A stretch of 63,960 nucleotides of DNA, filler included, from Octopus bimaculoides (taxonomy: Eukaryota), in NCBI RefSeq assembly GCF_001194135.2. It is 4 parts of 4 records of this genome, joined end to end, with 100 filler letters (N's around TTAATTAATTAA, not from the genome) between each part and the next. Parts side by side here need not be neighbours in the genome. Positions count along the whole stretch, not along the records: positions 1 to 19,092 come from NW_026300832.1; 3 more parts are not named here. One strand, written 5' to 3'. Below the pieces are notes generated by a model. It did no database searches. It worked only from the letters and a program-made list of their open reading frames with translations, and was not told the origin of the DNA. A program made the position numbers and the translations under genes. Below, one piece after another: positions 1 through 63,960 of this stretch (its first letter is position 1; each line of letters opens with the position of its first letter).

Positions 1-35
<35 letters not shown>

Positions 36-62
36 TCTATGTATGTGTGTACACATACATAC

Positions 63-99
<37 letters not shown>

Positions 100-101
<2 letters not shown>

Positions 102-340
102 GGGGTAAGCACATAAATGTGCAGCAAGGTGGAAAAAAAGAGTACTCAAATACCAGAGGTAGAGTAATACGCTTTATTTAAAAGCAGCAAAAATATAACA
201 AAAGCTGTAACTCAGAGTTTCACGTTACCACTCGGGAAGTTTTGTTTAAAAAAAAACAAAAAAACTGTCCGACACACGGGGACGTAAAAACTCTAAGTAA
301 CAGCTTTCATTATATTTCTGCTGCTTTTAAATGAAGTGTA
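100..340. mobile_element. Probable Penelope-like terminal repeat pair in inverted arrangement
   Basis: Imperfect inverted arms at about 172-225 and 281-336 (ctttatttaaaagcagc...gagtttcacgt versus its reverse complement). The family assignment is inference. Confidence 0.4.
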
Positions 341-797
341 TATACATATATAAACCATCTATGAACAAATTGCTTAAATAGCCACTGGACATAGCAGTGT
401 AACATCATTGGATGTACCAATTTTACATATTAAACACATTCCTGGAAGTTGGTTTGTACAAATTAATGACATTTAGGGACACCATATGTTGTTATGCAAC
501 CGTAATACATTATGGAGTATATTAAAGGTGTAAGCCAATACTGTGTTTATGGACAGTTTGTTTATGAGTTGAATGTGGTACTGAAGACAGTGCAACGACT
601 TCTGATAAATGTATATACACCCATGAATAATTTTTTCTATCTTTGATTGCATTGTTTACATAGATGTATTCGTATAATGAATACAACTTTCAGTGCTGGC
701 TCTAAAGTCTAAAGAAAGTTTGCAGGGATAACCTTAAAAAGTGACACATATACAGATATTACATACATATTCATCAATATATATATGATACATGTGT

Positions 798-843
<46 letters not shown>

Positions 844-1729
844 NNNNNNNNNNNNNNNNNNNNNNNNNNNNNNNNNNNNNNNNNNNNNNNNNNNNNNNNN
901 NNNNNNNNNNNNNNNNNNNNNNNNNNNNNNNNNNNNNNNNNNNNNNNNNNNNNNNNNNNNNNNNNNNNNNNNNNNNNNNNNNNNNNNNNNNNNNNNNNNN
1001 NNNNNNNNNNNNNNNNNNNNNNNNNNNNNNNNNNNNNNNNNNNNNNNNNNNNNNNNNNNNNNNNNNNNNNNNNNNNNNNNNNNNNNNNNNNNNNNNNNNN
1101 NNNNNNNNNNNNNNNNNNNNNNNNNNNNNNNNNNNNNNNNNNNNNNNNNNNNNNNNNNNNNNNNNNNNNNNNNNNNNNNNNNNNNNNNNNNNNNNNNNNN
1201 NNNNNNNNNNNNNNNNNNNNNNNNNNNNNNNNNNNNNNNNNNNNNNNNNNNNNNNNNNNNNNNNNNNNNNNNNNNNNNNNNNNNNNNNNNNNNNNNNNNN
1301 NNNNNNNNNNNNNNNNNNNNNNNNNNNNNNNNNNNNNNNNNNNNNNNNNNNNNNNNNNNNNNNNNNNNNNNNNNNNNNNNNNNNNNNNNNNNNNNNNNNN
1401 NNNNNNNNNNNNNNNNNNNTATATATGTATATATATATATTTGTAGCTATGTACAGGCAGATAGATAGATAGATATAAAGGTGCAAAAATAGGGTTAGAA
1501 TCTTTGTTGCCCTACCTCCCCATGTATAAAGGAGAAAGGGTGGCGGAAATAGGAGGGGGGGGGAAGGTGTTCGTACCCACCAAGATTGATTCACAGACAC
1601 ACAGACACACAAGGCAGACAAGGCAGGCAGTCAGAACTAACGCAAATCACTTTACTCAGGAGATAAACACATGATCGGTTTCTTCCCCCATCCAGCATCT
1701 CCTTTCGTCTTCTCCACCAAAACAACATG

Positions 1730-1892
1730 GACAACAGCAGCAGCAACAACAACAACAGGAATCTTCAGGAAGTGTGAGGAACGTGGTGGTGGTGGTCGTG
1801 GTGGAAGTGGCGGTAGTGTTCTTGTGGTTTGTGGTTGGTAGCGGTAGTGCTGGTGCTAGTGGTTGGTTGTTATTGGTGGTGGTCGTGGTTGG
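1730..1892. repeat. Trinucleotide (CAG/CAA/GTG/GGT) low-complexity tract in the presumed TMX1 3' UTR
   Basis: cagcagcagcaacaacaac... and gtggtggtggtc... runs lie just past the stop codon. Confidence 0.8.
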
Positions 1893-1943
1893 CTGCAGAG
1901 GGATGAAGAAGACCTTTGTTTTCTATTTTTGTTTTTTGTTTTA

Positions 1944-2045
1944 TCACTCGTCCTGAGTGGGTTGCTGCTGCTGCTGCTGTGGGTTTCGTTGCCGTAGCGT
2001 TTCCTTGCTTCCCGCCGTGTCATCAACAATGTCGGATTCATCATC
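1944..2045 (-). CDS. TMX1: TMX1 terminal coding exon (acidic tail, RQR motif, poly-Q)
   Basis: ctatttttcaatcag| then [37 protein letters not shown] matches the human IRQR tail motif. Phase 0 fits exon 7. Confidence 0.88.
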
Positions 2046-2114
2046 CTGATTGAAAAATAGACAGGGAGAAAGAGATATGTAGAGAGACCGAGAGACGAAC
2101 GGATAGCAAGAGAA

Positions 2115-2302
2115 AGATATATATACATGCGTGTGTCTATATACATACATATACATATACATACATACATATATACATACATACACATATATACATACAT
2201 ATATATACATATATATACATATATACATACATACACATATATACATACATATATATACATATATACATACATATATATACATATATACATACATATATAT
2301 AT

Positions 2303-2339
<37 letters not shown>

Positions 2340-2364
2340 CATACATACACATATATATATATAC

Positions 2365-2403
<39 letters not shown>

Positions 2404-2444
2404 CATATACATACATATAGATACATACATATAGATACATACAC

Positions 2445-2475
<31 letters not shown>

Positions 2476-2618
2476 CATATACATATATATACATACATAT
2501 ATATATATATACATACATATATATACATATACATATATATACATACATACATATACATACATATATATATATATACATACATATACATATACATACATAC
2601 ATACATATACACACATAC

Positions 2619-2649
<31 letters not shown>

Positions 2650-2707
2650 TACATACATATATACATACATATATATACATACATACATACATATATACAT
2701 ACATATA

Positions 2708-2759
<52 letters not shown>

Positions 2760-2778
2760 CATACATACATATACATAC

Positions 2779-2812
<34 letters not shown>

Positions 2813-2816
2813 ATCA
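2115..2816. repeat. Compound (TA)n/(TACA)n microsatellite in TMX1 intron 7
   Basis: About 700 bp of atatacatac-type units. This is the source of several spurious ORFs. Confidence 0.95.
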
Positions 2817-3190
2817 TGCATGTGCCATCAGTAATTACTCAGAGTGGGCGTTTGGCGACCTCTATGTAGTAAAACACACGAAAAAAAAAAAAGCAGAACA
2901 GAGGCCAGCGACTGAGTTGATGTAAAGAAAACGTTGTTGTAGGAATGTACGCAGCACGTGTACTACAGCAGTCCCATGCGTAGCTTTAATACTGAGATTG
3001 AAAGGCAGGGGTGAATTATGCCTACCTAATCAACAAAACGATAATATATTTTGTAATTTATGCATAGTAATCAGAGTAACCTTCATAATTTTATTGAATT
3101 AGGTGAATTTTTTGCCGTAAAAGGAAAATGTTACAATTGATCTATTTCATTCAGGGTAGACACTGCCTACCCAGGTGGCATGTCCCTGAA

Positions 3191-3221
<31 letters not shown>

Positions 3222-3231
3222 TTTATATATC

Positions 3232-3382
3232 ATCATCATTATCGTTTAACGTCCGCTTTCCATGCTAGCATTGGGTTGGACGACTTGACTGAGGACTGGT
3301 GAAACCGGATGGCAACACCAGGCTCCAATCTAAATTTGGCAGAGTTTCTACAGCTGGATGCCCTTCCTAACGCCAACCACTC
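3232..3382 (-). mobile_element. RTE-tail-type short interspersed repeat (family C), truncated
   Basis: Reverse complement of ...aggaagggcatccagctgtagaaactctgcc...gacgttaaacgatgatgatg, which recurs many times in the window. Confidence 0.8.
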
Positions 3383-3720
3383 ATATATATATATATATTT
3401 ATATATATTTACATACACACACACACATATATATATAGGCATGACTATGTGGTAAGAAGCTCGCTTCCCAACCATATGGTTCTGGTTTTAGTCCCACTGC
3501 GTGAACACCCCCACGTGACTGAAGGTGGACTGACCCGTTAGAATACATAAGAAGTGAGTGAACTGTGAGGAAGCATAGTTGATGGGTGTTAGTTTGACCA
3601 TGTTGGTTAACCATGTTAGTTTGACGTGTGCTGGTTCAACAGTCGATAGCTGAACGGTGAATGCTGAGCATTGTATCCATGGAGTAGTACGGAGTTCGTT
3701 CTGTGTTAACATGTATTATT

Positions 3721-3955
3721 CTTATTTCTTTACTGCCCACAAGGGGGCTAAACACAGAGGGGACAAACAACGACAGACAAACGGATTAAGTCGATTATAT
3801 CGACCCCAGTGCGTAACTGGTACTTATTTCATCGACCCCGAAAGGATGAAAGGCAAAGTCGACCTCGGCGGAATTTGAACTCAGACCGTAGCGGCAGACG
3901 AAATACCGCTAAGCATTTCGCCCGGCGTACTAACGTTTCTGCCAGCTCTCCGCCT
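3721..3955 (-). mobile_element. tRNA-derived SINE (family A), full length with 15-bp TSD
   Basis: tRNA-like head with A and B boxes. TSD ttaacatgtattatt at 3706-3720 and 3956-3970. Confidence 0.9.
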
Positions 3956-4216
3956 TTAACATGTATTATTAACATGTATTATTAACATGTATTATTCTGT
4001 GATAGTTTACCTTTAGTCAACCACAATCAATTCTGTATTTGTGGGAATATTATTTTACTCAAGACGTCTATAGCCACATTGTGACAGTAGGGGGGGGGGN
4101 NNNNNNNNNNNNNNNNNNNNNNNNNNNNNNNNNNNNNNNNNNNNNNNNNNNNNNNNNNNNNNNNNNNNNNNNNNNNNNNNNNNNNNNNNNNNNNNNNNNN
4201 NAATAAGGCGTCTTAC

Positions 4217-4333
4217 CTTCTCCCGATCTTCTCGGTCTTCTTTCTGCCGGGCGACATGTGAAGGATGCGGAGCGGGTTTTGATAGGGACTGGACAGAAAC
4301 GGGAAACAACAAATCCACACAACAAACAATAAG
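4217..4333 (-). CDS. TMX1: TMX1 exon 7 (end of TM helix, juxtamembrane CC, start of cytosolic tail)
   Basis: poly-T ccag| ... AAG|gtaaga, 117 nt, phase 0/0. Encodes LIVCCVDLLFPVSVQSLSKPAPHPSHVARQKEDREDREK. Confidence 0.9.
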
Positions 4334-4589
4334 CTGGAAAAAAAAAAAAAAAAAAACCAGAGAAAGAGAGAGAGAGATATAGAATGATATTTGAGATGAG
4401 GAATTTTGGTTTGAGATGGAATACGACAACAAAATATCACTGCCTGGATTTGAACCTGGTATCTATTCTCTCCTGGGTAACTGCGTTATCGTTTGAGGCT
4501 AGAGAACCTGCTGTTCCGTCATGGGAAATTTCGTTTTATCCATCTATCCATTTCCACTGGCCATTATTCTTGGGAAGATTGTGGAGATA

Positions 4590-4787
4590 GAGTCCTTAGG
4601 CACCTCTTTTGTAGGGTCCAATCAACAGCAAGTCATTACACTTTCTGGTTGAATTCCCAAGCATGGCCAACTGCATCTATGAAATAAAGAGTCTTGCTCA
4701 AGAACACAGCACACAGCCTACTCTGGGAATCGAACTCACTACCTCATGATTGTGAGCCTGACACTAACCACTGAGGCATGCGCCTTC
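4590..4787 (-). mobile_element. tRNA-derived SINE (family D), degenerate
   Basis: Reverse complement of the head at 23537 (ggcgc.tggct.agtg...ttcgattcc...ttcttgagcaagac). Confidence 0.6.
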
Positions 4788-5054
4788 ACAAAATATTACA
4801 TCTTAATTAGCATGAAGGACTATTTCTACTAATGTCCATCAAAGTATCCCACCTTAATTAACCAGGCTGGCTTACTGCAGCTGGCCTTCTTTAATTAGCA
4901 GGACTAATTACTATTAACATTAATGTCCAACAAATTCAATCTTCACTAAAAATAAACAGTAACTACATGGAGTGGTTATGGCTTCAAAATCAGGATTATC
5001 CAGTGTTCTGATCACAGTAATAATTGAGGGATGATGAAAGAATGAGGTACTCAC

Positions 5055-5156
5055 CATACCAGCGATGAAACCAACCAGTAATGTAGCCAGGGCAAAGATC
5101 ACATAACAGCCCCATTCGGGGATTCCGTACACTTCTGTCATCGTTGAGTACAGTGA
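5055..5156 (-). CDS. TMX1: TMX1 exon 6 (transmembrane helix)
   Basis: ttttattctag| ... ATG|gtgagt, 102 nt. Encodes SLYSTMTEVYGIPEWGCYVIFALATLLVGFIAGM. Confidence 0.95.
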
Positions 5157-5229
5157 CTAGAATAAAAAAAAAAATTTTTTAATGTAGGTCTATGTTTGTA
5201 TTGAAATAAAGAAAAAAGGAAAATAAATT

Positions 5230-5690
5230 CGTGTCTGGAAAATTTGCAGTATGAAATTTGGCTATATACAAAAATTTTGCTGTAAGACAAATTTATGGTG
5301 AGACATATTTGGCGCATGATAAATTTGCCAAAAACCAAATTCAATGCGAGACAAATTCCCCACAAGACAAATTTGTTGTTAGGCAAATTTGAAGCAAGGT
5401 AAATTTGAGATAAGACTAATTTGCCATAAGGCAAATTCAATGTGAGACAAATTTGTTGTTAGGCAAATTTGAAGCGAGGTAAATTTGAGATGAGACAAAT
5501 TTGTTGTTAGGCAAATTTGAAGCGAGGTAAATTTGAGACAAGGTAAATTTGCCATAAGGTAAATTCAATGCAAGACAATTTCGCTGTGCCAAATCTGCCA
5601 GGAGACAAATCCAATGCGAAACAAATTCGCAAAGAGACAAAATTTGCCAGGAGATAAATTCACTGCGAGACAAACTTGCTTGTATGGACA
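5230..5690. repeat. Degenerate ~15-16-bp array (RCAAATTTG core) with ~47-bp higher-order copies
   Basis: agacaaatttgttgttaggcaaatttgaagc.aggtaaatttgagat occurs at about 5365, 5445 and 5493. Confidence 0.8.
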
Positions 5691-6098
5691 ATGATAAAGC
5701 TTATATGAGCATTTTCTAAAATAGTAAAAAGAAACAAACAAAAAAAACCACCACAATAAAAGGTTTTATGAAAGCATTAAATAGGAAAGTCTTGATTCAA
5801 ATAGTTTTAAATCTGAGAGCGAGAGAGATGCCATAACAGTATCGAATAATAAAATTTATTTGCCAACAGAATGTGGCAGTCTTATGCAACCCATACCAGC
5901 ATGAACAACGGACATTAAATGATGTGTGTGTGTATTTGTGTGCTTGCCAATTTATTTTTCACATTAGACCACATTATATCATTGTAATCAGTGTGAACTC
6001 AACCAGGGTACATCTATAAGGAAAGCGGACTCACCCTGAATAGACTAACAATGAGATTGAACTCACCCAGAGCGGAGACGAAATGAAAATGGACTTAC

Positions 6099-6144
6099 CC
6101 GAATGAACATGGCTGCCTTGAAGAATAAACTGAGGCTTGACATC
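6099..6144 (-). CDS. TMX1: TMX1 exon 5
   Basis: tctttcccacag| ... CGG|gtaagt, 46 nt. Encodes MSSLSLFFKAAMFIR, compared with human MSSMSALFQLSMWIR. Confidence 0.93.
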
Positions 6145-6639
6145 CTGTGGGAAAGATTCGGATAGGAAAAAGCTTTAAAACAACTAAAACAAACATATAC
6201 ATACATATATATATATACACGCATATATATACACACACACGCATACATATATACACGCACGCATACATATATATATATACATGCACGCATGCATACATAT
6301 ATACACACACACGTGCATACATATACACACACATACATATATATATATACACGCACATGCATACATATATATATACATACACATGCATACATATATATAT
6401 ATATGTGCACACATGCATACATATATACACACATGCATACATATATATATATATATACACACATGCATACATATATACACACACACATGCATATACACGC
6501 ACATGCACACATATACACACGCAGGAACACATACTCACACATATACACACGCATGAACATATACACACATATATACACACACATATGTACACACATATAT
6601 GCACAAACATATTCTACTGCAGACGCTATTGGCTCTGTG

Positions 6640-6897
6640 AAATATAATCTTATTGATTCTTTGCCAAATACTGAAATACTTTTAAGAGTCTCCCTAACTC
6701 GTGCCACTACTGTTCTAAGCTGCAAACGGTCCTTATCTAAACTAAAACTCATCAAGAACCACCTCAGGTCAACAATAAGTCAAACATGGTTGACCGATTT
6801 GACAATACTATCCATAGAGTGCGACCTTGTGGATAAAATTAATTTTCATGAAGTCATTCAAGATTTTGCGAAGAAGGCACATAAAATCAATTTGTAA
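6640..6897 (+). mobile_element. hAT transposase C-terminal dimerisation domain relic
   Basis: Reads LPNTEILLRVSLTRATTVLSCKRSLSKLKLIKNHLRSTISQTWLTDLTILSIE..INFHEVIQDFAKK, resembling the Dimer_Tnp_hAT motif ERSFSKLKLIKNYLRSTM. Confidence 0.85.
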
Positions 6898-7136
6898 GGC
6901 AGCGAGCTGGCAGAAACGTTAGCACGCCGGGCGAAATGCTTAGCGGTATTTCGTCTGCTGTTACGTTCTGAGTTCAAATTCCGCCGAGGTCGACTTTGCC
7001 TTTCATCCTTTCGAAGTCAATTGATTAAGTACCAATTACACACTGGGGTCGATGTAATCGACTTAATCCGTTTGTCTGTCCTTGTTTGTCCCCTCTATGT
7101 TTAGCCCCTTGTGGGCAATAAAGAAATAAAATCAGA
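6898..7136 (+). mobile_element. tRNA-derived SINE (family A), full length with 15-bp TSD
   Basis: Head ggcagcgagctggcagaa...gagttcaaattcc. TSD aaaatcaatttgtaa at 6883-6897 and 7137-7151. Confidence 0.9.
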
Positions 7137-7615
7137 AAAATCAATTTGTAAATCGTTTATTTTTGTAATTCCCTCATCTTCGGTTCTTTAACATATTTTT
7201 CCTATTATTTTTTGTGCATAAATTTAATNNNNNNNNNNNNNNNNNNNNNNNNNNNNNNNNNNNNNNNNNNNNNNNNNNNNNNNNNNNNNNNNNNNNNNNN
7301 NNNNNNNNNNNNNNNNNNNNNNNNNNNNNNNNNNNNNNNNNNNNNNNNNNNNNNNNNNNNNNNNNNNNNNNNNNNNNNNNNNNNNNNNNNNNNNNNNNNN
7401 NNNNNNNNNNNNNNNNNNNNNNNNNNNNNNNNNNNNNNNNNNNNNNNNNNNNNNNNNNNNNNNNNNNNNNNNNNNNNNNNNNNNNNNNNNNNNNNNNNNN
7501 NNNNNNNNNNNNNNNNNNNNNNNNNNNNNNNNNNNNNNNNNNNNNNNNNNNNNNNNNNNNNNNNNNNNNNNNNNNNNNNNNNNNNNNNNNNNNNNNNNNN
7601 NNNNNNNNNNNNNNN

Positions 7616-7691
7616 TTTGTCTTCGATGAAGCTGATCAGGTCTCCAAGGATCCGAGGGCCCTGGTAATAGCGGAAAACACCATCCTTCACA
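7616..7691 (-). CDS. TMX1: TMX1 exon 4, partial (3' part lies in the N gap; expected full length about 129 nt)
   Basis: ttcccccctccag| then (H)VKDGVFRYYQGPRILGDLISFIEDK running into Ns. Compare human CKDGEFRRYQGPR. Confidence 0.93.
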
Positions 7692-7768
7692 CTGGAGGGG
7701 GGAAAAAAAGAAAATGGGGTTTCAATGTGAGATACTTTAAGGTTCAAGTTACTCTGTTCTGTCAAACA

Positions 7769-8770
7769 TATCATCATCATCATCATTATCATTTAATGTC
7801 TGTTTTCCATGCTGGCATGGGTTGGACAGCTTGACTGAAATGTAGTAAGCTGCACTAAGTTCCGATCAGATTTGACATGGGTTTCTACAGCCGGATGTCC
7901 CTCCTTAATGCCACTGGTATTGGAAAGGGCAACCAGCTACAAAAACCATGCCAGTGCTGGAGCCATGTAAAAACGCACCCAGTCCACTCTGTTAAGTGGT
8001 TGTCATTTGGAAGGGCAGCCACTCATTTTGGGATAGTGTAGAAAAAAGTGCTTGCCCCAGATTGCGAAAGGCAGTTAAAAACTTGTCAGGACACCTGGTC
8101 CTCTCGCTCGATCAGAGATTTTTATTCCTCCAGTTAATTCGTTGCTCCACTGAGGGGGTCTTATTTCGTGAGTACTTGGTAACCTCACCAGTGCTGGGCC
8201 CACATAAAAACCACCCAGTACACTGTGTTAAGTGACTGGAGTTAGGAAGGGTACCCAGCTACAAAAACCATGCCAGAGAAGACCTTGCCCCTGCTGGTGC
8301 CACATAAAAAGCACCCAGACCACTCTGTAAAAGTGTTGGTGTTAGGAAGGGCATCTCGCTGTAAAAACCTTGCCAAAACTGATCTCACCTGTGCTGATAC
8401 CACATAAAAAGCATCGAATCCACTCTGCGGAGTGGTTGGCATTTGGAAGGGCATCCAGCTGTAAAACCCATGCAAAAACTGACCTCGCCTGTGCTGGTGA
8501 CACATAAAAAGCACTAAGTCCACTTTGCTGAGTAGTTGGTGTTAGGAAGGGCATCCAGCCAAAAACCATGCTCAGGCAGACCTTGCTAGTGCTGGTTCCA
8601 CATAGAAAGCACCCAGCACACTAAAGTGGTTGGCATTAGGAAGGGCATCTGGCCATAGAAACCATTTCAAATCAGACTGGGACCTGGTGCAGGTCTCTGG
8701 CTCATCAGCTCCAGTCAAACCGTCCAACCCATGCCCGCATGAAGAGTAGATGTATGATGAAGATGATGAT
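7769..8770. mobile_element. Family C repeats: a minus copy (7769-7930) and a plus copy with tandemly amplified ~95-bp internal units (about 8200-8770)
   Basis: Repeated aaaaagcacc..gtggttgg..ttaggaagggcatccagct..aaaaccatgcc units ending in a (GAT)n tail. Confidence 0.75.
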
Positions 8771-8873
8771 AGTATTAACCGCTCAGCCATATTGATATTG
8801 AATGGACAGAATTAAACAACATCAGACAAACAAAAGACAGAAATGTCAGAGATCAAAGATGCAGCGTACTTAC

Positions 8874-8919
8874 TGGAAAATGGTTGGCAAAGACGTGACC
8901 AGGAATCTTCCGCTTAATC
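8874..8919 (-). CDS. TMX1: TMX1 exon 3
   Basis: cttatttccag| ... |gtaagt, 46 nt. Encodes GLSGRFLVTSLPTIF(H), compared with human GLSGRFIITALPTIYH. Confidence 0.97.
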
Positions 8920-9061
8920 CTGGAAATAAGCAGAAGAAAAGAGATACATTGATAAGTTTTCATCCATACATTATTTAACCAGTGAAATAATTAAAAAAAA
9001 AGAAACTACCCATTTCTGGTTTTAATGTATGAAAAAAAAAAAAAAAAGTGGTGAGCAGGTG

Positions 9062-9435
9062 GGGCCCAGTTAGAATTATTTTCAGGTCGAGTAGTCCATC
9101 CCACTGAAAAGGTCCCTGAATAAGGGTTGTTTAAGGATGAACAAAACACCCATGTTTCCTACGGTGAATTATCCAAACCCCAAAAGAATTCCTCTCAACA
9201 CATGGTTATGATGCTCCCCCACTAATCTTGCTCATGATCAGAGATGCACATATCATCAGCCACCAAGGGACATGCTCAACTGGTTAAGGTCAAGCAAATG
9301 ACAAGCAAATCTGTGGTATTGAGCAGAATATTTGCTGTAGCCCATCTTTTTATACCAAGACAAAACAATGTACATGATAACACTTCCAATCAATTAAGAT
9401 CAGAAGCCACGAGAGCCATTGCCTGGTACTGCATC
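9062..9435 (+). repeat. Interspersed repeat X; an inverted copy lies at 10955-11323
   Basis: aaggtccctgaataagggttgtttaaggatg...tttttataccaagacaaaacaatgtacatgataacacttccaatc. The reverse complement is seen beyond exon 2. Confidence 0.85.
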
Positions 9436-9439
9436 ACCA

Positions 9440-9797
9440 TTTGAGCGTGATCACTACCAACGTCACCTTCCTGGCACTTGTGCCAGTGGCACGTGAAAAG
9501 ACATTTGAGCGAGTACGTTGCCAGTGCCGCTGGACTGGCTCCTGTGCAGGTGGCACGTAAAATACACCATTTCAAGCATGGCCAATTGCCAGTACCTCCT
9601 GACTGGCCTTTGTGCTGGTGGCACGTAAAAAGCACCCACTACACTCTTGGAGTGGTTGGTGTTAGGAAGGGAAATCCAGCTGTAGAAACTCTGCCAAATC
9701 AGACTGGAGCCTGGTGCAGCCATCTGGTTTCACCAGTCCTCAGTCAAATCGTCCAACCCATGCTAGCATGGAAAGCGGACGTTAAACGATGATGATG
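9440..9797 (+). mobile_element. Family C repeat
   Basis: Ends gaaagcggacgttaaacgatgatgatg. Confidence 0.85.
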
Positions 9798-9965
9798 AAC
9801 CCCTTAGCATTCAGATTCCTCTGTCAAATGTAATCCTTATTTATTCACATTGTTTTTATTTAATCATGGATTATCTCATAGCTTTGAGATTTCAACGATG
9901 TGATTGTTTATTTTTGGAATGGACACTGTAGGGTGGTGTGAGAGGCTGGATTTGTCTAGTTTGAA

Positions 9966-10400
9966 CATCATCATCATCATCGTCGTTTAACGTCCGCTTT
10001 CCATGCTAGCATGGGTTGAACGATTTGACTGAAGACTGGTGAAACCAGATGGCTACACCAGGCTCCAATCTGATTTGGCAGAGTTTCTACAGCTGGATGC
10101 CCTTCCTAACGCCAACCACTCAGAGAGTGTAGTGGGTGCTTCTACGTGCCACCGGCACGAAGGCCAGTCAGGAGGTAATGGCAAAGGCCGTGCTCAAAAT
10201 GGTGTATTTTATGTGCCACCCGCACAAGAGCCAGTCCAGGGGCACTGGCAACGATCTCGCTCGAAAGTCCTTACACATGCCGTGGGCACAAGTGCCAGAA
10301 AGGCGACGCTGGGCACAGGTGCCATCCCGATTTCGCTTTCGCTTGCCCCAATAAGTCTTCGCAAGCTGAGTTCCGTGTCCAATGAAGGAGACGACATCAT
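9966..10400 (-). mobile_element. Family C repeat inserted into a TTAA-type MITE (halves about 9800-9965 and 10400-10455)
   Basis: Begins catcatcatcgtcgtttaacgtccgc. The flanks join as agtttgaaca|taaaacagg, with a short acatcat duplication. Confidence 0.8.
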
Positions 10401-10733
10401 AAAACAGGAAAAATATTTGGAGCTGACATGGCAAGTTTCAATACCAAAGGGTAAATTTTTTTTTCACACCAACCCACCTGGGACTATCCCCACGCTTCTA
10501 TGACACAAACTTCCTGTTTTTAAGTGGTCAAAATTAAAACCTACCATCAGAATCTCTTGTCAATTTATATTCGAAATACCAGGTTAATTCATGACAAAGC
10601 TATTTTACTAAATTCTTCGTTCGTTCCAAAATTAAATCGAAACAAAGGCAGTGAATTTCAACAGAAATGTTGCGACAAAAGGTTTAATTACCCTGCCCTA
10701 ATTAACAAGATTAATGACATTAATTATACTGAC

Positions 10734-10849
10734 CTGGGTTCTGTGTTACATCAACAATAGCAACATGGATATTCAGATCTTCAGCCCAGCTGGTGTAATT
10801 CTCCCAAATGTCTTTGAAGCTCTGACATGCTGGGCACCATGGTGCCATA
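10734..10849 (-). CDS. TMX1: TMX1 exon 2 (CPAC active site)
   Basis: tttcattacag| ... |gtcagt, 116 nt. Encodes (F)MAPWCPACQSFKDIWENYTSWAEDLNIHVAIVDVTQNP(G). Phases match the flanking exons. Confidence 0.97.
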
Positions 10850-10954
10850 CTGTAATGAAAACAGAGTGAATAGAATTATGGAGTGGCATGGAGGACTCCA
10901 CATCACAAAACTGTGACAGAACATAATAATAATAATAATAATTTCCCTGATGTA

Positions 10955-22442: not shown

Positions 22443-22592
22443 CATTTGGTTCACTGAAGAAACACGTACAAAGTCGTTGTGACCAGCGAGTCGACGGAGC
22501 ACAATGTCTGTCCATCCAAGTACCTTTAGCTGACCGCTGTTGGAACATGAAACTACTGCTATTGTGGGGCCGGTACTGCCAACAGGGTATCC
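22443..22592 (-). CDS. Pif-like protein, chitin-binding (CBM14/peritrophin-A-like) exon
   Basis: ttccttgctag| ... G|gtgagt, 150 nt. Encodes IPCWQYRPHNSSSFMFQQRSAKGTWMDRHCAPSTRWSQRLCTCFFSEPN. The C..xT.W.Q..CxC ending is typical of Pif-type chitin-binding modules. Confidence 0.85.
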
Positions 22593-23053
22593 CTAGCAAG
22601 GAATGAAATCATGATTTGTAATAGAATACCATATTTTCTAGCTTGCAAGTTGATATAATACACCATGTAAATACGTAGTGTAAATATCCAAACATCGTCA
22701 ACTATTATTTCAAACCCCGTTGCATTTTATATTGAATTTTTCATCATCTAAAGTTTGTGTTGCTATATAAGTCAAATAACTTATTTTGGTTGTAAATTTT
22801 TGTCTGAAAAATTTTACTGGCATGTCAGAAAATATGGTAGACAAACAAACAGTTTGATGAAGAGGACAAGAGAGAGACAAAGAGACAGACAGAAAAATAA
22901 TGTAAAGGCCGTGAGCTGGTAGAATCGTTAGATAACAGTCCGATTATGTAACCCTGCGCTCATCAGATGTAACCCGTAATGAAATGAAATATGGTCACTG
23001 CTCTCTATTGGAAAGGAAACACACTAATGAACACAGATGTCTATGCCCCGTAC

Positions 23054-23113
23054 CCCGCAATGGCTGTACAGATAGTACCGCTACATCCATTCCGTTTCCA
23101 CAAGAACACCCAC
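23054..23113 (-). CDS. Pif-like protein, candidate 60-nt phase 1/1 exon
   Basis: gtgtctttaag| ... G|gtacgg. Encodes (G)GCSCGNGMDVAVLSVQPLR(G). It is frame-preserving and supplies the N-terminal Cys of the chitin-binding module, but both splice sites are suboptimal. Confidence 0.45.
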
Positions 23114-23536
23114 CTTAAAGACACATATTTCCCACAAACGTTTCCAGAAAACTCTTGTCTACTTGCAACAAAACCATTCCCAGCGACGAGGTCATGTTAA
23201 CAGGGGACATAACTCCTCGATTCATTTCATCGTCTTTTTCACAGCAGCTACAAACCGGACGTTTCTATTCACAACATCGCTTGACAACCGATGGTGGTGT
23301 GTTTACGAAACCATTAGCATAAATCAACGGACTGAAATTTGTTTCTTCAAAATGACGTATTATGTGAAAATAGTTAAATGAAAATTTATTTCAAAATATC
23401 CAAAAAACCGCAATTATTTTTGTCCCAACATGAAGGACGAGATTAGTGAAACGGAGTTATTTCCCATGGATCAGACAGTTGAGATGGCCTTTTGTCATAA
23501 AACGATTTTATTTTCCAGACAATATCACTTTTAGGG

Positions 23537-23790
23537 TGGAGGCGCGTGGCTTAGTGTTTAGGGGTGTCAGCATCATGATTGTAAGATTGTGGTTTCGATT
23601 CCTGGACTGGGCGACGCAGTGTATTCTTGAGCAAAACACTTCATTTTCACGTTGCTCCAGTCCACTCAGCTGGCAAAAATGAGTAATGCTGCGATGGACT
23701 GGCGTCCCATCCAGCTGGGGAACACATACGCCATTGAAACCAGGAAACCGGGCCCATGGGCTTGGCTAGGCTTTAAAAGGGCGCAATAAA
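23537..23790 (+). mobile_element. tRNA-derived SINE (family D), near full length
   Basis: ggaggcgcgtggcttagtg (A box) ... gtttcgattcc (B box) ... cgatggactggcgtcccatccag ... A-rich tail. Confidence 0.8.
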
Positions 23791-24212
23791 AAAAAAATCA
23801 CTTTTAGGCGCGTGTATGCGTGCGTGTGATTGTGTGTGTGTGTGTGTGTGTGTATGTGACTGTGCATGTGTGTGTTTATATGAATATATACACGTGTACA
23901 TATGTGCATGTATTGACATGGTTGTGTGGTAAGACGCTTGTTTCCCAATTATACAGTTTCGGGTTCGTTCCCACTGCATGTGATTCTTTTTTATTGCCCT
24001 TTTAAAGGTGTTTGGTGCATGTCGTGTGCACAGTGTACACATGTCGCGTGCACATCATGCGCATAATGTATGCATGTTGCATACACGTCATGTGCATATT
24101 ATGTGCATATCACGTGCACGTTGTGTACATGTTGCACGCAAGCTTTGTGCATGCCATCGCATGTTTGTATGCATGGCATGTGCATGTTGTTCGCATGTTA
24201 TGTGCATGTTTC

Positions 24213-24445
24213 TTATTTCTTTATTGCCCACAAGGGGCTAAACATAGAGGGGACAAACAAGGACAGACAAAGGGATTAAGTCGATTACATCGACCCCAAT
24301 GTGTAATTGGTACTTAATTTATCGATCCCGAAATGATGAAAGGCAAAGTCGACCTCAGCGGAATTTGAACTCAGAACGTAACAGCAGACAAAATACCGCT
24401 AAGCATTTCGCCCGGCGTGCTAATGATTCTGCCAGCTCGCTGCCT
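24213..24445 (-). mobile_element. Family A SINE with 23-bp TSD inside a TGCA/CATG-rich tract (24010-24530)
   Basis: TSD ttcgcatgttatgtgcatgtttc at 24190-24212 and 24446-24468. Confidence 0.9.
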
Positions 24446-25189
24446 TTCGCATGTTATGTGCATGTTTCGTACATGACACGTGTACGTTGTGTGCATGTTG
24501 CATGCATATCACGTGCATGTTGTGTACATGGCTGCTAATATAAGAAGAGCATTACTTACCAATGTTGNNNNNNNNNNNNNNNNNNNNNNNNNNNNNNNNN
24601 NNNNNNNNNNNNNNNNNNNNNNNNNNNNNNNNNNNNNNNNNNNNNNNNNNNNNNNNNNNNNNNNNNNNNNNNNNNNNNNNNNNNNNNNNNNNNNNNNNNN
24701 NNNNNNNNNNNNNNNNNNNNNNNNNNNNNNNNNNNNNNNNNNNNNNNNNNNNNNNNNNNNNNNNNNNNNNNNNNNNNNNNNNNNNNNNNNNNNNNNNNNN
24801 NNNNNNNNNNNNNNNNNNNNNNNNNNNNNNNNNNNNNNNNNNNNNNNNNNNNNNNNNNNNNNNNNNNNNNNNNNNNNNNNNNNNNNNNNNNNNNNNNNNN
24901 NNNNNNNNNNNNNNNNNNNNNNNNNNNNNNNNNNNNNNNNNNNNNNNNNNNNNNNNNNNNNNNNNNNNNNNNNNNNNNNNNNNNNNNNNNNNNNNNNNNN
25001 NNNNNNNNNNNNNNNNNNNNNNNNNNNNNNNNNNNNNNNNNNNNNNNNNNNNNNNNNNNNNNNNNNNNNNNNNNNNNNNNNNNNNNNNNNNNNNNNNNNN
25101 NNNNNNNNNNNNNNNNNNNNNNNNNNNNNNNNNNNNNNNNNNNNNNNNNNNNNNNNNNNNNNNNNNNNNNNNNNNNNNNNNNNNNNNNN

Positions 25190-25228
<39 letters not shown>

Positions 25229-25424
25229 CAAAACTTACTGTGTAAAGATAACGCGTGCGTTCGATCGTGTATATATATATATATCTGTCTAAAATTGAAT
25301 TTATAACTATGTAAAAAACGTTGATTGCCTAATTTGAGTTTTTATTTTAATTCTTATCTTTTGTCTCGGATTCGACCCAAGCACTTCTTAAGCAGTTCTA
25401 TATATTTTGTAAGAAAGAATAATA

Positions 25425-25459
<35 letters not shown>

Positions 25460-25520
25460 TTCACTTTTGCATGTGTGTGTGTTTCTTTCTGTATCTGCAG
25501 GTACCTTAGAGTGTGTACAT

Positions 25521-25680
25521 ATTGAGGGGATACGGAAAAGTTCCTAGCTTTCTCTAAGACAAAATACAGGAGGATCAGTTAATTATGATTTTAATCAATG
25601 TATTCCCATCTCGGATTCAGACACTTATCGCAGGGGTCCTTCAGTTTTTCTAAGCCCTGTAAAAGAGCTTGGAATGTCTT
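25521..25680. mobile_element. Mariner-like terminal fragment
   Basis: gaggggatacggaaaagttcctagct... resembles a mariner TIR and subterminal sequence. Recognised by resemblance only. Confidence 0.45.
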
Positions 25681-26426
25681 CGTCTTTTGGGGGTTTTTTT
25701 GTGAATTCTCCATATATATAGTCTGATCTGGCCGTGTTTCTACAGCTGGATGCCCTTCCTTACGCCATGTGTCCTACAATGATGCACATGAAGTGCATTT
25801 GTGCATTCACAGGCAATTTGTGGTGCAACATAGGGGTAATGGTTGGTGCACATGTGATGCCATGGTGCACTTGTGTGGTAGTGGTGTATTTGTGATGCAA
25901 CGGTGCACATGAAATGCATTAGTGCATTCACAGCACATTTGTGGTGCAACATTGTAAAAGTAATAAAATAATGCTGCAATTCAGTGCAGCAACGTATCTG
26001 TGATGGAGGGTGCAGTGGTGTATTTGTAATGCAATGGTATATGTGTGATGGAGTGCTGCACATGTGGTGCATTTCTGATTCAATGGTGCATTGGTGCATT
26101 TTCAGTGCAGCAGTGTTGCATTGATAAAGTAATGCAAGAATGCAGCATCGATCTGGTGCAGTGATGCATTAATGTAGTTTAGATTTGCAGTAGTTGTTTA
26201 AATAATGTAGCATTGAAATGGTGCAACAGTGGTGGACTGCAGTTGTGCCGTAGTTATAAAGCAATGCAGTGTGGCTGTTTAGCAGTGTAATGCCATGGTG
26301 TAATAGTGCACTGATGCAGTAGCAGCATGCTGCAACAGAAATGTGCTGCAGTAGTACTGTAATGAATGTAGTAGAGGCAGTGGTACTGCAGTGGGTGTGT
26401 ACACTAAATTCAAAATCTCCACTTAC

Positions 26427-26499
26427 CTGTTACTTGTAACAATACCCAGACCAGAACGCAAGTGTTGTGCAGTAAGTGCAATGTATGTAGAATGTGCAT
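26427..26499 (-). CDS. Pif-like chitin-binding/LamG protein, exon with start codon and signal peptide
   Basis: Start context aagATG. Encodes MHILHTLHLLHNTCVLVWVLLQVT(G). Strong donor CAG|gtaagt in phase 1, matching the next exon. Confidence 0.75.
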
Positions 26500-26609
26500 C
26501 TTCTCTACAGCACTGACTGACTTATGATGGTCAGTTAAATTAAATAGTTGGTACTACAGGGGCTGAAGGCACGTCAACAAGAAAACTGATCACTAGTCTG
26601 TTTGCTGTA

Positions 26610-28205
26610 TGACCGGTCACTCTGAGATGTCCGACACAGTTTTGGTTATTTTATCCGCATGGAGTGAACGCTGGGTCACTCAAGTGACTGACCATTGACA
26701 GAAGGACAGAGAGATAGAAGGACAGAATATGGAAAATCAAACAGTTTGTTGCTGGATGATCGGTCACTTTGAAATACCTGATGGCTATTGGTCAAAACCA
26801 ATAATCTCGGTTATTTTATCCAGTTGAATTGTGTACTCTGGCAACTTTGATAACTGACCACCACTGATGGAATGACCGAAGAAAGAACATTGACTAATCT
26901 TTTGATGACTGACCAGTTACTGTACCATCTCTAATGGCTGTAGATTTTGACATATGGCTTTTACTGCTATGTCCACTGTGGCCACTGACCATTGATGGAA
27001 TAACTGAAGAAAGAATACCTGCCAATATTTTGATAGATGACCAGTTGCTCCAGAGTCTCTAGTGACTACTGGTTTTGACTGATAGTTCTTGCCATTTATG
27101 TCCACTCTGACCACTGATCACCAATGAAATGACTGTAGATAGAAAACTGACCACTTGTTTTTTGATGAATGGCCTCCTACTTTGAGATGTTAGCGAATAT
27201 CGATTTTGACCGAGAGTTTTAGTTATTTTGACCGAGAGTTTTAGTTATTTTGTCCACTCGAATCAATTATTGGTTTGCTCTAGCAACTGTCCATTGGTTA
27301 AAAAAAATGACCATAGTTAGAACACTGACCACTCTGTTGATGGGTGAATGACCAGTCATGCGAAAATCTCTGAAAGTTCTGATTTTGACTGATTATTTTA
27401 GCTTTTTTTATCCACTGTGATTTAACACCACTTAACATTGGCAACTGACCACTACTGGAACAGTCATATAAAGAAAACTGACCAGTATTTCAAAGGATGT
27501 CCAGTTAATTTCTAATCTCTTGTAATTGTTGATTTTGATCAACTGTTCTGACTTTTCTGTCTACTCTGGTGACTGACCACGTATTCCACTCTGGTGATTG
27601 ATGACTAACCAAACACTGGTAGACAGAAAAATTGACCACTCTAGTGATGGCTGACCAGTTAGTCCAAAGTAAAGTCTGACAAATATTGATTTTTGTCACT
27701 TTTAATTAGTCTGTTCTCTAGAACTGACCACTGTCCACTGATGAAATGGTGTTCGACAGAAAAATAATTGGTTTCTTGATGACTGGTGACTCTAGAATAA
27801 TAACTGAAGCTGTTTTTGGATGCTTTTTTTTGTTGTTCTTTTTACCAATGTCCTCGGTTGTTCTGGCCATTGACATTGACCACTACTTTAGTCTGGTAAC
27901 TTTATAAATGACCACTGGCTGAACAATGACCAACAAAAAAACCAACCAATATTTTGATGGTGACCACTTGTTCTCAGATGATAGGATTTTGTTTTTTCTA
28001 TTCTGTCCATTAAAACTGACCACAGCTCAACACAGGAAACTGACCAGCTTTTCAGAAGACCATTTATTCAGAAAATCTTGAGGATCTTTCATGCATTTTT
28101 TTTTCTACCAATTTCTACCAGAATTTTGTTATTTCATCCATTCAAACTGACCAATTTGTCCACAACTGATAACTAATCCACGCTGGCAACAGATCATTAA
28201 ACACC
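26610..28205. repeat. Highly degenerate TGACCA-rich array upstream of the Pif-like gene
   Basis: More than 25 TGACC(A/G) motifs counted by eye, almost all on the plus strand. Confidence 0.75.
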
Positions 28206-29642
28206 NNNNNNNNNNNNNNNNNNNNNNNNNNNNNNNNNNNNNNNNNNNNNNNNNNNNNNNNNNNNNNNNNNNNNNNNNNNNNNNNNNNNNNNNNNNNNNN
28301 NNNNNNNNNNNNNNNNNNNNNNNNNNNNNNNNNNNNNNNNNNNNNNNNNNNNNNNNNNNNNNNNNNNNNNNNNNNNNNNNNNNNNNNNNNNNNNNNNNNN
28401 NNNNNNNNNNNNNNNNNNNNNNNNNNNNNNNNNNNNNNNNNNNNNNNNNNNNNNNNNNNNNNNNNNNNNNNNNNNNNNNNNNNNNNNNNNNNNNNNNNNN
28501 NNNNNNNNNNNNNNNNNNNNNNNNNNNNNNNNNNNNNNNNNNNNNNNNNNNNNNNNNNNNNNNNNNNNNNNNNNNNNNNNNNNNNNNNNNNNNNNNNNNN
28601 NNNNNNNNNNNNNNNNNNNNNNNNNNNNNNNNNNNNNNNNNNNNNNNNNNNNNNNNNNNNNNNNNNNNNNNNNNNNNNNNNNNNNNNNNNNNNNNNNNNN
28701 NNNNNNNNNNNNNNNNNNNNNNNNNNNNNNNNNNNNNNNNNNNNNNNNNNNNNNNNNNNNNNNNNNNNNNNNNNNNNNNNNNNNNNNNNNNNNNNNNNNN
28801 NNNNNNNNNNNNNNNNNNNNNNNNNNNNNNNNNNNNNNNNNNNNNNNNNNNNNNNNNNNNNNNNNNNNNNNNNNNNNNNNNNNNNNNNNNNNNNNNNNNN
28901 NNNNNNNNNNNNNNNNNNNNNNNNNNNNNNNNNNNNNNNNNNNNNNNNNNNNNNNNNNNNNNNNNNNNNNNNNNNNNNNNNNNNNNNNNNNNNNNNNNNN
29001 NNNNNNNNNNNNNNNNNNNNNNNNNNNNNNNNNNNNNNNNNNNNNNNNNNNNNNNNNNNNNNNNNNNNNNNNNNNNNNNNNNNNNNNNNNNNNNNNNNNN
29101 NNNNNNNNNNNNNNNNNNNNNNNNNNNNNNNNNNNNNNNCACCACCACCACCACCACTACCACCACCACCACCACCACTACCACCACCACCACCACCACC
29201 TTCACTGTTTCCTTAACACTATCAATACACCCCTTTGTCTATTCACACTTACTCTCTCTGTCTCTCTGTCTCTCTCTCTCCCTGCCTGTCTGTCTGTCTG
29301 TCTCTCACATCCTCCTGTTATCTATGCATATATGTATGTAGGTATGTGTGTGTAGGCGTGTATGTATATAGGTATGTACGTATGTATGAACGGATGTATC
29401 TATGTATATGTGTATGTATGTATATGTGCATATATATATGTATGTATGCATGTATGTATGCGTGTCCGTGTGTAGGTGTGTATGTAAGCGTATGTACAGG
29501 AATGTATGTACATATGGATGGATAGATGAATGCATGTATATCTATAGACACATATATATAGCTATATAAAATGTTACATGCATATACACACACACACTTT
29601 TTTTTAAGCGTTTGTGTTTGCATGTATGTGTATGCGTGCATG

Positions 29643-29673
<31 letters not shown>

Positions 29674-30924
29674 NNNNNNNNNNNNNNNNNNNNNNNNNNN
29701 NNNNNNNNNNNNNNNNNNNNNNNNNNNNNNNNNNNNNNNNNNNNNNNNNNNNNNNNNNNNNNNNNNNNNNNNNNNNNNNNNNNNNNNNNNNNNNNNNNNN
29801 NNNNNNNNNNNNNNNNNNNNNNNNNNNNNNNNNNNNNNNNNNNNNNNNNNNNNNNNNNNNNNNNNNNNNNNNNNNNNNNNNNNNNNNNNNNNNNNNNNNN
29901 NNNNNNNNNNNNNNNNNNNNNNNNNNNNNNNNNNNNNNNNNNNNNNNNNNNNNNNNNNNNNNNNNNNNNNNNNNNNNNNNNNNNNNNNNNNNNNNNNNNN
30001 NNNNNNNNNNNNNNNNNNNNNNNNNNNNNNNNNNNNNNNNNNNNNNNNNNNNNNNNNNNNNNNNNNNNNNNNNNNNNNNNNNNNNNNNNNNNNNNNNNNN
30101 NNNNNNNNNNNNNNNNNNNNNNNNNNNNNNNNNNNNNNNNNNNNNNNNNNNNNNNNNNNNNNNNNNNNNNNNNNNNNNNNNNNNNNNNNNNNNNNNNNNN
30201 NNNNNNNNNNNNNNNNNNNNNNNNNNNNNNNNNNNNNNNNNNNNNNNNNNNNNNNNNNNNNNNNNNNNNNNNNNNNNNNNNNNNNNNNNNNNNNNNNNNN
30301 NNNNNNNNNNNNNNNNNNNNNNNNNNNNNNNNNNNNNNNNNNNNNNNNNNNNNNNNNNNNNNNNNNNNNNNNNNNNNNNNNNNNNNNNNNNNNTGTTTGT
30401 GTGTTTGTGTTTGTCCCTCCAACATTGCTTGACAACCGATGTTGGTGTGTTTATGTCCCTGTAACTTAGCAGTTTTGCAAAGAGAGAACGATAGAATAAG
30501 TACTAAACTTACAAAGAATAAGTCCTGGGCTTGATTCTCTTTGACTAGAAAAAAAAAACCCCTTAAGGTGACACTCCAGCATGGCCACAGTCAAATGACT
30601 GAAACAAGTAAAAAAATAAAAGAATAAAAGATTAAAAGAAATCCTGATGACTTAGCAGTTTGGCAAAAAAGACCAATATGGTGAGTACAAGGCTGAAAAC
30701 AATAGGTACTGGGATTGATTTCTTCAGCTAAAACCCTACAATGACTGAAGCAAGTAGAAGTCAGAAAAAAGGAAAAGACAAAAGAAAGGACACAAATATT
30801 TGTGGAATACTCAACCAATTACAATGTCAATTCAATAAGGAAGGAGGCAGTTGTTCAGCTGATTGATCAGCATGGACACTGACTGAGGATCGTTTGTTTT
30901 TTTTCTTTATTTACTTCTGTATCA

Positions 30925-30974
<50 letters not shown>

Positions 30975-31469
30975 CGGTCCAATGTGAAGCCAGGTGGCAA
31001 TGTTTGACAGGGTGGAGGTGGTGGTGGGTGGAAGGGTGGAAGGGTGGAAGGGGTTGGAGGGTTTTGGGGGGTAGGTGACTTTTATTTACTCTAGCTGCTC
31101 ACCCTGATAGCTGTGTGAAAGTGTATGTGCGTATATGTGAATGTATACACACATACAAACATACGCATGTATGTATGTATGTATGTATTTATCTATCTAT
31201 CTATCTATCTATCTNNNNNNNNNNATATATATATATATAGACACACGCACACATATATATATATACCTATATATATACACACACACACACACACACATCA
31301 ATATATGTATATATGCATGTATAAAAGTGTGTGTGCATGCATGTGCATGTGTGTGTGTGCGTGTGCGGATGTGTAAAATTTTTCCAGCTCTTCTTTGCAA
31401 ACTTCCCTTCCCGGCAACTCTTGCCTTGAGACTAGAAATAGCAAACTAACACAATATTCGTATAAATGT

Positions 31470-31512
<43 letters not shown>

Positions 31513-31612
31513 NNNNNNNNNNNNNNNNNNNNNNNNNNNNNNNNNNNNNNNNNNNNTTAATTAATTAANNNNNNNNNNNNNNNNNNNNNNNNNNNNNNNN
31601 NNNNNNNNNNNN

Positions 31613-31930
31613 ATTGCTGTACTCATTTCCAACCCTCACCTTACTGGCCGCATCTCTGTACATGGCTCGCACAGCTCTCACTAGCCATTCTTCTATCCCA
31701 AGTTTCCTCATTGACCACCAGATAAGGGATCGGGGGACCCTGTCAAAGGCTTTCTCCATGTCAACGAAAGCCAGGTACAGAGGTTTATCCTTGGCTAGGT
31801 ATTTCTCTTGCAACTGTCTCACTAGAAATAAGGCATCAGTAGTGCTTTTACCTGGCACGAACCCAAACTGCATCTCATCTAAATTGATTCGCTCCCTAAT
31901 TAGTTGGGCTATGACCCTCTCTGTAACTTT
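31613..31930 (-). mobile_element. RTE-clade LINE reverse transcriptase fragment
   Basis: Reads ERVIAQLIRERINLDEMQFGFVPGKSTTDALFLVRQLQEKYLAKDKPLYLAFVDMEKAFDRVPR. Confidence 0.92.
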
Positions 31931-32721
31931 CTGAAATTTTGGGAGAGGGGGGCCAGTCGATTAGATCGACCCCAGTACACAACTGGTACTTAATTTATCA
32001 ACCACGAAAGGACGAAAGGCAAAGTTGACCTTGGTGTAATTTGAACTCAGAAGCAAAGACAGATGAAATACCGCTCAGCATTTTGCCCAGCGTGCTAACA
32101 TTTCTGCTAGCTATGTAAGTGGCTGAGCACTCCACAGACACGTGTACCCCTTAACATAGTTCTCAGGGAGATTCAGCATGACACAGAGTGTGACAATACT
32201 GACCATTTGAATTACAGGTACAAGCCATTTCTGCCAGTTAAGTGGATGGAGCAATGTGAAATAAAGTGCCTTGCTCAAGAGCACATCGCACAGCCAAATA
32301 CCCTGATTACTAACGACCGTACCTTCCCCAGGTGAAGGGGTATGTATGAATAACCCCCCACCCCACCCATTGCTCCTTGTATGTTACCATGTAACCAGCT
32401 CCCTAATCAACTGGTCTATCACAAGAAATCAATCCTAATACATTTGAAATTTGCTTTTAGTTTTTGAATGAAGCAGCTTTTTTTGGGGGGTTAAGGATGT
32501 GTGTGGTAGGGGAGAGGAAGTTTGAATCAAATATCTTTCTGTTAGTGTCACACCTTATATTCCATTCAGTAAACAACATTATATCACTTGAAAAAAATAA
32601 TATTCCCAGTCCTAAAAAACTGGCCTCATTGTTGTTCTTAGGATTGAAGAAATGGTAATTTGATATGCATTTACAAAGTTTTGGCACCTTGTGGGAACAA
32701 CTGCCATTCATTTATTCAATT

Positions 32722-32784
<63 letters not shown>

Positions 32785-33560
32785 CTCTCCCATTTTTGGT
32801 TGTTTTTTTTTTTTACACATGCATTTTTCTATGATTTGGTTAATTTTTTTTTTTTCTTTCTTTCTGATGTTATTTTTATTTCTATTTTATTCTATTTCAT
32901 TTATTTTCATAAAATCCAACTAGTCTTGTTTGAACTGGTGTTTCACAAAATAAATTAGCCACCACCTGAAAAAGAAGCATTTGTGCTTTGACCAAATTCA
33001 TTGCTTTGGATACACAAGTGTGGGTGGACAAAAAAATTTAGATTTTTCAATATCTTTCTTCCTCTCCTTCTCTCTCTTTCTTTCTCTTTTCTTTCTTTCT
33101 TCCCTTCTTTCCTTTTCATTGACTGACTGGTTAAAGTTGTTTCATTGTGCCTCTGTGCAAGGTACTTTAATTCTATTCATTACAGCCTGCCTCTCATTGG
33201 CAAGACTAGCTACTACAATGTTTGTTAGGGAAAAGTAAGCCTACAATAATAAACAAACAAACACCACCACCACCACCACCACCACCGACAACAACAACAA
33301 CAGCAACAGCAACAGCAACAACCACTAAAATTGTAGTAGAATGGGAAGAGGCTAGGTCTAAGAGCAGACTTGATGAACTTTCATTGGTTCAGGACTAACT
33401 TGAGTACTTCAGGTGTTGCTCCTGAAAGCCCCCTAATTCCAGATCCTGGCATTGGTTATTGTTGGTATACTCTTAGACAAGACTGCTCAGCCAGTATTTC
33501 AATACTTAGATATTGTACTTTGGGGGGGGGGGTGTCATTTTTTTTTTACATCCAAAAAAG

Positions 33561-34675
33561 CAGTGGTTATCACCCAAGGTGCATATGACTCCCGGGGATC
33601 CATATAAGACTTTCTGCAAGTGTCCCCACAAGCAAAATAGTAAATTAGGGGATCTGCAGTAATATTCTAAGGGTTCATGCAAAAATTTTATTTTGGATCA
33701 GTAGTTCTCAACTGGGGCCCATATGGCCCCCTGAGGGTCCATATAAGATTTTTGGAGGTTCACGTAAGAAAATAGCATATTGGATATCTGCCATAGTATT
33801 TTAAGGGCCCTAAAAAAATTTTGTTTTATATGTATTGCAAGAAGCATCTAGGTTTCTTTCTCTAGGTGCAGGAGTGGCTGTGTGGTGAGTTACTTGTTTA
33901 CCAACCACATTGTTCCGGGTTCAGTCCTACTGCGTGGCACCTTTGGCAAGTATCGTCTGCTATAGCCTCAAGCCGACCAAAGTCTTGTGAGTGGATTTGG
34001 TAGACAGGAACTGAAGGAAGCCCATCGTATATGTGTGTGTGTGTGTTTGTGTCTGTGTTTGTCCCCCCACCATCGCTTGACAACCAATACTAGTGTGTTT
34101 ACATCCCCATAACTTAGTGTTTCAGCAAAAGAGACCAATTGAATAAGTACTAGGCTTACAAAGAATTCGACTAAAGGTGGTGCTCCAGCATGGCTGCAGT
34201 GAAATGAGTGAAACAAATAAAAGAAAGTGAAAGAAGTTCCTATAAAACTAATTTCTAAATATCAAATGGTTATTGGTGGGGGGGGGGGGGTCCAATAGGA
34301 ATCAAAGGGGTTCATAGATAAGGAATGGTTGAGAGCCCCTATATTAGATGGTTATTTATTGCAAGAAACAGTTGGGTTTCTTTCTCTAGCATTTTACATT
34401 CTTCAACAGGTTTCCAGCCACTGAAACACGTTCTCTCAGATGGTGCTATCACCAATCCATTTGACTAAAATTCTTCAGAGTCGTGCCCCAGCATGGCTGC
34501 ATTCTGACTACTGAAAGAATTAAAAGAGTAAAAGAAAAGTTAATATGTGAATAATTAAAAAAAAGGTGGGGGGAATTTTGAAAGAAATATCTATAAAACC
34601 AGTTTTTCAACATTGAATAGTTATGGGGTTCCACTTGAATAAAATAAATAAGAAAAAAGTGGTTGAGAAGCACTG
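33561..34675. mobile_element. Degenerate nested hAT-type MITE ends with a family B SINE (33865-34230) inserted
   Basis: cagt.gttctcaac / gttgagaagcactg type ends. No matching TSD was found. Confidence 0.5.
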
Positions 34676-34937
34676 TTATAGGGGGGTGGGGTGGCATTGC
34701 TAAACTATCAATGAAAATGCCTGCTGGGTTTTAATGTAAAATCTCAAGTATTCTTCCTTTCTCTGTGAGCAAAGATGTATTTGGTGTTCTAGTTTTTCTT
34801 GCAGATATTAAAATTAAAAAACAATATAATAAATTATGAAACATTTGCCCTCTAGACATACTTAGGTGTTTGGAGGGATGCATGAGAACTTTGTTACAGG
34901 AGAAAGGTTCATAAATGAACCCTTTAAGCATTTAAAC

Positions 34938-35505
34938 TGGCGTAGGAGTGGCTGTGTGGGAAGTAGCTTGCTTACGATCCACATGGTTCCAGGTTCAGTC
35001 CCACTGCGTGGCACCTTGGGCAAGTGTCATCTACTATAGCCTCGGGCCGACCAAGGCTTTGTGANNNNNNNNNNGTTCAGTCCCACTGCGTGGCACCTTG
35101 GGCAAGTGTCATCTACTATAGCCTCGGGCCGACCAAGGCTTTGTGAGTGGATTTGGTAGACGGAAACTGAAAGAAGCCCATCCTAGGTGCAGGAGTGGCT
35201 GTGTGGTAAGTAGCTTGCTTACGAACCACATAGTTCCGGGTTCAGTCCCACTGCGTGGCACCTTGGGCAAGTGTCTTCTACTATAGCCTCAGGCCAACCA
35301 AAGCCTTGTGAGTGGATTTGGTAGACGGAAACTGAAAGAAGCCCGTCGTATATATGTATGTATATGTGTGTATGTGTCTGTGTTTGTCCCTCCACCATCG
35401 CTTGACAACCGANNNNNNNNNNGATTAGCTCAACTAAAATGGTGGTGCTCCAGCATGGCCACAGTCAAATGACTGAAACCAGTAAAAGAGTAAAAGAGTA
35501 AAGAG
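34938..35505 (+). mobile_element. Family B SINE heads plus a near full copy (from 35186)
   Basis: ggcgtaggagtggctgtgtgg... occurs three times, one copy straddling a small gap. Confidence 0.8.
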
Positions 35506-36387
35506 TATATTTGGCCCAAACGTATTCAAACCAGCCAGATCTGGCTTCTCTCACCTACCGTACATGGTTTTACTTAGGTTAGAAATAACAAAAAAAAAAA
35601 AACTAAAAGCATAAGAATAAAATATAATTGTACGTGCACAAAACAGAAACATCCAACGAATTAAAATGGCAAACGAAGATAAGAAAAACAAATGATGTTT
35701 TAAGTGCGAAACTACAGATTGACGTAACCAGACGGTCATGGTGACATTGCATTGGAGTTGTTCTTGTATTCAATTTCTCAGAAATTATCTCTAAAATGCA
35801 ATGGGTATTGTGAGCTTCTTATTTTGAATTCCCATAGGTATAATTTAACATAATTAGCCATGTGAATTTTATTTTTGTAACATTTTTGCCTTCCCCTCTT
35901 ACTTAGCTCTTCTCTTTCTTATTATTCATTGTTTGTGTGTGAATATGTATTAGCGAGAAATATCCATTCTGAAGTTTAATGCTTTGTGCCAACATCGTGA
36001 TGATGATGTGTTCAGGAGGTGTAAATATTTAACTGTAATCTTGCATAATTACATACAAAACATATTGATAATTACATAATTAATTGTTAAAAATGGTGTC
36101 TTGGCTTTGTTTTACCTTTTTTTTTTAAAGTTTGTTGTGCTTCGTTACATTCAAACTGCTGCATCTTAGCAAAAGATGCATATGTAAAAGCACAGGCAAT
36201 GAATGGCTTTGTGCTTTTAAGAAGCTCACTTTGCAACCTTGTGGTCCTGGGTTCAATACTGCTGTTTGGCACCTTAGTCAAGTATCCGCCTCTTCTATAG
36301 CCCTGAGCTGACCAATGTCCTGTGAATGGATTTGGTACATAGAAATTGTGTGTAGGTTCATTGTACACACGTACACACACACACACG

Positions 36388-36443
<56 letters not shown>

Positions 36444-37290
36444 CATGTTTTGTGTTTGCATCCCTCTGGTGTCTTTTACTAATACCCCAGGTCAACTGGT
36501 TCTTTGTGAGTGAATTTGGTTGATGGTAACTGTGTGGAATCCCATCATATATATATGTGTATGTGTGTTTGCCCTACATCTCTGCAAACCGAATAGCGTT
36601 GGTTTGTTTCTGTCCCCCATAACTTGGCAGTTCAGCAGAAGACATTGGTAGAATTACATGATGTGGAACCAAAATAAAAACAATTAAAAAAAGCTATGGT
36701 GGATTTGTTCAACTAAACCATGGAAGACAGTGCCCCAGCATGGCCACAGTGACTGAAACATGTTAAAGATAAAAGTTACGTCTTAAATTCAAAAATGTAC
36801 GTCATACATTCTTTGGAAACTGATTAGATTTGGGAATAAAAAGGAAGAAAAAGAAAAAGATTTTTACTTTGCAGGGTAGGTGTGAGAGCCTGGATCTGGT
36901 CAGTTTTGAATATAAAACATAGAATATTTGGGCTGGATATTAGCCAGTTTAAAGGCTTATTGGATAATTAAGAAGGATGTTCTTGTTCTTGTTATTTCAC
37001 CTAAATCAGTCTTGCTCAAGCACACTTGTCCTGAGGCAGGGGTTCTCAACCAGGGTCTACAAAACCCTTAAGGGTCCTTATAAGATTTTGTTGTTAGAAT
37101 TTTTGTGCAATAAATTGCTTAGAATTTTATGATACACAAAATATTAAAAAAATTCTTTTTTTTAAACAATTCCTGATAATATTTAATTATGAAAATATAA
37201 TGGAATTTTTTTTAATATTGAATGGCTATAAGGGTCCATCTGAATAAAATAGGAATCAAAGGGGTCTCTTGGCAAGACATGTTTAATCTC

Positions 37291-37690
37291 TTTTACCTGT
37301 CTCAGTCATTTGACTGCGGCCATGCTGGAGCACCGCCTTTAGTCGAGCAAATCGACCCCAGTACTTATTCTTTGGAAGCCTAGTACTTATTCTATCGGTC
37401 TCTCTTGCCGAACCGCTAAGTTACGGGGACAAAGACACACCAGCATCGATTGTCAAGTGATGTTGGGGGACAAACACAGACACACACACACATACATACA
37501 TATATATATGTATATATATATATGTATATATATATATGACGGGCTTCTTTCAGTTTCCGTCTACCAAATCCACTCACAAGGCTTTGGTCAGCCCGAGGCT
37601 ATAGTAGAAGACACTTGCCCAAGGTGCTATGCAGTGGGACTGAACCCGGAACCATGTGATTCGTAAGCAAGCTACTTACCACACAGCCAT
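37291..37690 (-). mobile_element. Family B SINE, full length
   Basis: Head, internal (TA)n spacer and 3' half are all present. Confidence 0.85.
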
Positions 37691-38214
37691 GTACCCCTTT
37701 TGTTACCATCCAAAGCTTTAATGACCATATCTTTTTGCCCTGCCATACAAGTATGGAAGCTGGGTGTTAAATGACAATGATGAGAACAGTGAGTGCCACT
37801 TTGATCATGATGACTTATGTGTCCTTACATTATTGAAAATACAGTAGTGTGTGATATAAGAGAAATTTTGGTTGCTATTTCTAGCATGATGGGCAACCTC
37901 GTAGTACTCCCACCCACCCTGCCACACCCTTCAGTTGTGGCAGCGACGATCAGATTTGTGTATGTGTGTGCGTGTGACTGTGCACGTGCACTATAAATTT
38001 CCACTGTACAGAACCTGGCAACAATTAAAAATGCTGTCGAGCACCTGCAGAACTTGTCTATCCTGTTTCATGGAAGATCTACATTGTAAAGTAATGTTTG
38101 CATTGAAGAGGTTTGCTTCTGAGGTCAACTTCTCATGTTTACTCTGCTGTGTTCTTTACTTTAAACTTCGTTTTTTTTTTTTTTTCATGGCTCTTAATCT
38201 GGGACTTTATTTTC

Positions 38215-38259
<45 letters not shown>

Positions 38260-38802
38260 CCTTTCTTTAACAGATGGTGCCATTATTTTCATAGTTCTTG
38301 CGTAGAGAAGCACATGTCATATTATACTTATTCTATAGCTCCAATATTCATAAACACACTCGTGTGTGTGTGCGCATACACACTCAGACTTATGTATGTG
38401 TGTACACACACACACACAAATTAATACTAGCAGATATTTTATAGAAAATTAGTTGCCTTGATAAAATCCTAAACTTAAAGCTGCTCACAGATGGTGAATA
38501 CACAGAATCTTCGCACTTGTTACAAATGCTAGAACTTGCACTCTTTAAACTTTGGTTCCAACCACGCACCACAATATGTCTAAAAGCTACATCCCAAAGC
38601 TAAAACTACCTGTTCATTACTAAAAAATGCTGACCATCCCAAAAGCAGAAATAGAATCTATATTAACCCCTTTCATTACCGCATTTCTGTTAAAATTCAC
38701 TGCTGTTGTTTCATTTAATTTGGAAAATGATGAAGAATTTTGTCGGGTAAAACAAAACTTTGCCATTATAAATCTGGAACATAAATTTACATGAGATTTT
38801 AA

Positions 38803-39084
38803 CCCATTAACTACCAGTGATCTCATATGAGATTACTTAAAAATTACAAATTTCGTAATTATCTGTCAATATTTACACATATCTAACCTTTTTGCTATAT
38901 CTACTAGGTATATTTCTCTGATATTAAAATGAGGTTTGCTAATTTTTCACCCAATATCTTGCTTATTTCTATTTAAAATGTTATTTTGATCATTCCAGCG
39001 TGTTTCTATGCTAGGCTGTTTTATGCTAGGAATCAAAGTTTCATAAAAGAAATTCCAGTTAATAGAATTATGGGAGGTAATGGG
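38803..39084. mobile_element. TTAA-flanked (piggyBac-like) MITE
   Basis: TTAA-cccatta ... taatggg-TTAA. Confidence 0.65.
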
Positions 39085-39116
39085 TTAATACAAGATTTTA
39101 ATTTAGATCACTTTAA

Positions 39117-39331
39117 CCCTATAATATTCAAGATTTCAATGATGGAATTATTTATTTTTAGAATGACTTTGTACGATAGGTGGGAGAGGCCAGATCTGGG
39201 CAGTTTAAACATAAAACATGTAAAGTAATTTTGGTTGGATAAGGCCAGTTTAAATGCTAAAGGATTAAAGCTGGAGGTTTGTATCATAAGGTCCAAAAAG
39301 GCAAGTCTCAGGTGAGTTAGGGACAAAAGGG
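39117..39331. mobile_element. TTAA-flanked (piggyBac-like) MITE
   Basis: TTAA-CCCT ... AGGG-TTAA. The interior is related to 9800-9965, 36860-36960 and 47229 onward. Confidence 0.7.
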
Positions 39332-39893
39332 TTAATGTGCTGACAATTTAATTATACTAGCCTTTTGGGGACCTCAGCCAATTTAGTTAAGAAAAGTCAA
39401 GGATTAATTAAGAAACATGAAAAATGCTTAATAAAAAAAGGGATGAAACTTGAACATAGTTGTATTTTTAACATAACATGTTTGAAATGATAGTTGCTCC
39501 CTAATTACGTGCACACACATACGCACATGCATGTGTGCATGCACGCGCACTCTGTTATAAAACAATAAGGTAAACCATAACACATTGCTACTACATCTCT
39601 CATTTGGTATCAGTGTTGGATGTGACCGAACAATCTTTCTTTCACTGGTGTCAGTAATTAAACTCTGGCCATGCTGGAGCACTGCTTTCAAGGGCTTTAG
39701 TCAGTCATATCAACCATATGACTTTGTTTGGTACTTATTTATTTAACATGGGGAAGGTTCAAAAGCAAAGTTGGTGTATACAGAAAGCCATAACCAAGAC
39801 AAAATGAACATTTTTTTTTTATAAGGCATTTTTTTTTCATACACAGATGTTGTGGTCCTTTATTGATACAAACACCCCAGTGACCTTTTACAC

Positions 39894-40073
39894 CAGTGTC
39901 TCTCAACCATATTCTACCTGTGGATTCCTTTAATTCGTAATTTATTCTTCTAGATTCTAATAAACATTCACTGTATATAACAAAAAAATTGAAATATTTT
40001 GGGCATTGTAGAAGTGTAACTAATTTATTGCACAAAATTTTACAACAAAATGAACCCTGGTCGAAAACCACTG
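39894..40073. mobile_element. hAT-type MITE
   Basis: Imperfect TIRs cagtgtctctcaacca / tggtcgaaaaccactg with a perfect 8-bp TSD ttttacac. Confidence 0.85.
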
Positions 40074-40371
40074 TTTTACACCTATATTCATATAACACAA
40101 TTGCAGGGTGGAAGTTGTTTATAAGCCATTAGATTCACTTCAGCATGGAATTTTGTCAGTGAACAGGATGTGGTCTCAAAGCGACGAAAATATTTTTATA
40201 AATTAAATTTAAATGTTGAAGTGTAGCTAGCAGTTTTTGTGTGCTTTTAAATGGCTTATAAACACCCTCCACGCTGCAATTGTTTTTGTTTCAGCTCACG
40301 ATCTCAGATCAGGTCACTTGCTATGCAAGTACATCTCTGTAAAATCATATTACACAATATTCATATAACCA

Positions 40372-40715
40372 GGTGCAGGAGTGGCTATTTGGTAAGTAGC
40401 TTGCTTACCAACCACATGGTTCTGGGTTCAGTCCCACTGCGTGTCACCTTGGGCAAGTGTCTTCTACTATAGCTTCAGGCCGACCAAAGCCTTGTTAGTG
40501 GATTTGGTAGATGGAAACTGAAAAAAGCCTGTCATGTATATATATATATATATACACATGAAACCTGTCATGTATGTATTTGAGTGTCTGTGTTTGTTCC
40601 CCCCACCATCGCTTGACAACTGATGTTGGTGTATTTATGTCTCTGTAAACGTAGCAGTTCAGCAAAAGAGACCAATAGAATAAGTTCCAGGTTTACAAAG
40701 AATAAGTCCTCGGGT
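40372..40715 (+). mobile_element. Family B SINE
   Basis: ggtgcaggagtggct...ggttcagtcccactgcgtg...agaccaatagaataag. Confidence 0.82.
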
Positions 40716-41461
40716 CAGTTTTGTTTAACCCAAGGCTACAACGGCAGACTACTGTTTCCCATGGTGTCTTAGGATCAAACTGAGAAACCGGTCATTGTGA
40801 AACGGATTTCTTAACCATCCTTGCTTGCCTTGTTTTATTTTCTGCTGTTGCTGCCTGCATCTTTGGTGGAATGTGATGAACAGGCTTGGCTGTCTGGATG
40901 CTGATGATTTGGCACCATTGACTGGACACTCAGCCTGATTTGGTGACCGTATGTTTTGACCCTAGAAGCAGACACACCCACTGCACGGGTGTGTAGGAAT
41001 AGACAGATGCAGATAGATGGGGACAGACAGACAGATACTGCAATTTATTACTGGAACACAGTGGACATGAATGCTCATACGCATAAACGGAGAGAGACAG
41101 GGGGAACTTTGCACATACATAGAAACATAACTGGATGCTCAGACTTTACTATTTATTAATTGAACATAATTGATATGAAACTCATAAGCATAAAGAGAGA
41201 TATGCTCACAGAGTGAAAGAGAGAGACAGAGAGACAGATCTATTACATATACATAGAAACATAACCAGATGCTCACGTGTAATCAGAGAGAAAGAGAGAG
41301 AGAGAGAGAGACTTTACTATTTGTTAATTGAACATGATTGATATAAAACTCATATGCGTAAGGAGAGATATGCTCACAGAGAGAGAGAGAGAGAAACAGT
41401 CAGGCATTACACATACATAGAAGCATAACTAGATGTTCACACACATAAACACAGAGAGAGT

Positions 41462-41498
<37 letters not shown>

Positions 41499-41611
41499 TA
41501 CAATATATTAATTGAACACGACTGACATAAACACTTTCCCTTCTCCTCATGCACGTAAAAAGAAGTGGAGAGGCATTACAATTACATGCAAACACAACCA
41601 GATGCTCATAC

Positions 41612-41653
<42 letters not shown>

Positions 41654-44626
41654 ATATATGAGAAATATTAAAATGTCTAATGTAAAGACATTTTTTAATA
41701 AATGCCCACTACACCCTTGGAGTGAGTGGTTGGCGTTAGGAAGGGCATCCAGCCTTAGAAACCTTGCCAGATCAGATCAGGACCTGGTGCAGCCCCCACC
41801 CCACCCCCTGCTTACCAGTTTTCAGTCAAGCCATCCGACCCATACCAGCATGAAAAGCAGATGTTAACTGATGATGATGATGATATCAGCATCAAATCAA
41901 GCAGTGCCACAACAGCAGTGCCGAAATGTCTCATACCATTCTGTAGATCATGAAAGGTATTTCTCCGTGTTTAATGTTAATACCTTGAGAAACACAACAC
42001 GTTAAATGGGTGACAAGAAACAAACCCTATCTAATTTTCAGCTCAACTTATTGTAAATGCTATTGAAGGTTTCCCATTATCTTGCATTTACCATCACACA
42101 AGAATTGATGTCTGTAGTTTTCTAAATTTGTTAATGCACCTGCCTAGTTGTTGGATCAATTTCTCTAGCTATTTACAATCTAATTAACAACCAAACTTAA
42201 TGAAACTCTACTTTGGTGATCTGGCTAATGACTATAATCAGTTTTTGAAGTAGTATGCACATGCATACGCACTCATATGCAAATGGCTCTAATCAATTTT
42301 TAAAAAATATATTAATACACATGCACACACACATTCACAAACACACTCACATATTCACAAAAACACACACACACACACATTCTCAAACACACACATTCTC
42401 AAACACACACATTCTCAAACACACACATTCACAAACACACACACATTCACAAACACACACACATTCACAAACACACATTCACANNNNNNNNNNNNNNNNN
42501 NNNNNNNNNNNNNNNNNNNNNNNNNNNNNNNNNNNNNNNNNNNNNNNNNNNNNNNNNNNNNNNNNNNNNNNNNNNNNNNNNNNNNNNNNNNNNNNNNNNN
42601 NNNNNNNNNNNNNNNNNNNNNNNNNNNNNNNNNNNNNNNNNNNNNNNNNNNNNNNNNNNNNNNNNNNNNNNNNNNNNNNNNNNNNNNNNNNNNNNNNNNN
42701 NNNNNNNNNNNNNNNNNNNNNNNNNNNNNNNNNNNNNNNNNNNNNNNNNNNNNNNNNNNNNNNNNNNNNNNNNNNNNNNNNNNNNNNNNNNNNNNNNNNN
42801 NNNNNNNNNNNNNNNNNNNNNNNNNNNNNNNNNNNNNNNNNNNNNNNNTTTCAAGCACACATATTCTCAAACACACACACACACACACACATTCTCAAGC
42901 ACATGCGTACAGACACATACACACACACACATTCTCAAGCACACACACACACACACATATGCAAATGACTATCAGGTTTTGAAATATTATTTGTAAAAAC
43001 ACTCACCCCCCCCTCTCTCACTCATTCTCTTTTGTATGGTCATATGTGGTCGTGTGTGTGTGTGTGTGTGTGCGTGTGTATGTATGTGAAAAAGGCATAT
43101 TGAGACTATGTCAACAAGAGTTTCCTTCCTACATTCTGTCTGTCTGTCTGTCTTCCATTAGCTTTCCAACCCTGCCCTCCACACATGAATAAATGATGGT
43201 GTGGGGGTTATTTCTAAACCATATTTACTGAGGCAGAATACCAGAAGTTTCAGAAAATAAACCATTAATTGTCATATCATTGATTTCGAAATGGAGGTTC
43301 ACAGAAGGAAGGCGGAGGAGGAAGGGGGGAAAGCTGGTTTATGAAACATTTTTTTTAATGCACTTTTCACCTAAATGTTTGCCATCATGTCAAATATTCT
43401 GAGAGTTACCATGATGACTGAAGGAATTAATTGGGTTGATTATCTCACCTTTAAGAAGTGTTAGTTCACATTCTGCTTCTGCTATTCTTCTGCTTCCTGG
43501 GTTTAGTATTGTGTTAATCCATTAGTTACCATATTTCTGTTGGAACTACATTGCTTTTGTTTCAATTCTTTGCGTAAANNNNNNNNNNAAAAAAAAAAAA
43601 AAAAAGAAAGGTGCAGGTATGGCTGTGTGGTAAGAATTTATTTCCCAGCTAGCTGGTTGCGGGTTCAGTCCCACTGGACGGTACCTTGGGCAAGTGTCTT
43701 CTACTGTATCTCCAGATTGACCAAATCCTTGTCCTGGAGTCGATTTGTTCAACTAAAGGTGGTGCTCTGGCATGGCCGCAGTCAAATGAGAGAAACAAAT
43801 AAATGAATGAAAGAACAAACATGAAATTGTGACGGAAGGCTTTAATTTAGATCCCTCGAACCACAACAACGTGGATCACAGAACCAAAGGGTGACCTCTG
43901 ATGGGTTGGTATCAAAAATATTTAAATTGTTTCTATGTCATTTTCTGAGCTTTTGAACAGGAAAGCTTAAAATGAAAATAAGTTGAATACGGTGCTCATT
44001 TTAACTGAAATTAATATTAACCGATATTTTAATTAGTATTAAAATCCATTTCTTGTATTTAGCCGTATTCCAATTAGTGAAATTCTTTAGTTATTCTTCT
44101 GGTATTTTACTTATGCATGTGTGTTTGTGTGTGCATATGTGTTATGTGTATATATGTATGATATGTGTGTCTGTATATATATGTATATATGTGTGCGTGT
44201 GTTTACACGCACACATATATCGTNNNNNNNNNNATGTATATACCTGAAGATGAGAAATTATACACACACACGTGTATATATGCATATGTATATACCTGAA
44301 GATGAGAAATTACACACGCGCACACACACACACACACATGTATATATGTGTATGTATGTACCTGAAGATGAGAGAGAGGTTATACTAACAAAAGCATAAA
44401 TAACACATTATAAAATGAATAACCTTCCAAAATTAAAATTATTAACCTGTCAGTCTATTTGCATAACCAACTGAAGACGGTGTTTTGTTGTGCTTATCTT
44501 TCTCCAAGGTTAACACGGGGGGGGGGNNNNNNNNNNNNNNNNNNNNNNNNNNNNNNNNNNNNNNNNNNNNNNNNNNNNNTTCCAGAGAATTTATTTTCTA
44601 TATTATTGCAATAGCTCCCTTCAGGA

Positions 44627-44661
<35 letters not shown>

Positions 44662-45469
44662 TGATGTGGAACACGTACACTGCCAAAACGGAATCCTGAC
44701 AAATGAGAATATTGGTTTCTGATATAAAACCAAAGACTTTTCAGATATAAAAGAGAAACAACGAGAGAGTGTGATCATCATGACCACCAGCCTTTAGTGT
44801 ATCAGCAATTTAATTGGAGAAAATTGGCTACCATCGTCATTGTTGTCATCGTTGTCATCGCTGTCATTGTTTTTAATGTCCACTTTTCCATGCTTGCATG
44901 AGTCAGATAGAATCTGTTGAGGCAGGTTTTCTATGAGCCAGTTGCTGTTCCTGCCACCAACTCTCACCTCTTTGCAATTCGGGTAATATTTCCCCCAATA
45001 GTCAGACATTGTTTTCTATGGAAGACTGGACTGGGAAAAAACACCTTCACATACATACATACATACATACATACATACATACATACATGATGATGATTGT
45101 TTACATCCATCACATGATGTCAAGGCAAGGGCATGTGCATTCATGCACACACACACTCGCACCTATATGTATGACAGGTTTCCTTCAGTTTCTATTTACC
45201 AAATTCACAAGGTTTTGGTTTGCCTGGGGCTATAATAGAAGACACACGTAGGAATTGAAATCATATGGCTCCCACCTGCTAGTAACTTCTCTCTCTCTCA
45301 TCTCAAAATGAAATTTGAAGAATTGTTTCTGAAACAAGCACAAAGGTTTTTGATTTTGAGAGGGGGGGGGCAAGGGTGGAGCTACAAGGAATTTTTTATG
45401 CTGAGGCATTTCCCAAGAGAATATTTATTATTTTTTTAATTTAATTTGTTTACTTGCAGATCCAAGGTG

Positions 45470-45975
45470 TAGACTTTGCAGCCCCTTCTAGTTTGGTGAG
45501 GTTGGTTCCATTAGCATTCCTCTTGAACCCTTTTCAGTCTAAAACTTGTGGGAAAGAAAAGAGCAAGGAAGGGGACCAACATTCTGAGAACGAAGGAAGT
45601 AGTGCAGTGCTTAGGAATTAGTACAGGGTTTAAGGGGTTTGGACACAACAAGGTGGGGGTTGAAAGGAGAAATGAGTAGGATAGGAATACTTGAGTGGAG
45701 GGAGCATTGCCGAGCCAGCTGTGAGAAGCAGAGGCCATTATAGATGTGAGGCAGCTTGTCTGTGGGCCAGAGGCTAGAGTGCGTCTGCGAATGAGGTTAT
45801 ACCAGTCAGTTGGGTGGCCCTTTTTTAGATGTGGTCTATGATGCTTGTGTATGTGGTAACAGCACCGTGCCAGATATGGGGACAATACTCCATTGCAGGC
45901 CTTACCTGTGGTTTGTAGAGTGTTGATAAATGTTGGGGGTTGAAGTATGTTCTGACCCTAAAAAGAAGAGCCAGT
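45470..45975 (-). mobile_element. LINE 3' end (Jockey/CR1-group-like post-RT region), frameshifted
   Basis: The minus strand reads FRVRTYFNPQHLSTLYKPQVRPAMEYCPHIW, then ..HRPHLKK.. and IPKHCTTSF..FF. An A-rich tail lies at about 45425-45455. Confidence 0.75.
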
Positions 45976-46199
45976 CAATGGGATCAAAAAAGGAATAGAG
46001 ATAATGATGTTTGTTTGTTTGTTTTTTTTCTCTATTTTTTTTGTACCCTGAGACTCTGGAATTTCAAGAATAAGAAAAGGGGACGTCACTGTAATCATAA
46101 AATTAATTAGCACCAGTATCATAGCACCCACGTAACTACCCCGAACAGCTCTTCAAGTCAGTCCTATATTGTTCTATACACTTTACTCACTTTTCTGAT

Positions 46200-47230
46200 A
46201 TCATATGTGAGAGTCAACATTATCTGTCTTGATTTAAATACATCCTTCATATCCTTTCATACAGCTTTGCATTGAGCAATTCTTCATGTCAGCTCTGTAT
46301 GTTGTTCCATTTGCGTCAGTGTCATCTGTGATCACGTGAGCTTCAACATTATCTATCTTGGTTTGAATGAACCTATATTTCAAACAACCATGTGTTGAAC
46401 AGGTCTTGAAATCTATTCAGCACTGCTCCATTACATGTTGCTGTCTTTTGTCATGTCATCTGTGAGTTTTGACATTATCTGTCCTGATATGAATACATCC
46501 TCATGTCTCTTTATGTAGCCATGCACTGAACAGCTCTTTCATTCACTTCTGTCTTGCTCCATACATATCAGTGTCTTTTGTGATATCAACCTTTGTGAGT
46601 TCAACATCTGTCCCGATTGCTCCATATGTGCTGGTATCTTTTGTGATACCATTTATAAGTTTCAAGATTATTTGTCCTGATCTAAATGTGAGTATAATTC
46701 CTTTGATAGAATCTCAAACAACCATGTATTGAATAACTTAAGAAACTTATTCAGCATTCTTTCTTGCATGCGGAGGCATGTGGTTTAATGGTTGGGGATG
46801 TTGGAATTATGATCGTAAGATTGTGGTTTCGATTCCTGGACTGGGTGATGTGCTGTGTTCTTGAGCAAGACACTTCATTTCTTGTTGCTCCAGTCCACAC
46901 AGCTGGCAAAAATGGGTATCCTGGCAGTGGACCAATGTCCCATCCAGGAGAGAAATATATATATATTACAGAAAGCAAGCAACCAACTCTATGGGTCTAT
47001 ATGATTCAGGGGGGGAATTATCTTATCCTATCTGTTTTTCCATACGTGTTGCTGTGTTTTGTGATATCATTCGCAAGGGTCAACATTATCTGTTCTGATT
47101 TAAATACATCCACATGTCCTTTCCTACAGCCATGCATTGAACAATTCTTAGATCTGTTCAATATCTCTCCTTACATGCTGGCGTTTCGTCATCATTATCT
47201 GTAAATCTAAACATTATCTGTCCTAATTTA
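46200..47230. repeat. Degenerate ~127-bp tandem array interrupted by a family D SINE (about 46770-46960)
   Basis: caacattatctgtcctgattt.aatacatcc recurs at about 46215, 46342, 46470, 46600, 46660, 47080 and 47210. Confidence 0.75.
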
Positions 47231-48221
47231 ACCCTTTAACATTCAGATTACACTCTCAAATGTAATATTTATTTATTCAAATTGCTTTGAATTAATCATG
47301 CATTATTTTGTAGCTTTATGGAGGCGCGTGATCGTAATCTTTCGATTCCTGGACCTGGCAATGCATTGCGTTCTTGAGCAAAACACTTCATTTCACATTG
47401 CTCCAGTCTACTCAGTGTGGCTTAGTGGTTTGAGTGTCAGCATCATGATTGTAAGATTGTGGTTTCAATTCCTGGACTGGGTGACACATTGTGTCCTTGA
47501 GCAAAACAGTTCATTTCATGTTGCTCCAGTTCATTCAGCAGTAAAACTGAGTAATCCTGCAACAGACTTATCGTCCTGTCCAGCGAGGAATATATAGGCC
47601 AGAGAAACCATGAAAAACCTTTATGCTCCTTACAGAGTAATGTGGACTAGCCATCTTATTATAGCTTTGAGATTTCGGTGAAGTGATCGTTTACTTTTTA
47701 GAATGACATTGTAGGGTAGGTGCAAAAGGCCAGATCTAGCCAGTTTGAAAATAAAAGACGGGAGGATATTTTGGCCAGATACGGTCAGTTAGATACCTAT
47801 TTCTAGGTATTGGTCTACTTCCACCACAGCTTGCTTCTCTTTCTGTCAGCACAAACATTGGAACAAAACAAAATTCTGGCGGCATCCCAGTTTCTTGCTG
47901 GTATTATTTGCCTACTTGCTACTTTCATTCCATTTTCTTTGACATTGATACTTAACTAATTCATTAATTGGTTTTGGATTAAACTGGATTATCCAGTCTT
48001 ATTACAGATATTCAGATGTGAAATATGAAACTATAAATATTCTTTACGATATTATATTGCATGTGTGGGTGTATATGAATTGTGTGTGTGTGTGTGTGAG
48101 TATTCATATATATGTGCGTGTGTGTGTGTGAGTATTCATATATATGTGTACGTGTGTNNNNNNNNNNTGTGTGTGAATGAGTTTGAATGAGTTTACTTAC
48201 ATATACTGCATGTTTGAGTAT

Positions 48222-48275
<54 letters not shown>

Positions 48276-48634
48276 CATTCCTATTATAACTCCAGGTGTG
48301 TGCGTGTGCATGCATGTCCTAATTTCTCCAATCTCATTCCATTTCATAAATGCCATCTTTTATACACATGTATGTATGTATATATGTGGGTATGTATATA
48401 TGTATGCGTGTATGTATGTATGTATATATGTATGTATGTAAGTATCTATGTATGTATGTGTATACACACAGAAAAGATGCAAGCATTTCTGAAATTACAT
48501 GAATATCTTGTGTGTGTGTGTGTGTAAATATATGTTCACATAGGCATGTTACTGGCTATACCCCAGTATGGCCACAGACTTTAGGCTAAAAAACATAAAA
48601 TATATATATATATAAATAAAGATATATATTTATG

Positions 48635-48711
<77 letters not shown>

Positions 48712-50292
48712 CGCATACACACATGTACAAACTCACACACATGCAGATGAATATACACATGTCCTAATTTCAACAATCTCATTCTGTTTCATGAATGCCA
48801 TCTTTAATAAGTGTGTGTGTACGTGTGTAGATGCATTTTATATTGTTGTTTGTTTACACTGTACGAGCATATACCACATACATCTTTTCAGTATTTGACG
48901 ATAGAAAACTTGTAACCGAACATTAAAAAGAGAAACGGCTCTTTCTCACAAACGTCGGCATTCATTAGTAGAATTAAATTTTAGGAATTTTCACCAGAAT
49001 TTTTTCTTGTGCTTCATTCAAATTCTCTTCCTCTCCTTCTTTCTTTCTTTCTCTTTTTTTTTTTCCTTTTCTTATTTGGTTAAATTTTGATGTACTAGAT
49101 TTCCTCGACATCTCTTGATTCTTAGATAATCCTGACAGGTTGTTATGGCCCTATTGTTAGAAATTTTCCAAGCAGGATGGCGGGGTGGGGGTGCTTGGTA
49201 GGTGGGTCGGTGTGTAGCTGTTGGTGGTGGTGGTGGTGGTGTCGGTTCTTCTGCGGTTGCGGACTTTAAAGTTTCGTCGTTTGATTGGATTTGATTTCTA
49301 AGTTTCCATTTTGTTTCTTTTGTTCTGTTTCTTTTTTTTTTGCTGGTTTGTTTTTGTCTTGTTTAAGCTTCCCTGTCATTGATTTATTTTCTGTTTGGCT
49401 TTCAGGCGATACTGCAACATATGGCGTGTTGAGTGCATATGCACACACTTACATGTGCACATAATGCACACATATTATACACACTTCACTGCCACACACA
49501 CACGTGCACATATAACACACACACACACATGCATGCACAAGTGTATACATCACATATATTATATCGCCACCATCATGCATATACACACATACACACATAT
49601 ATATTAAACACACACATACACACGCATGCATATAATGGTTGATTCTTTAGATGTTGGTGAACATTAGTGCCTGGATGTGAGCAAGTGCATGAGAGAGAGA
49701 GAGAGAGAGGGATGGAGGGAGAATCTAAATTTTAATGAAACCTCCAAGTTATGTAAATGTCTTGCTAAACACATCCATACTTCGGTTTCCACATTCACAT
49801 ACACACACAGAGTATATATTTCATATATACTCACTCTCTGACGTGTGTATATATATATATATATATATATATNNNNNNNNNNNNNNNNNNNNNNNNNNNN
49901 NNNNNNNNNNNNNNNNTTAATTAATTAANNNNNNNNNNNNNNNNNNNNNNNNNNNNNNNNNNNNNNNNNNNNATCCAACCTCAGATTTATCATCGCATTG
50001 TCTCTCTACTACCTCTGTCAAATGAATCACCAAAATTGGCCTTTCATTATTTATAATCTGTACCTGTTTGTTTGGTTACGAAATAAGATACACAAAAACG
50101 TGTTTCTGAATTACGTGTATTTACTTTATATACATATGAGTTGAAAACTTTCTTCTAGTATTCCACTTAATATCTATGTTCCATGCTGGCATGGATTGGA
50201 GAGTTATTAATGTAGAAATATGGTATCGTAGCTACTAACAGTTGAGGGTTGTGTAGTCTAGACGGCGTTTTTAGATTTCATTATTCTCTTTA

Positions 50293-50322
50293 ACCCGGGC
50301 AACGCCGGGTGTTTCTGCTAGT
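50293..50322 (+). mobile_element. Helitron 3' terminus
   Basis: ACCCGG-gcaacg-CCGGGT hairpin followed 7 nt later by CTAG|T. Confidence 0.65.
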
Positions 50323-53025
50323 ATATCAATATAATTTATGTTATTCAAATCTCCAGTAATTTGCATGCACTGATTAAAAAGTTGGATCAATTTGTTCACT
50401 AAATTCATCCCTCAATGCACTCTACTTCCACCTCTAACCATTCCTCACTGTTTTTGTACATTATTGCAAGATTTACCTGTCCACCATTCCTGTTCTTCTT
50501 TCCCTACTCTCACTCTTTTCCCTTTGCCTTCTTATACATTGATGTATCACCTTGTCACAACTATCTTTATCTCTCTCTCAAGTTCCACCCCAATTACTCC
50601 CACCTTCCTTATATAATGTAAGTATCTCCTCTAAGTAAGAAATCTGTCCCTGTTTCTTCTTTCATAATGAGAACCTTGTGTAGTACCCCATTGCACTCTG
50701 TAACTAAAGATCATGTCTACTTTGTTAGCCATCATCAATAAATATGGAGACAGCAATAGCTAAGTTATAAGTAAAAGGATTTATCTATATATTATCATTA
50801 TTATAACATCCACTTTTCCATGCTTGCATGAGTCAGGCAGAATTTGTTGAGGCAGATTTTCTACAACTAGATGCCCTTCCTGTCACTAACCCTCACCTAC
50901 TTCTAAGTAAGATAATATTTCCCAATGTTTTCATGGAAGACAGGCAACAGAAGATATTGCTAAAATGACAGTGATACTCTTTTACTATTGTATGATGTCA
51001 AGACAAGGACACCACCCACCCCCACACACACAATAGGTTTCTTTCTGTTTCTGTCTACAAAATCTGCTCACAAGGCTTTAGTTTAACAGAAGACAATTTC
51101 CCAAGGTGCTGTGAAACCACATGATTCAGAAGTTTCTTAACCACAAAGCCAAACCTGTATCTATATATCATTAATAGATATTCTTGTTGAAATGAATTCT
51201 TCAAAAGTTTTAAACTGAAACATTTAATGTTTCTTGTTAAAAAGCTTAACAATGCTATAAAGTCTTCCTGTCTTGTTGCTGTATAGAGTAAAAATTTGAA
51301 AGCAAGTCTGATAATAGATCTTCTGCAATGCAGTGTACCTTTGAAAACCAATTTTGCTCTCTGTGTTGATGGGAAGCAATATTTTCTGAAGTTTCAGGTT
51401 TACAACCTAATAACACTCAATGGCAAAATGCAGATTTATTTGACTTTAATGAGAACAAAGGAATAAAATGGAAAGAAACATTTTAAATCAAAACAGATTT
51501 AGCAGATTTTCTCTAATAAACAATTCCAATTTCATAAACGAATTTATTCAAAGCCAGTGTCTAAAATATTACTGAAATCTTAAGTTTGAGTCAAACTTTC
51601 TGTAATTACGAATTATTATAAAGGCACAGATATGGCTGTATAGTTGAGATGCTTGCTTCGTAACCATGTTATTTTTGGTTCAGTGTCATTGCACTGCACC
51701 TTGGGCAGATTTGGTAGATGAAAACTAAAAGATTCTCATCTCACACACACACACACACACATATGTATATATGTAAATGAGCATTACTGTCATACAAGCA
51801 GTGTCATTCATTTCCTATATTCACAAGAACATTTCTGGCAATGGGGAAATATCACCTTTCTTGGAAACAAATAAGGTTTAGTGACAGGAAGGGCATCCAG
51901 CAATGGAAAATCTTTCCCAATGAATTCAATCAGACCCATGCACACATGGAAAAATGATCATCAAAATGATGATGATGGTGGTGATGCAGATGATGTATAT
52001 GCATGTGTTTGTTTACAATTGCACTTCTCCAAAAATCACTCACAAACAAGAGGTGAAATCACTGTCAGTTCTGCTGTCAACAGCTCATTTGCTGGTTATG
52101 TGTCTTTGAAGATGTATGCAATAAGACATCCTTTACTTGTAGAACATTCTTTACTTGTAGAACAGGTAAGGGTATTTGGCTGTTAATACATCAATCACAT
52201 ATTCATCTAATCCATTCTCACATGGAAAAAAAGACGGACAGCACCAAGAGAGGCATCTGGTTACAAAATCAGTTACACCAACAATCTTTTGTTCCACCCG
52301 TACAAACAATGAATCATTGTCATTGTTGATGTTTTACAGTCTATTTTGTCATTCTTGCATGAATCAGAATTTGTTGAGGTGGATATTTTTCTGCAACCAG
52401 ATGCCCTTCCAGTTTCCAACCCTTACATGTTTCCAAGCAAGGTATTTTTCCCCCATTGGCTGGACATGTTTCCGTGGAAGATTGAAAATTAACAACTCCA
52501 CTGTATGACAGTGACATTCATCTACAACTATTACACATTGTCAAGACAAGACATGTACACAAATTACACATGTACACAAACACAGGCATATACACACACA
52601 TATATAGCATATATAAATATATATATCATATATATACATACACACATACATACACACACACCCATACATACCTACATACATGCAAGTATATATACATACT
52701 TATGTACTTATATACATACATACATGCATACATACACACATATACATACCCACGTGCATACATATATACATACATGCAAACATGCATATATGCATGCATA
52801 CATACACACATACATACCCACATACATACATATATACATACATACATACACACACCCACACATACCTTCACACATACATGTATACATACATGCATACATA
52901 CACACACAAACATACATATCCACATACATATGCACATCCATACATACCTACATACATACATGCATGTATACATACATACGTACATACATGCATGCATACA
53001 TACATGTATACATGCATACACACAC

Positions 53026-53056
<31 letters not shown>

Positions 53057-55330
53057 CATACATACATACATACAAACAAAAATATCCTGTTGTTGATGTT
53101 GAAATTCCAATGAATTAGATCTAGGTTAGAAACCGGTTCCTTCTCTATTGGCAAGAAATCTTGAAATAAACTGAATAATGGCATACATACATACATGCAT
53201 ACATACATACATGCATGCATACATACATACATATATACATACATACATACATACATACTTACATATTTGACAGGCCTTTTTCAGTTTCTATCATATCTAC
53301 TCTCAAGGCTTTGGTTGACCTGGGAATATTGTATTAAATCCAAGGTATCATACTGTGGGACTGAACCCCAAACCATGTAGTTGGTAAGCAAACTTCTTAA
53401 CCACACAGAGTTAGGAAGTTGGCTTCTTATTTTATTGATCCAAATGGGATGAAAAGTAAAGCAATATGTCTGAAATTTATCAAATTTTAAATGTATGTTA
53501 AATGGATTTCTTTGAACCAAAAACAGAATTCTAAAATTGCATTTAACATTCACTGAGTATTGTTATACAATACTTGCTGCTATGCAATATTTTATGAATT
53601 TGCTTGTTTGTTTGTTTCTTTTTTTTTTTTTTTGGTTTTGTTTTTGCACTTCAAAAGTTTTCAACACATGTCTTTCTGTCACCTTTGACGGATCAATGGA
53701 CACAGATGTGTTATTTGCACTGTTTGTGCCTTCATTTGACAAGCTGATGAACTAATGGCTTTCGGTTAATGTATTCAATTCCTTTATATTGTTCTGTGAA
53801 AAAAAATAAATCAAATACGGATATATTGATTCCAAATTCCACAAGTTTAATAAATTTAATAACTGAGTCAAATTTAAGATTGTATAGCTCAGTTTTTCAC
53901 TTCACTTACATGTTCAAAGTCAATTATTTCCAATAGAACAATGCAATACAGGGTACACATCTCAAAGGCAAGTAACATACACAAAATCTCTAATGAAAGA
54001 GATTGCTCCAATTATATTCTAATACCCTCACTAGACCTGCACCCATCTCATTAGTACTCCAGATGTTCCCTATCTTTGCTGCACATCGATTAAACTACAA
54101 GGAATGACTGAGTGACCATGAAATCTTATATGACATGCAAATACATCAATAATATCAGATTGTATCATTATAGAACACATTAATTCTCAACCGTTAGTTC
54201 CCTAATGGAGAAAACTAAAATGTTTATTGTGCTTCTTCGTTCTGTATGTCAAGTGAATTAAAGTCAGCAACTGTTATATAGAGTATAGCAGATGATATAG
54301 TTTCTACACATTGGTATATTATTCAAATATTCCATTTGTCAACATTTTGTACTTTATATGGCACAGACTTAAGTGGTGGAATATTACTAATAAGATAGAT
54401 TTTTTAAAATTTATGTTTGATATTTTCTTCTCACTAGAGATCTCTACCTACAAAATTTATAATTCTGAGTTAAAAAGGATTTTTTTTTTTAATTCTGGGT
54501 TATTGAAGTGATATAATCTCTTCATTGTCTTAGTCAGTAAAGAATAAACTAAAATAATCACCACCTTTTTCTCTATCTCTCACTTTCTTTTTGATCAATC
54601 CCCAAAATTCATTTATATTAGAAAACTTTTAATACAAAGAATATTTCAAGTTGCATCTCAAAATGAATATAGTAAAAGATCTAAGCAGCAAAATTATATA
54701 TATGCATTTATGACTACAACAATACAAAATGGAGAAGGCAAAACTCCTAAGATCTACCTGAACAATTAGTCTAACAAAGAACGGCTTTTCTGAAGTTGGT
54801 CAAACAATCATTATCTCATAGCTTACTACAGCTGGTCAGACCTAGAATAAAAATATTTTAGTGTAACTCATGTTTTCATTTATGATTACATATCTTTGTC
54901 CTAGTACAGACACAGGAGGCTGCATAAATACTGTCCACTTTGAATAAATCCTTGTTGCAGATACAAACAATAAAATAAATCACTGAGGTGTGATGATAAT
55001 AAAACAAAATTCTTATTGCCAATATTATCAGTAAAATTTTTCCACAATATTGATTATATTATTACTGCATCACTGCTATATACATTCTATCACCCATTGT
55101 GCTTTGTACTCATCATCATCGTTTTAACATCTACTTTTCCATATTTGGTTGAGACAGGATTTGCTGAGGCAGACTTTCCATGTCCAGATGCATTCCTGTC
55201 ACCAACCTCACCTGTTTCCAAGTAAGGTAATATTTCCCTGTGACTGGAAAGAAGAGAATTCACTTGTATCATAGTGATTTTCATTTATAAATATCTTGTG
55301 ATGTCAGTGGCAGGAGAAGCACACACACAT

Positions 55331-55365
<35 letters not shown>

Positions 55366-55689
55366 TGCACACACAAAAACATACACACATACATGTGTTA
55401 CATCATCTTTGTTGAAAATACATTCAAGACTCAATATGCACAACACACTTTCTTATACAGACACAGAGAAATGTGACTATACATTGCTTTCAATGTTTAT
55501 CTGGAATATAAAGAGCCATGGAATAAGTTAACTTACCATCAGATAAATTTTACCACCAAAAGCAAAGAAACACAATAAATAAGCCACAAGTACAACTTAT
55601 GTACAACAGAACAAAAAGCAAGATATCAACTCTATCAGCAAACAACCCTAAATACAAGAGTGGACCAAAATATTCATAAGCTCACTACA

Positions 55690-56970
55690 ACGAGGTGATG
55701 CTAGAGCTGTGAAATTTTGAATCCATTAACTTCAACCTTCTTATTAATAACTGCATTATTCCTTTCCAGGTAAACTGACATTTGACTGTTCAAAGAAGAC
55801 TTCAAAAGTAACTAGTAGCGACTTCTTTTTGAAAATAGACAGAATTTGATAACATGGTGTTATCAAGTACCTGCATTGAAAGGGTTTAGCCACCAATGAC
55901 ATTCATGCTGCCATGATTGCTACATCAGGGGATGATGCTCCAGCTTAATTAACAGTGCAAAAGAGTTCAGATGAATTTAGGAGGGGAAGGGAGAGTCTTG
56001 AAAATGACCCAAAGTTTGGATGTCTTGCAACTGCCACGAATGTGGAAAATATTGATCATGTTTACCACATGGTGATGGATGACAGGTGATTGACCATAAA
56101 TCAAATAACCAATGCTATTAGCATTTCCATGAGAGAGTTGAGAATATTCTGTACAATAAACTTGGTGTGATGAAGGTTTCTGCTCAGTGATCACCATGTC
56201 CTCTGACATCTGATTGAGAGCACACCAGGTTGATCAAATCACAGGAAAATCTGGCATTGTTTGAGGTAGATCCAGCTGGTTTCCTTGAACATTTCCTAAG
56301 CCAGGATGAGTGTTGGCTTCGTCATTTTGAGACATAGACAAAGGGATAATCCATGCAGTGAAAACACTCTCCATGACCTACTCCAAAGAAAGCTAATGTT
56401 GTTTCATCTGCAGGTGAAGTAATGGCCTTATATTTTGAGATACAAAAGATATTGTGTTTATCTCCAAAAGGTCACACCATCAATGCTAACTTGCTGAGGT
56501 AGGCAGTTGTGAAAAGCTAGATAAGACCAAATGCCCAGTAAAACTGATGAAAAGGATTTTGTTTCATCAGGGCAATGCTGCAGCACACAAGTCCTTCGTT
56601 TCAATGGGTGCTGTGCATGACTTTGGCTTTGAACTGGTTGGTCACCCTCCTTTTTCTCCCCATTTGACTATTACCTGGTCCCCATTTGACTATTACCTGG
56701 TCCCCATTTGACTATAACCTGGTCCCCAACATGAGAAAACACTTGACTAGGAACCAATATCACAATGATGATGATGTCATATCTGCTGTTGATGACCTTT
56801 TTGACCAACAGGATGTAAGCTCCTTCACCAATGGGATCCAAGCACTGCAACATTGATGGAAGAAGTGTATGAATTGCAAGGGGTCTATGTTGAAAATTAA
56901 ACCTCATTTGGTCACATTTCATGAGAGCATCTTGGTCAGCCTATGAACTTTTCATTTCAGCCAACACCTG
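55690..56970 (+). mobile_element. Mariner transposon relic, near full length, many disablements
   Basis: Remnants of VIKYL..KGL...IHA.M.AT.GDDAP..., EFRRGRESLE.DP, WFxHFE, FHQ.NAAAH and WKKC motifs. The right end has gcctatgaacttttca. Confidence 0.85.
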
Positions 56971-57399
56971 TAAAGGAAAAGGTCCCTTCATACTCACATA
57001 CAAAGACATTCAGGCTCCAAGTCTTCAAGCATCTCCTGGCTTCTCTCACATACTGTCATCCCTTTCTGAAGAACGCCAGCAAGCCTCACTGATGACCTCA
57101 ACATTTTCAATATCTAGGAGATAACAACATACCACACTTCCCCTTCTTTATCACATACCCACACCCAAATCGAAAACCTGCTGGAACTTATTTTTGGTTA
57201 TAAATAAATGGGAAAATTGAAGCTAAATTTGTTAGTACCAGTCAATCGTCACAGCTCTAGATTGTAACTCATTTGAATATGATTAAGAAATAACTTGATA
57301 CACACATGCACATTCATGTCATGTTTTTGCTTGAAATATTCTTTTTTACTCCAGGCACAAAGCCCGAAATGTGGGGGGAGGCGAAGTGCAAATCAATTA

Positions 57400-58046
57400 G
57401 ATCAACCACAGTACACAACTGGTACTTAATTTATCGACCCCCCCCACCAAAAAAAAAAGGATAAAAGACAAAGTCAACCTCGGCAGAATCGAAATCAAAT
57501 TCAATGACAGCACCACATGACTGGCATCCAGTGGAGTGCTAAGAGCACCATCCAAGTGTGATCGTTACCAGAGCAGCTGACTGGCTTCCATGCCAGTGGC
57601 ACGTAAAAAGCACCATTCGAGCGTGATTGTTACCAATGTCACCTTACTGACACTTGTGCCGGTGGCACGTGAAAAAATATTCAAGTGAGGTCATTGCTAG
57701 TGCCACTGGACTGGCTCCTGTGCAGTTGGCACGTAAAAAACACCATTTGAGCATGGCCAGTGCCAGTACCGCCTGACTGGCCCTCGTGCCGGTGGAAGGT
57801 AAAAGCACCCACTACACTCTTGGAGTGGTTGGTGTTAGGAAGAGCATCCAGCTGTAGAAACTCTGCCAGATCAGATTGGAGCCTGGTGCAGCCATTTGGT
57901 TCGCCAGTCCTCAGACAAATCATCCAACCCATGCCAGCATGGAAAACAGACATTAAACAATGATGATGATGATGAATGTAAAGACAGACTAAATACCGCT
58001 AAGCATTTCACCCAGTGTACTAATATTTCTGCCAGCTCGCTGCCTT
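57400..58046. mobile_element. Family A SINE (minus) split by an inserted family C repeat (plus, about 57500-57976)
   Basis: The SINE A 3' half ends ...aaagtcaacctcggcagaat. Its head resumes at aaagacagactaaataccgctaagc...gccagctcgctgcc. Confidence 0.8.
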
Positions 58047-58589
58047 CTTTTGCTTGAAATGTTATTCACATTTCAATAACTACTTTCGCAAAACTCTTCT
58101 GAATATGGAGCAGTGTTTTATACATAAAACATCTTATTTTTACTGTATGTTGTCATGCAAGGATTGTTTGGTTTTGTTCTTTTCTTTGTATTTATTGAAC
58201 AAAATGTCTTAATTATTTCTACTTTTGTGATAGAACTAATAACCATGAAAAGAAAAGACGAGATTGGTTGTCATTTTGTCTTCATCATCATCATTAACAT
58301 CATTATTATCATCATCATTTAACGCCTGTTACCCATGCTGGCATGGGTTGGACGGTTTGACTGGGCTGGCACGCTGGAAGGCTGCGCCAGGCTCCAGTCT
58401 GACTAGGCATGGCTTTCTATGGCTGCATGCCCTTCCTAGCACCAACCACTCCAAGAGTGTAATGGGTGCTTTTATGTGCCACCAGCACGGGTGCCATTTG
58501 TGTGACACTGATATCTGCCACGACTGCAATTTTGCTTGGCTTGATGGGTCTCCTTCTCAAACACAACATAATGCCAAAGGTCTTGGGCA

Positions 58590-58870
58590 TTGCCTCTGTG
58601 AGGCCCAGCACTTGAAAGGAGCTCCACCACTTTGCCTCTATGAGGTCCAACATTTGAAAGGAACTCTGCCATCTCACCTCCATGAGGCCTGCTTGAAAGG
58701 AACTCAGCCTACTCGCCACTGTGAGGCCCAAAACTCAAAAGGAACTCAACCACTTTGCCTCCATGAGGCCCAACGCTCAAAAGGAACTCAGTCACTAAGC
58801 CTCCATGGAGCCCAATGTTCGAAAGGAACTCAGCCACTTTGCCTCCACGAGGCCCAAAGTTCAAAGGTTG
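58590..58870. repeat. 42-bp minisatellite, about 6.5 units
   Basis: ttgcctc.atgaggccca.c..t.gaaaggaactcagccact. The first two units start at 58590 and 58632. Confidence 0.9.
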
Positions 58871-61800
58871 CCACCAGCATGGGTGCACTTGATTTGATGG
58901 GTCCTCTTAAGCAGATGTATTTAAAATGATATATCCAAATTCTGAAAGAATATTCTCAAATTTAGTCAATGTTATAAAAATATTGATATCATTTAAAGTT
59001 ACATAATTTTGTGGTTGCTCTAGAACTATTTAGATTGGTTTAGTCTATCAGGATACCTTTTAAATATTTTGTGTAATTTATAGAACTTCTTGAGTAATTT
59101 TAAACTGCTGGCATTTTAATTTTCTCAGTTTACACAGTGGAACATATTTGATCACATAATGAATAATTCTGAAAAAATTAATGCAAAAGAATTTGAATTA
59201 AAACAATTATTAAAATAATTTTGCCAAATCAATTCTAAATAAAACTTGAATAAATTTTAAGAAGCAGCTTTATGAACTTTTTGAAGAAACTATTTTGAGC
59301 AAAATACAATGGCACAAGGAAGCCACTTAAACTAACAAATGAATCTGAAATGGTAATTCTAGAAATAAGATTTAGTTTACAAATGCTAGATTTAAAATAT
59401 TACATTGTATGTATAGAATAAGTTGCTCAAAATCATTATATAACAAGATAAAAATGAAATTCTTTATTTAATATATGTGAATTTTGAAAATCCTTATTAA
59501 GTTTTCCATGCTGGCATGGGTTGTTTGGAAATTTTATTGGTACATTATCAATAATGTAAGATGGATATTCTCAGCTGGAATCAATAGTAGAGACTTATCC
59601 TTAAAAGTTTTTGGTTTAATACCTTTCAAAATGAACTTTGAGTATAAATTCGTAAAAATTTGTTGAAGCATTGTAATTGAAATAATTAGGGATTTAAAGA
59701 AACTTCACCCTTTCGGGTAATATCATATCAACCAGATCTTATACATTGTGTCACTAGAACATTATTAAAAAATTGAATGGCTACTGCATTTAAAAAGCTA
59801 GGATCTTGTGATAGCAAGGACAGCATTAGGAACTGCATCGCATTCTAAGAGTTAATCTGGAATTTTATTTATGATGCTCTTGGCAATAAAAAAGAATTAT
59901 TTTGTCAAGCTATTCAACTTAAAATATGATTTGCTGTTAAATTGTTTGGAAAATAGAAGTTTTCCATAAATAAATTGACTGAAGCAGCAGTTATTGCAGT
60001 CCAGATAATAAATAATCTCATCATTTTAAATGACATGATCATTTTTATCAATTGTCACATTTCCTCAATCGTTCATGCAACATTTTATCATTTTGATGTT
60101 TGAGAGATGTCATACCATTACACACACAAGGTTTGAAGTGTGAACTTACAAAATTCTAATCACAAAATCCTAATCACAATATATTCACAAAGAAGCTTTT
60201 AAGAATTCAGATCAATTGTACAAATTATCATCAGAAACCACATATTTCACAAAATATGGTTTATGTTACAATGGGCAGCTACACGAATGGCTTGAAAACT
60301 TAATTATATGCTTTAGTCACATCAAGTTGGTTTTAATCAATTATAGAACAACCTTGTTTTCAGTTAATCAAGAATCACTAAGTTCTTTTGTATTGCTTTT
60401 TAATTAATTCCTGCTTTGAAAGCCATAACAGTTGCAAATTTGGTTACTTCAAATACCGTCTCAGTAATAGCACCTTACAATGTCTCATGAAGAATTTCAT
60501 GCTTATTAGAAATAGGTGATAAATGGACCCAGAGTTTTTGAAGAAGATGAAATAACTCAATACTTTTCTTGATTACTTAGTTTTGAAGATAAGCAAAAAC
60601 AGTCATTTTCTGAAGCCTGCAAGAAACGGTTAAGAGCAACCCACAATGAACCTTCACCAAATCTAAGGATGAAGTTGATGCTGATTTTCAAAATTGCAAT
60701 GAAACAAACATTGAAAGTGTATCATTATCATCCAGTTGATCTTTTTCTTCAGCAAAATGAGCAATTAGCTTTTGTTACGAATTTATAAGCCCTCATTAAA
60801 AACATGTCTAACTTTCAGGCAAACAATGTTAATGTCAGTTACATATCAACAAAAAATAATGTTGGCAGCTTAATAAGGAGTAAACTTTAAAGTGCCATTT
60901 GGAGCAACAACCACAGCACAAATATAATTACAGGGGACAAAAAATACCTGTCCTCTTATTGGGAAAGTAATTATCTAAAAAGCAAAGGTAACATCTTTAA
61001 CAGTTAGTGTGGAAACAAATTTTTAAAATCCCTATTGGCATTAAAGAAGGCAGCTTTTAAAGCCATTTTTAATGCTATAGCTGTGTGGTCAGATGTTGAA
61101 AGGCTGATGTCTAAAACATTCTCAGTATCAAAGTTTGTGTGGCCCTATGTTCGCATGTCAGCATGTATATTATTAGTAGCATGTACTCATATATATACAT
61201 ACAACATACACAAACATGTTACATTTTTAGAGAGCTTATGGCCTTAATTTTTGTCATTCATTACCATAAGGATTTAGATTAATAACACAAGTTCTATTTT
61301 ATAAAATAAAATTAAAGTTTTAATGAGATACTTGAGATTAAACTTTCTAAACAAGCTTTGTACTATCCACTTATATTAGTTACAGATAGCCTTAAAATTT
61401 AATGCAAGTGTTGGTCAAAAAGTCTAGATTTCATGAATTTCAGTTTTGAAAATTTTATATGAAAGCCACATTTATTTACTTAAAACGATGCATATGACCC
61501 TTAAGCAGTAAACTTGAGGACCATTAATCTAAACAACATCCTGACAGAAATTGCAGAGGAACTATGACCTGTTTCAGCATAAAGAAGGTTGAATCATTGT
61601 AAGGCGTGCACTAAAGGTTCCCATTCAGCATAACATGATATATATTGAGATTCTTACTGAAAAGAATACGTTCATACACAGGACAATGTTAATATACAGA
61701 TCAATGCACATTAACCAGTACTATTCACTGATTTAGAACAACCCTCTATAAATTTTAACTGACACACGCCCACACACAAATATATATATATTTACAAAAG

Positions 61801-62639
61801 TTACGAAATGAAGTAGATAAGATCCAGGCTACTTATGTTTCCGCTTCAATAAACCACTATTGTCCCTGAAAGTAGTGTTTTTTTTTAATATTTATTATGG
61901 ATTGCTTTAACATATTGATGCGACCACCGAAATACAAATTAGTGTTATATCCCTATCTCCCGAGCTGGGTTTTGAAACCGTATTCTGGTTGTTGGGGACA
62001 ATGGCATTTCCTTTGTCTTGTCAGCAACCACAGCTATTTTTAGCATAGGAGTGATTGCTGCCCCTTTCCGGTCAGCGAAAGTTCAAAAAAGCAGGATGGG
62101 AATCGTACTGAACTGACCCAGCTTTGGGAGGGGGTAAGGTACCACTATTAGGCTACGGTATTTGTGAGAAATACGAGAACAGGAATTGGCGCGAAGCGGT
62201 CGGCCGAGGATTTAGGGTCAGTCGAATGGCAGCAGTTAGCCGAAGTAGTTGGGGACAGCAGTTTGCCCGAGGAGTTGGTAGCAGTCGAGTTGGATGAAGT
62301 GAAGATGAACAATGATAAGTCTGAGAGAGAGTGAGCACCTATAGTCGGCAGAAATGCATAGAGTCTCAGAGAGGTGGAACTGTTGTGGCCGCCAAAAGAG
62401 ATAGTCGTAGTCAGTTGTTTACTTCTTGGACCGTACGGTGTTTGTGAAAGAAACAAAGTTATTACAGCAAAGGTTTGTCTAAATATTCTTCCAAGAAAAT
62501 GTATTTGTCGTTATGATGTATAAAGAAAAAGAACTGTTAACTGTGATGTTAACTTAAAAGAGAAAGAAAAGAAAGAACTTTTACATGTGGTGTAACTGAA
62601 AAGAAAAGAAAGAAAAGAAAGAACTTTTAAAGGACTCAA

Positions 62640-62959
62640 TGTACGAACTCTTGTTTATGTAATGATTGCAAGCCCTTGATTATGTTGCATGCGCCATTAT
62701 ATGATATTGAATTGTTATGTAATGTATTGATGATGTTTTGATCATGTAAAAAGAAAGGGTTAGTCTCCGCTACCCAACATATGGTTGCCGTGTTGTTTCT
62801 TCCTCCCCTCCTTTTGCCTGTGTTGTTCTTCGCTGCGTGCTCCGGCCGGTGCTTATTGGTGGCTGTGGCGAAGTACTGACTCACCGAGCGTTCGACGTTC
62901 GCGCGCGCGCGAGTTCTCTCTTCGTTAAGGAGGTGCTTCGCGTGCGGGCGTTCGTAACA
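62640..62959. mobile_element. Probable solo LTR (Gypsy-like)
   Basis: 320 bp bounded by TG...CA with inverted ends tgtacgaac / gttcgtaaca, and CpG-rich. No TSD was seen. Confidence 0.5.
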
Positions 62960-63640
62960 ATATCTATTAACAGACAAGTTCCTCTGTTGTAATCCTTGAT
63001 TATAATGTCTGATCGATTGGAGTCAATTTTACTGTCTGTTTGTATTGGGAAGTTCCAAAGGATGGTGACGCCCTTGCCATTTACTACATCCTCTGGATGG
63101 TGTCTGTACCACTTATCATAGGATTTAATTTTGTAGTATTTACAAGCATTCCAGTGGATGTACTGCCATAGTCTGTCATGTCTTATGAGGTACTCCTTTT
63201 CAGCAAAGATGGTGCAGCCAGAAACAACATGATCAACTGTCTGTGAATTTTCCGCAAATTCTGCACGAGGGGTCAGATCCATTTTTAAGGATGTTTGCAT
63301 GGTAGTTTCTGGTAGGTAAGCTCTGATCTTGCACTGCAATAACAAAACCTTCTGTTTCCCCTATCAGACCTGTCCCTTGTGGCCATTGGTATGTTAGATT
63401 TTGATCAATATCTGGCTTGGACAGGCAGTTAGGATATTTTCCATGCAGAAGTTTACCTTTCCAGTTGTCTTCGATATTATTCATGCAAGCCTTCTTTGCT
63501 TTTTGTTTGATGTTTTTTGCATCAGTGATAGGTTTGTCACTATTTGGATCTTGTTGGTCTTTCTGATTGTTAATTTCTAAATCAGGAGAGGCAATGGTAG
63601 GTCTGTCAGTATTTGGGTGTCTTTGGTCATTATTATTGGA
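62960..63640 (-). mobile_element. R4/Dong-like non-LTR retrotransposon fragment (CCHC knuckle + start of restriction-like endonuclease)
   Basis: Reads WKGKLLHGKY...ETEGFVIAVQDQSLPTRNY...CRICG..[frameshift]..TVDHVVSGC...YLIRHD...ILWNFPIQTD.KI.SNRSDIIIKD..TCLLID. Confidence 0.88.
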
Positions 63641-63648
63641 TGTTATTT

Positions 63649-63960
63649 TCACAACGATAATGCTCTTCTCAATACATGAGTCGTTCCAGTTAACACAATT
63701 TTTTGCACTTCCTGTAGGGATGGTAAGCCTGGTATCATTTTCAAATAGGTTTCAGTACCTTTTTTTATCATTCCTAGAGATCCTACAATCACTGGTACGG
63801 TAGTCGCCTTGAGGTGCCACATTTTTAAAATTTCTATTAGCAAATCTTTATATTTACTGATCTTGTCAAATTCTTTCGCCGCTATATTATGATCGCAGAG
63901 AATACTCATGTCAATTAATAAACACATCTTCTTTGTCTGATCTTTTATAATAATATCCAG
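63649..63960 (-). mobile_element. R4/Dong-like retrotransposon C-terminal endonuclease end (second, diverged copy)
   Basis: Reads DIIIKDQTKKMCLLIDMSILCDHNIAAKEFDKISKYKDLLIEI.KMW...TVPVIVGSLG...QKIVLTGTTHVLRRAL*. Confidence 0.88.

What the first reader, a model, noticed from the sequence alone, without database searches (positions are those of the whole stretch)
5997..6100. Ladder of 5' splice-site motifs with exact 32-nt periodicity after TMX1 exon 5
On the coding (minus) strand the true donor GG|GTAAGT (GT at 6098) is followed by GG|GTGAGT at 6066, GG|GTGAGT at 6034 and a near-miss GG|TTGAGT at 6002, each exactly 32 nt apart. The 32-mers are otherwise well diverged (ccagagcggagacgaaatgaaaatggacttac / cctgaatagactaacaatgagattgaactcac / ccagggtacatctataaggaaagcggactcac), yet the donor hexamer is what survives. 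That pattern suggests selection on an old tandem duplication. Using the +32 donor shifts the frame and stops early in exon 6 (...RSGHCTQR*). Using the +64 donor includes an in-frame TGA at 6065-6063. Both truncate the protein just before the TM helix, giving either NMD-coupled autoregulation or a soluble or secreted thioredoxin. A U1-decoy or recursive-splicing array is a third possibility. The periodicity and reading-frame effects are seen in the sequence; function is inference.
Basis: partly seen in the sequence, partly recalled or inferred. Interest (0 to 1): 0.72.

Follow-up and report, generated by a model that had tools for sequence, protein, structure and literature searches.

The report
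Repeated splice-donor copies in octopus TMX1
Just after a 46-base exon of the octopus TMX1 gene, the splice-donor signal is repeated four times exactly 32 bases apart; the ladder is a real local duplication found only in Octopus species, and nothing here shows that the extra copies are used or are under selection today.

Summary
On the minus strand, GGGTAAGTCC (6100), GGGTGAGTTC (6068), GGGTGAGTCC (6036) and GGTTGAGTTC (6004) sit exactly 32 nt apart. No other GGGTRAGT occurs on either strand of the window, and 200 shuffles gave no such ladder.

The window is Octopus bimaculoides TMX1.

Similarity between units runs beyond the donor, to position 19, then falls to chance in positions 20-32. This points to a whole donor module copied in a 4 x 32-bp tandem array.

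The ladder is present in O. sinensis and O. vulgaris with the same phase. There the +64 copy reads GGGCAAGT, so its GT is lost. Argonauta hians and Acanthosepion pharaonis have the same 46-nt exon and donor but no ladder.

Between Octopus species the pseudo-donor motifs (2/24 changed) and positions 9-19 (8/44) change about as fast as reference intron (32/270).

Best reading: a lineage-specific tandem duplication leaving two strong, U1-complementary cryptic donors and one dead copy. It is probably near-neutral now. A role as U1-docking enhancer or NMD switch is possible but unsupported. Interest is modest.

The parts
6099..6144 (-). TMX1 coding exon 5, 46 nt (G + MSSLSLFFKAAMFIR), phase 0 at its 3' end
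   Evidence: It is 46 nt and has the same boundaries in O. sinensis, O. vulgaris, Argonauta (two contigs) and Acanthosepion.
6069..6100 (-). Ladder unit 0: last two exon bases plus the true donor, GG|GTAAGTCC, followed by ATTTTCATT (together the 'head') and a 13-nt tail. GT is at 6098-6097.
   Evidence: U1 duplex -11.4 kcal/mol. The head is conserved into Argonauta (GGGTGAGTCCATTTTTCAT).
6037..6068 (-). Ladder unit 1: pseudo-donor GG|GTGAGTTC, GT at 6066-6065. Use would add 32 nt, shift the frame and stop in exon 6.
   Evidence: U1 duplex -10.4 kcal/mol. GGGTGAGT is intact in O. sinensis and O. vulgaris.
6063..6065 (-). In-frame TGA, part of GGG TGA in unit 1. It terminates any read-through or any extension longer than 35 nt.
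   Evidence: Read, in the frame set by exon 5.
6005..6036 (-). Ladder unit 2: pseudo-donor GG|GTGAGTCC, GT at 6034-6033. In O. sinensis and O. vulgaris it reads GG|GCAAGTCC.
   Evidence: U1 duplex -10.1 kcal/mol in O. bimaculoides and -6.7 in the other two species.
5973..6004 (-). Ladder unit 3: dead copy GG|TTGAGTTC with no GT. Its tail holds a 9-nt internal duplication, of which O. vulgaris lacks one copy.
   Evidence: U1 duplex -5.4 kcal/mol. The 21-nt repeat D1 links units 1 and 3.
5055..5156 (-). TMX1 coding exon 6 (SLYSTMTEVYGIPEWGCYVIFALATLLVGFIAGM, the transmembrane helix). The acceptor AG lies just upstream of 5156.
6187..6612 (.). Context: a (TG/TA)n microsatellite ending 43 nt upstream of the exon 5 acceptor. 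It is also present in O. sinensis and O. vulgaris, but not in Argonauta or the cuttlefish.

Best explanation
The ladder is a degenerate four-unit, 32-bp tandem array. It arose in the Octopus lineage when the exon-5 donor module of TMX1 was duplicated locally by slippage or unequal exchange. That module is the last two exon bases, GTRAGT, and about 11 following U-rich bases.

Unit 0 remains the working 5' splice site. Units 1 and 2 are strong U1-complementary cryptic (pseudo) donors. Unit 3 is already dead. The copies are decaying at about the neutral rate.

If the spliceosome occasionally uses +32 or +64, the mRNA carries a premature stop upstream of three further exon junctions. Such a transcript would be expected to be removed by NMD as splicing noise, not to make a product.

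Shown: the array, its phase, its lineage distribution, its U1 complementarity and its substitution pattern. Inferred: the duplication mechanism, the lack of use and near-neutrality.
For: - Exact 32-nt phase at four sites, with none in 200 shuffles. The only GGGTRAGT sites in the window are these three.
- Similarity between units extends beyond the donor to position 19 (P = 2e-5). So a whole module was copied; the hexamers did not converge independently.
- The same array, in the same phase, is present in three independent assemblies: O. bimaculoides, O. sinensis and O. vulgaris. This rules out an assembly artefact.
- It is absent from two Argonauta hians contigs and from Acanthosepion pharaonis, which have the same 46-nt exon and the same donor. 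The donor is therefore older than the ladder, and the exon splices without it.
- Between-species change is 2/24 in pseudo-donor motifs, 8/44 in positions 9-19 and 7/52 in tails, against 32/270 in reference intron.
- The +64 GT is lost in O. sinensis and O. vulgaris, and the +96 copy is dead in all three species.
- Orthologous units are about 86% alike and paralogous units about 57%. So there has been no concerted evolution since the species split.
- All available protein models use the canonical exon 5-exon 6 junction.
- There is no RNA structure signal (z = -0.66; 1 compensatory pair of 38) and no Rfam match in the ladder.
- The ladder is not part of the SINE-like element next to it.
Against: Similarity between units is strongly uneven: 83% in positions 1-10, 61% in positions 11-19 and 31% (chance) in positions 20-32. 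Clustering tests gave P = 0.018 and 0.003.

A whole-unit duplication followed by uniform neutral decay cannot give this profile. The profile mirrors the constraint on a real donor, since the unit 0 head is conserved into Argonauta. That argues for past selection on the copies, or for short-tract gene conversion from unit 0.

The +32 and +64 copies pair with U1 almost as well as the true donor, and better than the exon 1 and exon 3 donors. Strong competing donors 32-64 nt downstream would be expected to be used at least sometimes, and so to be selected against if harmful.

The cross-species test has little power for the 24 motif sites: 2 changes were seen and about 3 expected.
Confidence: 0.5

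Rival explanations
1. The pseudo-donors are intronic U1 snRNP docking sites that act as a splicing enhancer for the very short (46-nt) exon 5. U1 bound at +32 and/or +64 would recruit U1-70K and SR-protein contacts and strengthen exon definition without being used for cleavage. The natural U1-binding element in PAH intron 11 and engineered exon-specific U1 snRNAs work this way.
For: - U1 duplex energies of -10.4 and -10.1 kcal/mol, against -11.4 for the true donor.
- The sites lie in the first about 70 nt of the intron, the region where exon-specific U1s and the PAH element act (PMC3349419; PMC5933811).
- Exon 5 is only 46 nt. In Octopus a long (TG/TA)n microsatellite lies 43 nt upstream of its acceptor, which could make it a vulnerable exon.
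- The head/tail profile of unit similarity looks like the constraint profile of a real donor module.
- The 32-nt spacing is below the roughly 40 nt at which double U1 occupancy shifts use to the downstream site (Eperon et al., as cited in PMC5933811).
Against: - Argonauta and the cuttlefish have the same 46-nt exon and no ladder.
- Positions 9-19 and the pseudo-donor motifs evolve at about the neutral rate between Octopus species, and the +64 GT is lost in two of the three.
- The co-occurrence of microsatellite and ladder rests on a single lineage.
- No binding or splicing data exist.
Confidence: 0.25
2. The downstream donors are genuine alternative 5' splice sites. They yield frame-shifted or stop-containing mRNAs, giving NMD-coupled down-regulation of TMX1 or a truncated soluble thioredoxin domain without the transmembrane helix.
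For: - The frames are as stated. The +32 donor gives ...FIRVSPFSFRLRSGHCTQR*, and longer extensions hit the TGA at 6065-6063.
- The stop lies upstream of the exon 6, 7 and 8 junctions. This is the usual NMD configuration (general knowledge; not tested in cephalopods).
- The +32 site is intact, with the same frame effect, in all three Octopus species.
- The sites are strong.
Against: - No annotated isoform or protein model uses them.
- They are lineage-restricted and not measurably constrained.
- The +64 site adds nothing to +32 functionally, because the stop comes first, and it is lost in two species.
- A soluble product would carry 16 unrelated residues and no retention signal, so that part is pure inference.
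Confidence: 0.15
3. The heads of the units are kept alike by a DNA-level process and not by function. Short-tract gene conversion, seeded at the identical donor decamers and templated by the selectively frozen unit 0, would refresh the 5' part of each unit while the tails drift.
For: - Similarity falls in a gradient away from the decamer: 83%, then 61%, then 31%.
- The inferred ancestral unit 2 head differs from unit 0 at about 1 of 19 sites, while the tails are unrelated (my inference).
- Small local duplications are frequent here: the 9-nt duplication in unit 3 and the 11-nt repeat D2.
Against: - There is no sign of conversion since the species split. The derived A of the O. bimaculoides true donor is not in its other units, and orthologous units are far more alike than paralogous ones.
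- Tracts under 20 nt between diverged repeats would be unusually short.
Confidence: 0.1

Closest known systems
Cryptic (pseudo) 5' splice sites made by tandem duplication of an exon-intron junction; competing duplicated 5' splice sites as studied in model substrates (Eperon et al., cited in PMC5933811)
   Same: Head-to-tail copies of a donor with near-equal U1 complementarity lie a few tens of nt apart in the same intron. The upstream copy keeps the reading frame and the downstream copies would not.
   Different: This is a natural four-copy array with an exact 32-nt phase, kept in three species. It is neither a two-copy experimental construct nor a disease allele. Use of the copies is unknown.
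Intronic U1 snRNP-binding splicing enhancer of PAH intron 11 (PMC5933811) and engineered exon-specific U1 snRNAs (PMC3349419)
   Same: A 5'ss-like, U1-complementary sequence sits shortly downstream of the real donor of a vulnerable or short exon, at about the position where such binding promotes exon definition.
   Different: The PAH element is a single site with functional proof from patient mutations and minigenes. Here there are two to three phased copies, no functional data, no conservation outside Octopus and no measurable constraint.
Alternative 5' splice-site use coupled to nonsense-mediated decay (unproductive splicing)
   Same: Use of either downstream donor would introduce a premature stop upstream of later exon junctions.
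   Different: There is no evidence of use. Classical cases are deeply conserved, and this one is not.
Recursive splice sites (pyrimidine tract-AG|GTRAGT)
   Same: GTRAGT motifs lie inside an intron.
   Different: No 3' splice-site half abuts the GT. Units 1 and 3 have ...CTCTGG|GT and ...CCCTGG|TT. Unit 2 has TTCAGG|GT, with the AG one base out of register, and it reads TTCCGG|GC in the other two species. The intron is only 942 nt.
Minisatellite / degenerate short tandem array
   Same: Four head-to-tail units of constant length lie in a repeat-rich intron flanked by other tandem arrays.
   Different: The array starts exactly at an exon-intron junction and carries a functional signal. Unit similarity is strongly uneven along the unit, and overall identity (about 57%) is below what TRF detects.

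Membership tests
5' splice-site-like (U1-complementary) element | Match to MAG|GTRAGT and stable pairing with the U1 snRNA 5' end | tested here: met
   The +32 site scores 7/9 and -10.4 kcal/mol, and the +64 site 8/9 and -10.1. The true donor scores 8/9 and -11.4, and the exon 6 donor -10.6. The +96 copy fails (TT, -5.4). The U1 5' end sequence was taken from general knowledge, not from an octopus U1 gene.
Tandem repeat array | Head-to-tail units of constant period with similarity above chance outside the motif that drew attention | tested here: met
   Positions 11-19 give 33/54 pairwise matches against 13.8 +/- 3.3 (P = 2e-5). Autocorrelation peaks at lags 32 and 64. There were 0 matches in 200 shuffles. 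TRF itself did not call the array.
Selectively constrained intronic element | Between-species substitution rate clearly below that of neighbouring intron | tested here: not met
   Pseudo-donor motifs 2/24, positions 9-19 8/44 (9/43 against O. vulgaris), tails 7/52, reference intron 32/270. Power is low for the 24 motif sites. Constraint on positions 9-19 is not seen.
Selectively constrained intronic element | Presence in distant relatives that share the exon | tested here: not met
   Argonauta hians (L003, L007) and Acanthosepion pharaonis (L004) have the 46-nt exon and the donor but no ladder.
Recursive splice site | Pyrimidine tract and AG immediately 5' of GTRAGT | tested here: not met
   The dinucleotide before each GT or TT is GG. 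The only nearby AG (unit 2, TTCAG|G|GT) is one base out of register and is not conserved (TTCCGGGC in O. sinensis and O. vulgaris).
Alternative 5'ss coupled to NMD | Premature stop upstream of a downstream exon junction when the alternative site is used | tested here: met
   The +32 donor stops 17 nt into exon 6, and longer extensions stop at 6065-6063. Exons 6-8 follow.
Alternative 5'ss coupled to NMD | Transcripts that actually use the alternative site | not testable with these tools
   No RNA-seq access. The protein collection holds only canonical-junction models. Two further protein searches found nothing relevant.
Intronic U1-binding splicing enhancer (PAH intron 11 type) | U1 snRNP binding at the site, and loss of exon inclusion when the site is mutated | not testable with these tools
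   Only complementarity and position could be scored. The defining experiments are those described in PMC5933811.
TMX1 (thioredoxin-related transmembrane protein 1) | Thioredoxin domain with a CPAC active site, followed by a single transmembrane helix, and orthology to annotated TMX1 | tested here: met
   WCPAC motif at about 10836. Pfam Thioredoxin E = 8.5e-15. Best hits are cephalopod and mollusc TMX1, E = 6e-110. Eight coding exons were located.

The most novel reading that the evidence does not exclude
The array is a naturally evolved, phased set of U1 snRNP landing modules. Each module is a donor-like decamer plus a U-rich tail, and the set was kept for a long period in the Octopus stem lineage. 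It would secure definition of a 46-nt exon that sits behind a long UG/UA microsatellite, or it would set a tunable level of unproductive splicing of an ER oxidoreductase. On this reading, the head/tail conservation profile of the units is the footprint of that selection.
Probability: 0.2. Interest if true: 0.55.

Novelty: new member of a known kind. Interest (0 to 1): 0.33.

Why it matters
If the copies are inert, this is a clean natural example of how a local duplication seeds strong cryptic donors beside a real one, and of how they then decay: one intact, one half lost, one dead. That is useful for calibrating splice-site predictors in cephalopod genomes, but it is not surprising.

If the copies bind U1 and help define the 46-nt exon, it would be a natural multi-site counterpart of the PAH intron 11 enhancer and of therapeutic exon-specific U1s. 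If they are used as donors, it would be a lineage-specific unproductive-splicing switch on an ER thiol oxidoreductase.

Either functional case would be of moderate interest to splicing biologists. It is easy to test with existing octopus RNA-seq.

Tried and rejected
- **Chance:** rejected.
- **Assembly artefact:** rejected, because the same array is in three independent assemblies.
- **Part of a transposable element:** rejected. The abundant SINE-like element begins only after unit 3 in O. sinensis and O. vulgaris. Its many other copies carry no ladder, and no other ladder-like hit exists in the loci. The single 15/19 match at window position about 3536 is within chance expectation for about 230 kb searched.
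- **Structured RNA or editing-site duplex:** z = -0.66 and no covariation. The exon-intron inverted repeat I1 (6119-6132 / 5948-5961) is AU-rich, and its intronic arm falls in a 14-column alignment gap in O. sinensis.
- **Known RNA family:** none in the ladder. All Rfam hits are sub-threshold matches to the microsatellite.
- **Recursive splicing:** excluded by sequence.
- **Telescripting of nearby intronic AATAAA motifs:** considered, but the first AATAAA (about 5957-5952) lies in that same O. sinensis gap, and such motifs are common in AT-rich introns.
- **Gapped alignment of the unit tails:** MAFFT introduced no gaps and found no hidden similarity.
- **More octopod species or read-through/alternative-donor products:** a 41-aa read-through query found no candidates. 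A C-terminal-half query returned only Argonauta and a cuttlefish exon-6 contig.
- **Literature on cephalopod cases:** searches found nothing specific.

Full report
**What is in the sequence**

Read on the minus strand, the stretch is ...CCATGTTCATTCGG|GTAAGTCCATTTTCATTTCGTCTCCGCTCT GGGTGAGTTCAATCTCATTGTTAGTCTATTCA GGGTGAGTCCGCTTTCCTTATAGATGTACCCT GGTTGAGTTCACACTGATTACAATGATATAAT.

The decamers GGGTAAGTCC, GGGTGAGTTC, GGGTGAGTCC and GGTTGAGTTC start at 6100, 6068, 6036 and 6004, so the spacing is exactly 32 nt three times. GGGTRAGT occurs nowhere else on either strand of the 19-kb piece, and GTRAGT occurs only 15 times in all. The paired motif at this spacing matched three times, against none in 200 dinucleotide-preserving shuffles.

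**The gene**

The window is contig LGKD02005947.1 of Octopus bimaculoides. Locus L001, fetched through the RefSeq protein, contains the window sequence exactly.

The minus strand encodes TMX1:
- A WCPAC thioredoxin exon lies at about 10849-10734.
- Pfam Thioredoxin scores E = 8.5e-15.
- The best database hits are cephalopod and mollusc TMX1.

Eight coding exons can be placed:

| Exon | Coordinates (minus strand) |
|---|---|
| E1 | to 13678 |
| E2 | 10849-10734 |
| E3 | 8919-8874 |
| E4 | from 7692, running into the N gap 7229-7615 |
| E5 | 6144-6099 |
| E6 | 5156-5055 |
| E7 | about 4333-4218 |
| E8 | 2045-1944 |

Exon 5 is 46 nt (G + MSSLSLFFKAAMFIR) and ends in phase 0. Exon 6 begins SLYSTMTEVYG... 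and carries the transmembrane helix.

The +32 donor gives ...FIRVSPFSFRLRSGHCTQR*. Anything longer meets the TGA at 6065-6063.

**Anatomy of the units**

Counting pairwise matches per column among the four 32-mers gives three zones:

| Unit positions | Pairwise matches | Identity |
|---|---|---|
| 1-10 | 50/60 | 83% |
| 11-19 | 33/54 | 61% |
| 20-32 | 24/78 | 31% |

Against random 32-mers drawn from non-repetitive intron of the same window, positions 11-19 are far above background (13.8 +/- 3.3; P = 2e-5). Positions 20-32 are not (P = 0.18).

Shuffling columns shows that the clustering of conserved columns is itself unlikely: P = 0.018 for a 10-column window and P = 0.003 for 19 columns.

So what repeats is a 19-nt 'head', GGGTGAGTYCAnnyTCATT, and not just the hexamer. 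The tails are unrelated, and gapped alignment does not rescue them. Because the period is exact, the array must have arisen by duplication of whole 32-nt units. The heads then stayed alike and the tails did not.

**Strength of the copies**

I paired positions -3..+8 with the U1 5' end (sequence taken from general knowledge):

| Site | U1 duplex (kcal/mol) |
|---|---|
| True exon 5 donor | -11.4 |
| +32 copy | -10.4 |
| +64 copy | -10.1 |
| +96 copy | -5.4 |
| Exon 6 donor | -10.6 |
| Exon 1 donor | -5.4 |
| Exon 3 donor | -7.0 |

The +32 and +64 copies are therefore bona fide strong 5'ss-like sequences.

**Other species**

I fetched the orthologous loci of O. sinensis (L002), O. vulgaris (L005), Argonauta hians (L003 and L007) and Acanthosepion pharaonis (L004). 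All have the same 46-nt exon 5 and the same donor position.

Both other Octopus species have the ladder in the same phase:
- Unit 0 reads GGGTGAGTCC.
- Unit 1 reads GGGTGAGTTC or GGGTGAGTTT.
- Unit 2 reads GGGCAAGTCC. The GT is gone and the U1 duplex falls to -6.7 kcal/mol.
- Unit 3 reads GGTTGAGTTT.

Argonauta shares only the first roughly 19 nt of the intron (GGGTGAGTCCATTTTTCAT). After that come a CA microsatellite on one contig and unrelated sequence on the other. The cuttlefish has no ladder either.

The working donor and its head are therefore old and constrained. The ladder is confined to Octopus among the genomes I could reach.

**Is it under selection now?**

Mismatches between O. bimaculoides and O. 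sinensis, by class:

| Class | Mismatches |
|---|---|
| Pseudo-donor octamers | 2/24 |
| Positions 9-19 | 8/44 (9/43 against O. vulgaris) |
| Tails | 7/52 |
| Other alignable intron | 32/270 |

Nothing here is slower than neutral, and positions 9-19 are if anything faster. Orthologous units are about 86% alike and paralogous ones about 57%, so there has been no concerted evolution since the split. The test has little power for the 24 motif sites. It does argue against strong constraint on the heads as a whole.

**The unexplained part**

Uniform neutral decay of duplicated 32-mers cannot give heads at 61-83% and tails at chance. Where the species differ in the unit 2 head (5 sites), one species always has the unit 0 state. 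The ancestral unit 2 head therefore probably differed from unit 0 at about 1 of 19 sites, while the tails were already unrelated (my inference).

There are two ways out. The heads may have been selected as donor or U1-binding modules for a long time before the Octopus species split and relaxed since. Alternatively, short-tract gene conversion templated by the frozen unit 0 may have kept refreshing them. I cannot decide between these with three closely related species.

**Other readings tested**

- No RNA structure: z = -0.66, and one compensatory pair of 38.
- No Rfam family in the ladder.
- Not part of the SINE-like element that follows it in O. sinensis and O. vulgaris.
- No other copy of the head in about 115 kb of loci beyond one chance-level match.
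- Recursive splicing is excluded, because no AG abuts the GTs.

**Comparison with what is known**

U1 bound to 5'ss-like intronic sequence just downstream of a real donor can enhance exon definition. This has been shown for PAH intron 11 (PMC5933811) and is exploited by exon-specific U1 snRNAs (PMC3349419). The former paper also summarises the classical competition rules for duplicated donors.

The octopus array works like neither until shown. It resembles them in complementarity and position. It fails the conservation test that would be expected for an essential enhancer of an exon that is identical in species lacking it.

**Verdict**

The most likely account (about 0.5) is a lineage-specific tandem duplication of the donor module. 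It left cryptic donors that are now drifting, and any use of them produces NMD-bound noise.

| Alternative reading | Probability |
|---|---|
| U1-docking enhancer | about 0.25 |
| Regulated unproductive splicing | about 0.15 |
| Conversion-maintained but functionless heads | about 0.1 |

Public octopus RNA-seq would settle use within a day's work.

Noticed in passing
window 7229-7615 (N gap) and 6145-6186: The assembly gap removes the 3' part of exon 4, which in O. sinensis encodes KRWQNVDPISWWFRPDSLM. The RefSeq model XP_014790208.1 (P0001) bridges the gap by reading intron just upstream of exon 5 as coding (NCFKAFSYPNLSHR). That segment of the annotated O. bimaculoides protein is an artefact.
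   Followed up: yes
window 6187-6612: A long (TG/TA)n microsatellite ends 43 nt upstream of the exon 5 acceptor. In O. sinensis and O. vulgaris it fills most of the roughly 470-nt intron 4. Argonauta has (CT)n(TA)n there, and the cuttlefish has a roughly 100-nt intron with no repeat. Sub-threshold Rfam 'mir-297/466' hits here are low-complexity artefacts. From memory, UG repeats near an acceptor can promote exon skipping (CFTR exon 9); I did not test this.
   Followed up: partly
window 6102-6112 and 6082-6092 (minus strand): The motif CCATGTTCATT at the end of exon 5 recurs 20 nt later as CCATTTTCATT, right after the donor hexamer (repeat D2). Argonauta shows the same arrangement (CCATGTATATT ... 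CCATTTTTCAT). The same motif forms positions 9-19 of each ladder unit.
   Followed up: partly
window 5300-5674: A separate tandem array with a 16-nt base period and 48/80-nt higher-order periods (AAGGCAAATTTGANNN on the plus strand) lies inside the same intron 5. It has no evident sequence relation to the 32-nt ladder.
   Followed up: no
window 5887-5924; L002 10200-10600; L005 12856-13300: An abundant SINE-like element (starting ...ATCATCATCGTTTAATGTCCGCTTTCCATGCTAGCATGGGTTGGACGG...) lies immediately downstream of ladder unit 3 in O. sinensis and O. vulgaris. Only about 38 nt of it remain in O. bimaculoides. Other copies are at window 3229-3382, 7775-7905, 9536-9798, 9969-10233 and 16408-16674. 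Part of the element forms the 100-nt tandem array at 8182-8677.
   Followed up: partly
window 16618-17022 (minus strand): An open frame ends ...SPDLNIIEQLWCILEKQIRSRYPPPSSLQELETVLAEEG..., resembling the C-terminal part of a Tc1/mariner-type DDE transposase. Pfam DDE_3 scores only E = 9e-4, below the curated cut-off. It is probably a decayed transposon remnant upstream of TMX1.
   Followed up: partly
window 5948-5961 and 6119-6132: A 14-nt AU-rich inverted repeat could pair exon 5 with the intron and loop out the whole ladder. The intronic arm falls in a 14-column alignment gap in O. sinensis, so it is probably fortuitous.
   Followed up: yes
window 14028-14537: A tandem array of 93-95-nt units (about 4-5 copies, 76-78% matches) lies upstream of TMX1 exon 1. 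I did not examine it.
   Followed up: no
window 8874-8919: Exon 3 of TMX1 is also exactly 46 nt. Its donor (CCA|GTAAGTAC) has no downstream donor copies.
   Followed up: no
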